Positions 1 through 64,000 of a stretch of DNA of 64,000 nt are shown here, piece after piece. The DNA comes from Anaerolineaceae bacterium UBA6107. Lineage in GTDB: Bacteria; Chloroflexota; Anaerolineae; Anaerolineales; Anaerolineaceae. The notes below the pieces were generated by a model, which saw only the letters and a list, made by a program, of their open reading frames with translations, did not search any database and was not told where the DNA came from. The stretch is taken from NCBI GenBank assembly GCA_002428455.1, contig DIWL01000080.1:34100-98099 (forward strand), written 5' to 3'. The translations under genes were made by a program, and so were the position numbers. Position 1 is the first letter of the stretch; the number at the start of each line of letters is the position of its first letter.

Positions 1-31
1 TTCCATTTGAGAATGAATAGGGAAGGGCACC

Positions 32-1285
32 ATGAATAATTTTTTCGGTTACAAGTGTTCGCTGTGTAATTCCGAGTTCCTGCCTGTATCCATCATTTAT
101 ACCTGTCCGAGTTGCGGGGGCAACCTTGATGTTGTTTGGGATTATGCCCGGACGAAAAAGAAATATCATCCCGAAGACATCACTTCAAGAGCCGAGAATT
201 CTCTGTGGCGATACGCACCGCTGCTTCCGGTACCCGATCCGGGTGGTGAAAAGACACCCATTCACGCTGCAGGATGGACCCCGATCTTTCAAACAGATCG
301 TCTAGCAACTCAATTGGGGCTGCAGCATCTTTGGGTGAAGGATGAGGGTAGAAATCCAACCGCATCGTTCAAGGACCGGGCTAGCGCGATCGTGGTAGCC
401 CGGGCGCGTGAGATTAAGGCGGAAATCATCGTTACTGCCTCAACCGGGAACGCCGGTGCAGCGCTGGCAGGAATGGCTGCAGCCGTCGGGCACAAAGCGG
501 TCATTTTTGCCCCTAAAACAGCTCCTCCCGCCAAGATCGCTCAATTGCTTGTGTATGGCGCCCGCGTAATTTTGGTAGACGGCAACTATGACGCAGCCTT
601 TGACCTGACGATTGAAGCGTCTAGAGAATTTGGCTGGTATTGCCGCAACACAGGTTACAACCCCTTCACGGCAGAAGGTAAAAAGACAGGTGCTTACGAG
701 ATATGGGAGCAGCTCGGGTTGACGCAAAAGGAAGGGGATAAGCCGCTTTGTGTTTTTGTTTCGGTTGGAGATGGCAACATTATCAGCGGGTTGCACAAGG
801 GATTCAAGGACCTGCAAAAATTGGGCTGGCTGGAGACAATGCCACGCCTGTTCGGTGTGCAATCGGAACTTTCCTCGGCAATCGCCAACGCTTACGATGC
901 GAAAACTGAAACAATTACCCCGGTCGCCTCAACCACACTGGCGGATTCGATCAGCGTTGACCTGCCACGGGATGGGGTGCGGGCTGTACGGGCAGCTGTT
1001 GAAACCAACGGCGCATATCTTAAGGTGACCGATGCTGAGATCATTTCCGCGATCGCTGACCTTGGTGTAAATGGCATATTCTCTGAACCGGCGGGTTCCA
1101 CAGCCCTGGCTGGATTGAAGAAAGCCTTGGCGGAAGGCATCATTGATGCGGAAGACCCGGTTGTGGTGATTAACACTGGAAATGGTCTGAAGGATGTCCG
1201 GGCGGCAATGATGGCGGTACCAAATGCGGCTATAATTGAACCGAGCATGACGGCATTACGCAAATTACTGGACAAAGGCCCGTAG
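32..1285 (+). CDS. thrC: threonine synthase (PLP-dependent, N-terminal zinc-ribbon type)
   Basis: 417-aa ORF. N-terminal CxxC..CxxC ribbon (CSLCNSEF..CPSCGG), PLP-lysine motif TASFKDRAS and STGNAGAA loop typical of fold-type II PLP enzymes/ThrC. Confidence 0.85.
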   Translation: MNNFFGYKCSLCNSEFLPVSIIYTCPSCGGNLDVVWDYARTKKKYHPEDITSRAENSLWRYAPLLPVPDPGGEKTPIHAAGWTPIFQTDRLATQLGLQHLWVKDEGRNPTASFKDRASAIVVARAREIKAEIIVTASTGNAGAALAGMAAAVGHKAVIFAPKTAPPAKIAQLLVYGARVILVDGNYDAAFDLTIEASREFGWYCRNTGYNPFTAEGKKTGAYEIWEQLGLTQKEGDKPLCVFVSVGDGNIISGLHKGFKDLQKLGWLETMPRLFGVQSELSSAIANAYDAKTETITPVASTTLADSISVDLPRDGVRAVRAAVETNGAYLKVTDAEIISAIADLGVNGIFSEPAGSTALAGLKKALAEGIIDAEDPVVVINTGNGLKDVRAAMMAVPNAAIIEPSMTALRKLLDKGP

Positions 1286-1286
1286 C

Positions 1287-2228
1287 ATGAAACCTGTTTT
1301 TTCAATCATCGCACCAGTATTCAACGAGATCTGTTGCCTTGATGCGCTTGTCGAGCGTGTTGCCAGGGTGATGGATCAGACTGGTGAGGTCTGGGAACTG
1401 GTGCTGGTTGATGATGGATCCACGGATGGTTCAACAGAGAAGATTAGAGAGCTTGCCAGTGGGGACTCACGCGTGCGTCCTGTGATCTTTGCCCGGAATT
1501 TCGGGCACCAGATTGCCGTAACCGCCGGACTGGACTACTCACGCGGGGACGCGGTGGTGATCATTGATGCTGATCTACAGGATCCCCCGGAAGTTATCCT
1601 GGAACTGATCCAAAAGTGGCGCGAAGGGTATGAGGTGGTTTATGCGCAGCGCTCGGAGCGCGAGGGCGAAACCTGGTTTAAACGGCTCACTGCTTCACTT
1701 TTTTACCGTACCATTTACCGGATTACCGATGTAAAGATCCCCCTGGACACGGGAGATTTTCGCCTGCTTGACCGCAAGGTGGTAGAAGTTATGAATTCCA
1801 TGCGGGAACGGCATCGTTTCCTGCGCGGTATGTCAGCATGGGTGGGGTTTCGGTCCATCGGTGTGCCATACAAACGAGCTGCCCGCTTCGCGGGGACTAC
1901 AAAATACCCTTTTAAGAAAATGTTGAAACTGGCATTGACGGCTGTTACAAGCTTTTCCTATGTGCCGTTGCAAATTGCCATGTGGGTGGGATTCATCTCT
2001 GCCGGTATCGCCATCCTGGCTATTCCGGTAGTAATCATTCTTCGGCTGATCGGTTCGCAGTTCTTTTTCGGACAGGCAACCACCCTGATCGCTGTATTGT
2101 TCCTGGGTGGCGTGCAGCTGATCTCCCTGGGGATTCTGGGTGAATATGTGGGCAGGATTTACGACGAAGTAAAAGGTCGCCCGCTTTACATCGTCAGTGA
2201 AGCACCGGATAATTCGCACAATCAATAA
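1287..2228 (+). CDS. family 2 glycosyltransferase (polyprenol-phosphate glycosyltransferase, GtrB/ArnC/DPM1-like) with C-terminal TM helices
   Basis: 313 aa. N-terminal SIIAPVFNE..VLVDDGSTDGS..DADLQDPPE GT2 motifs and two hydrophobic C-terminal helices. Starts 2 nt after the thrC stop. Confidence 0.85.
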   Translation: MKPVFSIIAPVFNEICCLDALVERVARVMDQTGEVWELVLVDDGSTDGSTEKIRELASGDSRVRPVIFARNFGHQIAVTAGLDYSRGDAVVIIDADLQDPPEVILELIQKWREGYEVVYAQRSEREGETWFKRLTASLFYRTIYRITDVKIPLDTGDFRLLDRKVVEVMNSMRERHRFLRGMSAWVGFRSIGVPYKRAARFAGTTKYPFKKMLKLALTAVTSFSYVPLQIAMWVGFISAGIAILAIPVVIILRLIGSQFFFGQATTLIAVLFLGGVQLISLGILGEYVGRIYDEVKGRPLYIVSEAPDNSHNQ

Positions 2229-2243
2229 CAACAGGAGATACTA

Positions 2244-3710
2244 ATGGCAAAGATCGATCTGACTGTGATTAAGGACCGCCAGGAACGCGCAATACAGAGA
2301 GCCAGGGAACGCAACATCATCATCCCAACCTTTGCCCAGCAACGCAACCCGGAGCTCATCCCTGCAAAGATCAAAGAGGAGCTGAAGGGGATTGGCTTGT
2401 GGGATATCCATCCACGCAACCTGTTCCGGATCACCTGGAAGAATGAACCGGCAGCATTCGGCGGTGGTTTTGGTGGCGTCAATTACATTGAGCTTCCCTC
2501 CAGCCTCACTGGAACGGACGCCCGTATTTTCGCGCTTGTTGGAAAATGGTTCCCGACCGGTGCACACAAGGTCGGTGCAGCATTTGGCTGCCTCGTACCG
2601 CGCCTGGTAACAGGGCAATTTGAACCGACAACCCAGAAAGCGGTCTGGCCTTCAACGGGTAATTATTGCCGCGGCGGTGCTTATGATTCTGCTTTGTTGG
2701 CATGTAATTCCATCGCGATTCTTCCTGAGGGAATGAGTAAAGAGCGTTTTGAGTGGCTCGAGAAGATCGCTGGTGAGGTGATCGCCACACCCGGCAGTGA
2801 ATCGAATGTGAAAGAGATTTTTGACAAATGTTGGGAATTACGCAAATCGGGCGAAGATCTGATGATCTTTAACCAGTTTGAAGAATTTGGTAATTACCTC
2901 TGGCATTATGAACTGACCGGGCATGCCATGGAAGAAATCCTCACGCAGGAAATGAGGGCAGGGGATGAGTTCAGAGGAATTGCCCTCACAACAGGTTCTG
3001 CCGGTACCATCGCCTGCGGAGATTACCTTAAGCAGAGGTACCCGACGATGAAAATAGCTGCCAGTGAAGCTTTGCAGTGTCCGACGCTCCTGCAAAACGG
3101 TTTTGGAGCACACCGTATCGAGGGGATTGGTGACAAGCATGTACCTTGGATCCATAACGTCAAAAACACCGACCTGATCACGGCGATTGATGATAACGAT
3201 GTAGTAAAAATCGTGCGTTTGTTCAATGAGCCTGAAGGAAAAGCCTACCTGGCCAAGCAGGGTGTTCCGGAGAGCGTAATCTCCAAATTGGATCTGATGG
3301 GATTCTCAGGGATTGCCAATATGCTTTCCGCGGTTAAGATGGCAAAATACTATGGGATGACCAACAAGGATGTGCTTCTCGTTGTATTGACCGATTCGAT
3401 GGAACTTTACAACACACGTATTGATGAGTACAGAAAAGATTTCGGACCGTTTACAATAACTGACGCTGCCGAAGCGTACGCAGCCAGCCTGATGGGCGAA
3501 TCCACCGACAACATGCTTGAATTATCCGAATTTGAGCGCAAGCGGGTGCACAATCTGAAGTATTACACCTGGGTGGAACAGCAAGGCAAAACTTACGAAG
3601 AGATCCTGGCGCAATGGGACGATCCGGATTACTGGACCGGATTCCAGGGGCAACTGGATGAAATGGACGCTTTGATCAACGAATTCAATGATCGTGTCGG
3701 ATTGCTTTAA
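2244..3710 (+). CDS. long fold-type II PLP-dependent enzyme (cysteine synthase/Trp-synthase-beta superfamily), specific function unknown
   Basis: 488 aa. Candidate PLP lysine in TGAHKVGAAF, STGNYCRGGA glycine loop and TTGSAGT loop. About 150 aa longer than CysK/CysM. Confidence 0.6.
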   Translation: MAKIDLTVIKDRQERAIQRARERNIIIPTFAQQRNPELIPAKIKEELKGIGLWDIHPRNLFRITWKNEPAAFGGGFGGVNYIELPSSLTGTDARIFALVGKWFPTGAHKVGAAFGCLVPRLVTGQFEPTTQKAVWPSTGNYCRGGAYDSALLACNSIAILPEGMSKERFEWLEKIAGEVIATPGSESNVKEIFDKCWELRKSGEDLMIFNQFEEFGNYLWHYELTGHAMEEILTQEMRAGDEFRGIALTTGSAGTIACGDYLKQRYPTMKIAASEALQCPTLLQNGFGAHRIEGIGDKHVPWIHNVKNTDLITAIDDNDVVKIVRLFNEPEGKAYLAKQGVPESVISKLDLMGFSGIANMLSAVKMAKYYGMTNKDVLLVVLTDSMELYNTRIDEYRKDFGPFTITDAAEAYAASLMGESTDNMLELSEFERKRVHNLKYYTWVEQQGKTYEEILAQWDDPDYWTGFQGQLDEMDALINEFNDRVGLL

Positions 3711-3721
3711 GATCACTCTTT

Positions 3722-3757
3722 TCAACCTGGAGTCAAAAGGCTCCAGGTTGATTGTTT
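3722..3757 (+). terminator. rho-independent terminator after the PLP-enzyme gene
   Basis: 11-bp perfect stem TCAACCTGGAG / CTCCAGGTTGA (3722-3732 / 3741-3751), 8-nt loop, followed by TTGTTT. Confidence 0.6.
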
Positions 3758-3788
3758 AAAATACCACCTTGAGAGGTCTGACCAATTT

Positions 3789-4364
3789 ATGATCCTTCCA
3801 CCGGACACACTCATTCTGGTTTGTTACTTACCTGCAGTAAAAGACCTGGATATGGCCAGGATGTTGGGTTGGTATCGAATTCCTCTCAAATCTGCTCCCA
3901 AAGTGATAGAAGTGGACTACCTGGCGTTTTACCAGGGGAAAAATTTTGGCGAAGCGCACCGCTGGCAGGTGGAATACTTCGCGGAGTATCGCGGTCACGA
4001 ACTCACCACACGAGGGGAATTACTGCGAGATGAGAAAGAGCATCCGCGTGCGCAAGAAGAGTATTACAAAGTTCAAATAGGTCCGCTTCAACGTCGTTCA
4101 AATCCGATCATGACCAAGGAGTGGAAAAGAATCACGTTTCTTTACACGACAGGTAATTTGTTCAACAGCGCTGCAAGCGTCAATGATCTAGTTGTCCGTA
4201 ATGAGGAACGGGAAATCCTGTGGAAAACCTTGCGTGAACGGGCACAAAATACTTTGTATGGCAAATCTGATAATTCCGGAATTCCGCAGATCGATCCTGC
4301 GTTTATCGAGATGATCCTTGGATTAAACGGATCTCTACCCGATGTAAACCTGGAAGATTATTAA
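3789..4364 (+). CDS. hypothetical protein
   Basis: 191-aa ORF with coding-like composition, flanked by a terminator upstream. I recognise no family. Confidence 0.45.
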   Translation: MILPPDTLILVCYLPAVKDLDMARMLGWYRIPLKSAPKVIEVDYLAFYQGKNFGEAHRWQVEYFAEYRGHELTTRGELLRDEKEHPRAQEEYYKVQIGPLQRRSNPIMTKEWKRITFLYTTGNLFNSAASVNDLVVRNEEREILWKTLRERAQNTLYGKSDNSGIPQIDPAFIEMILGLNGSLPDVNLEDY

Positions 4365-4436
4365 GCAATATAGATAAACTGGTAGAATAATTGTGAGCGG
4401 TGCATGTTTGATTATGTTCCGCAAGGAATTGTGCAT

Positions 4437-5858
4437 ATGAGAACTCTAATTCGTAATGGTTTAATCATATCTCCTGATACCACCAAAGCTGATGACATCT
4501 TAATCGAGGATGAGAAAATTACCAGGGTTGAACCAGAAATATCGGTTGAACCAACTATGGATGTCATCGACGCAAGCGGTCAGTTCATTCTGCCGGGTGG
4601 GATCGATGTTCACGTTCATCTTGACCTGCCCATGTTCGGTACTGTATCGAGCGATGACCATTACACGGGCACAAAGGCAGCTGCATTTGGCGGAACCACC
4701 ACCGTGATTGATTTTGTTTCGCAGGATTCTGATGTCCTGTTGACCTGCGTGGCAGATCTGCGCCGAAAAGCGGATGAGAAGGTAGCAGTGGATTATGGTT
4801 TACACATGAACATAACCCACCTTACACCCGAGGTGGAAGCACAAATTCCGCATTTGGTTGAAGCAGGAGTGACGAGCTTAAAGGTTTTTACCGCGTATAA
4901 CAACCGGTTGCGACTGGCAGATAGCGATATTCTAAGGGTATTACGCATTGCCCGGGATAATGGGCTGCTCACGATGCTGCATGCGGAGAACGGTGATGTG
5001 ATCGATCTGCTTGTAGAAGAAGCATTACAGAATGGACATACCTCACCGATCTGGCACGCCCGCACCAGGCCAGCCTGGGGTGCGGTGGAGGCAGTGCTGC
5101 GCGGGGCAGCGCTTTCGGCTATGGCGAATGCGCCTCTATACATTGTACACATGAACGTGGCTGGTGAAGTGGATATGCTGGAATATGCCCGTAGCAAAGG
5201 TTTACAGGTGATGGGCGAAACCTGCCCGCAATATCTGCTCTTCACCGAAGCAGATCTGGAAAGGCCGGATGGTGTGAAATGGATCTGCTCACCGCCATTA
5301 CGAACTCAAAGAGATCAAGAACGATTGTGGGATGGCTTAAAGAAGGGCATCCTCCAGGTGATCGCTACTGATCATTGCCCCTTTTATTTTGACGGAACAA
5401 AACCGCTGAATTACGAGGGGGTGAAAGTCACCATACCCGGTAAGGAGCTGGGCGACGGTGACTTTACCAGAATTCCTAATGGATTGCCAGGTGTCGGAGA
5501 TCGCCTACCCGTGCTCTGGAGCGAAATGATCTCTACCGGAAAATTTACAATCAATGAATTCGTTGCGCTAACAAGTACCAACCCGGCGAAAATTTTTGGT
5601 CTGTATCCTCAAAAAGGAACACTATCACCGGGTTCTGACGCGGATATCGTAATTTGGGATGCCAACAAGAAGATCACGTACGGCAGGGCATATTCACAGC
5701 AGCGCACCGATTACAACCTGTACGAAGGCTGGCCTTTGGTTGGATTTCCAGTCCGTGTGATCTCCCGCGGGCGCACCGTGGTTCAGGATGAAAAATGGCT
5801 TGGGGCAGCCGGGGCGGGGCGGTTCCTGCACCGGAAAACTTTCACGAACCTGGTATAG
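4437..5858 (+). CDS. dihydropyrimidinase / D-hydantoinase (cyclic amidohydrolase)
   Basis: Metal-binding GGIDVHVHL motif and amidohydrolase-superfamily layout. The ORF opens at 4404, but ATG 4437 (MRTLIRNGLII) with AAGGA about 10 nt upstream fits the family N-terminus better. The start is uncertain. Confidence 0.8.
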   Translation: MRTLIRNGLIISPDTTKADDILIEDEKITRVEPEISVEPTMDVIDASGQFILPGGIDVHVHLDLPMFGTVSSDDHYTGTKAAAFGGTTTVIDFVSQDSDVLLTCVADLRRKADEKVAVDYGLHMNITHLTPEVEAQIPHLVEAGVTSLKVFTAYNNRLRLADSDILRVLRIARDNGLLTMLHAENGDVIDLLVEEALQNGHTSPIWHARTRPAWGAVEAVLRGAALSAMANAPLYIVHMNVAGEVDMLEYARSKGLQVMGETCPQYLLFTEADLERPDGVKWICSPPLRTQRDQERLWDGLKKGILQVIATDHCPFYFDGTKPLNYEGVKVTIPGKELGDGDFTRIPNGLPGVGDRLPVLWSEMISTGKFTINEFVALTSTNPAKIFGLYPQKGTLSPGSDADIVIWDANKKITYGRAYSQQRTDYNLYEGWPLVGFPVRVISRGRTVVQDEKWLGAAGAGRFLHRKTFTNLV

Positions 5859-5867
5859 AGTCCGCTG

Positions 5868-7469
5868 ATGTTGTCACTCGTCCCGGTATTGATTTTGTTG
5901 ATCGCTGTCGTCGCCATACTGGTGCTCGGCTTGATCAAATTCCGCGTGGGCACGATCTGGCTGGTGGGAGCCGTCTTATCTTTCGGTGCCTGGTTATCAA
6001 TGATTCCTATTGCGTTTATCAAACCGGCACAGGTTGAGATCACAAACTGGCTGCCTGATCCATTCGGTTTTCAATCCCTCGTGTTTTTCTACACACCACA
6101 AAATTGGATCATTGGATTTCTGCTTCTTTCATTACTGGTGGCGGTGATCTTTTCAGAGGCCAAGTACCTGGATACGCCGAATTACTTGCTGAGACTTACC
6201 GGTTCCATGCTTTTAACCGTTTTTGGATTGTTAGCTATTCTATCCCACTCAATCCTCGCTTTTATGCTCACCTGGTCATTGATCGACCTGTTTGAATTTG
6301 GTGCATTAGCTGTGTTGATCGGAAGACCAAAAAGTCAAGGTTCAGCTGCCACTTCAGTCCTCTTTCGCGCAATTGGCATTCTGTTATTGGTCATCTTTGT
6401 CTCCATCGCTCCTGTAGATCCTGCCACCGGATCATTTCCAACGCTTTCACCACAATTGTGGTGGTTGTTGATCTTCCTGGTGTTATTCAGAATGGGAACG
6501 CTGCCGCTCTATCAACCTTATATTGACGCTCCGGTTTATCAACGCGGGATCATTTCGCTGATACGCTCTTTACCCATGATGACCGCCTTCGCATTTATCA
6601 CTTACATTTCCCGTACTGGCACACCTCCTATCAATACAGGATTCGTTTATGGAATACTAACCATCGCCATTTTTTATGCATCGATTGCATGGTTCAGTGC
6701 TGCAAACGAGATCAAGGGGAGACCTCACTGGCTCTTCGCTATGGCAGGCTTCGGTTTGGCAACTTTGCTTACCGGAGAAATCGATTCAATCCTCGGCATT
6801 ACCGTGGTACTGGTCGCGGGGGGATCTGGATTGTTTTTGTACTCCCCACGGATGAGCAGGATAAATCCTTTCATTGCACTACTGGTTGCCGGTCTACTTG
6901 TCATACCCTATACCCCATCGGCAGCCTTTTCAGGGCTTTTTTCCAGTTCGGCGCCTTTATTCCTCAGGATTCTGTGGGTCATTAGTTATGCGATCCTGGT
7001 CGCTGGTATTATCAAACATGCGATGCGGCGGGCAGAAAAAGCTGAAAACTCCGAACCGTGGATGCTGCTTTTTCACACCATAGCACTGTATTTCATAGCC
7101 GCAGCGCCCTGGTTGATCATTGGCATCTTTTTCCGAGACCAAGTCGATTACATCAACTGGTGGCCATGGATCACAACGCTTGTGTTGGTCAGCATTTTTC
7201 TTAGCGCATATGTTTTGTTTTCCAGGAGGATCATTTTCTTTCGTAACAGGCATGGTAGAGTTTTCGGAACTATTGAAAAGACAGTGAAAATTCTCGGTGA
7301 TCTCCTGAGGTTCACTTGGATTGATAAGTTCCTGTCTTCTATTGGTTTCCTTATTGAAAAAGGCGTGCGTCTTTTCGCCAGGGTGCTTGAAGGAGACGGT
7401 GGTGTTCTCTGGTCCTTCCTGTTTATCGTCCTTCTTCTCTCTTTACTGCTTGTTCAGCAGGCGCCCTGA
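5868..7469 (+). CDS. polytopic membrane protein, degenerate NuoL/M/N-MrpA/D-like antiporter-type subunit
   Basis: 533 aa with about 14 hydrophobic segments. GTLPLYQPYIDAPVYQRG resembles the G-x-PFH-x-WLP-x-A-x-x-AP helix of proton-pumping subunits but is degenerate. Confidence 0.55.
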   Translation: MLSLVPVLILLIAVVAILVLGLIKFRVGTIWLVGAVLSFGAWLSMIPIAFIKPAQVEITNWLPDPFGFQSLVFFYTPQNWIIGFLLLSLLVAVIFSEAKYLDTPNYLLRLTGSMLLTVFGLLAILSHSILAFMLTWSLIDLFEFGALAVLIGRPKSQGSAATSVLFRAIGILLLVIFVSIAPVDPATGSFPTLSPQLWWLLIFLVLFRMGTLPLYQPYIDAPVYQRGIISLIRSLPMMTAFAFITYISRTGTPPINTGFVYGILTIAIFYASIAWFSAANEIKGRPHWLFAMAGFGLATLLTGEIDSILGITVVLVAGGSGLFLYSPRMSRINPFIALLVAGLLVIPYTPSAAFSGLFSSSAPLFLRILWVISYAILVAGIIKHAMRRAEKAENSEPWMLLFHTIALYFIAAAPWLIIGIFFRDQVDYINWWPWITTLVLVSIFLSAYVLFSRRIIFFRNRHGRVFGTIEKTVKILGDLLRFTWIDKFLSSIGFLIEKGVRLFARVLEGDGGVLWSFLFIVLLLSLLLVQQAP

Positions 7470-8050
7470 TGGAAAACTGGATCAACTATTTAAGCGTGGT
7501 CGTGTTGTTGGTCGGCTTGTTTTGGCTGCAACTCTCAGATTCCCGGAAATCGATCGTCATCGCATATAGTGTGGTCGTTCTGATGGTATTTTCGATCAAC
7601 ATCCAATTCTGGACCTTCGGGTTCGCGCTGAGCAAGCTGATCACCGCCATCATGGCGATCGTGGTGATGTCCCTTGCTCCGGATACCAGTCAGCAGGTGG
7701 AATTTCGCAGCAACCGGACCGGTAGAGTTTTCCGGGGGTTGGGGCTTGCTTTCTGCCTGCTCCTGGTCATTTTTACATTGAACAAAACGACTGCATACCT
7801 ATCACTCAGTGTCGATCAAACATTACCGGCTTTAGCAATCCTGTTCTGCGGTTTTCTCATGCTGGGGGTATCGCGCGAACCGTTCAAGATCATCGTTGGT
7901 CTATTAACGATCCTGGTGGGTTTCGAGATCCTCTATGGCGCGATCGAACAATCGCTGCTGGTAAATGGCTTGTTGGCGGCGGTTTTTCTGTTGATCGCGG
8001 TCGTTGGCTCGTATCTCATTCTCCCTCCAGAAACCGAGGATGAGCAATGA
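7469..8050 (+). CDS. small polytopic membrane protein (about 6 TM)
   Basis: 193 aa. Its ATG overlaps the stop of the upstream gene (TGATG), and its stop overlaps the next start (ATGA). Confidence 0.5.
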   Translation: MENWINYLSVVVLLVGLFWLQLSDSRKSIVIAYSVVVLMVFSINIQFWTFGFALSKLITAIMAIVVMSLAPDTSQQVEFRSNRTGRVFRGLGLAFCLLLVIFTLNKTTAYLSLSVDQTLPALAILFCGFLMLGVSREPFKIIVGLLTILVGFEILYGAIEQSLLVNGLLAAVFLLIAVVGSYLILPPETEDEQ

Positions 8051-9441
8051 GCGCACCCGTGTTGTGGATCATTTTCCCGATCGTTGCTTCGGCCATTTTA
8101 CTTTTCCTGGTTCGATATCCGCGGGTATTGAAAATCTCTGGCATTGTGATCAGCACAATCCTTGCGCTCACTGCCATTCTGCAACCAATCGGCAATGTGT
8201 TACGGATTGGGAGCCTTTCAGTCGATATCACATCGATCATGTATATTTTTGGGCGCTCTCTCCTGCTGGAAAACACTGATCGCTTTGCATTGAGCCTGAT
8301 CTATTCCACCTTGCTCATTTACCTGCTGGCACTGGATGTCAGATCGGTACCGGCGAAATTTGTCCCGCTTTCGCTAGCAATTACTGGCCTTCTCATTGCC
8401 GCGCTGGCGGTTCAGCCGTTCCTCTATTCTGCTGTGCTTGTTGAATTGGCAGTGCTGCTGATGATCCTGATGGTCAAAGAAAAATATCACCAGCCGGAAT
8501 CTGGAATCATCCGCTTCCTCGTTTATCAGTCACTGGCCATGCCTAGTATTTTGTTCGCCGGCTGGATACTGGGAGGAAACCAGGCCAGTGTTTCGGATGA
8601 AGCGCGATTGCTTAGTGCGGTCGTATTCTTGCTGATCGGTTTTTCAATATGGCTGGCGGTGTTTCCTTTCCACTCCTGGTTACCGCAGTTTTCCCAGGCA
8701 ATCCATCCCTACTTATTCAGTTTTCTTTTTAGCCTGTTTCCTGTAATCTCATTGTTGATCATCATGAATTACATTTCGAGCTTGCTCTGGTTAAGGTCAG
8801 CTGCCTACCTCACTCCTGCGTTGACAGTGGTTGGGGTGATCATGGTGGTTACGACTGGCATCCTGGGTAGTGTGGACAAAGATCTCAAACGCCTGTTAGC
8901 CTATACAGTGCTTTTGGAGACAGGTTTTTCCCTGCTTATGCTAAGTATTCGGTCAGAGCAGGGAGTACAGCTACTTTACCAGTCATTCATTCCGCGCATC
9001 CTTAGCCTGGCTTTGCTGGGTTTTTCGCTGGCTGTGGGCTCCAACCACGGGATTATCCTCACCAATGCCGGAATGAAGGGAATGGGGAAGAAACTACCTT
9101 TTGCGACGACCGGTATTTTGATTTCTTTGATTTCGATCACTGGATTTCCACTTTTCGCAGTTTTTCCAATCCGTTTTGAGTTGTTAACCCAGCTAGGTCA
9201 GACCTCCAGTTCCTCGTTAATCTGGATAGCATTAGGATTAGCGGGCTTTCTGGTTGGCGTCGTAAAATTATTCATGATGTTGACCGCACCTGACAGGGAA
9301 AAACCGGAAATTAACGAGAAAATATCAGAGATTGTGATCATCGGACTTGGTGTTTTATTTCTGATCCTTTTCGGTCTGTATCCACAACTGACAGGGTTAA
9401 TGATTAAACCATTTTATGCAGACATCCCTGTGTTATGGTAA
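8047..9441 (+). CDS. NuoN/MnhD-like proton-conducting membrane transporter family protein (divergent)
   Basis: 464 aa. FPFHSWLPQFSQAIHPYLFSFL and KRLLAYTVLLETGF resemble the conserved NuoN/MrpD helices (PFHxWxPDxYxGAP; KRLLAYSSIxHxG). Confidence 0.65.
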   Translation: MSAPVLWIIFPIVASAILLFLVRYPRVLKISGIVISTILALTAILQPIGNVLRIGSLSVDITSIMYIFGRSLLLENTDRFALSLIYSTLLIYLLALDVRSVPAKFVPLSLAITGLLIAALAVQPFLYSAVLVELAVLLMILMVKEKYHQPESGIIRFLVYQSLAMPSILFAGWILGGNQASVSDEARLLSAVVFLLIGFSIWLAVFPFHSWLPQFSQAIHPYLFSFLFSLFPVISLLIIMNYISSLLWLRSAAYLTPALTVVGVIMVVTTGILGSVDKDLKRLLAYTVLLETGFSLLMLSIRSEQGVQLLYQSFIPRILSLALLGFSLAVGSNHGIILTNAGMKGMGKKLPFATTGILISLISITGFPLFAVFPIRFELLTQLGQTSSSSLIWIALGLAGFLVGVVKLFMMLTAPDREKPEINEKISEIVIIGLGVLFLILFGLYPQLTGLMIKPFYADIPVLW

Positions 9442-9474
9442 AGTTGCGATCACTGAGAAAGAAAGGGCTCTAAT

Positions 9475-10653
9475 ATGGAAAATGATGAGATCCAAAAAAG
9501 GTTTGAGTATCTGGATGCAGAGCGCCGGAAAGATAGACAGGCGATTGCTGATCTGCTTGAACAGGTATCCTCACTGCAAGAGATCATTACACAACAAAAA
9601 CGTGAGATCAAGCACCTGACCGCAGAGGTAAAACGATCCACGATCAACCTGGTTCGTTATGAGGAATACGAAGAAGCGTTATCGAAATTGCGTGTTGATC
9701 TTTCTAAACCCGTTGTTGATGTGGAAAAGAAGATTAATTCTGTGGAAAGCACGCTTACAAGCCAGAGAAAAGAAGATCTTGAGGTTTACAAAACCAGGCT
9801 GCTTGAAATACAGAATGAGGTTAAATCGATCAACGAGCTGAAAAAGGATGTTCAATCCAAGATCGAAGATGATTACCACCTGAACCAGCGGATCGACGAG
9901 CTGGCAAAGCTGTTTCCCGACCTGCGGACAAAAGATGAGGAATTGCTACGGAGCATCAAGCTGGTTGAGGATAATTACCGCACTGAATCCAAACGGGTTT
10001 CTGACCTGACCATTGACCTGACTGCCATGCGCAAGAAGATCGAGGAAGAGAGAACCACCATTGATTCCCAGCGCGAATTTATCCGGAAGTTGGAAGGACA
10101 GATCAATGATCTGATCAGTCGCGAGCAGTTGCGGCACCAGGAACAGATCGCATTCATCGAGGTTCAATCCAGGCAGACAATAGATCGTGAAAGTTTCGTC
10201 AAAGATTGGCAGGAAAAGCTTGTGCAGCTCCAGGAATTAAGCAACCATGTGCAAGGGCAACTTGTCGATCTGCAGAATGTAAATCGTACGGTAAAAAAAT
10301 CCCAATCTGAATTTGATGAGATTAATCAACGTCTTGACCGTCGTCTAAATGAGATCAGTGAAATGAACCGGCTGGTGGAGGAACGATTCAGGCAGGAGTG
10401 GATTGCGTTTAAGGCGGATGATCAAAAACGTTGGACCAATTACTCACTCAGCCAGGAGGAATCCATCCGTGAAGGTGATCGTGAGGTTGTGAAGCTGATC
10501 GAGCGGCTCACCAGCCTTGAGGACATCAGCCAAAAATTGATCGATGACATCCATGTGATCAACGAAGAAACGGAGAAACGCATTAAGAGCCTGCTTGGCG
10601 TGGCGAATGAGATACTCGGCTCTTATGAGCGATCGATCGGTAAAAGAGGTTAA
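9475..10653 (+). CDS. coiled-coil protein, function unknown
   Basis: 392 aa, E/K/L/Q/R-rich with heptad-like character throughout and no TM segment. Lies 34 nt after the membrane trio and 9 nt before selB. Confidence 0.55.
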   Translation: MENDEIQKRFEYLDAERRKDRQAIADLLEQVSSLQEIITQQKREIKHLTAEVKRSTINLVRYEEYEEALSKLRVDLSKPVVDVEKKINSVESTLTSQRKEDLEVYKTRLLEIQNEVKSINELKKDVQSKIEDDYHLNQRIDELAKLFPDLRTKDEELLRSIKLVEDNYRTESKRVSDLTIDLTAMRKKIEEERTTIDSQREFIRKLEGQINDLISREQLRHQEQIAFIEVQSRQTIDRESFVKDWQEKLVQLQELSNHVQGQLVDLQNVNRTVKKSQSEFDEINQRLDRRLNEISEMNRLVEERFRQEWIAFKADDQKRWTNYSLSQEESIREGDREVVKLIERLTSLEDISQKLIDDIHVINEETEKRIKSLLGVANEILGSYERSIGKRG

Positions 10654-10661
10654 GCGCGCTT

Positions 10662-12545
10662 ATGCGGGTTATCGGTACTGCCGGACATGTGGACCATGGC
10701 AAATCGACCCTGGTGCGTGCCCTGACCGGGATCGATCCTGACCGCCTGAAAGAAGAGAAAAAACGCCAGATGACGATCGACCTGGGATTCACCTGGTACG
10801 AATCTCCGGTCGCGGGTACTGTGGGCATTGTGGACGTACCTGGACATCGTGATTTCATCGAAAACATGCTGGCCGGGGTCGGCGGGATAGATGCGGTTTT
10901 ACTGGTGATCGCGGCAGATGAAGGCATCATGCCGCAAACCCGTGAGCACCTGGCGATCATTAACTTATTGGATATTAAAACCGGCCTGGTGGTACTCAGC
11001 AAAACCGACATGATCGAAGATCCGGAATGGTTTGACTTGATTGAGCTGGACATTCGCGAATACCTGGTGGGAAGCGTGTTGGAAAATGCCAGAATATTGC
11101 GTGTTTCAGCTGCAAAGGGAGAAGGATTGCCAGCGCTAAAACAGGCGATCGACGAAATTCTGGGCTCACTTGGACCGCGGGTGAATACCGGCAAGCCAAG
11201 GTTACCGGTCGATCGGGTGTTCTCCATCACCGGTTTTGGAACGGTGGTAACGGGCACCTTGGCAGGGGGAGCCTTTCGAGTCGACGACCAGATCGAAATT
11301 CTCCCCTCGCTGGAACGCGGACGAATCAGAGGCTTGCAAAGTCACAAGAAGCAGGAGACCGAAGTTTTTCCAGGCAGCCGCACGGCGATGAATCTCGGTG
11401 GTGTGGATATAACTTCAGTTAAACGCGGTGATACGATCGCTCATCCCGGCGATTTTGTTCCCACCAAGCGCATCGATGCCCGGTTGCAATTGGTTGTGGA
11501 CGCTTCAGTGGGAATCAAACACGATGATGAGGTCAAATTATTCATTGCCAGCACGGAGACAACCGCCCGCATTCGTTTGCTTAAAAAGCAAAGCCTGAAA
11601 GCCGGAGATTGGGGATGGGTGCAGTTGGAATTGGAACATCCCATCGTGGCAGAAAAGGATGATCGTTTTATCATCAGGCGCATGTCTCCAGCGCAGACGA
11701 TCGGCGGTGGTAGCGTGGTGGATCCCCATCCAAACCGGCGGCACAAGCTGAATGATGATCAGGTCATCTCACGGTTCGAATCACTTACCTCGCTGTCAAA
11801 ACTGGATAAATTACTGGTATTAATCGGTGATCATCCATTCATCACCTTAACCGAGATTCTACAGCAGGCAGAAGAAACTGATCAAACAATCGAGATGCTG
11901 AAGTCGCTTGTCAATGCCGAAAAAGTGAAGCAGATCAAAGTAGATGATGCAGATGGAGAGAGATACCTGGACGGTTTTTACTGGCAGCACGTAACGAAAA
12001 AACTGCAGGACATATTACGCAATTTTCATGCAGAAAATCCACTGAAAAATGGCATCAGCTCGGATGAATTGATCCGGCGGTTGAGAATCCCCACGCATGA
12101 ATTTGCTCCATTTTTTCAGGCCTGGAAGACGGACGGGTTGCTGATTGAGAAGGATGGATTTGTCGCCTTATCGGGTTTTGAGATCAGGTATTCTGTCAAT
12201 CAAAACAAACGATTAACAGAGTTCTGGAACGTCATTGGTCAGGATCTTTTCAATCCACCCAACGTCAAGGATGCGCGCGCGGCATTGACAGATGAAGTGT
12301 ATCAATCCCTTTTAGACCAGGGTCGATTGATCCAGCTCTCAGCGGATGTCTTCGTTCGGGTTGACGAATATAAAAAAATGCTGGAATTCGTGCGTATGGA
12401 ATGCGGCAAAGGTGAATTGTTGACACTGGCGCAGTTTCGCGATCACTTTTCCACAAGCCGCAAGATCTCACAAGCATTTCTTGAACACCTTGATCGAAAA
12501 GGGATCACCGTGCGGGATGGTGAGGGGCGAAAGCTAAAAAAATAG
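10662..12545 (+). CDS. selB: selenocysteine-specific translation elongation factor SelB
   Basis: 627 aa. G-domain motifs GHVDHGKSTL, DVPGH and SKTD. Long C-terminal winged-helix extension ending in LAQFRDHFSTSRKISQAFLEHLDRKGITVRDGEGRKL, typical of bacterial SelB domain IV. Confidence 0.9.
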   Translation: MRVIGTAGHVDHGKSTLVRALTGIDPDRLKEEKKRQMTIDLGFTWYESPVAGTVGIVDVPGHRDFIENMLAGVGGIDAVLLVIAADEGIMPQTREHLAIINLLDIKTGLVVLSKTDMIEDPEWFDLIELDIREYLVGSVLENARILRVSAAKGEGLPALKQAIDEILGSLGPRVNTGKPRLPVDRVFSITGFGTVVTGTLAGGAFRVDDQIEILPSLERGRIRGLQSHKKQETEVFPGSRTAMNLGGVDITSVKRGDTIAHPGDFVPTKRIDARLQLVVDASVGIKHDDEVKLFIASTETTARIRLLKKQSLKAGDWGWVQLELEHPIVAEKDDRFIIRRMSPAQTIGGGSVVDPHPNRRHKLNDDQVISRFESLTSLSKLDKLLVLIGDHPFITLTEILQQAEETDQTIEMLKSLVNAEKVKQIKVDDADGERYLDGFYWQHVTKKLQDILRNFHAENPLKNGISSDELIRRLRIPTHEFAPFFQAWKTDGLLIEKDGFVALSGFEIRYSVNQNKRLTEFWNVIGQDLFNPPNVKDARAALTDEVYQSLLDQGRLIQLSADVFVRVDEYKKMLEFVRMECGKGELLTLAQFRDHFSTSRKISQAFLEHLDRKGITVRDGEGRKLKK

Positions 12546-12569
12546 TACAAACGTCATCATTAATGTTTA

Positions 12570-12598
12570 TTGACAGCCGGCAGTTCAGCCTTTATAAT
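12570..12598 (+). promoter_or_regulatory. consensus sigma-70 type promoter for rplU-rpmA
   Basis: TTGACA (12570-12575), 17-nt spacer, TATAAT (12593-12598). A roughly 110-nt leader follows, containing an 11-position stem (10 bp plus one A-A mismatch) at 12612-12638. Confidence 0.6.
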
Positions 12599-12716
12599 TG
12601 CGTCTGCCTTTCAACCAGGCGGTTGTACCGCCAGGTTGTGAGAATTCCAACTTCCCCGCGGACTGGCGCAAATAGGCGCGAGGTAACGGTGAAGTGAAGA
12701 TTGGAGAATCTTAAAA

Positions 12717-13034
12717 ATGAAGTATGCGATAGTTGAAAGTGGCGGCAAGCAATACAAAGCCGTCGAAGGGGCTACGATCGATGTAGACCTGTTGGATGTG
12801 GAAGTTGGCCAGTTGGTCAAATTCGAAGAGGTTCTGCTGGTAGTTGAAGACGAAAATATCCAGGTCGGAACTCCATCGGTAAAGGGTGCTCAGGTTTCCT
12901 CCACTGTGGTTGACCACATCAAGGGTAAGAAGGTGGATACGTTCAAGTACTCTCCCAAGAAGAGGATCCGCGTGAAATCCGGTCACCGCCAGCGCTACAC
13001 TCGTCTGAAAATTGAAACGATAGAAGTGGAGTAG
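12717..13034 (+). CDS. rplU: 50S ribosomal protein L21
   Basis: 105 aa. [16 protein letters not shown]-terminus is characteristic of L21. Confidence 0.95.
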
Positions 13035-13039
13035 GAAAG

Positions 13040-13303
13040 ATGGCACATAAAAAAGGTGGTGGTTCCAGTCGAAACGGCCGCGACAGCAATGCGCAGCGGC
13101 TTGGTGTAAAGAAGTTTGCCGGTCAGGATGTCCTCTCAGGTAATATTCTCGTCCGCCAGCGCGGCACCAAGATCAAACCGGGCCTCAATGTCAAAGTCGG
13201 AACTGATGACACACTTTTCGCAGTCGCAGAAGGTGTCGTGGAATTTGAGACGCTGCCCAATGGGCAAAAACGGGTTCATGTGAAACCGGCTGTCTCCGAG
13301 TAA
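13040..13303 (+). CDS. rpmA: 50S ribosomal protein L27
   Basis: 87 aa. [24 protein letters not shown] is the canonical L27 N-terminus. Confidence 0.95.
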
Positions 13304-13369
13304 AAATATTTTTTACAAATCCGTCGCAATACGACAATTGTAAAAAGCCAATCAGGAAGGTCAGCGAGA

Positions 13370-13846
13370 ATGAAAAAAGGAATTCATCCAACATACTATC
13401 CGGAAGCCAAGGTAACCTGTTCGTGCGGTAACACCTGGACCACCGGTTCAACCAAAAAAGAGATCCACACGGAAGTTTGCTCCAAATGCCACCCGTTCTT
13501 CACCGGGCAGCAGCAGCGCCTCATTGACATCGAAGGCCAGGTGGACCGCTTCTACAAGAAGCTGCAAGCCCGCCAGGACTATGTCGAAGGCAAGAAAGCT
13601 AAAATCGACGCAAAAACTTCACCGGATCGTTCGGTAAAAGAGATCGGTCTGACAGCCCGTGCTGCAGAAGCACTAGAAAAAGCCGGACTTGACAACGTTG
13701 GCAAGGTCCTGGAAAAACTCACGGAAGGTGAGGCTGCACTGCTTGCTGTCGAAGGTTTCGGACGGAAATCCCTAATCGACATGAAAAAAAACCTGCGCCA
13801 GATGGGGTACACACTGCCCTCAGCCGCTGAAGAGATCGTCGTTTAG
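13370..13846 (+). CDS. rpmE: 50S ribosomal protein L31 (Zn-binding type) fused to a C-terminal RpoA alpha-CTD-like helix-hairpin-helix domain
   Basis: Residues 1 to about 68 are [32 protein letters not shown], classic L31. Residues about 85-158 ([61 protein letters not shown]) align by eye with the RNAP alpha C-terminal domain. Confidence 0.9.
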
Positions 13847-13862
13847 TCATCCTGACTCAATC

Positions 13863-13897
13863 AATACCTCTGGTAATCACCAGGGGTATTTTTATTT
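13863..13897 (+). terminator. rho-independent terminator after rpmE
   Basis: 11-bp stem AATACCTCTGG / CCAGGGGTATT (one G-U pair), 6-nt loop, then TTTATTT. Confidence 0.7.
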
Positions 13898-13960
13898 ATC
13901 CAAGATGGTGAGATTATTCTGATTTAAGGTAGAATCTAAGATATCCTCCGGAGGTTTTTT

Positions 13961-14533
13961 ATGACGATAAAGACCGGTCATGTGGAAGTAATCTGCGGGT
14001 CGATGTTTTGTGGCAAGACAGATGAGTTGATCAGACGCTTGCGCAGGGCGACCATCGCCAGGCAAAAAGTGCAGGTGTTCAAACCTGCGATCGACGGGCG
14101 TTACAATCTGGAAAAGGTCACTTCTCACGCAGGTTCCGAATTTGATGCCACACCTCTAAATTCTTCGAAAGAGATACTGGAACAGCTGGCAGAAGAAACC
14201 ACAGTGGTGGCAATTGACGAAGCCCAGTTTTTTGATGAAAACATCGTCAATGTGGTAGATGAATTGGCCTGTCACGGCATTCGGGTGATTGTTGCCGGGT
14301 TGGACCTCAATTTCAAAGGTGAGCCTTTCGGCTGTATGCCGGTGTTGATGGCGCGCGCTGAACAGGTGGACAAGTTACAGGCCATTTGCATGGTATGTGG
14401 TGAACCTGCCTGCCGCACCCAGCGGCTGGTTAACGGAAGACCAGCCCGGTACGATGATCCAGTGATCATTGTGGGGGCGTCTGAGCTATATGAAGCCCGC
14501 TGCCGCCTGCATCACGAAGTCCCAAGAGATTAG
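13961..14533 (+). CDS. tdk: thymidine kinase
   Basis: 190 aa. P-loop [21 protein letters not shown] and a C-terminal Zn-finger cysteine pattern ([11 protein letters not shown]). Confidence 0.9.
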
Positions 14534-14551
14534 GTAACAAACGGAGGATGA

Positions 14552-15118
14552 ATGCACGATTATAACGAATACCTGAGTGAAATTCTGATCTCCTCTGAGG
14601 CGCTGCAACAAAGGATCTCGGAACTGGGCGAGCAGATCAGCCGTGATTATAAGGACAAAGGCGACCTGGTGCTTGTCTGCATTTTGCGCGGTGGGGTTTT
14701 GTTCCTAACCGATCTCATGCGGCAGGTCTCCATTCCGCATGCCATCGAATTCATGGCAGTTTCATCCTATGGTGTGGGTGGACGAGAGGCTACCGGACAG
14801 GTGCGCATCACATTAGACCTGAACCTGGATATCTACAACAAGCACGTGATCCTGGTCGAAGATATTATCGACAGTGGTCACACCATCTCTGCGGTGATGG
14901 ATTTCCTCGCTACACGACGTCCGGCAAGTATCAGCGTTTGTACGCTGTTGGACAAAGAGGATCGCCGGGAGGTTTCGGTACCGATCCGTTATCGAGGTTT
15001 CACGATTCCCAATAAATTTGTCTTTGGTTACGGATTGGATCTGGATGATTATTACCGTAACCTGCCCTTCATCGGGGTCGTTGACCTTGATAAGTATAAT
15101 GAACTGAACAAAGGGTAA
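14552..15118 (+). CDS. hpt: hypoxanthine phosphoribosyltransferase
   Basis: 188 aa. PRPP-binding motif VILVEDIIDSGHT and FVFGYGLDLDDYYRNLP, typical of Hpt. Confidence 0.9.
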   Translation: MHDYNEYLSEILISSEALQQRISELGEQISRDYKDKGDLVLVCILRGGVLFLTDLMRQVSIPHAIEFMAVSSYGVGGREATGQVRITLDLNLDIYNKHVILVEDIIDSGHTISAVMDFLATRRPASISVCTLLDKEDRREVSVPIRYRGFTIPNKFVFGYGLDLDDYYRNLPFIGVVDLDKYNELNKG

Positions 15119-15122
15119 ACTG

Positions 15123-16481
15123 GTGCACTTACCAGACATACTCACGCGATTAACAGAACCGGCTTCACCTGATCAACCGCTCTACCTGGTGGGTGGAGCG
15201 GTTCGTGATTTTCTTCTCGGTCAACCCTGCAAGGATTATGACCTGGTTGGACCTGGAGATGTGCGCGGGATTGCCCGGCAATTCGCCAACCAGGTTGGCG
15301 GTGCCTTTTACATTCTGGATGAACAAAGAAATACCTGCCGTGTTCTGGTCTACCAATCAGAAGGCTCAAGAACGATCATTGATTTTTCGGTTTTGCGCGG
15401 AAATTCAATTATCGACGACCTGGCAGAACGAGATTTCACAATCAATGCCATGGCGGTTGACTTGAGAAACCCTGACACGATCATCGATCCTTATAAAGGG
15501 GGGAGGGACTTACAGGAAAAGTGGTTGCGGCCTGTAAACCATACCAGCCTGCAGGATGATCCGCTGCGAACGATCCGGGGTATCCGTTACGCGGTTGCTC
15601 TGGGTTTGAAAGTGGAACCCCCGACCACAAAATTGATCGATAAGGCAGTTCCGGAGCTCTCCAGAATTTCAACGGAGCGCAAGAGGGACGAACTTTTCAA
15701 GATTCTCGATGGTGAAAAAGTTCATGTCGCGTTACAACTACTCCATCATTTTCAAGTTTTTGAGGGGTTACCGCTTCGTGTTCGTTTGGGTTTCATTGAA
15801 GCTCTGGACCAAAGTAGAGCATTGGGGGAGATGATCGGTGCCATTACCACGACCTCACCAACGCAGAAACAAGCGGCTTTTCACTCAACTTCGCTCATGC
15901 TGGTTTTCGGGCAATTCAAGCCAGCCATCCAGGATCATTTTTTTAGAGTGAATTCCTCCGGACGCAGTCGAAGAGCGCTGCTCCATTTGTGTGTCCTCCT
16001 TGATGGATCCAGCGGGTATTCCAAAAAGGAGATCCAGGATATCCTTGCGCTTTCGGTTGACGAAGCAGAGGTCATTGATGCCCATATCCGCTACCGTGAG
16101 TATTGTGATCAGGTAATAAGCGGGGACAGTCCGTCAGCGTTGGAAATTTATCGATTCTTCAAGGCAACCGGATCAACGGGAATCGACCTGGTTTTTTCTA
16201 GCCTGGCTGGTTATCGCGCCAGGATCGGGGCTGAACAGCAACAGCAGGAGTGGTTGAATCGTTTGGGCAACGCTGGTCAACTTGTGAAATCCTGGTTCAC
16301 GCAACCAGAAGTGATCAGTCCGCTTCCCTTGCTTAATGGTGACGAGATTATTGACCAGCTTGATCTTGCCCCGGGTCCGCGGATCGGTGATTTACTGGAA
16401 ACCTTGATCAGTGCGCAGGTGGAGGGGAAGATCAAGTCAAAAAACGACGCACTTGAGTGGCTAAAGAACCAGGAAGGATAA
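15123..16481 (+). CDS. CCA-adding tRNA nucleotidyltransferase / poly(A) polymerase family protein
   Basis: 452 aa, GTG start. LVGGAVRDFLLG..DYDL nucleotidyltransferase head domain and RDFTINAMA motif. Confidence 0.75.
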   Translation: MHLPDILTRLTEPASPDQPLYLVGGAVRDFLLGQPCKDYDLVGPGDVRGIARQFANQVGGAFYILDEQRNTCRVLVYQSEGSRTIIDFSVLRGNSIIDDLAERDFTINAMAVDLRNPDTIIDPYKGGRDLQEKWLRPVNHTSLQDDPLRTIRGIRYAVALGLKVEPPTTKLIDKAVPELSRISTERKRDELFKILDGEKVHVALQLLHHFQVFEGLPLRVRLGFIEALDQSRALGEMIGAITTTSPTQKQAAFHSTSLMLVFGQFKPAIQDHFFRVNSSGRSRRALLHLCVLLDGSSGYSKKEIQDILALSVDEAEVIDAHIRYREYCDQVISGDSPSALEIYRFFKATGSTGIDLVFSSLAGYRARIGAEQQQQEWLNRLGNAGQLVKSWFTQPEVISPLPLLNGDEIIDQLDLAPGPRIGDLLETLISAQVEGKIKSKNDALEWLKNQEG

Positions 16482-16510
16482 AAAAAGAACCGGCATGCGG
16501 TTCTTTTTTT
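16481..16510. terminator. bidirectional rho-independent terminator between convergent genes
   Basis: AAAAAAGAACCG-GCATG-CGGTTCTTTTTT: perfect stem flanked by an A-tract and a T-tract. Confidence 0.75.
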
Positions 16511-16916
16511 ATGCTGATTGCAGCGACACCAGCAAGCTGGGTTGTTCTTTTCGCCTCTGGTCAAACCGGCGCATGAGGTTATTGATGTGAGCGAGCAGTA
16601 CTTCCCGGGAGGCTGGTTTGATCAGGTAGTCATCCGCGCCATCGTTTAATACTTTGGCAAGAGTCACAGGATCATCCAGAACGGATAGGATCATGATCGG
16701 CGCAGTGGTGATCTTCCTCAGTCCCCTGGTGGTTTGCAACCCATTGATGCCGGGCAACATGTAATCCAGCAGGATAATATCCGGAACAAACTCCTTGGCC
16801 AGCGCAAGGCCGGATTCGCCATTGCAGGCGTGATGAATCACGGCTTTTGTCGGAGACAGAAGCATCTCTAAAATTTCTGTACCAGCGGGATCGTCATCAA
16901 TAATCAGTATTCGCAT
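16509..16916 (-). CDS. single-domain response regulator (CheY-like receiver)
   Basis: MRILIIDDDP..LLDYMLPGINGL receiver motifs. The ORF stays open up to 16976 (TTG). ATG 16916 gives the canonical N-terminus; 16934 and 16940 are alternative ATGs. Confidence 0.8.
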   Translation of the reverse strand: MRILIIDDDPAGTEILEMLLSPTKAVIHHACNGESGLALAKEFVPDIILLDYMLPGINGLQTTRGLRKITTAPIMILSVLDDPVTLAKVLNDGADDYLIKPASREVLLAHINNLMRRFDQRRKEQPSLLVSLQSA

Positions 16917-17128
16917 CTGTGAGACCTTTGCCATTTGCATAATTATCAAGCCGATTTTGAATTTTTTACCTTTCAATGTATTTACAACAGAATTGGAGCG
17001 ATGTTGATTGGATGGAAGTGAAAATGTGACAATTATGATCGTAAAAGCGAATACGGTGTGGTAAAATTTATACTTCGAAAATAAGCCACCGTTTACCAGG
17101 TGGTTTTTATCATCTGTCTGGAGGAAAA

Positions 17129-19909
17129 ATGGAAGAAAAGAAATGGGTTTACCTGTTCAACGAGATCGAACAGGTTGAACAATATGTAAAAAATGACTGG
17201 GAAGGTGTGAGAGGGTTGCTGGGCGGGAAAGGCGCAAATCTGGCCGAGATGGTCCGCATCGGTTTACCTGTTCCTCCTGGATTTACGGCTACCACCGAAG
17301 CTTGTAACGCTTACCAGGAGGCACAGAAATTTCCTGAAGGTATGTGGGAGCAGATGTTGGCGGCTTTGCAGAAGGTTGAAAAAGCCACTGGTAAGAAATT
17401 CGGCTCGGTGAAGAATCCCTTACTGGTCTCTTGCCGTTCAGGCGCGAAATTCTCCATGCCGGGGATGATGGATACGGTCCTCAATATTGGTCTCAACGAC
17501 GAGACAGCCAAAGGCATGGTAAAGCTTACCCAAAATGAACGCTTTGTTTATGACTCTTACCGCCGACTCATCCAAATGTTTGGTTCAGTCGTACTCGGGA
17601 TTGAAGATGAAGCCTTTGAGAAGCACCTTGAGGGTGTCAAACAGATCAAGGGTTACAAATTGGATACACAACTCACCGCCGCTGATCTAAAGGAAATGAT
17701 CGAAGTCTTTAAGAAAGTGATCTTTGATCACAAAGGCTTTGAATTCCCGCAGGATCCGCTCGAGCAACTGAAGCTGGCAACCGAAGCCGTCTTCAAATCC
17801 TGGAATGGCAAACGGGCGGTGGATTATCGCCGCGCCACCAATATCCCGGATGATCTCGGAACAGCCGTAAACATCCAGACGATGGTATTCGGCAACATGG
17901 GTGATGATTCCGGTACTGGCGTAGCCTTTACCCGTAATCCTTCCACTGGTGAGAACAAGCTCTATGGTGATTATCTGCTGAATGCCCAGGGTGAAGATGT
18001 GGTGGCCGGTATTCGCAATACGGAAAAGATCGATAAACTTGGCAAGGATCTACCGGAAGCCAACAAGCAGTTCCTTGAGATCATTAAGAAACTGGAATTG
18101 CATTACCGCGATATGCAGGATGTGGAATTTACCATTGAACATGGCAAACTCTGGATGCTTCAATGTCGAAATGGCAAGCGCACCGCACTCTCAACAGTCA
18201 AGATTGCGATTGACCTGGCCAATGAAGGGATCATTTCCCGCGAGGAAGCGGTGATGCGGGTAACACCCGCTGATGTTGATACACTACTTCACCCCCAATT
18301 TTCAGCGGAGACGAAAGGCTATGCCATCAAGGAAGGCCGCCTCTATGCGACTGGTGTGAATGCTTCTCCAGGCGCCGCGGTCGGTCAGGTCTATTTTGAC
18401 GCGGATACGGTGGAAAAACAGGGCAAAGAGTACGGCGAAGACACGATCATGGTACGTCCGTTCACCAAGCCTGATGATGTGCATGGCATGCTCGCCGCGA
18501 AAGGTATCCTCACCAGTGAGGGTGGTGCAACCTCACATGCTGCTGTAGTCGCACGTCAGTTTGGCGTACCTTGTATCGTGGGTGCTTCGTCTGTAAAGAT
18601 CGATCTCGACAAGCGGATAATGACCGTGAATGGCAATGTGATCAAAGAAGGCGAGTGGATTTCCATTGATGGGACCACTGGTGAAGTGTTTACAGGTAAG
18701 TTACACCTGACCACTCCGAAATTTGAAGAGCAGATTGACCTGCTTAACCTGTTGGGTTGGGCGGATGCCATCTCTGCGACAGAGGGAATTCGCCAGGGGC
18801 CGAAAGGCTGGCCAACCAAAGGGTTGCAGGTTTGGGCAAACGCTGATTATCCTAAAGATGCTGAACGCGCGCGTTCCTATGGCGCGGTCGGGATTGGACT
18901 TTGCCGCACCGAGCATATGTTCTTTGAAACCGAACGCCTGCCGATCGTCCAGAGGATGATCCTGGCGAAGACCAGTGAGGAACGCACCGCTGCCCTGGAT
19001 GAACTGCTGCCATATCAGCGCCAGGATTTCGAAGGTTTGTTCGAGGCGATGAATGGTTATCCGGTGATCATCCGGTTGATCGATCCCCCGCTGCACGAGT
19101 TCCTGCCCTCCGCGGATGAATTGCAGGCCAAGATTATTGCCATGCGCTTGAGCGGAGAGGGTTTGTCAAATTATGTATTGGGTCGGGGTGAACTTAAAGA
19201 AGCTGCTGACCTGAACACCATGCTGGATGCTGTACACTCGCTTCACGAGAGCAATCCAATGATGGGGATGCGTGGTGTGCGCTTGAGCATCTCCATGCCC
19301 GAGATCGTTGAAATGCAGGTAAGGGCGATCTTTGAAGCGGCTGCAAACATGGCGCTAAAAGGAATGAACCCGAAACCCGAGGTCATGATTCCGCTCACCG
19401 GGCATGTCAACGAATTGAAGTGGATCCAACCGCGCCTGGTTCGAATTGCCAAGGCGGTGATGGAAGAGAAGAAGGTTAAATTCGACTACAAATTTGGTAC
19501 CATGATCGAAATTCCGCGTGCCGCAGTGACCGCAGCGGAAATCGCCAGTATGACAGAATTCTTCTCATTTGGTACCAACGACCTCACTCAAATGACATAC
19601 GGATACAGCCGGGACGATGCAGAGCGCAATTTCCTCGTCACTTACATCGACCAGGGAATTCTGCCCAAGAATCCCTTCCAGACACTCGACCAGGAGGGTG
19701 TAGGCAAGCTCATGAGAATGGCTATCCAGGATGGTCGCGCTGAACGGATCAACTTGGAAGTGGGTATCTGCGGTGAGCACGGTGGTGATCCAGCTTCAAT
19801 TGAGTTTTGCCATCGTATCGGTAACAACTATGTTTCCTGTTCACCTTACCGAGTGCCGATCGCCAGGCTGGCTGCAGCGCAGGCTGCCATAAAGAACCGC
19901 ATCAAGTAA
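17129..19909 (+). CDS. ppdK: pyruvate, phosphate dikinase
   Basis: 926 aa. GGKGANLAEM ATP-grasp N-terminus, phospho-His motif GGATSHAAVVARQFG, PEP-utiliser TIM-barrel motifs GLCRTEHMF and GICGEHGGDP. Confidence 0.95.
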   Translation: MEEKKWVYLFNEIEQVEQYVKNDWEGVRGLLGGKGANLAEMVRIGLPVPPGFTATTEACNAYQEAQKFPEGMWEQMLAALQKVEKATGKKFGSVKNPLLVSCRSGAKFSMPGMMDTVLNIGLNDETAKGMVKLTQNERFVYDSYRRLIQMFGSVVLGIEDEAFEKHLEGVKQIKGYKLDTQLTAADLKEMIEVFKKVIFDHKGFEFPQDPLEQLKLATEAVFKSWNGKRAVDYRRATNIPDDLGTAVNIQTMVFGNMGDDSGTGVAFTRNPSTGENKLYGDYLLNAQGEDVVAGIRNTEKIDKLGKDLPEANKQFLEIIKKLELHYRDMQDVEFTIEHGKLWMLQCRNGKRTALSTVKIAIDLANEGIISREEAVMRVTPADVDTLLHPQFSAETKGYAIKEGRLYATGVNASPGAAVGQVYFDADTVEKQGKEYGEDTIMVRPFTKPDDVHGMLAAKGILTSEGGATSHAAVVARQFGVPCIVGASSVKIDLDKRIMTVNGNVIKEGEWISIDGTTGEVFTGKLHLTTPKFEEQIDLLNLLGWADAISATEGIRQGPKGWPTKGLQVWANADYPKDAERARSYGAVGIGLCRTEHMFFETERLPIVQRMILAKTSEERTAALDELLPYQRQDFEGLFEAMNGYPVIIRLIDPPLHEFLPSADELQAKIIAMRLSGEGLSNYVLGRGELKEAADLNTMLDAVHSLHESNPMMGMRGVRLSISMPEIVEMQVRAIFEAAANMALKGMNPKPEVMIPLTGHVNELKWIQPRLVRIAKAVMEEKKVKFDYKFGTMIEIPRAAVTAAEIASMTEFFSFGTNDLTQMTYGYSRDDAERNFLVTYIDQGILPKNPFQTLDQEGVGKLMRMAIQDGRAERINLEVGICGEHGGDPASIEFCHRIGNNYVSCSPYRVPIARLAAAQAAIKNRIK

Positions 19910-19920
19910 ATCCTCATTAA

Positions 19921-19958
19921 GATAATAAAACTCCCCGTTGCAGGGGAGTTTTATTATC
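19921..19958. terminator. bidirectional hairpin terminator between ppdK and the convergent transglycosylase gene
   Basis: 16-bp perfect stem GATAATAAAACTCCCC / GGGGAGTTTTATTATC with a 6-nt loop. Confidence 0.6.
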
Positions 19959-19960
19959 TT

Positions 19961-22363
19961 CTAGGGATGCGTGTACAGGCTTTTGTAGATTTCGTAGTTT
20001 TCAGTAATGTACTTGATATAGTTTCTGGTCTCATCGAACCGGATCAATTCCACGAACAGGTCCGTATCGTCTCCAGCCAATTCCTTCCAGATGATCGTAT
20101 TACCATCTCCGGCGTTGTACGATGATAACGCTGCGGCAACATCGCCATTGTACTTGTCGATCCACAGATCCAGATAATGAGCGCCGAGGCGAATGTTGAC
20201 ACTGGGACGATCGAGATCGGCCGATGTGTAGTTTTCCGGCCAGCCAAAGTTGGCGACGATATAATCACCGGTGTCCGGAGTGATCTGCATCAATCCTCGC
20301 GCACCGGCGCTTGATGTGATGCTGGCATCGAAAAGGCTTTCCTGGCGGATGATGCTGAATAATAATAATGGATCCAGATCATTCTCAACCGCAGCAGGTA
20401 CTACAATGTCCCGGTAGAAGATGCCAAACCGGACGTGATTGAAATACTCAGGTGCTTCTGTGAGCGTGGCTTCCTGGCTTAACCCTGCCAGATCGAGAAT
20501 CTGGCGGCTGGTAAGCGCAGCGGTTTGATAAAAACCAAGTTCCACCAAATGATTCATCAACCGGTAGGAATTTACCACATCACCCTGTAATTCCTGCCTG
20601 AGCAGTTCAAATTCAGTGCGGGCTTTGTCACGCATGCCCAGTTTCCAGAACTCCTCACCACGTTTATATAGCGGATTACTAGAGAGTTCATCGAGGGAAT
20701 CGAGATCCAGGGTTTGCTCCAGAGAAAACCGATTTCTCAACCACTTGCCGGCTGCCTTTTTTTCCTTATTCAGATCGATCGAAAAATCTGCGGTTTTCTG
20801 GGTAGAAAAAGGAGCCCTGCCAGAAATTTTTTGTTGCGCGCGAATGCCGTAATAACCGGTGGGATCTGCATCAGCCGTCTGTTGATAATACACCCTGGCT
20901 TCAGTATTTTCCTCTGCTTCGTAACACTTAGCCACCCAGAAATTCGCTGTAGCAATTTCCTCCTGGGTTGTGGCCAACACCAAGAGCCGTTGGAACGTCA
21001 ATCTGGCATCAGGAAAACGCTGCAACCTGTAGTTAACAATACCAGATTGGAATAATGCCGGGTAGGCCAATTCAGAGGCAGGATATTCATTGAATATCCT
21101 GGTCCAGGTTTTTGAGGCTTTGGAAAGATACCCGCCAATTTCATAGATCTTCCCCGCCGTATTCAGAAACTCGGGTGCTTCAGGTGAAGCCGGGTAAGTG
21201 GCGACGTATCGCAACAGGTTTTCCGCGGCACCTTCATAATCTTCGTAATAGCGCCATAATGAGGATGATTTTTCCTGGTAGGCGGTCGGCAGATACTGGT
21301 CGGCAGGATGATTTTCGATCAATTGGTCCCATGCGGCAAGTTCACCATCGTAATCCCCTACATTCCATAAACTGAGCGCTTTGTAATAAAGCGGGGTACC
21401 GTCATGATCAGGGTGCTCACTCATGAAGCGATCCATAGCGATCACGGTGAGACCGTATTGCCCGGCGTAATAATCCACGATCCCGCGTAACAAATCATCC
21501 ACAGGTTGATTGGCTTCAACCAGTGCGATTAGACCGGAATAGGAGTCAAAATATGCCGGAAAACGGATCACATTATCCTGGAATCGGGCGTAAGCTTGTT
21601 CATACATACCCAGTCCCAGGTAAAGTTGCCCCAGTAGAAAATTTGCCTGCACCTGAACTGGTTCGGATGCACTGCCCTCGATCAGTGACAGATAGCGGTT
21701 GATAGCGTCTTCATTGTCGCCCGCATCCACGGCTGCCCGCGCTGCCTTGATTTCGAGCGATCCCATCCTCGCTTGAGTGGCAACTGATTTTGCAGCAAGA
21801 AATGCATCCCTGGCTTTGCCTGGTTCACCTGCCAGTAACAGGGCATCACCTTTCATCTCAAGGATCTCGCTGTCCAGCGGACCGGGTTGGCTTTCAACGT
21901 ACTTCCCGTATGCGTCCGCTGCCAATCCGTATTGCTGCAGACCTTCGTATGCCTGAGCGAGATAGTAATAAGCAGTGTTACGTGCATCTCCTTCGGTAAA
22001 ATTGTCCTGCAGCCAGGTAAGCTGTTCAATCGCGCCATTATAATCGGCTTGCAGTAGGAGGATGCGCCCCACGCCCAGTTGCGCCGTGGCGATCACGTCG
22101 GGGTCGGTGGATTGTTCGCGGGCCGTCCAAAACTCACTGAGGGCGCTTTTATAATCCCCATACAAAATGTCCTGCTGTCCGATGGTGATCCTGGCTTTTG
22201 GTTGTGGTGTAGGTGTGTTGGTAGGCGTTGGTGAGGGAATGATTTTCGTTGGTCCGGAGACTACGATTTCTCCACCCTTGTCACTACTGTCCGGGTTGTT
22301 TGGACCACAGGATGTGAGAAGTAATACGACGATAATTATTATTATGCCCCAACGTTTGTTCAT
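19961..22363 (-). CDS. lipoprotein with TPR repeats and C-terminal SLT-type lytic transglycosylase domain
   Basis: 800 aa. Signal/lipobox LLLTSCGP, PT-rich linker, many TPR-like repeats, and SLT catalytic region SIIRQESLFDASITSSAGARGLMQITPDTG. Confidence 0.8.
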   Translation of the reverse strand: MNKRWGIIIIIVVLLLTSCGPNNPDSSDKGGEIVVSGPTKIIPSPTPTNTPTPQPKARITIGQQDILYGDYKSALSEFWTAREQSTDPDVIATAQLGVGRILLLQADYNGAIEQLTWLQDNFTEGDARNTAYYYLAQAYEGLQQYGLAADAYGKYVESQPGPLDSEILEMKGDALLLAGEPGKARDAFLAAKSVATQARMGSLEIKAARAAVDAGDNEDAINRYLSLIEGSASEPVQVQANFLLGQLYLGLGMYEQAYARFQDNVIRFPAYFDSYSGLIALVEANQPVDDLLRGIVDYYAGQYGLTVIAMDRFMSEHPDHDGTPLYYKALSLWNVGDYDGELAAWDQLIENHPADQYLPTAYQEKSSSLWRYYEDYEGAAENLLRYVATYPASPEAPEFLNTAGKIYEIGGYLSKASKTWTRIFNEYPASELAYPALFQSGIVNYRLQRFPDARLTFQRLLVLATTQEEIATANFWVAKCYEAEENTEARVYYQQTADADPTGYYGIRAQQKISGRAPFSTQKTADFSIDLNKEKKAAGKWLRNRFSLEQTLDLDSLDELSSNPLYKRGEEFWKLGMRDKARTEFELLRQELQGDVVNSYRLMNHLVELGFYQTAALTSRQILDLAGLSQEATLTEAPEYFNHVRFGIFYRDIVVPAAVENDLDPLLLFSIIRQESLFDASITSSAGARGLMQITPDTGDYIVANFGWPENYTSADLDRPSVNIRLGAHYLDLWIDKYNGDVAAALSSYNAGDGNTIIWKELAGDDTDLFVELIRFDETRNYIKYITENYEIYKSLYTHP

Positions 22364-22484
22364 GTCCCTTTTATACTGGAGGTTACCTGGTACGTCAACT
22401 CATTGCATGGGAATAAGGAGAACTGACAATCAATCTGATGAACCAGTTTCATCCATTGGAGTTGCTCAATGCACTGGCAGCCAG

Positions 22485-22513
22485 GGAATTCCTCCCGGAA
22501 TTCCTCCCGGAAT
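22485..22513. repeat. tandem 12-bp repeat (GGAATTCCTCCC x2 plus a partial copy)
   Basis: Exact copies at 22485-22496 and 22497-22508, plus partial GGAAT at 22509-22513. Each copy contains the GAATTC palindrome. Confidence 0.9.
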
Positions 22514-22554
22514 ATTGCGATTCCATTTAATCCATGTTAAACTTAGTCGGAAGG

Positions 22555-22579
22555 AACGCTCTCCACGAGGGCGTTTTTT
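22555..22579 (+). terminator. terminator-like hairpin plus U-tract 7 nt upstream of the mtnA start codon
   Basis: AACGCTCTC-CAC-GAGGGCGTT (9 bp including one G-U) followed by TTTT(TT). Confidence 0.4.
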
Positions 22580-22585
22580 AGTGAG

Positions 22586-23644
22586 ATGCGCACGATAGAA
22601 TGGATCCAAGAAACCAACCATGTCCGCATGATCGACCAGCGGCGATTACCGACTTCTTTGGAGTATCTGACCATCGAGGATGCCGGGCAAATGGCCTCAG
22701 CTATCCGTGAAATGGCCATTCGAGGTGCACCAGCCCTGGGGGTTGCAGGGGCATTCGGAATCGCGCTGCAGGCAGTAAAGTCTCAAAATCTTGACCGTAC
22801 AGCACTGAAAGATCAACTCAAGCAGGCAGCTGCAGAATTGATTGCTGCCCGGCCAACTGCGGTTAACTTGTCCTGGGGAGTCAACCAGGTGATCTCCGTG
22901 TTGGATGATGCAGTCATGTCCAGTGAGGATGTGACCCGGAAAATTATAACCAGAGCACTGGAGCTGGCCGAGGAGGATGTGCGCACCAACTTGCGTTTGG
23001 CCGAACAAGGCGCCAGCCTGATCACTGACGGAGATACGATCATCCATCACTGTAATACCGGTTCGCTTGCCGTTGTGGATTGGGGGACTGCGCTGGGAGC
23101 AATCCGGTTCGCGCATGAACAGGGAAAACGCATTCATATTCTGGTCGATGAGACCCGACCGAGGTTGCAGGGCTCACGCCTGACCGCGTGGGAATGTGAA
23201 CAATACGGCATCCCTTACGATATCATCACGGACAACATGGCCGGTTACTTTCTACGCAGCGGGAAGGTTCAAAAGGTATTCTTTGGTGCTGATCGTGTGG
23301 CAGCCAACGGAGATGTGGTCAACAAGATCGGCACTTATATGCTCAGCCTGGCGGCGCATGCAAACCGTGTCCCGGTTGTTTGTGTCTTTCCTCTCTCAAC
23401 GCTCGATCTCTCGCTTGCCAATGGAGACCTGATTCCCATTGAACAACGGGATACACGCGAAGTACTTGATCTGCTTGTTGGCGGGGAGCCTGTGGCTCCA
23501 GCGCGTGCTACTGCCTTAAATCCGGCATTTGATATCACACCCCACGATTTGATCGACGCCTGGGTGACCGAGGCTGGTGTGATCACCCCGCCATTTTATG
23601 AAAACAGCGCCCGATACAGTTATAATCGAAGGTTGGGAAAATAA
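22586..23644 (+). CDS. mtnA: S-methyl-5-thioribose-1-phosphate isomerase (eIF-2B alpha/beta/delta family)
   Basis: 352 aa. MIDQRRLP start region, IRGAPALG, TRPRLQGSRLTAWE and GADRVAANGD motifs of MtnA. Confidence 0.85.
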   Translation: MRTIEWIQETNHVRMIDQRRLPTSLEYLTIEDAGQMASAIREMAIRGAPALGVAGAFGIALQAVKSQNLDRTALKDQLKQAAAELIAARPTAVNLSWGVNQVISVLDDAVMSSEDVTRKIITRALELAEEDVRTNLRLAEQGASLITDGDTIIHHCNTGSLAVVDWGTALGAIRFAHEQGKRIHILVDETRPRLQGSRLTAWECEQYGIPYDIITDNMAGYFLRSGKVQKVFFGADRVAANGDVVNKIGTYMLSLAAHANRVPVVCVFPLSTLDLSLANGDLIPIEQRDTREVLDLLVGGEPVAPARATALNPAFDITPHDLIDAWVTEAGVITPPFYENSARYSYNRRLGK

Positions 23645-23647
23645 CCT

Positions 23648-24604
23648 ATGTCAATATTGATCAGTGGTTCTGTTGCGTTCGATTACCTGATGACTTTTCC
23701 AGGCTACTTCCGGGAGAACATCCTGCCGGAAAAACTGGACAAGATCAGCCTCTCTTTCCTGGTGGATAGCATGACCCGCCAGCGCGGCGGATGCGCACCG
23801 AACATCGCCTATTCAATGGCGCTGCTAGGTGAAAAACCCAAAGTCTTTGCCACTACCGGCATTGATTTTGCTGATTACCGGCGATGGATGGAAGACCACG
23901 GGATCGATGCGCAGTATGTTCATGACATACCCGATAAATATACTGCGTCATTCTTTGTAAATACTGATTTGGAAAACAATCAGATCGCCAGTTTTTACAC
24001 CGGCGCCATGGCAGATGCCGGACTGTATTCCTTAAAGGACATCCCGCAAGGGGAGATCGATTACGTGGTGATCTCTCCCAATGATCCTACGGCGATGCGC
24101 CGGCTCACTGATGAGTGTGTAGAACTGGGCATCCCGTATCTCTTTGATCCTTCTCAACAGGTGGCGCGGAATCCGCATGAAGACTTGCGTGCCGGGGTAA
24201 AAGACGCACATGCTGTTTTCTGTAATGAATACGAGTTTGACTTGCTGGTAAAACACACCGGCTACACGGCGCAGCAAATTGACCGGCACGTGCGGCTGAT
24301 GGTCATTACAAAGGGTGAAAAAGGAGCCACCATCAAGTCGGATGAGCGTGAATACGTTATTCCGATCGTACCGGCGCACAAGATCGTGGATCCAACCGGG
24401 GTGGGAGATGCCTTCAGGGGTGGTTTCCTGAGGGGGTACCGCCTGGGTCTGGATCTGCAGACTTGCGGGCAAATGGGGGCACTCTCTGCCACCTATTGCC
24501 TTGAACAAAAGGGAACTACCAACCATACATACACACCGCAGGAATATATCGCGCGCTATCGTGAGCATTTCGACGATGAAGGCGCGTTGGATATTTTAAT
24601 CTGA
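23648..24604 (+). CDS. PfkB-family carbohydrate/nucleoside kinase (adenosine kinase-like)
   Basis: 318 aa. C-terminal [14 protein letters not shown] PfkB signature. Sits between mtnA and ahcY. Confidence 0.7.
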
Positions 24605-24629
24605 TCAATTTACTTTTTTTGGAGGAAAG

Positions 24630-25889
24630 ATGCCGAATTATGATGTTAAGGATATGAAACTGGCCGAAGGCGGACGCCTGAAGATCGATTGGGCGGAAAG
24701 AGAAATGCCGGTACTACGCCAGATCAAGGAGCGTTTCTCTCGTGAGTTGCCACTAAAAGGAATGCGCATATCGGCGTGTTTACATGTGACGACTGAAACA
24801 GCCAACCTGATGAAAACGTTGCAGGCAGGCGGAGCGGATGTGGTACTTACCGCGTCGAATCCGCTTTCCACACAGGATGAGATTGCAGCATCCCTCGTTT
24901 CACATGATGAGATCGAGGTTTACGCCGTCAAGGGCGAAGACAATGTGACCTATTACAAGCACATCAATGCTGCCCTTGATCACAAGCCGCACTTCACCAT
25001 GGATGATGGCGCAGATCTTGTCAATGTGTTGCACCAGCACCGTCGTGAATTGTTGCCCGGTGTGATTGCCGGCACCGAAGAGACCACCACGGGAGTCATC
25101 CGTCTGCATGCAATGGCCGCTGATAAAGCTCTCGCCTATCCGATCGTCGCGATAAATGACGCGTTGACCAAACATCTTTTCGACAATCGTTACGGTACGG
25201 GTCAATCTACCATTGACGGTATCGTCCGTGCAACCAACGTTCTGCTCGCAGGCAAGATCTTTGTTGTGGCAGGATACGGTTGGTGCGGTCGTGGTTTGGC
25301 TTCAAGGGCGCGCGGCATGGGGGCAAGTGTTGTCGTCACAGAAGTTGATCCGCTGAAAGCACTTGAAGCGGTGATGGATGGCTTCAGGGTGATGCCCATG
25401 GATGAAGCGGCTAAAATCGGTGATATTCTGGTGACACTGACTGGTGATATTAATGTCATTGACGATCATCATTTTGATTTGATGAAAGACGGTGCGATCG
25501 TCGCCAATTCTGGCCATTTCAACGTTGAGATCAACATCCCGGCGCTGGAAAAGAAATCAAAGAGTAAACGCCTCGTACGACCATTTGTCGATGAATACAT
25601 TACCAGTGACAACAGGCGCGTTTTCATCCTGGGTGAGGGAAGACTGATCAACCTGGCTTCGGCTGAAGGGCATCCTGCTTCTGTAATGGATATGTCCTTT
25701 GCCAACCAGGCGCTCACACTTGAGTACCTGGTAAAAAACGCCTCCAAACTTGAGAAGCGCGTCTATTCGGTGCCGGAAGAGATTGACAAGCAAATAGCCG
25801 AATTAAAACTCGCCGCGATGGGTGTCAGTATCGATACACTAACGAATGAGCAGGTCAGATACCTTGCCTCATGGCAGGAAGGCACATAA
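24630..25889 (+). CDS. ahcY: adenosylhomocysteinase
   Basis: 419 aa. [23 protein letters not shown]-terminus, NAD-binding [10 protein letters not shown], overall SAH hydrolase pattern. Confidence 0.95.
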
Positions 25890-25898
25890 AAATGATGA

Positions 25899-25924
25899 CG
25901 GAGCCGCAAGGCTCCGATTTTCTA
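25899..25924. terminator. hairpin terminator between convergent ahcY and the C39-like gene
   Basis: CGGAGCC-GCAA-GGCTCCG (GNRA loop) followed by ATTTTCT. Confidence 0.6.
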
Positions 25925-25926
25925 CT

Positions 25927-26898
25927 CTATTTGGCAATGATGGCCATGTTGCCGAGCACTCCCCAGGAGTCCAAGAAGGCTGCGGTAGAGCGCCAATACA
26001 CCAGGTTATTATCCACAAGTGTGACCCCCTCCTCGTCATAACCGACCATGATCGCGGTGTGCTCGAAGTGGGCCACTGTAACCGTTGACCCATCACTTGC
26101 GGTGTAATCAACCGGTACGCCATACCAAACATTTCCGATCACCCAGACGATCACCGGGTTGCCGTTAGAGACCTGTTTCTTTAGCTTTTCAAAGGAATAT
26201 CCTCTAACCGCAGTGGCTGTCAGACCATATTCACGAAGAACACTGGCTACTGGGGGAGCATGCACGCCATAGGGATTTGGCGGTATCTGACCGGGGAAGC
26301 CACCGATCGGTCCGACAAAGCCGATTTCAGGATTGTCGGAGACAGGCAGTGCTGCCTGGAAATCCATCTCATTGATGGATGTTCCGAAGTAACGCGCCCA
26401 ATCCACTGCGGACCGCGATTCGCAAGTGAGCGAATAGGATTGGGCGTAACCGATCACGCCATCGATGGATGCTGATGCTGGAGATTCGTCTTCTGTGCGT
26501 TGAGTAGATGTGCTGGTGGGAATGGGTAGCGGGGTATTTGTTGGCAGGGGGGTCGGGGTAGACGTTGAGGTTGGTGTGATGGTGGGTGTAGGTGTGTTCG
26601 TGGAAGTGGCGGTCGGGGTGGGCGTATTGGTCGGCAAAGGCTGAAATGGGGTGGGCGAATTGGTGAGTGATATATTGTCCAGGCGTTTTATCTCGATTGT
26701 GTTGCTAACGATCCCAAACGCCGAAGCATCGAATCCGGACAGACCGGAAGAGAGAAAAGCCACCCCGCCGATCAACAAAAACAGCGCGCAAACAAAGAAC
26801 GCCAGCAGGACGATGAGGAGTTGTTTGGTTTTCCCGGTTCTCACCAGTAGTCCATTGAGTGTCAGGGAGTGATTACGGCAATTGAAATCGTAAGCCAC
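25927..26898 (-). CDS. membrane-anchored peptidase C39-like (YvpB/BtrH-like) domain protein with PT-rich linker
   Basis: 323 aa. N-terminal TM helix, roughly 45-aa Pro/Thr linker, and a C-terminal domain with a candidate catalytic Cys in YAQSYSLTCESRSAV and HFEHTAIMVGYD. Confidence 0.6.
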   Translation of the reverse strand: MAYDFNCRNHSLTLNGLLVRTGKTKQLLIVLLAFFVCALFLLIGGVAFLSSGLSGFDASAFGIVSNTIEIKRLDNISLTNSPTPFQPLPTNTPTPTATSTNTPTPTITPTSTSTPTPLPTNTPLPIPTSTSTQRTEDESPASASIDGVIGYAQSYSLTCESRSAVDWARYFGTSINEMDFQAALPVSDNPEIGFVGPIGGFPGQIPPNPYGVHAPPVASVLREYGLTATAVRGYSFEKLKKQVSNGNPVIVWVIGNVWYGVPVDYTASDGSTVTVAHFEHTAIMVGYDEEGVTLVDNNLVYWRSTAAFLDSWGVLGNMAIIAK

Positions 26899-27419
26899 TC
26901 ACCGAAGGCTTCGCCATCCGGTCCGTATGCCTGCCAGGTTGCTTCATACCGGCCAGGTTCTTGAGGTGTGATGAACTCAATTTGCACGATCGCTTCTGTA
27001 CCATTGCGGGCCGGGATCAAAGCCTGAGTTGTTTCAACCCCTAATGGGGATCCCGAGACCAGGCGCAGCGTGTAGGTATTGTTCCAATTGCATGTGCCGT
27101 TGTTCTTTACCTTCCACTCTTTTACAATGACAGCATCCGGATTGAATTGCGTACCATCAGGAACGGTCAGGTCAGCGACAAATTCGAGATCGTTCGTACA
27201 ATTCGGGATCTGGGTTGGTTCCGGGGTGGATTTCACTTCGGAATATTGGGTAGCAGTTGGTTCGCTGACCGGAGCTGGCGCTTTAAATACAGGTGCCTGC
27301 TTTTCAGGAGGAAGAGAACGGCTTGGCGGAAGGTATCCACAAGCCGAAAGAAGCATAGACAACCCGACAGCAATGCCAAGTAACAATTTTCCGGACGTAA
27401 CAGCAAAAAGCCTGGTCAT
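26862..27419 (-). CDS. lipoprotein with NBR1-like Ig-fold domain
   Basis: ATG at 27419 gives MTRLFAVTSGKLLLGIAVGLSMLLSACG (lipobox). The C-terminal KEWKVKNNGTCNWNNTYTLRLVSG..WQAYGPDGEAFGEW resembles the NBR1-type Ig-like domain. The longer track ORF (to 27602) overlaps recA and is rejected. Confidence 0.6.
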   Translation of the reverse strand: MTRLFAVTSGKLLLGIAVGLSMLLSACGYLPPSRSLPPEKQAPVFKAPAPVSEPTATQYSEVKSTPEPTQIPNCTNDLEFVADLTVPDGTQFNPDAVIVKEWKVKNNGTCNWNNTYTLRLVSGSPLGVETTQALIPARNGTEAIVQIEFITPQEPGRYEATWQAYGPDGEAFGEWLTISIAVITP

Positions 27420-27432
27420 GAGATATTGTGGA

Positions 27433-28536
27433 TTATTCCTCGGTTGCCTGGTCTTCATCACTGGCAGCATCAGAGAGGTCGAATGCAAATTCACCACCCA
27501 TGGCACGCTGGCGGACGATGGTTTCGATCTCATTGCATAATTCGATATTCTGTCGCAGAAATTCCTTGGCATTCTCGCGGCCTTGCCCGAGGCGAATGTC
27601 ATTAAAGGAGAAGAAAGCTCCCCGTTTGGTGATTACTTCCATTGCAGTGGCGAGATCGATGATATCGCCTTCTTTCGAAATGCCCTCGTTATACATGATG
27701 TCAAATTCAGCGGTGCGGAAGGGAGGTGCGACCTTGTTCTTGATCACGCGCACGCGCGTGCGATTGCCGACGATCTCGGGTCCCAACTTGATCGATTGGA
27801 TGCGGCGGGTATCCAGGCGAATGGAAGCGTAGAATTTCAGCGCCTGCCCGCCAGTTGTCGTTTCGGGGTTTCCAAACATTACACCGATCTTCTGGCGCAT
27901 CTGATTGGTAAAGATGACCGCTGTTTTGGTCTGGTTGATCGCCCCGGAGAGTTTGCGCAGCGCCTGTGACATCAGGCGGGCTTGCATACCCATGCTCGCG
28001 TCGCCCATATCACCTTCGATCTCAGCCCGCGGTACCAGCGCGGCTACTGAGTCAATGATCACCAGGTCGACTGCTCCTGACCTTACCAGTGTCTCGGTAA
28101 TTTCGAGGGCTTGCTCGCCCGTGTCTGGTTGTGAGATGAGCAGGCTTTCCACATCCACTCCCAATTTGGCGGCGTAAGAAGGGTCGAGGGCATGTTCCAT
28201 GTCAATGAAGGCAACTGTACCGCCAAGTTTTTGGGCTTCAGCCGCGATATGGAGGCAGAGCGTGGTTTTGCCGGAAGACTCAGGACCAAAGATCTCGGTG
28301 ATGCGGCCACGCGGGATGCCACCCACACCGAGGGCGATATCAAGTGAGAGCGAACCGGAGGGGATCACCTCAACGGCGAGCTGGTGCGCTTCGCCCAGGC
28401 GCATGATCGCGCCTTCGCCGTAGCGTTTAATGATGTCGCCGAGGGCTTTATCGAGCACAGCACGCTTGGCTTCAGACATCGGCTCGTTGCGGTCAAACTG
28501 GTTGTATTCGTTCGGATTTATAGACTTCTTGGCCAT
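27433..28536 (-). CDS. recA: recombinase RecA
   Basis: 367 aa. Walker [19 protein letters not shown], and canonical RecA sequence throughout. Confidence 0.97.
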
Positions 28537-28591
28537 GAGAGATCTCCTCGTATAGTGGTTTATTAATTATAGTATGAATCCTGCCAGGATC

Positions 28592-28609
28592 ATTATAGTA
28601 CATTTGTTC
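28592..28609 (-). promoter_or_regulatory. candidate recA promoter -10 (TATAAT) abutted by a Cheo-box-like LexA site GAACAAATGTAC
   Basis: The minus strand reads TTGAACAAATGTAC-TATAAT. The GAAC-N4-GTAC element has one mismatch to GAAC-N4-GTTC. It lies about 55 nt upstream of the recA ATG. Confidence 0.4.
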
Positions 28610-28620
28610 AAGTAAAGCAA

Positions 28621-28705
28621 GTCAGAAAGTCAGTGATTAGTGAAGAGTGATTGGGGATCAGGGAATAGTGAATAGTGATTAGGGATTGGTGCTTGAGGAT
28701 TAGTA
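28621..28705. repeat. C-poor degenerate short-period repeat tract (GTGA[T/A]T[A/G]G-like units)
   Basis: GTCAGTGATTAGTGAAGAGTGATTGGGGATCAGGGAATAGTGAATAGTGATTAGGGATTGG... GTGA recurs at 28632, 28640, 28647, 28668 and 28675. The plus strand has almost no C. Confidence 0.6.
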
Positions 28706-28893
28706 TTCAATGTTCAAGTCCGTAGGGATGTAGGGCGAATCGGTCAATACCCCAATGGCTAAGTAAACCCGTTGCACGTTTTCGTGTTCGGTGAGGGCAC
28801 ATTGTAGTGCACCTGACTATAGGAATTGCACCTTAGACTTATCAATTTTGTCAATTTCCCACCATTAACCAGCATCAGGTATACTTGCAGGAT

Positions 28894-29370
28894 ATGATCC
28901 ATTTTTCGATTGGCGACATCGCTCCTGACTTTGAACTTCCCGACCACAAAGGGAAGGGAATTGGCTTGTCTGAAGTATTAAATAAAACCAACGCACTCCT
29001 GGTTTTCAACATCGGCTTTGCCTGACCGCATTGCACCAACCATATGGCGCAGTTGCGCCATGACTACAAAAAATTCAGGGAACTTAACACAGAAGTATTG
29101 GTGATGGTACCGAACGGACCGAGGACAATTGAAAGATACAAGACTACAAACGCTGTACCTTACCCGATTCTGAGTGACAAAGGTTCAGCTGTAGCGGGGA
29201 TGTATATGCAGGTGAAACGGTTTTTCAAGATCGGTACCCCCACGGTATTGCTGGTTGATCAGAAAGGAAGGATCATTTATGCACATTATGCAAGATCGGT
29301 GATCGAAGAACCTGATAACCAGGAACCGTTGAAAATACTTGCTGATCTGAAAGAAAAGAGTAGTAAATAA
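28894..29370 (+). CDS. peroxiredoxin-like / AhpC-TSA thioredoxin-fold protein, probable selenoprotein (in-frame TGA at 29023-29025 read as Sec; U-P-H-C motif)
   Basis: The ORF track only has 29044..29370. The same frame from ATG 28894 gives MIHFSIGDIAPDFELPDHKGKGIGLSEVLNKTNALLVFNIGFA-U-PHCTNHMAQLRHDYKKFRELNTEVLVM... The TGA occupies the first position of the CxxC redox motif. A hairpin follows and selB is in the window. Confidence 0.7.
29026..29065 (+). promoter_or_regulatory. candidate bacterial SECIS element
   Basis: Hairpin ATGGCGC-AGTT-GCGCCAT (29044-29061): 7-bp GC-rich stem with G and U in the apical loop. It starts 18 nt after the TGA. Confidence 0.5.
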
Positions 29371-29409
29371 TAATATGGTAGTTAATCTGACTGATCTTTT
29401 CCATATCTA

Positions 29410-29438
29410 TTGACTTTTACTCCCAACCTCAGTATGAT
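29410..29438 (+). promoter_or_regulatory. sigma-70 type promoter of the glnA leader
   Basis: TTGACT (29410-29415), 17-nt spacer, TATGAT (29433-29438). Confidence 0.55.
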
Positions 29439-29444
29439 AGACAC

Positions 29445-29764
29445 AATTAACAATTGATTAAAGAGAGAATCAGCGGCTGAATCTCGGTGCGCCGAGATTA
29501 CGAGGTGGAGGTTCTCCTTCGCGAGAGGGATGTTAACCCTGGGGGGATGGACAGGGGAAAATCGATCGATCAGCGGATGCCTCCGAAGCCCTGCCCGGGC
29601 TTCAATCTCCCTTCCAGACAAGTCAGAAGCCAAAACCGGTTGGCGACAACCGGCACAGAATCCTGACACGGCCAGGCAAAACGGCCTGCCTGTGCAGTTA
29701 AGCGGAAGGGAATGCTGTGAACTTATTAATAAGGCATGCCCGATCGCATGCCTTATTTCTTTTT
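29445..29764 (+). ncRNA. roughly 320-nt structured 5' leader / candidate riboswitch or attenuator RNA upstream of glnA (class unknown)
   Basis: Several strong local hairpins: 29480-29499 (8 bp, UGCG loop), 29585-29603 (7 bp), 29636-29653 (7 bp, GCGA GNRA loop), and CACGGCCAGGC..GCCUGCCUGUG. Long-range 8-bp pairing UCCCUUCC (29608-15) with GGAAGGGA (29704-11). Ends in an intrinsic terminator just before the glnA RBS. Confidence 0.5.
29728..29764 (+). terminator. intrinsic terminator at the 3' end of the glnA leader
   Basis: 12-bp perfect stem AATAAGGCATGC / GCATGCCTTATT, 6-nt loop, then TCTTTTT. The glnA RBS GGAG (29768-71) and ATG 29779 lie downstream. Confidence 0.7.
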
Positions 29765-29778
29765 AAAGGAGCGGCAAA

Positions 29779-31116
29779 ATGGACAAACAGGAATTAATGA
29801 AACGAGTTGCAGAGGACAATGTCCGGTTTATCTCCTTCCAATTCACCGACGTGACCGGAACGGTGAAGAGCCTTGATGCGCCAATTTCCCGACTGGCGGA
29901 AGCACTTGACCAGGGCATCTGGTTTGACGGGTCATCTGTGGAGGGTTTTGCGCGCATTCAGGAAAGTGATATGCGCCTGATTCCTGACATGGAAACTTAC
30001 GCTGTATTACCGTGGTCGCCGGACACCATGCGTCGTGCGCGGCTTTTCTGCGATATTTACAACCCGGATGGTACGGCTTTCCTGGGTGATCCTCGTGGGG
30101 CACTTAGGCGTGCACTGGAGAACCTTGAAAAACGCGGAATGAAATACATGGTTGGCTCGGAGCCGGAGTTCTTTCTTTTCCGTCGCAACGGTGGCACAGA
30201 CATACACCCGGTGCCGCATGATGTGGGTGGCTATTTTGATTTTTCTCCCAATGATGAGGCAGTGCGTGTCCGCACAGAATTGATGCAAGCACTGGATTCC
30301 ATGGGGTTGGAAGTGGAGGTAGGACACCACGAATGTGCACTGGGGCAGCATGAAATTGATTTTCACTTCAGCAACGCCCTGCGCTCGGCGGATAATGTGC
30401 TTACTTTAAAATACACCGTAAAGGCTATCGCTGCTCAACACGGACTGATTGCATCGTTCATGCCCAAACCGATCTTCGGGATCGCCGGCTCAGGTATGCA
30501 CTGCCATCAATCGTTGTTTGACCTGGCTGGTCACAACCTGTTTTACGCGCCTGAAGATCCCTTTAACCTCTCATCTTTGGCATATGGATTCATTGGCGGG
30601 CAGCTACAACATGCGCGGGCTTTCTCAGCGGTAACAGCCCCAACGATCAATTCTTACAAGCGGCTGGTGCCGGGTTATGAAGCCCCGGTGTATGTGGGTT
30701 GGGCACAGACAAACCGCTCAGCGTTAATTCGCATTCCACAAAAGATTGCGGGGATGGCCACAGCAGTACGCGCTGAACTGCGCTGCCCTGATCCCTCCTG
30801 CAACCCCTACCTGGCTTACCTCGTCATGTTGGCTTCTGCGCTGGATGGGATTGACAACAAGATCATCCCGCCAGAACCATTCAACAATGTGAATGTTTAC
30901 GAACTCACCAGGGAAGAACGCAAAGACATGCAAATCGTTGAGTTGCCTGCTTCATTACGCGAAGCGCTCTTCGAATTAGAAGGGGATACAGTGCTCAAAA
31001 ATGCCCTGGGAAGAGAGATTTTCGAGGCATTTATGCGGGCAAAATGGGCAGAGTGGGATGATTACCGGCTAAATGTAATGGATTGGGAATTAGCCAGGTA
31101 CCTGGAAACCAGCTGA
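29779..31116 (+). CDS. glnA: glutamine synthetase, type I
   Basis: 445 aa. FTDVTGTVKS beta-grasp N-terminus, GSEPEFFLF, HHECALGQHEIDF and NSYKRLVPGYEAP motifs. Confidence 0.95.
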   Translation: MDKQELMKRVAEDNVRFISFQFTDVTGTVKSLDAPISRLAEALDQGIWFDGSSVEGFARIQESDMRLIPDMETYAVLPWSPDTMRRARLFCDIYNPDGTAFLGDPRGALRRALENLEKRGMKYMVGSEPEFFLFRRNGGTDIHPVPHDVGGYFDFSPNDEAVRVRTELMQALDSMGLEVEVGHHECALGQHEIDFHFSNALRSADNVLTLKYTVKAIAAQHGLIASFMPKPIFGIAGSGMHCHQSLFDLAGHNLFYAPEDPFNLSSLAYGFIGGQLQHARAFSAVTAPTINSYKRLVPGYEAPVYVGWAQTNRSALIRIPQKIAGMATAVRAELRCPDPSCNPYLAYLVMLASALDGIDNKIIPPEPFNNVNVYELTREERKDMQIVELPASLREALFELEGDTVLKNALGREIFEAFMRAKWAEWDDYRLNVMDWELARYLETS

Positions 31117-31121
31117 ACGAT

Positions 31122-31152
31122 AACACCCCCGGAATGAGAGATCGGGGGTGTT
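31122..31152. terminator. hairpin between convergent glnA and uppP-fusion genes
   Basis: 10-bp stem AACACCCCCG / CGGGGGTGTT with an 11-nt loop. Flanking U-tracts are weak. Confidence 0.45.
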
Positions 31153-31168
31153 CAATTAAACGCGATTG

Positions 31169-32740
31169 CTACGGATTTACTGCATTGCTAAGACAGGCCA
31201 ACCATTGCCTGCCGATACCTTGCGGCTCTTCACCGGTTATTGCCAGCATTGGTCGGCTGAAATCCAGCGATTTCCCGTTCCGGGTTACATTCACCTGCAA
31301 AACGTTTGCATCAACAGCCTGTGCGGGCAGGTAACCCAGCCCGGCCGGATTGGCGAGAATTGCCTGGTTCATCGCGCGGGTAGATGGTACGAGGATCGCG
31401 GATGACAGGGAAGGGAGGATTTCCTCGTTAAAAAAATCTGCGAAAATATCCTGAGCATCTTCACTATCGGGGTAGACATACATTTGGATTGGCTGATCTA
31501 GAACCTTTGACGGTGGTTCTTCCTCGTAGCAATTCTGGCAATTCGTGTACAGGTCCCGCCAGGTCCTCAAGGAACCCGCAGTGATCTCCTCCAGTCGGGC
31601 GAGAGGTAGCCGAGCCAGCGGGTTTTCGGAATTTACGACAAATGTAAATGCGCTTTCACTGATCGTTACAGCATAACCCGCTAAGGATTCCGGCTCCCCC
31701 CAGCGTAGGGTCACATCGATCGTTTCCAATCCGTCAATTTTGGTATCCTCATCGGAGGTCAGCAGCGCAAGACCCGGTATGTCAGCGGCACAATCCTCAG
31801 CACTGGCTATCAGCCAATCCGTTGAGGCTGAGTGAGAGAGCTGGATCACCTCGTTGATCTCATCGCCGTTTTCAACCACAGGCGCTGCACCGGATGCAAC
31901 TGGAGTAGCGTTCATGTTTGGGCGAACATGCGATAGGATCAGCACCAGCGATCCAAGCAAAACGCAGTAAGCAGCGAAGTAAATCAACGACCTTTTGTTG
32001 AGGAAATGCAGCAGCCAATGGATCGCCAGGTATCCGACAATTGCTGCGGCTATGAAACCAACGATAAGTACGGGCAGGAAACCACCCAGGTCCGGCACAT
32101 CGAGCAGGTCCGGAATGCTGAAGATACCTGCAGCGATCATCACCGGGATGGACATTAGAAAAGCAAAACGGGCGGCCGCCGGGCGTTCAAAATTCCGCAG
32201 CATACCACCCGTGATCGTGGAACCGGAGCGGGAAATGCCCGGGAAAATCGAGAACGCCTGGAAAACGCCCGTCACCAATGCATCTCGCCAGCCCATGTCT
32301 TCCAGCTTGCGACTTTGTCTGCCCAGGAACTCGGAGCCCAACAGGAAGATGGCGGTCACAAACAAAAAGATCGCCGTGATGCGCGGGTTGTTGAAGGCTG
32401 CTTCAACTTTATCCTTTAAGAAAATACCCGCAAGACCAGCAGGGATTGTGGCAAGGACGAGATACCATCCCATGCGCGCATCAGCAGTTTCAAATGGTTT
32501 GCGGTTGATCAAGGCGAGAACGAAGCCACGGATGATCGACCATAGATCCTTCCGGAAGTATATGATCACTGCAAGCAGCGTACCGATCTGAACCAGCACA
32601 TCAAACGGGAAAACCTGGCTCTCCGGGATTTTCCAATCAAGAATGTAGGGGACCAGGACGAGATGGGCGGAAGAGGATACAGGCAGAAACTCGGTTAGCC
32701 CCTGGATGATTCCCAGAATAAGGGATTGAAGAAAACTCAT
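31169..32740 (-). CDS. uppP: undecaprenyl-diphosphate phosphatase (UppP/BacA) fused to a C-terminal extracytoplasmic PstS/PBP-like domain
   Basis: The first 275 aa or so carry MSFLQSLILGIIQGLTEFLPVSSSAHL and SRSGSTI UppP motifs. The roughly 240-aa C-terminal extension after the last TM contains LARLPLARLEEITAGSLRTWRDL, which resembles the PBP_like_2/PstS motif (L..I..G.i.nW.d). Confidence 0.85.
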   Translation of the reverse strand: MSFLQSLILGIIQGLTEFLPVSSSAHLVLVPYILDWKIPESQVFPFDVLVQIGTLLAVIIYFRKDLWSIIRGFVLALINRKPFETADARMGWYLVLATIPAGLAGIFLKDKVEAAFNNPRITAIFLFVTAIFLLGSEFLGRQSRKLEDMGWRDALVTGVFQAFSIFPGISRSGSTITGGMLRNFERPAAARFAFLMSIPVMIAAGIFSIPDLLDVPDLGGFLPVLIVGFIAAAIVGYLAIHWLLHFLNKRSLIYFAAYCVLLGSLVLILSHVRPNMNATPVASGAAPVVENGDEINEVIQLSHSASTDWLIASAEDCAADIPGLALLTSDEDTKIDGLETIDVTLRWGEPESLAGYAVTISESAFTFVVNSENPLARLPLARLEEITAGSLRTWRDLYTNCQNCYEEEPPSKVLDQPIQMYVYPDSEDAQDIFADFFNEEILPSLSSAILVPSTRAMNQAILANPAGLGYLPAQAVDANVLQVNVTRNGKSLDFSRPMLAITGEEPQGIGRQWLACLSNAVNP

Positions 32741-33867
32741 GCTTGCTCCTTGCGGCTGCTGGGTTTGTACTCTGCCAGGAACGCGGCGGAAAAGTCACTG
32801 AACCTGCCGTTTAAAATAGCCTGGCGAGCGTTGTTCATCAAGGTGATGAGGAACTGAATATTGTGGATCGAAATGAGCGTAGAAGCCAGCATTTCCCTGG
32901 CGATAATCAGGTGACGCAAGTAAGCGCGTGTGAAATTTCGGCAGGTGTAGCATTGGCAGTCTTCTTGGATTGGTTGCAGCAGGCGGGCATTGGCACTGTT
33001 CATCAAATTCACCCGTCCGCCGCTGGTGAACGCTGCCTGGTGGCGCGCTAGCCGGGTGGGCAGAACGCAGTCAAAGATATCCACCCCCCGCAGAATCCCG
33101 TTGATCAAATCCTCTGGTGATCCAACACCCATTAAGTATCGCGGCTTGTCAGCCGGCAGGATAGGATCGACAACTTCAAGGATGGCATGCATCTGTGCTT
33201 TGGTCTCGCCAACCGAAAGACCTCCAATTGCATTACCAGGTAAACCGAGTGATGCGATGAAGGAGGCAGATTCTCTCCGCAGTTCAGGAAATACACCTCC
33301 CTGGACAATGCCAAAAAGCGCCTGGTCAGGGCGCTGCTTGACGTGCATACAGCGTTCAATCCAGGCATGGGTGCGTGCCATCGATTTGCGGTTGTACGTC
33401 AGGTCGTCTGGGACGGCACACTCATCAAATGCCATAATAATGTCCGCGCCGAGTTTTTCCTGTACTGTAATCGAAAGTTCAGGAGTCAGCCGGTGCATGG
33501 AACCATCAATGTGGCTTTTGAATGTTACGCCCTCATCATCCACCTTGCGCGTATCGGAGAGTGAAAAAACCTGGAACCCGCCGGAATCAGTAAGCATCGG
33601 TCCCGGCCATTGCATAAAAGTGTGTAATCCACCGTGCTCTGCCACCAGGTCTGGTCCCGGGCGCAAGTACAGGTGGTAGGTGTTAGCCAGAACCAGGTTT
33701 GCTCCGGTTTCTGCCAGCTGGGCTGGTGAGACAGCCTTTACCGTGGCCTGTGTCCCGACGGGCGCGAATACAGGGGTCAGGATATCACCGTGGGGAGTGG
33801 TAAAAACACCCGCGCGGGCTGAGCCCAGCTGTTTTTCAAGCCTAAAAGAGAATGGTTGATCTTCCAT
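32737..33867 (-). CDS. tgt: tRNA-guanine transglycosylase (queuine tRNA-ribosyltransferase)
   Basis: TPVFAPVGTQATVKA, LTDSGGFQVFSL and the Zn motif CxCxxC (CQCYTCRNFTRAYLRHL). The track start 33876 is TTG; ATG 33867 is more likely. Confidence 0.93.
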   Translation of the reverse strand: MEDQPFSFRLEKQLGSARAGVFTTPHGDILTPVFAPVGTQATVKAVSPAQLAETGANLVLANTYHLYLRPGPDLVAEHGGLHTFMQWPGPMLTDSGGFQVFSLSDTRKVDDEGVTFKSHIDGSMHRLTPELSITVQEKLGADIIMAFDECAVPDDLTYNRKSMARTHAWIERCMHVKQRPDQALFGIVQGGVFPELRRESASFIASLGLPGNAIGGLSVGETKAQMHAILEVVDPILPADKPRYLMGVGSPEDLINGILRGVDIFDCVLPTRLARHQAAFTSGGRVNLMNSANARLLQPIQEDCQCYTCRNFTRAYLRHLIIAREMLASTLISIHNIQFLITLMNNARQAILNGRFSDFSAAFLAEYKPSSRKEQA

Positions 33868-33876
33868 GAAATGCAA

Positions 33877-35673
33877 TTATACGCCCCAATAAATTCGGAT
33901 GAGCAGGATGATGAGGGCAAAGGCGATGATGGTCAAAGGCAGTCCGACTTTCGCATAGTCTTTAAATGTGTAACCGCCAGGACTCATGACCATAATATTT
34001 ACAGGATGCCCAAGTGGGGTTAAGAAGGCGAGGGAGCAACCCATGGCAACCGCCATCGCAAACGGTCTTGCGTCGAGTCCAAGGGTCTGCGCAGCAGTCA
34101 GCGCGAGCGGAATCATCACGATGGCGGATACCTGCCCGCTCATGAGAAGGGTGAGCAGCATCGAGATTGCGAGAAAAAGTGTAATCAGGAGGATCGGTTG
34201 TATTGGTCCCAGTAAACCCAGCATGGATGAAACGGCTTTTTCAGCAAGACCGCTGGATTGCAGCGCGATGCTGAGTGGCCATAATCCGGCGATCAGGAAA
34301 ATTGCTTTCCACTCTATTCCACGGAAGGCATCGTTCAGGCTCATACTGCCTGTGAGGATAAGGAGAATCGCTCCGCCAATGGCAACCAGCGCGACCGGCA
34401 GGTAGCCGATGGCGGCGACCAGCAGCGTGGCAAGGGTGATGATAAGGGTGATCAGACCTTTGCGTGGCAACAAAACGGCATCAGGGTCTTCTTCCAGGAC
34501 AACCAGATCTTCATTGTTGCGTAAGTTGCGGATCTGCAAGGCATGGCCTGTGACGAGTAAAGCGTCTCCAAACTGCAGGGGCAGGTCAGCGTGGTCAATG
34601 TCCACCGGTTTTCCACTTCGCCAAATGCCGATCACACTTAGTCCATAACGGTCGCGAAAATTGATCTCGCGGATCGATTTTCCGATCAGGCGGGAATGCG
34701 GACTGACAAGAATTTCGGCAAGGGGATGCGATTCATCTGTTACCTTTAGTTCAGGGATGCTGACAGGTTCGACCTGCAATCGATTGGTTTCTGCCGCCTC
34801 GGGGAAGATTTGACCACGGGCGATGAGAACATCGCCGGGAAGTACAGGGAAATTGGGTTCCGGAGAGAAAATGGTTTCCTTGCCGCGTAGTACTGCAAGG
34901 AGGTTCAGGTGAAGATTTTTGGACCAGCAGCCTTCTGCGATCGATTTATTTGCCAATGGAGAATCGGAAAGAACTTCCAGCTGCACAATATTTTTTCTGA
35001 CCTGGTAAAGTTCGCTCAACCGCTCGGTTAATTCACGCTTGCCATCAATGTTGTCGGTTTTGCTACCTGATGGCAGCAGACGGATGCCGACCAGGGATAG
35101 GAACACAATTCCCGCGATCATTACAGGCCCGCCCACTGGAAAATAATCCAACAGTCCAAATGAAGGCAGACCGGCTTCGCGCAGCGCTCCACTGACAATT
35201 ATGTTGGAAGTCGTAAGAAGTGTGGCCATTCCGCCAAGTATGGTGCCAAATGCAAGCGGCATGAGCAAACGCGTTGGGGAAACGCGGCTGCGGCGGGAGA
35301 GGGACATCACGGCTGGTAGGAGTACTCCGACAGCCGCGATATTGTTCATGAACAGAGAGAGAATTGCGGAGATGGAGGTCACCATCAATACAAGGCGGGT
35401 CTCACTACCTGCACCCAGCTTTAGCATGATCCTGCCAAGAGAGTTGGTTGCTCCGGTCATCTGCAATGCAACGGATATCATTGAGATGCCAAGGATCGTC
35501 ATCACTGCCGAACTGCTAAAACCTGAAAAGGCTTCCTGTGAGGAGATCACGCCGCTCAAACCCAGTGTCACCATTACCATCAACGCGACCAGATCCGCTC
35601 TGAGCCGGTTTGAAACGAGGAGAACCACTGCTCCAAGAATGATGATGAGGGTGATCCATTGCTCAATCGACAT
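33877..35673 (-). CDS. SLC13/DASS-family anion permease with two central TrkA-C (RCK_C) domains
   Basis: 598 aa. Two hydrophobic transporter halves flank two soluble repeats of about 70 aa each (..LANKSIAEG.., ..LIGKSIREINFRDRYGLSVIGIWR..). Confidence 0.8.
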   Translation of the reverse strand: MSIEQWITLIIILGAVVLLVSNRLRADLVALMVMVTLGLSGVISSQEAFSGFSSSAVMTILGISMISVALQMTGATNSLGRIMLKLGAGSETRLVLMVTSISAILSLFMNNIAAVGVLLPAVMSLSRRSRVSPTRLLMPLAFGTILGGMATLLTTSNIIVSGALREAGLPSFGLLDYFPVGGPVMIAGIVFLSLVGIRLLPSGSKTDNIDGKRELTERLSELYQVRKNIVQLEVLSDSPLANKSIAEGCWSKNLHLNLLAVLRGKETIFSPEPNFPVLPGDVLIARGQIFPEAAETNRLQVEPVSIPELKVTDESHPLAEILVSPHSRLIGKSIREINFRDRYGLSVIGIWRSGKPVDIDHADLPLQFGDALLVTGHALQIRNLRNNEDLVVLEEDPDAVLLPRKGLITLIITLATLLVAAIGYLPVALVAIGGAILLILTGSMSLNDAFRGIEWKAIFLIAGLWPLSIALQSSGLAEKAVSSMLGLLGPIQPILLITLFLAISMLLTLLMSGQVSAIVMIPLALTAAQTLGLDARPFAMAVAMGCSLAFLTPLGHPVNIMVMSPGGYTFKDYAKVGLPLTIIAFALIILLIRIYWGV

Positions 35674-35823
35674 AATTCTTCCTTCTCTCCACTTATTTTA
35701 CTAGAAAGATCAGGTTGGTTTGAAATGCTTGCAGCAAAAATCCGGCTCGTTTATACTAAGGCAGCCGTTGGTTAATAGAGCGGCAGTTTTATCGAAATCA
35801 CAAAATTAAACAAGGATGACTAA

Positions 35824-37533
35824 TTGACCACACCCCCGCAACGCAGGCGCTGGCTTGTTTATCCCAAGATCGACGATCAGACCAAAAAGCAACTGGAACA
35901 TTACCCGGATTTTTTACAGCAGATTCTATTCAACAGAGGGATTCGCTCTGCAGAGGAAGCTGAAGTGTACCTGTTTGAAGATCGGATCCCCGGGGATCCT
36001 TTTCTGTTGATCGACCTTGAAAAAGCCGTTGCGCGCCTCCTCAAGGCAATCGAGGACCATGAAAAAATTGTGGTTTATGGGGATTATGATGTGGACGGGG
36101 TGACTGCCACGGTCATGATGGTCGAAGCATTGCGGTCATTTGGCGGAGAAGTGGAAGGTTACATTCCCAATCGCTTTGACGAAGGCTATGGTCTCAATAC
36201 TGAAGCCATCGAACTTCTGGCGCAGCAGGGCACCAGGATTATCCTCACCGTCGATTGCGGCATCCGGTCACCGTACGAGGCAGAACGGGCTTTAGCGCTT
36301 GGTGTTGATCTGATCATATCGGACCATCATCATCCCAAGGGAGACTTACCGCGTGCGTACGCGGTCATTTGTCCCAAGCAGGAAGGGGATCTCTACCCGG
36401 ATAAGGATCTGGCGGGTGTGGGAGTAGCATTCAAGATCCTGCAGGGATTATTTCTGCATAAAGGCATGAATGTCGAGAAAGCTGATGAGTGGCTTGACCT
36501 GGTAGCGCTGGGAACAGTGGCGGACATTGTTCCTCTCACCGGTGAAAACCGTGTGATGGTCAAGAAAGGTTTGAAACGGATTAAAACTGGCAGCCGCCTT
36601 GGTTTGAGTGCGTTAACCGGTGTGGCACAGAAGAACATTCAGCAAATTACCGCAACTGATATCGGTTTCATCCTGGGTCCGCGCCTGAACGCGGCGGGAC
36701 GGATGGAGTCTGCTCTGCAAGCCTACAATCTTTTAATCAGTCAGAATATCCTGGAAGCTGGTTATTGCGCCCAGGTTCTGGAGAACCAGAATGCAGAACG
36801 TCAGCAGGCTACTCGTAAAGCACAGGAAAAGGCCCTGTTGGAGATTGGTGATCCGGCAGCACGCAGGATCCTGTTTTCTTTCAGTGAAGAATATAGCTCA
36901 GGTATCGTTGGATTGGTGGCTTCGAAGCTGGTGGAAAATTTCTACCGACCCGCAATTATCGGGCAGATCGAGAAAAATGTGATCCGGGCATCCTGCCGCA
37001 GCATCAGCGAGTTTCACATCACGGCAGCACTGGATGAGTGCGCAGATCTGCTGGTGCGGCACGGTGGACATGCCATGGCGGCAGGTTTTACTGTTAAGCA
37101 GGAAAATGTGGATCTGCTCAAGCAACGCCTGGAGTCCATTGCAGCGCGGGAACTTGACGGGATGGACTTACGGCCGGTTGTGAAGGCTGACCTTGAGATC
37201 GAGATCAGCAAATTAAAACCGGGTTATTTCGTTGAGCTTGAAAAGTTACAGCCTACCGGCATGGGAAATCCCACACCTGTGTTTATCTCACGCGCGATAG
37301 AAGTGGATGGAATGCGGCTGATGGGGAAGGACGGAAACCACATCAGTTTCAATATTCGCAATAGCCCGATCAGTCGGGCGGTGGCTTTCAACCAGGCGCA
37401 ATGGTTTGACAGATGGAAGGAAGAAAAACCGCGCTTTGATATTGCATATACGATCGATATCAATCACTATATGGGTAAAGACACCCAGCAGATCAATATC
37501 AGAGACATGAAGATTTCTGCAGCCATTGTTTAA
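35824..37533 (+). CDS. recJ: single-stranded-DNA-specific exonuclease RecJ
   Basis: 569 aa, TTG start. DHH-family motifs VYGDYDVDGVTA, DCG, SDHH, and the DHHA1 GGHAMAAG. Confidence 0.9.
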   Translation: MTTPPQRRRWLVYPKIDDQTKKQLEHYPDFLQQILFNRGIRSAEEAEVYLFEDRIPGDPFLLIDLEKAVARLLKAIEDHEKIVVYGDYDVDGVTATVMMVEALRSFGGEVEGYIPNRFDEGYGLNTEAIELLAQQGTRIILTVDCGIRSPYEAERALALGVDLIISDHHHPKGDLPRAYAVICPKQEGDLYPDKDLAGVGVAFKILQGLFLHKGMNVEKADEWLDLVALGTVADIVPLTGENRVMVKKGLKRIKTGSRLGLSALTGVAQKNIQQITATDIGFILGPRLNAAGRMESALQAYNLLISQNILEAGYCAQVLENQNAERQQATRKAQEKALLEIGDPAARRILFSFSEEYSSGIVGLVASKLVENFYRPAIIGQIEKNVIRASCRSISEFHITAALDECADLLVRHGGHAMAAGFTVKQENVDLLKQRLESIAARELDGMDLRPVVKADLEIEISKLKPGYFVELEKLQPTGMGNPTPVFISRAIEVDGMRLMGKDGNHISFNIRNSPISRAVAFNQAQWFDRWKEEKPRFDIAYTIDINHYMGKDTQQINIRDMKISAAIV

Positions 37534-37539
37534 GGAAAA

Positions 37540-38439
37540 ATGAGACCACCCAATCGGCTAAAAGCCATTCTCGTATCACTGCTGGTGGTGGTCATTTGGT
37601 CCAGTTCCTGGGTGCTCATCAAAATTGGTTTGCGGGAGATTCCCGCGCTCACCTTTGCGGGATTGCGCTATTTCATGGCTTTCCTGGTGCTGCTTCCGTT
37701 CCTCTTACAGCGACAGGTAAAACAACAGATCAGGGAGTTCAGCCGGGGTGATTGGAAGCTGGTCATCCTATTGGGGCTAATATCGTATTTTATTGCGCAG
37801 GGTGCGCAATTCCTGAGCCTGGATTATCTGCCGGCCACCACACTCAGCCTGATGCTTAACCTGACCTCGGTGTTTGTGACTTTTTCTGCCATCTTCCTGA
37901 TCAAAGAAGTGCCAACCCCTATACAAATCATTGGGCTGGTGATCAACCTAATCGGAATTTTCATCTTTTTCTTCCCGGAAGGTTTTTCGGGTTATTCACC
38001 ATTAGGATTCATCTTTGGCATTATCTGCCTGCTGGCAAACGGGGTTGCCACCATCCTTGGCCGCAAGCTTAATTACCAGGGAAGGTTGAATCCGATCGCT
38101 GTCACACTTGTCAGCCTGGGGATCGGTTCAACACTCATGCTCGGGATCGGCTTATTATGGCAGGGCTTGCCTCCCATAAGCGTGCAAAGCCTGGTCATCC
38201 TGCTTATTCTGGCAATTGTTAATACAGCGTTTACTTTTGTAGCGTGGAATTACACACTTCAAACGCTATCGGCTATGGAGTCATCGATCATAAATGGCAT
38301 GATGCTGGTTTTCATTACCATTTTTTCCTGGATCTTCCTGGGCGAATCCCAATCACTTAAAGGAGTGATCGGTTTATTTCTCGCATTGATTGGAGCGATA
38401 ATCGTTAATATCAGAATTGAAAGGAAAGCGCGTGGCTGA
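37540..38439 (+). CDS. EamA/DMT-superfamily transporter
   Basis: 299 aa, 10 predicted TM helices arranged as two EamA-like repeats. Confidence 0.8.
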   Translation: MRPPNRLKAILVSLLVVVIWSSSWVLIKIGLREIPALTFAGLRYFMAFLVLLPFLLQRQVKQQIREFSRGDWKLVILLGLISYFIAQGAQFLSLDYLPATTLSLMLNLTSVFVTFSAIFLIKEVPTPIQIIGLVINLIGIFIFFFPEGFSGYSPLGFIFGIICLLANGVATILGRKLNYQGRLNPIAVTLVSLGIGSTLMLGIGLLWQGLPPISVQSLVILLILAIVNTAFTFVAWNYTLQTLSAMESSIINGMMLVFITIFSWIFLGESQSLKGVIGLFLALIGAIIVNIRIERKARG

Positions 38440-38530
38440 ACAACTCAGATCAGAAATTGCAGCCGGCGTGCTATAATTTTAAAATTGTAAAGTAACTTTT
38501 TTATTTCCGTTATTATCCTGGAGGTTTTTT

Positions 38531-39871
38531 GTGACAGACGAAAGGATGAATACCCCTGCTTCCAGACCACTGGCAGGAGCTGCCAGCGTGAGCCATTTTA
38601 GCCCTCCTCCCATCAACACTATTGAAGATACTGGTCTTGAGCTGCTCTTCCTGCAGGACCTTGCCCTGAAGATCATTTACTTTCAGGGTTACATGACCGG
38701 ATACAAGATTGCTGAAGCGCTCTGCTTGCCGTTCTCAGGAATGGTGGATCAGATATTGGATGCACTCAAGCGCGAAAAATTTGTGGAGGTGAAATCCTCC
38801 CAAATGGGATTGGGCGAGGGGGCTTACCTGTATGCCATTACTGGCGCGGGTATCACACACGCCAGGGAAGCGCTCGACCGCAGTCAATACGCAGGACCTG
38901 CACCGGTACCTTTACAGGCTTATAACGATTCAGTTCGGAAACAGAGCCGCAGCAGGTTGCTGGTTACCAGCAAGCACATGAGAAGCGTAATGGGCGACCT
39001 GGTTTTCGGAGAAGAGACCTTTCACAAACTCGGTCCGGCAGTGAATTCAGGTACATCCATTTTCATCTACGGACCTCCAGGGAATGGTAAAACCAGCGTG
39101 GCGAGGGCGGTTGGTAACCTTGTCCTATCGCAGACCATGTATATACCTTACGCGATCCTAGTGGATGGACAAGTGATCACCATGTACGATTCGGTGAACC
39201 ATCTGATCGCCCCCGAGGAAACTGAGAATTCGATCAGTACGAGGCTCAAAGGCAGAAAAGACCAGCGCTGGCTGAAAATTAAACGACCTTTCATCATGGT
39301 GGGTGGAGAATTGACACTTGCCGGTCTCGACCTGGTTTTCAATGACACGTTGAAGTTCTATGAAGCGCCGTTCCAGGTGAAAGCCAATGGTGGCATTCTC
39401 CTGATCGATGATTTCGGCCGTCAACAGGTTCGCCCGCGCGATCTGCTTAACCGTTGGATTGTACCTTTGGAAAACCGTATCGATTATTTATCGTTGCACA
39501 CCGGCAGGAAGATCGAAATTCCTTTTGATGTGCTGGTCATATTCTCAACAAACCTGCCTCCAAGGGACCTGGTTGACGAAGCCTTCCTGCGGCGGTTACG
39601 TCACAAGATCGAAATTGTTGATCCAAGTTTTGATAACTATCGTGAGATCTTTAAGAAGGTTGCCGCGCAAAAAGGAGTGATCTATTCAGAGGAAGGGTTA
39701 ACGTACCTTTTACAGGAATGGTACATTAAACCTGATCGAAAATTACGCGCTTCACACCCGCGTGATCTGTGTGATCAAATCATCGATATTTCCAGGTATC
39801 TGCAGGTGGAGCCGTTGATGTCCAAGAACCTGCTAGACCGGGCAGCTTCATCTTATTTTGTGGAGTTATAG
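38531..39871 (+). CDS. AAA+ ATPase with N-terminal winged-helix-like domain
   Basis: 446 aa, GTG start behind GGAGG. Walker A GPPGNGKTS, Walker B ILLIDDFGRQ, and a MoxR/ChlI-like segment LNRWIVPLENRIDYL..VLVIFSTN. A roughly 60-aa insertion lies between Walker A and Walker B. Confidence 0.7.
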   Translation: MTDERMNTPASRPLAGAASVSHFSPPPINTIEDTGLELLFLQDLALKIIYFQGYMTGYKIAEALCLPFSGMVDQILDALKREKFVEVKSSQMGLGEGAYLYAITGAGITHAREALDRSQYAGPAPVPLQAYNDSVRKQSRSRLLVTSKHMRSVMGDLVFGEETFHKLGPAVNSGTSIFIYGPPGNGKTSVARAVGNLVLSQTMYIPYAILVDGQVITMYDSVNHLIAPEETENSISTRLKGRKDQRWLKIKRPFIMVGGELTLAGLDLVFNDTLKFYEAPFQVKANGGILLIDDFGRQQVRPRDLLNRWIVPLENRIDYLSLHTGRKIEIPFDVLVIFSTNLPPRDLVDEAFLRRLRHKIEIVDPSFDNYREIFKKVAAQKGVIYSEEGLTYLLQEWYIKPDRKLRASHPRDLCDQIIDISRYLQVEPLMSKNLLDRAASSYFVEL

Positions 39872-39873
39872 GC

Positions 39874-40623
39874 GTGCTTGAATCATTTCTCAGACCAATG
39901 ATATTTGCGCACCGTGGTGCATGCAAATATGCCCCTGAGAATACACTGGCTTCTTTTGACCTAGCTGTAAAACAGGGCGCGGATGCAATTGAACTTGATG
40001 TCAAACTCAGCTTGGACGAGCAAGTGGTGGTTATCCACGACCAGACTGTCGAGCGCACAACTGATGGAAAAGGTAAAGTCAATCAGCTAACCCTTCGGGA
40101 ACTTAAAGAATTGGATGCAGGGAGTTTCTTTGACGAAAAATTCCGCGGCGAAAAAATTCCGACGCTGGATGAAGTATTCGAAACTGTGGGTAAACGCATC
40201 TTTATAAACGTCGAATTGACAAATTATGCCTCACGCCGCGATCAACTTGTTGCGCAAGTTGCGGAGATTGTCAGGCGGCATGGATTGCAGAAGAGCATTC
40301 TGTTCTCTTCTTTTGCGCCTATCAACTTGCGACGCATGAAAGAGCTATTGCCAGAGGTGCCAGTGGGTTTATTGGCACTGGATGGTCTGCTTGGTGCCCT
40401 GAACAGGTCATCTTTGTTCCTATCACTCTCACCTGCGATCATTCATCCGTATCTCAAAGATGTCGATGCGGAGTTAATGGCTCGCGAACAACTTCGCGGA
40501 AGGCGTGTGCACGTCTGGACGGTTAATGTCGAGGTTGATATGAGGCGGCTGCAGGACCTAGGCGTGGACGGTGTTTTCACCGATGATCCGATCACGGCAT
40601 TGCGAGTACTGAGGGGAAAATGA
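39874..40623 (+). CDS. glycerophosphodiester phosphodiesterase
   Basis: 249 aa. FAHRGA..ENTLASF..GADAIELDVKLSLDEQVVVIHD GDPD signature. Confidence 0.85.
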   Translation: MLESFLRPMIFAHRGACKYAPENTLASFDLAVKQGADAIELDVKLSLDEQVVVIHDQTVERTTDGKGKVNQLTLRELKELDAGSFFDEKFRGEKIPTLDEVFETVGKRIFINVELTNYASRRDQLVAQVAEIVRRHGLQKSILFSSFAPINLRRMKELLPEVPVGLLALDGLLGALNRSSLFLSLSPAIIHPYLKDVDAELMAREQLRGRRVHVWTVNVEVDMRRLQDLGVDGVFTDDPITALRVLRGK

Positions 40624-41564
40624 TCCCGGCAGAATGGGTGGAGGCTGCCAGCCGCAGAATGGCCGGGCAGATCACACACACACCCATTACTTTTGATGAA
40701 AATCTCGACCTCCATTACAAGTGGGAAAACCAGCAGGTAACCGGCTCCTTCAAAATTCGCGGTGCTTTAAATAAGGTTCTGTTTCTCACGCCTGAAGAAC
40801 GGGCATATGGGTTGGTTACTTCCTCAGCGGGAAATCATGGGCAGGGTGTGGCTGTGGCAGCCCGCCAGACCAAAACCAAATGCGTGGTATATGCCTCTGA
40901 CCATGCCGCACCGGTCAAACTTGATGCGATGCGCAAGCTGGGAGCAGAAGTTCGCCTGGTCAATGGCGGCTACGTAGAAGCTGAAAAAGCCGCCATTGTT
41001 TGCGCTGGTGAGACCGGTATGACTTTCATTTCGCCCTACAACGATCCTGACGTAATTGCCGGTCAGGGAACGATTGGGTTGGAGATACGGGACTGGATAC
41101 GGACTGAGAGTGATGCGTCCTGTTTACTCATACCAGTTGGCGGAGGTGGATTGATCTCCGGAGTGGCATCCTATTTGCGAGCCTTCGACAGGAATGTCAG
41201 GATTATCGGTGTGCAATCCGAAGCTTCACCCTTTGCTCATCAACTTTTCCGTACAGGCAGTCAGAATGGTGTGGTCGAGGTGGATAGTATTGCTGACGGT
41301 TTGGCGGGTGAGATCGACCACGCATCCATCACCATACCGCTCATGCTGGAATACGTGGATGATATTGTGCTGGTAACAGAAGACGAAATCAGGGAGGCTA
41401 TCCGCTATGCCTGGCAAACCCACCAGCAAATTATTGAAGGATCAGCTGCGGTAGGTCTGGCTGCCCGACTTGCTGGTAAAATAAATCTGTCACCGGTGTT
41501 GACGATCATCACGGGTGGGAACATACAGCCCGAATTGTTCAACACGATCATACGCCGAAATTAG
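40620..41564 (+). CDS. threonine/serine dehydratase-like PLP enzyme (no ACT domain)
   Basis: 314 aa. PLP-lysine motif TGSFKIRGALNK, SAGNHGQG, and GGGGLISG loop. Start overlaps the upstream stop (ATGA). Confidence 0.8.
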   Translation: MIPAEWVEAASRRMAGQITHTPITFDENLDLHYKWENQQVTGSFKIRGALNKVLFLTPEERAYGLVTSSAGNHGQGVAVAARQTKTKCVVYASDHAAPVKLDAMRKLGAEVRLVNGGYVEAEKAAIVCAGETGMTFISPYNDPDVIAGQGTIGLEIRDWIRTESDASCLLIPVGGGGLISGVASYLRAFDRNVRIIGVQSEASPFAHQLFRTGSQNGVVEVDSIADGLAGEIDHASITIPLMLEYVDDIVLVTEDEIREAIRYAWQTHQQIIEGSAAVGLAARLAGKINLSPVLTIITGGNIQPELFNTIIRRN

Positions 41565-41578
41565 AACCTGGTGAGTCA

Positions 41579-44359
41579 TTGAAGAAAGCGATCCATGTAT
41601 TATTGCTATTAATTATGCTTTCTGCCATTATCCCCCCAAAGATGGCAGCCAATGTGGACGTTAAGGCGCAAGGATTTAATTACAAAGACCAGGCTTCGCG
41701 AATCTTGCAGCAAATGTCCATTGAGGAAAAGGTAGGAGAGGTCTTCCTGGTTTCGTTTAATGGTGCCAAAATTGAAGAGGGCAGCCAGATCCTGAATATG
41801 GTGGAACAGAAACACATTGGGGGTGTTGTATTGCAGCGGGACAATGACAATCTCACCGGGCCGGAAAACACTGCTGTTGCTCTCCAGGAATTGATCATCA
41901 CACTTCAGGAAACAAAAAAGCAATCCGCGACAGCCAACAACAGAACGCTTTCTTATACTCCTCTACTGATCGGGATCAGACAGGACGGTGATCTATATCC
42001 CGGTGATCAGATTCTCAACGGTGTTACGGTTTTACCCAACGCGATGACGATCGGGGCGACCTGGAACACGAATAATGCCCTGGTTGCTGGTTCGATACTG
42101 GGGGCTGACCTGAGTGCCCTCGGGGTGAACCTTTTGTTAGGCCCATCCCTTGATGTGCTGGATGTTATCCGTACAGATGGCGGAGAAGATTTGGGTACCA
42201 GTACATTTGGCGGAAATCCGTATTGGGTGGGCAAAATGGGGCAGGCATTCATCGAAGGGGTTCACAAGGGCAGCCGAAATCGCATCGCTGTGGTTGCCAC
42301 GCATTTCCCCGGCATCGGCAGTTCGGACCGTAAGCCTGAGGAAGAGATTGCTACCGTCAGGAAATCGCTGGAACAACTAAAGCAAATTGAATTAGCACCA
42401 TTCTTCACGGTAACCGACCTGGAACTGGACCAATCGCAGATCGTTGATGGCTTACTGGTTTCACACACACGCTACCAGGGCTTCCAGGGAAACATTCTTA
42501 CCTCCACCAAACCGGTTTCCTTTGATTCAAATGCGCTCGAGATGATCATGGGGCTAACGCAATTTAACCCATGGAGAGAAAATGGCGGGGTGATCATCAG
42601 TGACGATCTCAGCAGTGATGCGATAAAAAAATTTGTTGACCCGTTGGGTACGGGTTACGATGCCCGGCAGGTGGCCAGAACGGCTTTAATGGCTGGAAAT
42701 GACATGCTTTACCTGGGTAACATCATCGCCAGCGGAGACCAGGATTCGTATACAACTGTGGTCAGGACGATCGACTATTTCGTTCAAAAGTACCAGGAGG
42801 ATAGCGTTTTCCGGGTTCGCGTGGACCAGGCTGCGCTTAATATCATTGCACTAAAACTGAAGCTTTACCCGAGTTTCGATGAGGGTAGCATCCTCCCGAA
42901 TCCGGAACGTCTCAGTTCGATCGGTCAGCGCCAGGAGGAAGCTACTGACATTCTCCAGACTGCTGTGACCCTGATCAGCCCGGATTTTGAAGACCTGGGA
43001 TCTGTGTTGCCGAATCCGCCGGATTATGAAGATCGAATTGTAATCATTTCGGACCTGCTCACATATTCTCAGTGCAGCACCTGTGACACTCAATCCATAT
43101 TTCCAGCAGAGTCCATTCTCACTGCACTGATCCGATTATACGGATCCGGGGCTGGCGATCCAATCCAGAGCTCGAACCTCAATGCGTTTTCGTATGAGAG
43201 GTTGAGATTGCTGCTCGAAAGGGCTGAGGGAACCGAAGAGGTTCAGGTTACCCTCAATTCTGCCACCTGGATCATTTTTGCTTTCACTGATTTTGGAACT
43301 GAGAAATTGGACACCACCGTGTTCAGAAGGTTGTTTGATGAAAGGCCTGATCTAGTCCGCAACAAAAAGATCATTGGGTTAGCTTATAGTGAACCGTATT
43401 ATCTTGATGCGACGGATATCTCCAAGTTCTCTGCGTATTACTCTTTCTACAATAAGTTGCCGGAATCCTATGAACTCGCTGCCCGGGTGTTGCTGCAGGA
43501 GTTGATTCCGATGGGAAATTTACCGGTTTCGATGCCCGGAATTGGTTATGAGTTAACCACGCAAACTTCTCCTGATCCGGGTCAGATTATTCCATTAGTG
43601 ATCGAAGCCCCGATCGAGATCGGCACGCCTGTCAGCACACCACCGACCGGGTATAGCCAACCATTACTCTACAAGGCGGGTGACACGATCCCCGTTAAGG
43701 CTGGTGAGATCCTGGATCACAATGGTAATCCTGTTCCGGATGGAACCCGGGTTAATTTTGTAATTGATACCATGTCTACCAGCGGCAGTGTGGAGCAGCT
43801 GCAAGCTGAAACGGTGGACGGTTATGCTCGTGTGATGTACGTCATCCCAAGCATCGGCAGCCTGGAATTGCGCGTGACTGCCGATCCTGCGCTTACCTCT
43901 CAAATTCTTCGGCTGGATATCACTGATGCAGGCGGGGTTGTAACTTCATTTGAACCAACTGTTGCGGTTACAGAAGAAGCAGTACCCACTGCCACCGAGG
44001 TGCCCCCTACACCAACACCTCAAAAACCAATCGAGCAGCGCCATCAGGAAGGAAAAACAGGCTTTTCTGATTGGTTCCTGGCCAACCTGTTGATATGGGG
44101 ATTCTGTTTCATGTTCAGTTGGCTCGCGCACAGACAATTAAGCCGCAAGTGGAATTACATCACAATCCTCGCGATGGGTTTGGGAGGGTACCTGGTTTAC
44201 CTGTACCTGGCCCTGGGCTTACCGGGCTCACAGGGTTCGATAAATACGCGAGGTACTATCTACATCCTGATCAGTGTAACGATAGGGATGGTCGTTGGAC
44301 TGGCTGTTAGTCTTTTCTTCTATTGGCGGAACCGAGCCGGGAGTAGTTTATCGAAGTAG
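41579..44359 (+). CDS. large secreted/membrane-anchored glycoside hydrolase family 3 (NagZ-like N-terminal domain) protein
   Basis: 926 aa. Signal peptide, KHIGGVVL, GPSLDV and ATHFPGIGSSDR GH3 motifs, a PT linker and about 4 C-terminal TM helices. Confidence 0.75.
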   Translation: MKKAIHVLLLLIMLSAIIPPKMAANVDVKAQGFNYKDQASRILQQMSIEEKVGEVFLVSFNGAKIEEGSQILNMVEQKHIGGVVLQRDNDNLTGPENTAVALQELIITLQETKKQSATANNRTLSYTPLLIGIRQDGDLYPGDQILNGVTVLPNAMTIGATWNTNNALVAGSILGADLSALGVNLLLGPSLDVLDVIRTDGGEDLGTSTFGGNPYWVGKMGQAFIEGVHKGSRNRIAVVATHFPGIGSSDRKPEEEIATVRKSLEQLKQIELAPFFTVTDLELDQSQIVDGLLVSHTRYQGFQGNILTSTKPVSFDSNALEMIMGLTQFNPWRENGGVIISDDLSSDAIKKFVDPLGTGYDARQVARTALMAGNDMLYLGNIIASGDQDSYTTVVRTIDYFVQKYQEDSVFRVRVDQAALNIIALKLKLYPSFDEGSILPNPERLSSIGQRQEEATDILQTAVTLISPDFEDLGSVLPNPPDYEDRIVIISDLLTYSQCSTCDTQSIFPAESILTALIRLYGSGAGDPIQSSNLNAFSYERLRLLLERAEGTEEVQVTLNSATWIIFAFTDFGTEKLDTTVFRRLFDERPDLVRNKKIIGLAYSEPYYLDATDISKFSAYYSFYNKLPESYELAARVLLQELIPMGNLPVSMPGIGYELTTQTSPDPGQIIPLVIEAPIEIGTPVSTPPTGYSQPLLYKAGDTIPVKAGEILDHNGNPVPDGTRVNFVIDTMSTSGSVEQLQAETVDGYARVMYVIPSIGSLELRVTADPALTSQILRLDITDAGGVVTSFEPTVAVTEEAVPTATEVPPTPTPQKPIEQRHQEGKTGFSDWFLANLLIWGFCFMFSWLAHRQLSRKWNYITILAMGLGGYLVYLYLALGLPGSQGSINTRGTIYILISVTIGMVVGLAVSLFFYWRNRAGSSLSK

Positions 44360-45334
44360 CGTGACAAGTAAAGACAAAAGGCTCAATCCTGCCAGTATGA
44401 TCCATTGCTTTGACAATGGACGCTGCAGCAGGGAGGGGGTTTTTATCGACACACGGTTACCGCCGGAAGGAATGGCAACCGGGCGGCTGCCGATCAATCC
44501 CTCTCGGAAATGTTCCACAGTCTCCGGCCGGTCATCGGGATGCAATGACATTCCCCACAGTATGGCATTTTCAGTTTTCATTGTGATTGCAGGATTGATC
44601 TCTCGTATTGGCTGTAGGGAGGATGGATCGATAAAACGCTGACGGGCATCTGCAGGCGGTTTTCCAGTGAGCATGTGGTACAGGGTAGCCGCAAAGGCAT
44701 AAATATCGCTGCGGGCATCCGTGTGACCGATATCGCCGCCATATTGCTCAAGTGGGGTATAGAGGGCAGTTCCCTGTCCCTGCAGGATCGTGATGGTCAC
44801 TTCGCCGGGAGCGAGTAATTTGACAAGACCAAAATCCACCAGTTTAAGCAGTCCGGAAGGAGTAATCTTCAGATTACTTGGTTTGATATCACGGTGAAGA
44901 ATGGGCGGATCCTGGCTGTGCATGTAGCTTAACGCATCAGCCAGTTGATGTGCCCAGTTGAGTACATCCTTCTCTGCGACGAAATCCCCTTTTTCCCTTT
45001 TTTCGAGCATAACGGTACGCAAATCTTTTCCGGGAACATAATCCATCACCAGGTAATCGTTTAAACCGATCGAAAAATAATCGGACACTTTCGGGAGGTT
45101 GGGGTGGTCAAGGCGGGCCAGGACAGTAGCCTCTCTTAAAAACTGCTCACGGGCTTCCTTGACCAGGTTTTGGGGCATAGTTTTGTCGTGTTCCACCTCT
45201 TTTAACGCACACTGGCGGCCTTCCAGGCGAAGGTCATCGGCCAGGTAGATGCAGCCCATTCCTCCCTGACCAATAATTTGGCCAACGCGGTAGCGTCCAC
45301 GCAGCGTATCGCCTGGTTTAAGTGGTGTAATCAT
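44348..45334 (-). CDS. Hanks-type Ser/Thr protein kinase with C-terminal TM anchor
   Basis: GQGGMGCIY..ALK, HRDIKPSNL, DFG and TPLEQ motifs. ATG 45334 (MITPLKPGDTLRGRYRV) is preferred over the track start 45442. Confidence 0.85.
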   Translation of the reverse strand: MITPLKPGDTLRGRYRVGQIIGQGGMGCIYLADDLRLEGRQCALKEVEHDKTMPQNLVKEAREQFLREATVLARLDHPNLPKVSDYFSIGLNDYLVMDYVPGKDLRTVMLEKREKGDFVAEKDVLNWAHQLADALSYMHSQDPPILHRDIKPSNLKITPSGLLKLVDFGLVKLLAPGEVTITILQGQGTALYTPLEQYGGDIGHTDARSDIYAFAATLYHMLTGKPPADARQRFIDPSSLQPIREINPAITMKTENAILWGMSLHPDDRPETVEHFREGLIGSRPVAIPSGGNRVSIKTPSLLQRPLSKQWIILAGLSLLSLLVTLLR

Positions 45335-45434
45335 GCAATTGCCTTGATGACACGAACAATCATTTTGTAAAAAATCCCATTTTGTAATATTATACTTGAT
45401 GAATATTGCTATTTTTCCAAAGGTGAGGGAAGTG

Positions 45435-46127
45435 ATGAGCAAGGCAACTGAACAGGATCACATTACAAATGAATTCCCAGTAATTGTTGCCCTGCAAGGT
45501 CCGTTGGAGGGGAGGCGGTGGATCGTAAAGGATGGTGTAGTGATCGGCAGGGATGAAGACTGTACGATCACGATCGAAGATCGCCAGGTTTCCCGACATC
45601 ATGCGCGAGTATTCCTGAAAGACGGAGTATGTTACGTGGAGGACCTGGGCAGCAAGAACGGCACCTTTTTCGCTGGTGAGACTGTTACCCAACCTACTCA
45701 TCTCAGCGATGGGGACATCATCCAGGTGGCATTGATCCAGAAATTTGCCTTTTACAGTTCTGATGCGACCATGCCCATCGACGATCTCGACCAATCCCTA
45801 TTTCGATCTGTTGGCACGTTGCAATTGGATGAAAGATCACGCAGAGTTTGGGTGAGAGGGAACGAGATCAATCCCCCGCTTTCAGCTGCTCAATTCCGCC
45901 TGCTATTCTGTCTGTATGAGCAGGTCGGAAAGGTTGTACCCAGGGAGGAGCTGATACGGAGGATTTGGGAAGAAGAGGAGTCTTCAGGGGTATCAGAGCA
46001 AGCCCTGGATGCACTCATTCGAAGGTTACGTGATCGCTTACTGGAAATGGACAATACCCATCGGTTCATCGTGACCGTCCGCGGTCACGGCACACGGTTG
46101 GATAATCCGCCGTTTCATGACAGTTAA
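45435..46127 (+). CDS. FHA domain protein fused to an OmpR/PhoB-type winged-helix DNA-binding domain
   Basis: FHA: VVIGRDEDCTITIEDRQVSRHHARV..VEDLGSKNGTF. Trans_reg_C-like C-terminus: LSAAQFRLLFCLYEQVGKVVPREELIRRIW..ALDALIRRLRDRL..IVTVRGHGTRL. ATG 45435 is preferred (GAGGGA upstream). Confidence 0.8.
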   Translation: MSKATEQDHITNEFPVIVALQGPLEGRRWIVKDGVVIGRDEDCTITIEDRQVSRHHARVFLKDGVCYVEDLGSKNGTFFAGETVTQPTHLSDGDIIQVALIQKFAFYSSDATMPIDDLDQSLFRSVGTLQLDERSRRVWVRGNEINPPLSAAQFRLLFCLYEQVGKVVPREELIRRIWEEEESSGVSEQALDALIRRLRDRLLEMDNTHRFIVTVRGHGTRLDNPPFHDS

Positions 46128-46129
46128 AT

Positions 46130-46160
46130 AAAATAACGGTTCTGGTAAAACCGTTATTTT
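46130..46160. terminator. bidirectional terminator between convergent genes
   Basis: 12-bp perfect stem AAAATAACGGTT / AACCGTTATTTT with a 7-nt loop. Confidence 0.7.
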
Positions 46161-46180
46161 GTAAATTGGTGTCTGAAGGA

Positions 46181-47533
46181 TTATGCGTTCAGATTCTTTT
46201 CCATATTTTGACGTAGTGCCATCCGGTATATTGAGCGCAGTGCTTCGATAAGTTCCGGCGATTGCTTTCGCGATTCTCCTTCGGTGATGATGGCATTGAT
46301 TGTTTGCAGGAACTGTTCATTCACTTGGTCCGGGTTGTCACTCAATAACTGCTTGCGCTGCGCATCATCACCGGCTTCCAACAGGGATTGGATGAACTCA
46401 ACCTCAGGGGGAGGCGCTGATAATTTATCGAGAACCGCGGCCACTTTTTGGACCTTTTCAATACGGGTGAGATCGTTATTCTCCCGGGCTTTTTCGAACT
46501 CCACCTGCACAGCCTGAGAGAAGTATTCGTCAATTTCCGCAGCGTGTTTTTCTATGGCTTGCTCGGTATTTTCTTCTGCAATTATTTTATCCAGCAGTGC
46601 AACAGCCTTACCCAGTCTTTCCTTCATTTCGGCATCGATCTTACGGGTCAGATCGAGTAGCTTGGCACGTAAATCAACCAGTGCTTGTTTTGATTCCCCG
46701 TCAGTTTTTTCGATCCTTTCGCTAATCACCTGGAAGAACTGGTAATCCAGTCCGTTGCGGGTGAGGCTGACCAATGTGGTCAGGCTGGAATCCGATTTGA
46801 CAGATGAAAGGATATCGAGCAGTTTTTCACGAGTCAATCCTTCTTTGTTGGCTTGCTCCAGCTCTTTTAGCGCAGCTTGTGTTTCCTGGCTATCTGCCAG
46901 AAGTTTGCGACCGAATTCTGTTTCGCGCAGCATATCGGATTGGAGTTGAGCGAGGGTTTTTGCGCCTTCTTCATCACCTTGCATGGCAGTGGATTGGATC
47001 AAAGTGGAGAGCAGGGTAAAGGTTTCACCGTCGATCAGGTCAGCTTCCTGGTGGATAACCGTGACGCGATCTTCGGGGTTGGCAATGGTTAATAAACGCT
47101 GCAATACGTTGATCCTTTTCTGCTGTGCTTCGATCATTTCCTTGGTGATCCCATCAGCCTCCAGAACCTTGTCGATAAGGGTCTGAAAGGTGAACATTGT
47201 GCTTGGTTGGAAGAGGTATCCCCTCCGCTTTTCTGCCGGTAGCGCATTGACGATCTGGTTGATCAAAGGTCCGATCTGTTTCTCCTGTTCGTTGATCGGT
47301 AAACCCAGTTCCGGGGGAAAATAGGTGAGCAGCAATTCTTTCTCGGGATCGTGGTACACAACCGGCGAACTGATCAATCCCTCGTAACCACAGGACTGGC
47401 ACCTGGCAGTGTTGCCAGCACGACTCAACAGCTTCTGTTTGGCGGTTGGATCAGTTGTCATGTCAAAGAGGATTTGAACATCAGTCACGATAGGTTGTTT
47501 GCAGCGTGGACACACGGTTTGAATTCTTGGCAT
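46181..47533 (-). CDS. CpXC-domain protein with long alpha-helical C-terminal region
   Basis: 450 aa. N-terminal CPRCKQP...CQSCGYEG double CxxC (CpXC-like). The remainder is E/L/K/Q-rich and helical. Confidence 0.55.
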   Translation of the reverse strand: MPRIQTVCPRCKQPIVTDVQILFDMTTDPTAKQKLLSRAGNTARCQSCGYEGLISSPVVYHDPEKELLLTYFPPELGLPINEQEKQIGPLINQIVNALPAEKRRGYLFQPSTMFTFQTLIDKVLEADGITKEMIEAQQKRINVLQRLLTIANPEDRVTVIHQEADLIDGETFTLLSTLIQSTAMQGDEEGAKTLAQLQSDMLRETEFGRKLLADSQETQAALKELEQANKEGLTREKLLDILSSVKSDSSLTTLVSLTRNGLDYQFFQVISERIEKTDGESKQALVDLRAKLLDLTRKIDAEMKERLGKAVALLDKIIAEENTEQAIEKHAAEIDEYFSQAVQVEFEKARENNDLTRIEKVQKVAAVLDKLSAPPPEVEFIQSLLEAGDDAQRKQLLSDNPDQVNEQFLQTINAIITEGESRKQSPELIEALRSIYRMALRQNMEKNLNA

Positions 47534-47612
47534 GGTTTCACTCTCAGATTTTAAATTTTAACAGGGTGATTATACCATCCAGCACCCAGTCGATTTTTGA
47601 AAAATTTGTTGT

Positions 47613-49169
47613 TCAATCCACTGTGGTCATCGGCAGGCAAAAACAGATGCGGGTGCCTTTACTGTGATCTGAATCAATCCAGATCCTTCCTCCGTGGGAC
47701 TGGACAATGGATTTCGCCAGAAATAATCCGAGTCCAGCCCCTTTTGTCTGGCGGGTCGCATTGGGAGACCGATAGAAACGATCAAAGATGTACGGCGCGT
47801 CATTTGGATCGATACCCGGACCGTCATCGCTTACGCACACGATGAGGTTTTCTCCTCTGCATACAGCCTTGATGCGAATCTCACCATCCGGTGAGTATTT
47901 GATCGAATTGGAAACAAGGTTGGTGATCACCTGGTTGATGCGGGTGTCATCCGCCATGATGATCGGCAGGGGTTGCGGAATATCCACAATAATTCTGTGC
48001 CCGCTAGTCTGGGTTTGCATTCTTTCCGCCACGTGCTGGATGATATCCGCAATTTGCGTGTCATTACGCTTGAGGCTGAAACCCTCAGCTTGCAGCCGGG
48101 TTACATCGAGTAGATTCTCTATATACTCACTGAGACGATCAGCTTCCTCCTCGATAACTTGAAGGCTTTCATTAACCACGTCCTTATCCCAACGGGCATC
48201 ATCGCGGCGCAACGTGCCGGCATATCCCTTGATCAAAGCGACCGGTGTTTTTAGTTCATGGCTGATCACCGAAATGAATGTCGCTTTCAGCTCGTCCGCT
48301 TGCCTGAAGCGCGTGATATCCCGGATTGTGGTTATGATGTTGACCAGCTTGCCTTCCTGTGAGATCAACGGGGCGTAGGTAATGCCCACCGGAATTGGAA
48401 TGGGGTTATCCTTCCTTTTGAGATCTCCTTCAACGTATAGAGATGCGTGAGGTGTAAGTGGCCAACCGTCGGCGATCGCTTCAGACAGGGTCATGCCATG
48501 GGGGGGCTTTTCCCATTGTATGATCTCATCATGTGCTTTTCCGATAAGGGATTTGGAAGGTTCTCCATAAATGAATGAGAACGATTTATTGGCGCTTTCA
48601 ATATGCAGATCCTGGGTGAGGATCAGAATACCATCGGCGGCAGAATCGAGAAGACCGGTTACCCTACGTCGGTCATTTTCCACCTGGGTGTACAGCTGTG
48701 CGTTTTGAACAGCAATTGCTGCCTGGTCAGCAAAACTGGACAGCAGGGTACGGTCATTCGTGGAAAAAGCGGCAAATTCACGGAAGACGAAGATCACTCC
48801 CAGGATACGCTGACCGGTGATGAGTGGAAGCCCTACACTGCTCAGGCGGCCCATCGTGATCGCCTGGGTGTAGCTGCCCAGCAACCGGTTGATCTCTTTC
48901 AATTCAGAATCTTCAGGGTCCTGTTCCTCGGTTATCTGGGCAAATTGAGGTTCAAGGAAGTGCAAAAAAGCAGGGGGCAAGCCAGAGGAAACCCTGATCT
49001 GCCACCCCTCTGAGTTTCGTAGTGCGATCAATCCAGCCTGACCGGCGAGCATTTCCAGAGAGATTTGCAGGATCCTCTCCAGCAGTTTGTCGAGGTCCAG
49101 TTCCTGTGAGATGGCACGGGAGATCTCCAGTAAGTAATCACGTTGGCGAACACGAAAATCAGGCAGCAT
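47613..49169 (-). CDS. cytoplasmic sensor histidine kinase (GAF-PAS-HisKA-HATPase_c)
   Basis: 518 aa. H-box SHELKTPV, N-box LVSNSIKYS, G-boxes DDGPGI and GAGLGL. No TM segments. Confidence 0.85.
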   Translation of the reverse strand: MLPDFRVRQRDYLLEISRAISQELDLDKLLERILQISLEMLAGQAGLIALRNSEGWQIRVSSGLPPAFLHFLEPQFAQITEEQDPEDSELKEINRLLGSYTQAITMGRLSSVGLPLITGQRILGVIFVFREFAAFSTNDRTLLSSFADQAAIAVQNAQLYTQVENDRRRVTGLLDSAADGILILTQDLHIESANKSFSFIYGEPSKSLIGKAHDEIIQWEKPPHGMTLSEAIADGWPLTPHASLYVEGDLKRKDNPIPIPVGITYAPLISQEGKLVNIITTIRDITRFRQADELKATFISVISHELKTPVALIKGYAGTLRRDDARWDKDVVNESLQVIEEEADRLSEYIENLLDVTRLQAEGFSLKRNDTQIADIIQHVAERMQTQTSGHRIIVDIPQPLPIIMADDTRINQVITNLVSNSIKYSPDGEIRIKAVCRGENLIVCVSDDGPGIDPNDAPYIFDRFYRSPNATRQTKGAGLGLFLAKSIVQSHGGRIWIDSDHSKGTRICFCLPMTTVD

Positions 49170-49213
49170 TTTCTATCTCACAGGTTGTCAAGCGATTCAT
49201 CATTCAAAAAGAA

Positions 49214-50533
49214 TTAGCCGGCTTTTTCCGCCAGGGTGACCGCTTCCTCAAAGATTGCCAAGCCTTCGTCTATTTCCTCCGCGGTGATGCAAAGCGGCGG
49301 TGAGACGCGAATGGTGCTGGTCCCACAACCCAACGTGAGCAGTCCGCGCTCAAATGCAAGGTCCACCACTTTATCGCGTAATTTTTCTCCCGGTTCACGG
49401 GTTTCACGGTTATTTACAAACTCAATTCCGATCATTAACCCGATACCGCGGACAACACCAATGGACGGGTGGCGGGATTGCATTTCACTTAACTTTTGCA
49501 GGCAATAGCTGCCAACCCTGCCTGCATTCCCCATAAATTCGTTTTCGACAAGCTTCAGCGTTTCCAGTGCAGCAACACAGGCGAGGGGATTGCCGCCGAA
49601 TGTGTTTCCATGTGCGCCTTTCTTCCATGTGGTAATGCTCTTTCGCGCGATCATCGCTCCAAATGGCACACCTGAAGCAATTCCTTTCGCTGTTGTGACA
49701 ATATCCGGTTCGACGCCGAAGTTCTCTATTGCCCACCACTTACCGGTGCGGCCTACACCTGATTGCACTTCATCTGCAATCAAAAGGATTCCGTGCCGGG
49801 TGCACATTTCACGTAAGCGTGGAAGGAAATTAGCCGGTGGTACCACGTAACCACCCTCACCCTGGATCGGTTCAATGATGATGCCTGCCACATCCTGCGG
49901 GGGTACAAGATGCGCAAAGATATTCTCCTCCAGGTAACGAATGACAGCGTCACCAGTGTCTTCACCAGGGAGCATATTCAAAACCGGGCGATAAGGGTCA
50001 GGATAAGGTATGTGAGTTACTCCGTTCATCAACGGATAAAAACCGCGGTGATAATGCGGTTTTGATGCTGTAAGAGTGACCGATCCGTGCGTGCGACCGT
50101 GAAAACCGCCTAAAAATCCGATGAACTGAGTACGCCCGGTGTGATAACGCGCCAGTTTTAACGCGGATTCAACGCTTTCAGTACCGGAATTTGTTACAAA
50201 AATAACCGCGTCCTCTTCAAAAGGTGCGATCCGGTTGAGATACTCAGAAAGTTCGATCCATTTTGGATGATAAAAATCTGAGGAAATGTGAATAAATTTT
50301 TCTGCCTGCTCCTGGATCGCCTTGACAACAGCGGGGTGGCTGTGACCGGTGGAATTTACGGCGATGCCTGCGGCAAAATCAAGAAACTTGTTACCGTCCA
50401 CATCCCAAACATAGACCCCTTTTCCGTGATCCATGACAAATGGATAACCTCTAGGGTATGACGGTGAGACCACTTTGTGATCACGCTCGATGAGACTGCT
50501 TGCATTAGGTCCGGGTAAGTTGCGTGGTTCCAA
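49214..50533 (-). CDS. class-III (omega) aminotransferase, GabT/ArgD-like
   Basis: 439 aa, TTG start behind AGGAGG. GHSHP, DEVQSGVGRTG and TTAKGIASG (PLP lysine) motifs. Confidence 0.85.
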   Translation of the reverse strand: MEPRNLPGPNASSLIERDHKVVSPSYPRGYPFVMDHGKGVYVWDVDGNKFLDFAAGIAVNSTGHSHPAVVKAIQEQAEKFIHISSDFYHPKWIELSEYLNRIAPFEEDAVIFVTNSGTESVESALKLARYHTGRTQFIGFLGGFHGRTHGSVTLTASKPHYHRGFYPLMNGVTHIPYPDPYRPVLNMLPGEDTGDAVIRYLEENIFAHLVPPQDVAGIIIEPIQGEGGYVVPPANFLPRLREMCTRHGILLIADEVQSGVGRTGKWWAIENFGVEPDIVTTAKGIASGVPFGAMIARKSITTWKKGAHGNTFGGNPLACVAALETLKLVENEFMGNAGRVGSYCLQKLSEMQSRHPSIGVVRGIGLMIGIEFVNNRETREPGEKLRDKVVDLAFERGLLTLGCGTSTIRVSPPLCITAEEIDEGLAIFEEAVTLAEKAG

Positions 50534-50696
50534 TCGATCCTCCTGAAGTAGATGATGGTTTCGGTTTTATAGCAGGTCAACCGGGGTGTTTTTTGCTATT
50601 ACGCGTACTTTCCTCATTATATCATGGAGGATTTTTGCGTTGATCGCTACGGCTACAAGGGCGGGGACGTGTTCACCCTGCATGCAAGTCGATTCG

Positions 50697-50725
50697 TTGA
50701 CGATGCAAATAAACCCTGCTATGAT
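50697..50725 (+). promoter_or_regulatory. sigma-70 type promoter immediately upstream of the yvcK-like gene (possibly leaderless mRNA)
   Basis: TTGACG (50697-50702), 17-nt spacer, TATGAT (50720-50725). The ATG at 50734 is only 8 nt after the -10. Confidence 0.4.
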
Positions 50726-50733
50726 AATAAAAT

Positions 50734-52086
50734 ATGGTCTCCAAGAGAACACGAAATTTTCGCAGATTATTACAATCAGCGATCCTCAAACTGCGCTGGT
50801 TGCTGCCTGGCATTGGTGTAAAACGCTGGGTTTTGGTTATCCTCATCGGCACCACCATTCTTGGATTAGGACTGACTGTATTTCTGCTGGACGTTTATCA
50901 CACGGTGCCAGAAGGCTGGTGGATCCCGTTCATTAAGGTGGTAGCGCTTCAATTTGTGACCAATCGTGTGTTGCGCGCCTTAATATTTGGTCTCATCGGA
51001 ATCGCACTAATCATCGTAGGCATTATTGGATTGAACCGTGCACTGCTAAGGCCTTTCCTTCGTCCGGGTAAGGACGTGATCGATACGGTGGCAGAATACA
51101 GGCGTAAAGACAAAGGTCCGCGCATTGTGGTGATCGGCGGTGGCACGGGGTTGACCTCCATCCTGCGAGGATTGAAGGCTTATTCCAGGAACATAACAGC
51201 GGTTGTAACAGTTGCTGATGACGGAGGATCTTCCGGTGAGATCCGGAAGACTGTCGGCATCCTCCCTCCCGGCGACCTGCGCAACTGCCTTGCAGCCTTA
51301 TCTGACGATGAAGAGATGATTACCCAGATCTTCCAATACCGCTTTGCCGAGAGCGCTGGGTTGGGGGGTCATTCACTGGGCAACCTGTTGATCACCGCCT
51401 TGACGGAGATCACCGGCAGTTTTGAATCCGCCATCGCCGAATCGGCGCGCGTGCTTTCGGTGCAGGGGAATGTTTTCCCCTCCACGTTGAAGAATATCAA
51501 CCTGGTGGCTGAAGTGGAATTGCCGGAACGTAAGGTAACGATCAATGTTAAGGGGGAAAGCGAGATCAGCAAGATGGGAGGAAAGGTGCATCGTGTGTGG
51601 CTGGACCCTGCCAATCCGGCGGCGTTCCCGCCGACAATACAAGCTATTCTGAACGCTGACCTCATCCTGGTAGGTCCGGGCAGCCTATACACCAGCCTGA
51701 TTGCCAACCTGCTTGTTCCTGACCTGGTGGATGCCATCCGAGCGAGCCGGGCGTATAAATTCTACATTTGTAACATCGCCACGCAGAGGGGTGAGACGGA
51801 TGGTTACAATTGCGAGGATCACATCAGGACGATTGAACGGCATGCCGGTTCACGCTTATTTGACATGGTAGTTGCCAACAACCGCTATGACGGAAATATG
51901 CCGAATGGCGTTGATTGGGTGAAAGTGGAAGAAGTGGACAAACATTACCAGGTTTATGCAGCAGACCTGATTGATAAAGAAAACCCCTGGCGGCATAACT
52001 CAGCAAAAGTTGCGAAAACGATCATTGACCTCTACATGGAACGCACTGGCCCTTTGAACACCAGGGACATAGGATCCACAATTTAA
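50734..52086 (+). CDS. YvcK/CofD-family (UPF0052, gluconeogenesis factor-like) protein with N-terminal TM extension
   Basis: 450 aa. Two or three N-terminal TM helices, then IVVIGGGTGL, ADDGGSSG and VGPGSLYTSL, typical of YvcK/CofD. Confidence 0.8.
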   Translation: MVSKRTRNFRRLLQSAILKLRWLLPGIGVKRWVLVILIGTTILGLGLTVFLLDVYHTVPEGWWIPFIKVVALQFVTNRVLRALIFGLIGIALIIVGIIGLNRALLRPFLRPGKDVIDTVAEYRRKDKGPRIVVIGGGTGLTSILRGLKAYSRNITAVVTVADDGGSSGEIRKTVGILPPGDLRNCLAALSDDEEMITQIFQYRFAESAGLGGHSLGNLLITALTEITGSFESAIAESARVLSVQGNVFPSTLKNINLVAEVELPERKVTINVKGESEISKMGGKVHRVWLDPANPAAFPPTIQAILNADLILVGPGSLYTSLIANLLVPDLVDAIRASRAYKFYICNIATQRGETDGYNCEDHIRTIERHAGSRLFDMVVANNRYDGNMPNGVDWVKVEEVDKHYQVYAADLIDKENPWRHNSAKVAKTIIDLYMERTGPLNTRDIGSTI

Positions 52087-52144
52087 CCATTGTCTGTACA
52101 AACAGTAATGGTAAAATTTATGGATATTCGAATGGAGGTTAGTT

Positions 52145-53197
52145 ATGGCAATTAAAGTTGGAATTAACGGATTCGGCCGAATCGGTCGGCAGGTGTTGAA
52201 GGCCATCAATGAGCATCATGGGATTGAACTTGAAGTCGTCGCAGTCAACGATCTCTTTGACACTAAAACCAATGCGCACCTGTTCAAGTACGACTCAAAC
52301 TATGGGATCGTGCCCGGGCAGGTGGAAGCCAGAGATAACGAACTGATCATTGACGGCAAATCGATCAAAGTATTTGCTGAAAAAGATCCGGCGCTGTTGC
52401 CCTGGAAGGCCCTCGGTGTGGATATCGTCATTGAATCCACCGGCGTTTTCACCGATGCCATTGGTGACCCTGCCAAGGGGAAAGCCGGCGCACGGGTTCA
52501 CATTGATAAAGGCGGCGCAAAAAAGGTGATCATCACCGCACCGGCCAAGAATGAGGACATTACCCTGGTATTGGGCGTCAACGATGACAAGTACGATGGT
52601 ACGATCCACCATGTCATTTCAAACGCCTCTTGCACCACCAACTGTCTGGCTCCCGCAGCCAAGGTCGTTCACGACAATTTCGGCATTGTGCACGGCATGA
52701 TGACCACCATCCACTCTTACACCAACGATCAGGTTATTCTCGATCAGGGTCACAAGAAGGAAATGCGCCGCTCCCGCGCTGCCGGTTTGAACATCATCCC
52801 CACAACAACCGGGGCTGCCAAAGCGCTGGCGCTGGTCATTCCGGAGCTTAAGGGCAAGTTTGATGGCTATTCACTACGCGTGCCAACGCCCACAGTCTCC
52901 ATCGTCGATTTTGTTGCAGTCGTTGAAAAGACTCTTACCAAGGATGATTTAAATAACGCTTTTATCGAAGCGGCGAATGGCAAGCTCAAGGGAATCCTTG
53001 GGTTCACCACCGGTCAATACGGTGATCCTTTAGTTTCGATGGATTTCAAGGGTGACTCACGCTCCTCCATTGTTGATCTGCCGACCAATATGGTCATGGG
53101 TGGTAATATGATCAAGGTAGTTGCCTGGTATGACAATGAATGGGGTTACTCCTGCCGCACAGCTGACCTGGCGGCGATGATGGGGAAGAACCTCTAA
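52145..53197 (+). CDS. gap: glyceraldehyde-3-phosphate dehydrogenase, type I
   Basis: 350 aa. INGFGRIGR Rossmann motif and catalytic [12 protein letters not shown]. Confidence 0.95.
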
Positions 53198-53239
53198 TTT
53201 ACCACCGGGTTCAGTACCCAGGAGTTTATTGAAAATCAC

Positions 53240-53275
53240 GATGCGCAACCCTGTAAACAAGAACGGTTGCGCATC
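53240..53275 (+). other. 11-bp perfect-stem hairpin in the gap-pgk intergenic region
   Basis: GATGCGCAACC (53240-50) / GGTTGCGCATC (53265-75), 14-nt loop, weak downstream T-tract (AATTTAT). Confidence 0.4.
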
Positions 53276-53298
53276 AATTTATCTCAGGAGGATGCAGC

Positions 53299-54474
53299 AT
53301 GTTTAATAAAAAGACGATTCGTGATATTGATGTGAATGGAAAAAAGGTCCTGGTACGTGTGGATTTCAATGTCCCGCTGAAGGATGGAGTCGTGGGGGAT
53401 GACACACGCATTCGCGCTGCCTTGCCAACCATCCAATACTTGCTGGATAACGGCGCTGCTGTGATCCTGTGTTCGCATCTCGGGCGTCCCAAGGGTGGAC
53501 CTGATCCAAAGTACTCCCTCAAGCCGGTTGCGGAACACCTGGCAGGCTTGTTGAAAAAAACTGTAAAGTTTGCTCCCGACTGTATTGGACCGGAAGCTGA
53601 AGCGGTTGCTGGACCGTTACAGGCAGGTGAGGTTCTGGTGCTGGAAAACACCCGTTTCCATCCTGAAGAAGAGCAGAACGGTATGGAGATGGCTGCCCAA
53701 TTAGCCAGCCTGGCAGACCTTTTCGTGAATGATGCATTTGGTACTGCCCACCGTGCCCATGCCTCAACCGAAGGCGTAACCCACTTCAAACCGGGTGTGG
53801 CAGGCTTTCTGCTGGAAAAAGAGATCAAATATCTTGGCCAGGCAGTTACGGATCCCGGGCGGCCATTTGTGGCGATCCTTGGCGGGGCTAAGATCAGTGA
53901 CAAAATCGGCGTTATCAATAATCTATTGACAAAAGCGGATGCCGTACTGATTGGCGGCGGGATGGCGAACACCTTCCTCAAGGCTCAAGGTTATTTCATG
54001 GCTGATTCTCTGGTGGAAGATGACGCAGTGCCTGTAGCCAGGGAATTGCTGGATAAATCCACCGGAAAATTGCACCTGCCTGTGGACATGGTATTGGCAG
54101 ATCGGTTTGATGCCGAAGCTGCCAGCCGCACAGAGGTGGTGGGTAACGTACCGGAAGGTTGGCGCATCCTGGACATTGGACCTGAGACGGTCAAGGCGTT
54201 TAGGGCGGTTATCAGCGAAGCCGCCACAGTTGTTTGGAACGGACCGATGGGTGTGTTTGAATTTCCTCAATTTGCCAAAGGCACTTTCGGTGTTGCCCAG
54301 GCGGTTGCGGATAGCAAGGCGGTGAGCATCATCGGTGGCGGTGAGTCAGTTGCCGCCATTCAACAATCCGGATTGGCTGATCAGATCACGCACATTTCCA
54401 CTGGCGGTGGCGCATCACTTGAAATGCTGGAAGGTTTGGAATTACCTGGTGTTGCGGCTTTGCAGGATAATTAG
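53299..54474 (+). CDS. pgk: phosphoglycerate kinase
   Basis: 391 aa. RVDFNVP, CSHLGRP and [11 protein letters not shown] motifs. Confidence 0.95.
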
Positions 54475-54514
54475 TCCAAAACATTAGTCCAAAACATTTA
54501 GTCCAAAAAAACAT
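54472..54514. repeat. three tandem copies of TAGTCCAAAACAT (third copy has extra A residues)
   Basis: Copies at 54472-84, 54485-97 and 54499-514. The first copy begins with the pgk TAG stop. The array ends 1 nt before the putative rpsT -35. Confidence 0.85.
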
Positions 54515-54515
54515 C

Positions 54516-54544
54516 TGGACAGAAGAAAGAGGTTAAGGTAGAAT
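54516..54544 (+). promoter_or_regulatory. candidate rpsT promoter
   Basis: TGGACA (54516-21), 17-nt spacer, TAGAAT (54539-44). Confidence 0.4.
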
Positions 54545-54613
54545 TCTTCCGCCACCTGAAACAGTGCTTACCCTCGACCCTCGCACTGACAGTTGTTTTT
54601 AGGAGAAATTGAG

Positions 54614-54877
54614 TTGGCTAATATCAAATCGGCAATCAAACGCAACAAGCAGAATGAAAAACGAAGGCTCTTGAATCGGGTCTACCGCGGTTCTGCACGC
54701 ACCCGCATTGCGCGGGCACGTATCGCGATCGAAGGTGAGAATCTCGAAGCAGCGAAGGCTGCGACCATGGCTGCCATTGCAGCTTTGGACAAGGCTGCGC
54801 AGAAGGGTGTTATTCACAAAAATAACGCCGCACGCCGCAAGAGCAGGTTAATGAAACGCCTTAACGCGGCAAAGTAA
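54614..54877 (+). CDS. rpsT: 30S ribosomal protein S20
   Basis: (M)ANIKSAIKRNKQNEKRR is the canonical S20 start. TTG at 54614 lies 8 nt after AGGAG (54601-05). The track ORF begins at 54593. Confidence 0.9.
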   Translation: MANIKSAIKRNKQNEKRRLLNRVYRGSARTRIARARIAIEGENLEAAKAATMAAIAALDKAAQKGVIHKNNAARRKSRLMKRLNAAK

Positions 54878-54900
54878 CAATCGTTTTTTCAGGTTAAAAA

Positions 54901-54926
54901 AGCGGGAGATAGGCATATCTCCCGCT
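54901..54926 (+). terminator. hairpin after rpsT
   Basis: AGCGGGAGAT(A)-GGCA-(T)ATCTCCCGCT, a 10-11 bp stem. The downstream T-tract is poor. Confidence 0.45.
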
Positions 54927-54999
54927 TATGCTATTCCGGGATATGCTGATTATTGCCTGTGATATAATCCTTCTGGAAATCTTAAGAAATCAGGATACT

Positions 55000-56763
55000 A
55001 TGTTTGAGTTCGAACAGCGACTAGCAGAAGCGCAGATCCACCAATATTACCGGGAGACTGGTCTTCCATTGACTGAGGTCAAATGGACCTGGATTCCTTT
55101 CAACGGGCAGTGGGGGATCGCTACCACTTTCTTCCAAGTTGCTGCATTGTCTTTTGGCAGCTCCAGGGGAAATGTGGCACAGCGCGCCAATGAGATAGCT
55201 GTTGCCCTTGCAGAGCGGCTGAGCGGTACTGAGGGATTTGATCGCATTGAAGCTGTTAATGGGTATCTCAACCTGTTTTTTTCGACATCAGATTACTCCC
55301 GGCGCATCATCGCCCGTGTGCTAGAAGAAGGTGAACGGTACGGGCACGGTCAACGACTGAACCAGCGCTTGATGGTCGAGTTTTCTCATCCGAACACACA
55401 CAAAGCTTTTCACGTGGGGCACCTGCGCAGCGCGTTCCTGGGCGATGTTCTGGCACGCATTTTGGAGGCTGCCGGGTATGATGTCATACGCGCCAATTAC
55501 CCGGGGGACATCGGGTTGCATGTGATCAAGTGGTTATGGAACTATCTCAAGTACCACAAAGGCGAGAAACCTGATAAAGATATTACCCGCTGGATGGGGA
55601 CAATTTATTCTGAGGCGATTAAACGCCTTGAACAGGACGCCGCGCTTGAAGAAGAGATCCGCGAGATGTATGCCCGCTGGGACAAACGTGACCCCGAGGT
55701 CGTGGATTGCTGGAAGGAAACCCGCCAGTGGTCTCTCGACGGCTTCAACGAAATGTACAACCTGTTGGATATTCATTTTGACCGGTATTATTTCAATTCC
55801 ATGTTTGAAAAACCAGGCAAAGAGATCGTTACTGAGTTGCTGGCTAAAGGGATTGCTGAAGATGAGCGCGCCAGCGGCGGAGCGGTGATCGTCAAGATCG
55901 ATCAAATGCTTGGATTGCCGGAGGAAAAATTTCGTGTAATGGTGGTGTTGCGTTCGGATGGAACTGCCCTTTACGCGACCGAAGACCTGGCATTGGCACG
56001 CCAGAAATTCCTGGATTACCCCGACCTGGTGAAATCTTTTTACGTGGTGGATGTGCGCCAATCTTTACACTTCCAACAGGTATTCAAAACCCTTGAGCTT
56101 GCAGGTTATGAATGGGCTACCCGTTGCCAGCATCTGCCTTATGAGCTGGTCAACCTGCCCGGTAATGTTGTAATGGCCTCTCGCGAGGGTACAGTGGTAC
56201 TGCTGGAGGATCTGATCCGCGAAGCGACTGCGCGTGCGTTGACCGTTGTCAAAGAGAAGAACCGCGAACTCGCTGAAGAAAACCAACAGGAAATTGCCAA
56301 AGCGGTAGGGATCGGTGCGATCAAATTTCCGATGCTTTCGCGTGACAGCAATAAAGTAGTTACTTTTGATTGGGAATCCGCGCTTGACTTCAATGGGCAA
56401 GCTGCGCCCTACATTCAATATGCTTACGTACGGGCGAACTCGATCTTGCGCAAAGTGGACAATATCATTCCGGAAGATCTTGCACCTGATTATGAATTGA
56501 GCAAATCAGAAATTACCCTGATCGATCTCATTGCACGAATGTCCGATGATATCCAGAAAGCGGCCAGGGATCTTAAGCCATTGATTATCACCAACCAGGC
56601 TTATGAACTTGCGCGCGCTTTCAACGATTTTTATACGCAATGTCCTGTGCTTGGTGTGGAAGAACCTCAGCGTTCGACCCGGATCCGTCTTGTGGCAGCC
56701 GCCCGACAGGCGATTGCGAACAGTCTGGCGTTACTGGGCATCACAGCCCCACAAGCGATGTGA
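55000..56763 (+). CDS. argS: arginine--tRNA ligase
   Basis: Class I HIGH motif (HVGHLRS) and a DALR-type anticodon-binding C-terminus. ATG 55000 (MFEFEQRL) is preferred over the track start 54928, which would overlap the rpsT terminator. Confidence 0.9.
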   Translation: MFEFEQRLAEAQIHQYYRETGLPLTEVKWTWIPFNGQWGIATTFFQVAALSFGSSRGNVAQRANEIAVALAERLSGTEGFDRIEAVNGYLNLFFSTSDYSRRIIARVLEEGERYGHGQRLNQRLMVEFSHPNTHKAFHVGHLRSAFLGDVLARILEAAGYDVIRANYPGDIGLHVIKWLWNYLKYHKGEKPDKDITRWMGTIYSEAIKRLEQDAALEEEIREMYARWDKRDPEVVDCWKETRQWSLDGFNEMYNLLDIHFDRYYFNSMFEKPGKEIVTELLAKGIAEDERASGGAVIVKIDQMLGLPEEKFRVMVVLRSDGTALYATEDLALARQKFLDYPDLVKSFYVVDVRQSLHFQQVFKTLELAGYEWATRCQHLPYELVNLPGNVVMASREGTVVLLEDLIREATARALTVVKEKNRELAEENQQEIAKAVGIGAIKFPMLSRDSNKVVTFDWESALDFNGQAAPYIQYAYVRANSILRKVDNIIPEDLAPDYELSKSEITLIDLIARMSDDIQKAARDLKPLIITNQAYELARAFNDFYTQCPVLGVEEPQRSTRIRLVAAARQAIANSLALLGITAPQAM

Positions 56764-56796
56764 AAATAATCTTATAACCAAAGGAGTATGAATTAC

Positions 56797-58116
56797 ATGA
56801 CACCAATCAAGACCCTCATTATGGGCGCAGCCGGTCGCGACTTCCACAATTTCAATGTTTTCTATCGCGACAACAAAGATTATGAAGTCGTCGCATTTAC
56901 CGCCACACAGATTCCGAACATTGAAGGACGCAAGTATCCAGCGGAATTAGCCGGATCGTTGTATCCTGCCGGGATCCCCATCTTTCCAGAATCCGACCTG
57001 GTTGAATTGATCAAGAAGTTCAATGTGCAACAGGTTGTCTTCGCGTATAGTGATGTACCGCACGAAGTGGTCATGCACAAAGCCTCGACAGTTCTGGCAG
57101 CTGGAGCAGATTTCCGGTTGATGGGTATTGAAACCACCCAGGTAAAATCGGTTAAACCGGTTGTTTCAGTTTGTGCCGTACGCACCGGCTCTGGCAAGAG
57201 CCAAACAACCCGCCGGGTTTCCGAGATCCTGCGCGCGATGGGCTACCGTGTGGCTGCCATCCGCCACCCCATGCCTTATGGAGACCTGGTAAAGCAAAAG
57301 GTTCAGCGCTTCGCGACCTACGCCGACCTAGATAAGCACGAGTGCACGATCGAGGAACGCGAAGAATACGAACCACATATCGACAACGGTGTTATTGTCT
57401 ATGCCGGTGTTGACTACGAAGCGATCCTGCGCGAAGCAGAGAAGGAAGTTGACATCGTCTTATGGGATGGTGGAAACAACGATTTCTCCTTCTATAAATC
57501 AGACCTGGCTATCGTTGTGGCTGACCCGCATCGACCCGGCCACGAAAAATCCTATCATCCAGGCGAAACAAACGTGAAACTGGCGGATGTTTTCGTGATC
57601 AACAAAGTTGACACCGCCGATCCCGCCAAGGTAATTGAAGTACGAAACACCCTGCATGAACTCAACCCGAATGCAGTTGTAATTGAAGGCGCTTCCCCGT
57701 TATTTGTGGATGATCCTGAAGCCATTCGCGGCAAACGCGTTCTGGTGGTGGAAGATGGTCCGACCCTGACACATGGAGAAATGGCTTATGGCGCCGGTTG
57801 GGTGGCTGCCAAGCGTTTTGGTGCCGGTGAGATCGTTGACCCGCGTCCATTCGCGGTCGGTTCAATTCATGATACCTATGTCAAATATCCAAATACCGGA
57901 GCGATCCTGCCAGCGATGGGATACGGTGACCAGATGGTGAAGGACCTGGAAGAGACGATCAATAATGCGGATGCAGACCTTGTGGTTTCTGCTACCCCGA
58001 TCGACTTGACCCGCATCATCAAGGTAAACAAACCCATGCAGCGTGTACGTTATGAGCTGCAGGAGATCGGAAAGCCTGATCTCGAAGATATCCTGAAAAA
58101 GAAATTCGGCAGATAA
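56797..58116 (+). CDS. COG2403-type predicted GTPase / cyclic 2,3-diphosphoglycerate synthetase-like P-loop protein
   Basis: LIMGAAGRDFHNFNVFYRDN N-terminus, P-loop AVRTGSGKSQTT, and NKVD-like INKVD. ATG 56797 has better SD spacing than 56788. Confidence 0.6.
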   Translation: MTPIKTLIMGAAGRDFHNFNVFYRDNKDYEVVAFTATQIPNIEGRKYPAELAGSLYPAGIPIFPESDLVELIKKFNVQQVVFAYSDVPHEVVMHKASTVLAAGADFRLMGIETTQVKSVKPVVSVCAVRTGSGKSQTTRRVSEILRAMGYRVAAIRHPMPYGDLVKQKVQRFATYADLDKHECTIEEREEYEPHIDNGVIVYAGVDYEAILREAEKEVDIVLWDGGNNDFSFYKSDLAIVVADPHRPGHEKSYHPGETNVKLADVFVINKVDTADPAKVIEVRNTLHELNPNAVVIEGASPLFVDDPEAIRGKRVLVVEDGPTLTHGEMAYGAGWVAAKRFGAGEIVDPRPFAVGSIHDTYVKYPNTGAILPAMGYGDQMVKDLEETINNADADLVVSATPIDLTRIIKVNKPMQRVRYELQEIGKPDLEDILKKKFGR

Positions 58117-58131
58117 TACCAGATAATCCAA

Positions 58132-58167
58132 GGCTCAGCGATAAAACGTGATCGCTGAGCCATTTTT
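58132..58167 (+). terminator. rho-independent terminator before obg
   Basis: 11-bp perfect stem GGCTCAGCGAT / ATCGCTGAGCC, 8-nt loop, then ATTTTT. Confidence 0.7.
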
Positions 58168-58181
58168 GAAAGAAGTAAATA

Positions 58182-59441
58182 ATGTTTATTGATGAAGCGA
58201 AGATATTCGTCCGTTCCGGGCGCGGTGGAGCAGGGATGGTGCACTTCCACCGTGAAAAATACGTACCCCGCGGCGGTCCTGATGGTGGAGATGGGGGTAG
58301 GGGGGGCGACGTTATATTTCGCGTAGTCAAAACACTGAACACACTAACCAGTTTCCGCTACAACCATAAATACGTTGCACAGGATGGCAGCAACGGTGGT
58401 GGCAGTAATATGACAGGAAAAAGTGCTCCCGATCTTATCATTCCGGTACCGCCAGGCACGATCGTGTACGATGCCACAACTGGTGAATTACTGGGTGACC
58501 TGGTTGATGATGGACAGGAACTGACGGTTTGTAAGGGTGGAAGGGGCGGTCGCGGCAACCAGCATTTTGCCACCTCCCGCAATCAGGCGCCCCGTACCGC
58601 TGAAAAGGGAGAACCCCCGGAAGAGCGTGCGATCCGCCTTGAATTAAAACTATTGGCGGACATTGGGATTGTAGGAGTCCCCAATGCAGGCAAATCGAGT
58701 TTTCTGGCTGCGGTATCCAATGCAAAACCCCGTATCGCAGATTATCCATTTACCACCATTGACCCCAACTTGGGCGTCGTTCGGCTTGATCTTGAAACTG
58801 ACCTGATCCTGGCAGACATCCCCGGATTGATCGAAGGCGCACACGAGGGAGTAGGTCTGGGTGATGCGTTTCTCAAGCACATTCAACGCACGCGTGTGTT
58901 GATCCATGTGGTGGATGGCAGCGCAGAGGACCCGTTGGCGGATTTTAGCCAGATCAATAGTGAACTGGCTTTGTTTGACCCGGCACTGGCACAAAAACCC
59001 CAGGTGGTGGTGGTGAACAAGATCGACCTGCCTGAAGTAAAGGACAATTGGGAGAATCTGCGCAAGGGGTTAAAAAAACACGGTTATGAAGCCTTCGCGA
59101 TCTCCGCGTTAACCCGCGAAAACCTGCAACCGGTACTCTGGAAAGCGTACGAACTCTTGCAGATTACACCTGTCCAGGGGGTCACACTGGAACTGCCGGT
59201 TTATAAACCTGATGAGGATCCAAGAGATTTCACCCTTGAGCAGGAAGGACATGGCTGGCGGGTGAGAGGAGCCGCGATCGAACGGGCGGCGGAGATGACC
59301 TACTGGGAACATGATGGATCTGTCCGGCGGTTTCAATATCTGATGGAGAAGCTCGGTGTGGATGAAGCTTTGCGCAGTAAGGGCATCCAAAATGGGAACA
59401 CAGTCTATATCCTCGATTATGAACTGGAATGGCAGGATTAG
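58182..59441 (+). CDS. obg: GTPase Obg/CgtA (with C-terminal OCT domain)
   Basis: 419 aa. MFIDEAKIFVRSGRGGAGMVHFHREKYVPRGGPDGGDGGRGGDV, followed by G1-G4 motifs GVPNAGKSS, DIPGLIEGA and NKID. Confidence 0.95.
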   Translation: MFIDEAKIFVRSGRGGAGMVHFHREKYVPRGGPDGGDGGRGGDVIFRVVKTLNTLTSFRYNHKYVAQDGSNGGGSNMTGKSAPDLIIPVPPGTIVYDATTGELLGDLVDDGQELTVCKGGRGGRGNQHFATSRNQAPRTAEKGEPPEERAIRLELKLLADIGIVGVPNAGKSSFLAAVSNAKPRIADYPFTTIDPNLGVVRLDLETDLILADIPGLIEGAHEGVGLGDAFLKHIQRTRVLIHVVDGSAEDPLADFSQINSELALFDPALAQKPQVVVVNKIDLPEVKDNWENLRKGLKKHGYEAFAISALTRENLQPVLWKAYELLQITPVQGVTLELPVYKPDEDPRDFTLEQEGHGWRVRGAAIERAAEMTYWEHDGSVRRFQYLMEKLGVDEALRSKGIQNGNTVYILDYELEWQD

Positions 59442-59442
59442 T

Positions 59443-60051
59443 ATGCGAAAAGTGGAGCGTGTGGGTATTTTTGGCGGCACATTCGATCCTCCCCATGTTG
59501 GCCACCTGATCCTGGCGGAAGAGTGCCGCACGCAGCTCTCACTTGACCTGCTGTTGTGGGTTGTGACAGATAATCCGCCGCATAAAAGATACACAAATGT
59601 CAGCCCGATCGAGGACCGTGTCAGGCTGGTTGAAAAAGCCATTCACGGTAATCCTTCCTTCGAGGTATCACGGGTAGACATCGACCGGCCTGGACCGCAT
59701 TTTGCCATTGATACGGTGAACATATTAAAAGAGGAATACCCAGGGACTGAAATTTATTACCTGATGGGAGGCGACTCGTTGCACGATCTGCCCACCTGGA
59801 ATAAACCGCACGATTTTATCCAAACTTGCTCCGGCATCGGCGTGATGCGCCGTCATGCTGACCAGGTGGACCTCGAATCGCTGGAAAAAATTCTTCCGGG
59901 CATCACTGCGAAGGTCCACATTGTTGAAGCGCCTATCCTGGAAATTTCATCAAAACAGATTCGCCAAAGGATTGAGGAAGGGATGGGTTACCGGTACTAC
60001 CTGCGAGATGCCGTTTATCAGGCGATCACTGAGATGGGTATGTATAAATAA
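59443..60051 (+). CDS. nadD: nicotinate-nucleotide adenylyltransferase
   Basis: GIFGGTFDPPHVGH (HxGH) motif and the ISSKQIRQR (ISST-like) motif. ATG 59443 lies 2 nt after the obg stop. Confidence 0.9.
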   Translation: MRKVERVGIFGGTFDPPHVGHLILAEECRTQLSLDLLLWVVTDNPPHKRYTNVSPIEDRVRLVEKAIHGNPSFEVSRVDIDRPGPHFAIDTVNILKEEYPGTEIYYLMGGDSLHDLPTWNKPHDFIQTCSGIGVMRRHADQVDLESLEKILPGITAKVHIVEAPILEISSKQIRQRIEEGMGYRYYLRDAVYQAITEMGMYK

Positions 60052-60061
60052 TTCCGGATTA

Positions 60062-61159
60062 TTAAAAACCGGGAATTATCTCTTGGTAAGTGTTCGAACA
60101 CGGATTTCCCCAGCTGTAAGACATTTTTCTTTCCCCCAAATCCATCACCAGGCTGACGATGGTTTTCGATTGGGTTGAAGTCTGGTTTTCGACCGGAAGG
60201 TGTTGGCAGATCGAATCCGGGTAGTTTTCGTGGTCTGCGAGCATGGATTGGAAAGATTGCATTGAATGCGTTTCATGTTGGGAAAGCAGGGAAATGATCC
60301 GGGAATAGCGGCGGTCAGTCTTCTCCTGTCCTGTGCGCGTTTTTTCCATCTGCTGCATTTTCGGCGAAAGGTAATGGTTGGTATGCGCCAGACAGCCATT
60401 TTCTGCGGGAATCACCTGGTACGTACTCGCTGAAACCTCCACATTGTAAATCTCGCCATCGGGATGAGCGAGGAGATGGTTATAACCTGCTGCCCTCAGC
60501 GGTGGATGGGTACGATTCACTGCTTCCTCCATCGTTCGTGCAGCTAAAACTGCCCGGGACACAATTACACGTGGAATTCCGACCCTGAGGTCGTTCGGAT
60601 ATACCGAATCGCAGCTTTGGGCGATACCCGCCTCGTTAAAACCGATGTTGGGCAAAAGCCCTCCGTAGGACATGGCGATGAATGCGGGTTCGTTCACCGG
60701 GTGGGCAATCAGGAAGTACACATCCGGCTCATCCTCTGCCAACCAATCCTCGTTGTGGCCAAGTATGACAGACCCCGCTGTACGCGACCTGCCGGCGGCG
60801 AGGCTGGTGCATTTTTGCAGGTGCAGGGCGTCAACTGCCACGCACTCGAAGGCATTCACCACGGCCAGGTCAGCGTAGTTAACATTTGCACCTTCTGCGA
60901 TCCCACGGATCTCTTCAATGTATTGCGGGTGAGTTTGTAGTGCAAAAAACATGTATTTCAACGCCTGAAGCACCGCGCCATCCCATGATAGTTGCAACGC
61001 AGAAAAATTGTGACCAAAATAGGCACGCGTGTTTTCCACCCCATGCTGCACTTTTGCGCGGATGGATTCCCCGATCTGTTGACCCATCGCGCGGTTTGTT
61101 CCGCGTACTTCGAGTATCGGTGGGAGTTGTGATTGATCTATTGTTGAGAAGTTCCCCAT
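60062..61159 (-). CDS. peptidase C45 / acyl-CoA:6-APA acyltransferase-like Ntn hydrolase
   Basis: 365 aa. Candidate autoprocessing Cys in LQKCTSLAAG and the GHNEDW motif typical of the family. Confidence 0.65.
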   Translation of the reverse strand: MGNFSTIDQSQLPPILEVRGTNRAMGQQIGESIRAKVQHGVENTRAYFGHNFSALQLSWDGAVLQALKYMFFALQTHPQYIEEIRGIAEGANVNYADLAVVNAFECVAVDALHLQKCTSLAAGRSRTAGSVILGHNEDWLAEDEPDVYFLIAHPVNEPAFIAMSYGGLLPNIGFNEAGIAQSCDSVYPNDLRVGIPRVIVSRAVLAARTMEEAVNRTHPPLRAAGYNHLLAHPDGEIYNVEVSASTYQVIPAENGCLAHTNHYLSPKMQQMEKTRTGQEKTDRRYSRIISLLSQHETHSMQSFQSMLADHENYPDSICQHLPVENQTSTQSKTIVSLVMDLGERKMSYSWGNPCSNTYQEIIPGF

Positions 61160-61201
61160 ACAATTACTATAAGCAATCTTCCGGAAAAACGCAAATCACA
61201 A

Positions 61202-61231
61202 AAAAACCGGCTGAATGAACAGCCGGTTTTT
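61202..61231. terminator. bidirectional terminator
   Basis: AAAAACCGGCTG-AATGAA-CAGCCGGTTTTT, a 12-bp stem including the A/T tracts. Confidence 0.75.
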
Positions 61232-61247
61232 GTAAAGTAACAGAAAA

Positions 61248-62099
61248 TCACTCCTTGATCAACTCAAGATCGCCTACTGACATGTCGATATTGATTGTGA
61301 TCAATGCCCCTTCAGTTCCAGCCAAATAGCGGTTGTTTTCCGAAGTCCAAGTGCCGTTAAGATCAACGTTGCTCAATTCGCCGTCAATGGTCACCTCAGC
61401 GCGCGCGTTTGCCGGGATGATGACTTTGATGCTGCTGACGCCCGATTTAATGCTGACGTTTATATCAGTGGAGTTTTCACCAGAGAAATCAAGTGTGTAA
61501 TCTCCGACACCACTGCCAAACTCGATCTGGCTGACATTTGCGTTTCCCAGGCCGTACAATTCCACATTAGAAGCTCCGGTTGTATAGGTGAAATTGCTCA
61601 TCGCACTTGTGTTCGGCTCATCAAACCTGACCTTGGAGGAACTTGCACCATCTGAAATTGAGAGACTCGTGATCGCGAGACCGCCCAGGTTCAGGTTCCC
61701 TTCATATGCACCTGTGGACAGGCTGAGGGAGATGGGCATGGCACCAAGTTTTAGTTGCCATTCATTCATTAGCTTCATGTCCGATGGCAGTGAAACAGTA
61801 GAGGAGGTCTTTTGGGATAGGGTGACTGTGCTGCCGTCACGGGTGATCACGGGTTTCCAGGCTTCAAAATTGTAGGTGATGGTTCCTTCTACAAGCTGGT
61901 CAGTACCACCATCAATATCAAGGGAGCCGGCACCCATTTCAATAATCACGTTCGATACATCTGCACCAGCCTCTGGTGCTTCAGCAACTGTTATCGTTTG
62001 AGTTGGGCCGGTTTTTACTGTCGGTAAATTGACAGTGAAGGAGCAACCGATTAGAACTAACGCGGCGGTCAATAAAGTAAGGATTTTAATGATTTTCAT
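61248..62099 (-). CDS. lipoprotein with toastrack (DUF4097/DUF2154, LiaG-like) beta-rich domain
   Basis: 283 aa. Lipobox LVLIGCS, then repetitive short beta-strand segments (..VSIKSGVSSIKVIIP..AEVTIDGELSNVDL..). Confidence 0.55.
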   Translation of the reverse strand: MKIIKILTLLTAALVLIGCSFTVNLPTVKTGPTQTITVAEAPEAGADVSNVIIEMGAGSLDIDGGTDQLVEGTITYNFEAWKPVITRDGSTVTLSQKTSSTVSLPSDMKLMNEWQLKLGAMPISLSLSTGAYEGNLNLGGLAITSLSISDGASSSKVRFDEPNTSAMSNFTYTTGASNVELYGLGNANVSQIEFGSGVGDYTLDFSGENSTDINVSIKSGVSSIKVIIPANARAEVTIDGELSNVDLNGTWTSENNRYLAGTEGALITINIDMSVGDLELIKE

Positions 62100-62119
62100 G
62101 TGACACCTCTGTTAATTTT

Positions 62120-63196
62120 TTATTCCTGGTTTTCAAGTGGAGTGGGTGGTTCCGTTGGTGTGGGAGGGGCAGGGGATTCAATTGGATCTATCGGGGTCAC
62201 CTCTGCTTCCGGTTGAATCACCGCCTGATACAGTTTTTTAACATACTTCTCTGAACCAACCCGGCTGGTGATCACTGCGCCAAGCCCGACGATTCCCACG
62301 ATAAAGCCAATTACCCATCCCATACACGGGATCAGACCCGCGATACCGGTTACCAGGCTGAGTAAAAGGGTACCGACACCGGCAGAGATTGACGGGTGCC
62401 AGGTGGTTTTGAACAGTGTGGCAAGTCGTTGACCGACTTCGTAACCTACAGCGATGAATCCCAGGAGCAGGGCAAGACCCAGGGCGATGAAAGCGACTAA
62501 ACTGACCGGGATAAGGATAATCGTGATCGCGAGCAGTAGCAGCATGATCGGGGCGACGATGATGGTCAAGAGTCCAATCCCACCGCTGACCAGCGGTTCA
62601 CACACCACGTTTGCTGCAATATTCTTAACATTGTGGGGTAACAACAGCCCAACCAAAACAGCCAGAACTCCCATCGCGAGTGCTTCAAAAATGGTGGTTA
62701 GAAGTCCTCTCAATGGATCACGCCAATCACTAAAAGGTATCCAGCGCATCCGTTGGTTTGCCGCCTCTTCACCGATAAAGTTTGGGGATTCCTCCTCGAT
62801 CGTTCCATTGATTACCGCCCCGGACGAACGCTGCAGGTTGGCACCCAGCATGGATAGATTGCCATTGATAATTGCGCTATCGCCGAGGTTTACCGCCCCG
62901 CCGATCGACACGATGTTACCGTTCACAGAACCATCGATGCCGAGCGTGCCACCGATCAGGACCAGGTCACCATTGATTTCGGATCCGTTCGCAGTTGTGG
63001 CTGTACCCCCAATGATGAGCATGCTGCCATCCAGCGTGTCACCTGATGCCAGACGGAAGGTGTTGCCGATGACAACCTGATCGCCGGTGATTGTGCTGCC
63101 GGTTGGCGGGTTGTCGTCCTGGGCCAGCACGGGTATCGGTGCAGCTACCATTAAAGCCAGGATCAATACAAGTAAGATTAGCAGTGATTTTTTCAT
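62120..63196 (-). CDS. membrane protein with N-terminal bactofilin-like (polymer-forming cytoskeletal) beta-helix repeats and about 4 TM helices
   Basis: 358 aa. Signal peptide, repeated xINGDLxxIGGxxxIxGxVNG units, a hydrophobic core and a PT-rich tail. Confidence 0.6.
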   Translation of the reverse strand: MKKSLLILLVLILALMVAAPIPVLAQDDNPPTGSTITGDQVVIGNTFRLASGDTLDGSMLIIGGTATTANGSEINGDLVLIGGTLGIDGSVNGNIVSIGGAVNLGDSAIINGNLSMLGANLQRSSGAVINGTIEEESPNFIGEEAANQRMRWIPFSDWRDPLRGLLTTIFEALAMGVLAVLVGLLLPHNVKNIAANVVCEPLVSGGIGLLTIIVAPIMLLLLAITIILIPVSLVAFIALGLALLLGFIAVGYEVGQRLATLFKTTWHPSISAGVGTLLLSLVTGIAGLIPCMGWVIGFIVGIVGLGAVITSRVGSEKYVKKLYQAVIQPEAEVTPIDPIESPAPPTPTEPPTPLENQE

Positions 63197-63729
63197 TTGT
63201 TTTCCACCTTTTTAATTGCTAATTTCCATACGGATAACCCAAGCGTAAAGCTGGCCAGCAGTAACCAACCACCCAGGATTGTAAACAGTAGAATCGTGGT
63301 GGAGAGGTTGATTGATTTGAAGAACGTTGTGACGAATGATAGGGCTGTCTGTGTTGCACTCAGAACGTTGACCACCGTTGTGATCAAGCCGGCTGTCATG
63401 GAGATTAGAGAAAGTTCGGGCACAAAGATCAGCAACGCGCCTACAGCGATTACCAGCGCTGAAGAAGATAGCGCAATCGCTAGAGAACGAGCCTGCTGTT
63501 TTTCCTCCTCCCGTTTGCGGGCTGCCAGTGACGCAGACCAGCGATGGGTAAAGCCCACCGGCGCTGCCACTTCAGGAGCAACACGGATTGCCTGGAGTGC
63601 GGCGTTGAGATTTTCACTCAATTGCGCACATTCAGGACATTCTGCCAGGTGATCATTCAATCGCACTTTTTCTTCATCTGAAAGGCTTTCGTCATCCAGG
63701 ATCCAGGTTTTAAAGGGTTGATGTTCCAT
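63193..63729 (-). CDS. anti-sigma factor (zf-HC2 type) with TM helices
   Basis: 178 aa. HLAECPECAQL zinc-finger motif near the N-terminus. Stop overlaps the next gene's start. Immediately downstream of the ECF sigma gene. Confidence 0.7.
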   Translation of the reverse strand: MEHQPFKTWILDDESLSDEEKVRLNDHLAECPECAQLSENLNAALQAIRVAPEVAAPVGFTHRWSASLAARKREEEKQQARSLAIALSSSALVIAVGALLIFVPELSLISMTAGLITTVVNVLSATQTALSFVTTFFKSINLSTTILLFTILGGWLLLASFTLGLSVWKLAIKKVENK

Positions 63730-63732
63730 TTT

Positions 63733-64000
63733 TTATCCTTCCTTAACCGGTATTGACTGCTTTGACGCGATTGTCGCGGCCATTTGGCGGCGGGCACGAT
63801 GCAACCTGCTCTTTACCGCACTGACCGTAAGGGAGAGGATCTGGCTGATCTCTTCCTCTGAACATCCATACCAGTATTTCAATATCACTGCTGCACGATC
63901 CGGAGGGTTAAGCTCGTTGATCATTCTGTGCAGCGCTTCATCTTCATCATTGTTGATCACCTCAACTTCAGGATTTGGGATTCCCGGGTCGGCGAGGTCA
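63733..64000 (-). CDS. ECF-type RNA polymerase sigma factor, C-terminal part (gene runs off the window end)
   Basis: Region 4 HTH: LNPPDRAAVILKYWYGCSEEEISQILSLTVSAVKSRLHRARRQM. The reading frame stays open to position 64000. Confidence 0.75.
   Translation of the reverse strand, partial: DLADPGIPNPEVEVINNDEDEALHRMINELNPPDRAAVILKYWYGCSEEEISQILSLTVSAVKSRLHRARRQMAATIASKQSIPVKEG

Follow-up and report, generated by a model that had tools for sequence, protein, structure and literature searches.

Identity of the glnA leader

In the 64,000-nucleotide stretch of DNA analyzed here (the window), the gene for glutamine synthetase lies behind a long structured leader with its own promoter, which raises the question of what kind of RNA this leader is and how it may act on glnA. 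The glnA 5' UTR, at 29445-29778 of the window, holds a structural variant of the glmS self-cleaving ribozyme, followed by an intrinsic terminator. The transcription unit consists of the following elements.

29410..29438, + strand: sigma-70-type promoter TTGACT-17-TATGAT (consensus scan, 10/12 matches)
near 29445, + strand: predicted transcription start, placed from the promoter
29445..29472, + strand: 5' leader of about 28 nt, expected to be released as the 5' fragment on cleavage
29450-29461, + strand: leader motif AACAAYUGAAUA, kept in relatives
29463-29468, + strand: leader purine tract GAGAGA
29472..29473, + strand: predicted site of self-cleavage, flanked by A(-1), 29472, and G1, 29473 (Rfam alignment)
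29728..29764, + strand: intrinsic terminator with stem 29728-39 / 29746-57, loop CCGAUC and tail UCUUUUU
29767-71, + strand: Shine-Dalgarno sequence (SD) AGGAG
29779-31116, + strand: glnA, type I glutamine synthetase of 445 aa (Gln-synt_C, 419 bits)

The Rfam covariance model of the glmS ribozyme (RF00234) matches 29461-29677 over its full length (1-167) with 37.1 bits against a threshold of 37.0, i.e., only a marginal 0.1 bit over the curated gathering score, and with E-values of 4e-5 for the whole window and 3.8e-7 for 600 nt. Relatives score 37-46 bits, and the gathering score is reached by 5/20 glnA-linked, 3/10 glmS-linked and 1/7 GOGAT-linked relatives, while ribozymes of the same architecture at genuine glmS genes score 40-48 bits. 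No variation is seen in the core segments A/GCG (the slash marks the predicted cleavage site), ACGAGG, AAAAUCG and AUCAGCGGAUGCC across 33 sequences, whose GlnA proteins are 70-95% identical. Because of the RF00234 matches and this conserved catalytic core, we assign the RNA to the glmS ribozyme family. The initial annotation had considered the leader to be of unknown and possibly novel class, which the matches and the core contradict, and had itself named a hit to a known RNA family as an argument against novelty; the Rfam scan returned such a family. A riboswitch class with no kinship to known families would fit a score barely at threshold and most relatives falling below it, but it is extremely improbable given that the match takes in the full model with every signature core sequence, and that the same architecture stands ahead of genuine glmS genes.

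The glutamine riboswitch (glnA RNA, RF01739) gave no match in 29300-29900 even at E<=10, and the other Rfam families found in this region (STnc370, DUF805, SMCR2_2; E 1-5) were dismissed as chance-level matches. The families to which the initial annotation had compared the leader were glutamine, glycine, ydaO, ykkC, cobalamin and T-box; glmS was absent from the list. Two ORFs overlapping the leader (29487-29666 and 29530-29766) were judged non-coding because indels in relatives fall within hairpin loops and have lengths not divisible by three.

Catalytic core and structural variation

The pairing scheme of the core was mapped from Andreasson 2020 (PMC7125110). The helices and strands of the ribozyme are listed below.

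29474..29584, + strand: catalytic core with P2.2, P1, P2.1 and P2
29474-75 and 29477-79 with 29571-75, + strand: P2.2, with G29476 bulged
29480-87 / 29492-99, + strand: P1, covarying (7/8 pairs with double changes)
29501-03 / 29562-64, + strand: P2.1 (CGA/UCG)
29507-11 / 29580-84, + strand: P2, covarying
29515..29556, + strand: two lineage-specific hairpins in the P2 loop
29515-20 / 29525-30, + strand: first P2-loop hairpin, GCGA-capped (6/6 pairs compensatory, 100% of cells paired)
29537-41 / 29552-56, + strand: second P2-loop hairpin (5/5 pairs compensatory, 98% of cells paired)
29585..29603, + strand: P3 hairpin (5/7 pairs with double changes)
29606..29615, + strand: pyrimidine (C) strand UCUCCCUUCC, of which 29609-15 enters the closing helix and 29606-09 pairs with the leader
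29622-28 / 29661-67, + strand: P4, from the Rfam alignment (poorly aligned by MAFFT, 55-69% paired)
29636-42 / 29647-53, + strand: P4.1 with GCGA loop (7/7 pairs with double changes)
29673-77 / 29688-92, + strand: extra hairpin P5, from the MFE fold (63% of cells paired, 5/5 pairs with at least one double change)
29704-10, + strand: G strand GGAAGGG, which supplies the 3' side of the closing helix and overlaps with the antiterminator strand (29708-16)

Covariation in relatives, which the initial annotation had proposed as a check, is found: in 33 Anaerolineae sequences the 13 helices contain 54 pairs with double changes, a number that 0/500 shuffles reach. Paired cells in this alignment amount to 89.7%, compared to 78.6% in shuffles and 35-49% with partners slid, and the leader folds with z = -3.9 against dinucleotide shuffles. 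For the double-pseudoknot core of P2, P2.1 and P2.2, in which P2.2 joins the strand after the cleavage site to a strand with GCG ahead of GAUGCC, 98-100% of cells are pairable; the sequences of P2.1 and P2.2 do not vary and therefore give no covariation. Several helices had been pointed out from the letters of the window, and the hairpins at 29480-99 and 29585-603 and the GCGA-capped one at 29636-53 exist and are conserved as P1, P3 and P4.1, respectively. Likewise, the long-range pairing 29608-15 / 29704-11 corresponds to the closing helix CCCUUCC/GGAAGGG (29609-15 / 29704-10), which is 99% paired in the 33 sequences and covaries across the family (0/3000 permutations). An imperfect hairpin of about 10 bp at 29664-91 needed revision: the region does contain conserved helices, but these are really the 3' strand of P4 together with the 5-bp hairpin P5, for which the alignment gives moderate support.

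In crystal structures of canonical glmS ribozymes, P3.1 is a pseudoknot of the P3 loop with the 3' tail. This feature is absent here, where the P3 loop has just 5-8 nt, and the nested closing helix, enclosing P4 and P5, takes the place of the pseudoknot. The variant has in common with the canonical glmS ribozyme (RF00234; Bacillus subtilis, Thermoanaerobacter tengcongensis) the A/GCG cleavage site, the 5' UTR position, P1, P2 and the P2.1/P2.2 double pseudoknot with the same strands ACGAGG, UCG and GCGGAUGCC, as well as P3 and P4/P4.1 with a GNRA-type loop. It differs in the two P2-loop hairpins, in the nested closing helix and extra hairpin, in a conserved leader 5' of the cleavage site that pairs with the pyrimidine strand, and in P2.2, which here forms only with position 4 bulged and U6 paired to A53. 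Both inserted P2-loop hairpins occur in glmS-linked members too. Each of the P2.2 5' strands in the family (GCGRCUG, GCGCAUG and GCGUAUG) is compatible with CAGCG as the 3' strand. The moved bulge adjoins the active site, is nearly class-specific and could alter rate or specificity; P2.2 variants with a shifted bulge stay active in vitro (PMC7125110). A 3-bp pairing suggested by RNAalifold, in which G3-R4-C5 would join the GC(Y) that follows the closing helix, was rejected, as an A at position 4 is not accompanied by a U in the partner.

Promoter, leader and predicted cleavage site

The near-consensus promoter noted ahead of the leader was recovered by the consensus scan, and equivalent promoters in relatives read TTGAC(A/T)-17-TAnnAT at a variable 25-55 nt upstream of the cleavage site. 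The spacing of AACAAYUGAAUA is fixed to the cleavage site and not to the promoter, in glnA-linked and glmS-linked members. At the predicted cleavage site, the Rfam alignment sets the consensus A/GCGCC on A/GCGGC, and A, G, C and G (A29472/G29473 C G) are invariant in the 33 sequences. The leader purine tract pairs with the pyrimidine strand over 6-9 bp in relatives and over a mere 4 bp in the clade of the window (29465-68 / 29606-09), and the difference between matched and mismatched duplex energies was equalled in 0/2000 permutations. A role of the 5' leader as direct antiterminator was rejected, since its last 30 nt paired with seven regions no better than shuffled leaders did (duplex energies, mean z between -0.3 and +0.5).

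Downstream genes in relatives

The leader departs from the canonical 5' UTR of glmS in that the downstream gene is glnA, a feature of context and not of fold; no glmS gene occurs among the scanned ORFs of the window. In Anaerolineae genomes the ribozyme is present at 47/80 of the closest GlnA loci, including Bellilinea caldifistulae and Thermanaerothrix solaris. The first downstream gene at 171 loci with this architecture is glnA in about 95 cases, Ada-like/EamA in about 27, GOGAT-like in about 15 and glmS in about 20, and the Ada-like/EamA genes are followed by glnA where the contig reaches that far. Named relatives of the GlmS protein adjoining such a ribozyme belong to Anaerolineae and Chloroflexota. 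Copies linked to glmS and to nitrogen genes have a common core and differ mainly at positions 4-5 (A/GCGCAUG and A/GCGRCUG, respectively). Judged from these genomic sequences, the ribozyme variant precedes glutamine synthetase and glutamate synthase genes across Anaerolineae instead of glmS, with an added terminator; the canonical ribozyme sits ahead of glmS, whereas the variant is found ahead of glnA, GOGAT-like genes and Ada-like/EamA operons. In the literature searched, no report associates the glmS ribozyme with glnA, glutamine synthetase, glutamate synthase, Chloroflexi/Chloroflexota or Anaerolinea.

Terminator and candidate antiterminator

The terminator ahead of glnA, described earlier as a 12-bp stem with a T-rich tail, was recovered by the consensus scan and is conserved in relatives (-17.4 kcal/mol; 11/12 pairs with double changes). 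The layout proposed in the initial annotation holds in these parts: glnA has a structured cis-regulatory leader, a promoter belonging to that leader and an intrinsic terminator that is conserved. The suggestion that GGAAGGGAAUGCUGUG takes part in alternative pairing was borne out as well, in that 29708-29716 can pair with the 5' arm and loop of the terminator (29733-29741) at -11.4 kcal/mol. This antiterminator pairing averages -13.2 kcal/mol in the family and covaries with the terminator arm (0/5000 permutations). Terminator-like hairpins with T-rich tails follow 64/85 glnA-linked loci, and such hairpins also follow 7/7 EamA-linked, 9/14 GOGAT-linked and 17/21 Ada-linked copies, compared to only 1/16 glmS-linked copies. 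The nitrogen-linked copies carry a terminator with a candidate antiterminator, whereas canonical glmS is described as having no expression platform (PMC2258182). The stretch from the terminator to glnA contains no promoter recognised by the consensus scan.

In equilibrium folding of the window, the closing helix and the terminator both have probabilities of about 1.0 with or without the leader, and the antiterminator about 0. Since equilibrium folding favours the closing helix and terminator regardless, the proposed switch is not visible thermodynamically in the window. A cleavage-dependent relay at equilibrium was rejected, as the leader raises the antiterminator probability in only about 6/33 sequences and not in the window, and the relay is kept solely as a kinetic hypothesis. 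Additionally, a clamp over the SD, suggested by the MFE fold as a pairing of the SD/spacer with the nucleotides that follow GGAAGGG, was rejected (-4.7 matched vs -4.4 mismatched, p = 0.08).

Proposed mechanism and alternatives

The most likely role of the predicted ribozyme is repression of glnA triggered by glucosamine-6-phosphate (GlcN6P). GlcN6P, the product of the glutamine-consuming GlmS reaction, would stay the cofactor, and at high GlcN6P the leader would self-cleave and lower glnA expression, as in the canonical glmS system. As high GlcN6P would thus lead to less glnA expression, the ribozyme may provide GlcN6P feedback on glutamine supply, and because copies precede glutamate-synthase-like genes and Ada-like/EamA/glnA operons, it appears to act on the whole GS-GOGAT pathway. 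We consider it fairly probable that this account, i.e., a glmS-type ribozyme ahead of glnA with GlcN6P as cofactor, self-cleavage, lowered glnA expression and an added terminator platform, is correct. The closing helix 29609-15 / 29704-10 and the antiterminator 29708-16 / 29733-41 would compete for GGG 29708-10, and a fully folded ribozyme would therefore free the terminator 29728-57. Candidate triggers of this competition are leader loss on cleavage, ligand-stabilised folding or folding kinetics. Lying directly ahead of the SD, a stable hairpin could also stop a 5'-3' exonuclease and so undercut decay by the canonical route. The scanned ORFs yielded no RNase J gene, which says little in a window of just 64 kb.

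How cleavage may be coupled to the terminator is where other readings enter. One of these, which we regard as rather unlikely, holds that the glmS-ribozyme scaffold was duplicated in Anaerolineae and converted to a sensor of a nitrogen regulon (glnA, GOGAT-like genes and Ada-like/EamA operons), perhaps with a changed ligand. Self-cleavage would then release the 5' leader otherwise paired with the pyrimidine strand, and the freed strand would capture a purine strand, namely the SD in glmS-linked copies or the 5' half of the antiterminator in nitrogen-linked ones. Such strand capture would turn cleavage into translational shut-off or transcription termination, a mechanism that would be new for any ribozyme. 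Taken separately, a changed ligand, with nitrogen-linked copies (A/GCGRCUG, position-4 bulge) sensing another amine nitrogen metabolite, e.g., glutamine, glutamate or glucosamine, also seems unlikely. It would agree with controlled genes (GS, GOGAT-like) that have glutamine and not amino sugars in common, and with positions 4-5 by the active site, which split glmS-linked from nitrogen-linked copies almost completely. However, the two classes do not differ in any other core or pocket segment (C2, the P2.1 strands, CAGCG-GAUG), and some GOGAT-linked copies have GCGUAUG or GCGCAUG as glmS-linked ones do. Moreover, the regulon can be explained without a change of ligand because GlcN6P is itself made from glutamine.

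The invariant A(-1), G1, C2 and G3 and the conserved leader paired with the pyrimidine strand, which is hard to explain if the site is unused, make it quite improbable that the RNA is an aptamer only, whose ligand stabilises the closing helix and hence the terminator, with cleavage lost or irrelevant. Canonical glmS ribozymes also bind their ligand in a preformed pocket with no refolding (PMC2258182), although the layout would fit a classical OFF switch, and the terminator with its overlapping antiterminator is specific to nitrogen-linked copies. The opposite simplification is that only the canonical mechanism operates, with cleavage followed by 5'-end-dependent decay and the hairpin uncoupled from it as a constitutive attenuator, an insulator or the 3' end of upstream transcripts. 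The terminator is predicted to form with or without the leader in equilibrium folding, and one locus (L029) retains it despite a deleted ribozyme body. Nevertheless, the near-absence of the terminator from glmS-linked copies (1/16, against its presence in most nitrogen-linked ones), and the covariation of the terminator arm with a complementary strand that overlaps the closing helix, speak against this option, and with a strong terminator active at all times glnA would have no transcript, as no promoter was found downstream of it. We therefore hold such uncoupling to be an unlikely account, and prefer GlcN6P-dependent cleavage with the added terminator platform.

Relation to known systems

The RNA class itself is known; what is new here are the controlled genes, the structural departures from the canonical form and the terminator platform added to it. 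The usual textbook example of a ribozyme that is also a riboswitch is glmS, bound to one gene only; here a whole bacterial order puts the same scaffold ahead of genes for glutamine synthetase and glutamate-synthase-like proteins. Such placement implies GlcN6P, or a close relative, as a read-out of nitrogen/glutamine status. To our knowledge, a link of cell-wall precursor supply to the GS-GOGAT pathway has not previously been described. The added terminator/antiterminator and the leader helix offer a way to study how irreversible cleavage may be coupled to termination or SD masking. Current genome annotation misses most members because they score below the Rfam threshold, and a dedicated covariance model would recover them.

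Variants with additional core stems and a supporting domain of changed architecture were reportedly found in Deinococcus-Thermus by McCown, Roth and Breaker in RNA in 2011, and all but two of their 463 glmS ribozyme representatives are said to lie in glmS mRNAs. The Anaerolineae variant has such stems and an altered supporting domain in common with them, but differs in that a whole clade uses the scaffold on nitrogen-assimilation genes. The glutamine riboswitch (RF01739) of cyanobacteria and marine metagenomes resembles the variant in occupying leaders of nitrogen-assimilation genes and, as proposed for the variant, in giving feedback from a glutamine-related metabolite, but it has an unrelated fold, binds glutamine directly and is not a ribozyme.

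RNA self-processing tied to the access of expression signals also occurs in the c-di-GMP-II riboswitch/group I ribozyme tandem of Clostridioides difficile (Lee et al., 2010, cited in PMC5473149). The tandem uses another ribozyme class and ligand, and its splicing creates a ribosome-binding site, whereas cleavage of the Anaerolineae variant is proposed to lead to termination or SD sequestration. RNA-based GlcN6P sensing is likewise found in the GlmY/GlmZ/RapZ control of glmS in Enterobacteria (PMC7073468), a control that is protein-mediated, works in trans and is directed at glmS only.

A glmS-class ribozyme upstream of glnA

The glnA leader holds a conserved ribozyme of the glmS class whose core is intact; downstream of it is a conserved terminator, overlapped by an alternative pairing. 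The elements listed in the initial annotation are all present, with promoter and terminator found by consensus scan, glnA by domain matches and the helices in the minimum-energy structure. This structure (-126.3 kcal/mol, z = -3.9 vs. shuffled sequence) recovers the annotated hairpins, the long-range helix UCCCUUCC/GGAAGGGA and the terminator.

Features of the glnA leader region
29410-29438, promoter TTGACT-17-TATGAT (consensus scan)
29728-29757, terminator, 12-bp hairpin followed by a T-rich tail (consensus scan)
29779-31116, glnA, type I glutamine synthetase (Gln-synt_C 419 bits, Gln-synt_N 101 bits)

The RNA had been regarded as a candidate novel riboswitch of unknown class, but the Rfam scan places it in a known family. 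The glmS ribozyme RF00234 is the only above-threshold match in the whole window (29461-29677) and covers the full model length. The alignment contains the signature segments A|GCG at the predicted cleavage site (between A29472 and G29473), ACGAGGNGGAGG and GCGGAUGCCUCC, a P4/P4.1 domain with AAAC...G(N)GA...ACA, and, compared with the model, two large insertions. Since the score is marginal (37.1 bits vs. a gathering score of 37.0), the assignment was checked on relatives.

The 80 GlnA loci closest in a genome scan are all from Anaerolineae (67-95% identity). In 39 of these, signature motifs precede glnA at a constant distance, and an HMM built from the alignment detects the element in 47, including the cultured Bellilinea caldifistulae and Thermanaerothrix solaris. 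Only 5/20 relatives reach the Rfam threshold, which explains why the element is unannotated. Metagenome contigs from anaerobic digesters and hydrocarbon sites also encode a GlnA identical to that of the window.

Covariation, a check named at the outset, was evident in a 33-sequence alignment that shows no variation at the core nucleotides. Under a 13-helix model, pairing reaches 89.7%, compared to 78.6% for column shuffles and 35-49% for slid partners. Compensatory double changes occur in 54 pairs, matched by 0/500 shuffles, although such permutation tests take sequences as independent. P1, both inserted hairpins, P3, P4.1 and the terminator covary; P4 and P5 are weakly aligned by MAFFT. By sequence and fold, the window RNA belongs to the glmS ribozyme family, and its peripheral domain is rearranged. 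In one related locus (L029), a leader end UCUCA|GCGGCU and a GGCAUGCC-type terminator are kept ~100 nt upstream of glnA (start 3001), and the ribozyme body between them is apparently deleted.

Ribozyme anatomy

For the core, pairings were assigned after those of the T. tengcongensis ribozyme (PMC7125110):

P2.1, C29501-A29503 with U29562-G29564
P2.2, C29474, G29475 and C29477-G29479 with C29571-G29575; G29476 bulged

While the P2.2 bulge is at position 6 in the canonical ribozyme, it is at position 4 in the window RNA, and a U6-A53 pair replaces C5-G53. P2.2 variants with an inward-shifted bulge retain substantial activity (Andreasson et al., PMC7125110). The P2 loop holds the two inserted hairpins, one capped by GCGA. 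The canonical P3.1 pseudoknot is missing; in its place, 29609-15 (after P3) pairs with 29704-10 in a closing helix around P4, P4.1 and an extra hairpin. This helix is invariant inside the glnA clade and covaries in the wider family (CCCUUCC/GGAAGGG, UCCUUCCC/GGGAAGGG, CCCCUUC/GAAGGGG, CCCCUCC/GGAGGGG), with -12.3 kcal/mol for matched and -11.4 for mismatched strands (0/3000 permutations, phylogeny uncorrected).

Two classes of copies

Scanning metagenomes for the variant-specific core pattern AAAATCG-N3-6-ATCAGCGGATGCCT gave at least 120 matches. The metagenome matches listed and the genome loci (171 in total) were classified by downstream genes using Pfam assignments; this sample is biased by the search pattern, and its metagenome contigs lack taxonomy.

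First downstream gene among the 171 loci listed
glnA, ~95
Ada-like (AraC-HTH/MGMT) and/or EamA transporter, ~27, with glnA next where the contig is long enough
Glutamate-synthase-like (Glu_synthase, GXGXG, GATase_6), ~15
glmS (GATase + 2x SIS, MCGIVG...AKSVTVE), ~20

The glmS-linked and other copies share the two inserted hairpins, the core strands and the conserved leader. The GlmS protein encoded beside a glmS-linked copy has named relatives in Anaerolineae and Chloroflexota, and RF00234 scores of glmS-linked copies (40-48 bits) fall in the same range as those of glnA-linked ones. Taken together, these comparisons mark the architecture as lineage-specific, a trait of the glmS ribozymes found in Anaerolineae; the nitrogen-linked copies appear to be their paralogues. 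The chief core difference lies directly 3' of the cleavage site, which reads A|GCGCAUG or A|GCGCAAG in glmS-linked copies and mostly A|GCGGCUG or A|GCGACUG in nitrogen-linked copies, with GCGUAUG in some GOGAT-linked ones.

That the core is nearly identical in glmS-linked and nitrogen-linked copies favours an unchanged ligand for the latter, while their class-specific bulge position could still mean a change in affinity or specificity. GlcN6P would then trigger self-cleavage and glnA expression would fall. GlmS makes GlcN6P from glutamine and fructose-6-phosphate, so high GlcN6P reports sufficient glutamine or available amino sugars, and repression of GS and GOGAT under these conditions would be physiologically sensible.

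The usual glmS ribozyme precedes glmS and has no expression platform, and the window RNA departs on both points. McCown et al. reportedly found, in 2011, all but two of 463 glmS ribozyme representatives in glmS mRNAs, and are said to have described extra-stem variants in Deinococcus-Thermus. Our literature search found no published link between glmS ribozymes and glnA, glutamine synthetase, glutamate synthase, Chloroflexi/Chloroflexota or Anaerolinea.

Several loci (L076 1058-1957, L084 1136-1975, L087, L092, L096 and others) have a ribozyme followed by an Ada-like / EamA-family transporter / glnA operon. The Ada-like protein joins an AraC HTH to an O6-methylguanine-DNA methyltransferase domain, and as a set these three genes are unusual for a nitrogen regulon. 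The window has an EamA-family transporter gene 8 kb from glnA (37540-38439, +), which shares its Pfam family with the gene placed between ribozyme and glnA in relatives. After one copy (L148 494-1168), an electron-transfer-flavoprotein (ETF) gene replaces the nitrogen-assimilation gene.

Expression platform

Canonical glmS ribozymes repress glmS via cleavage without an expression platform (PMC2258182). Terminator-like hairpins (stem of 7 bp or more and a T-rich tail, 3' of the ribozyme) follow 64/85 glnA-linked, 7/7 EamA-linked, 9/14 GOGAT-linked and 17/21 Ada-linked copies, but only 1/16 glmS-linked ones. A strand of AAGGG plus ~8 nt, part of which lies in the closing helix, is complementary to the terminator 5' arm and loop. 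In the window, this alternative pairing (29708-16 / 29733-41) has -11.4 kcal/mol and the terminator hairpin -17.4 kcal/mol. Across the family it averages -13.2 kcal/mol and follows changes in the arm, the matched value being reached by 0/5000 permutations (phylogeny uncorrected). In 11/19 glmS-linked copies, the longest stretch complementary to the pyrimidine strand (29606-29615 in the window) overlaps the Shine-Dalgarno (SD) sequence.

A purine tract directly 5' of the cleavage site pairs with the 5' part of the pyrimidine strand. This leader helix covaries (GGGGAAGA/UCUUCCCC, GGGAAAGC/GCUUUCCC, GGAAAGG/CCUUUCC, GGAGAAA/UUUCUCC; 0/2000 permutations, phylogeny uncorrected) and averages -12 kcal/mol in glmS-linked and -6.5 in glnA-linked copies, with only 4 bp in the window. 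The leader and the purine strand (29704-29710) contest the same C residues, which suggests that cleavage, by freeing the leader, could be relayed to the SD or to the putative antiterminator formed by the alternative pairing. In equilibrium folding, the window shows no leader-dependent switch (closing helix and terminator P ~1.0 with or without leader), and the leader raises antiterminator probability in a minority of relatives only; the coupling is therefore proposed as a hypothesis.

Leader motif and neighbouring genes

Both glmS- and nitrogen-linked copies carry a conserved motif, AACAAYUGAAUA (29450-29461 in the window), 12-23 nt 5' of the cleavage site, at a distance fixed relative to the ribozyme and not to the promoter. 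A search for its pairing partner found none. In several Anaerolineae, a 6S RNA gene (RF00013, 57-85 bits) lies shortly upstream of the ribozyme, with a variable gap (~180 bp in L049):

L049, 732-910
L065, 2009-2187
L087, 2616-2792 (-)
L090, 914-1090
L092, 1730-1908

In three other loci (L021, L023, L024), 6S RNA is directly upstream of glnA and no ribozyme is found there. The 64-kb window itself yielded no 6S RNA.

Convergent with glnA, a 523-aa ORF (31169-32740, -) fuses a BacA (undecaprenyl-diphosphatase) domain to a C-terminal periplasmic-binding-protein-like domain. The window also encodes SelB, the selenocysteine-specific elongation factor (10662-12545, +), and the organism therefore probably makes selenoproteins.
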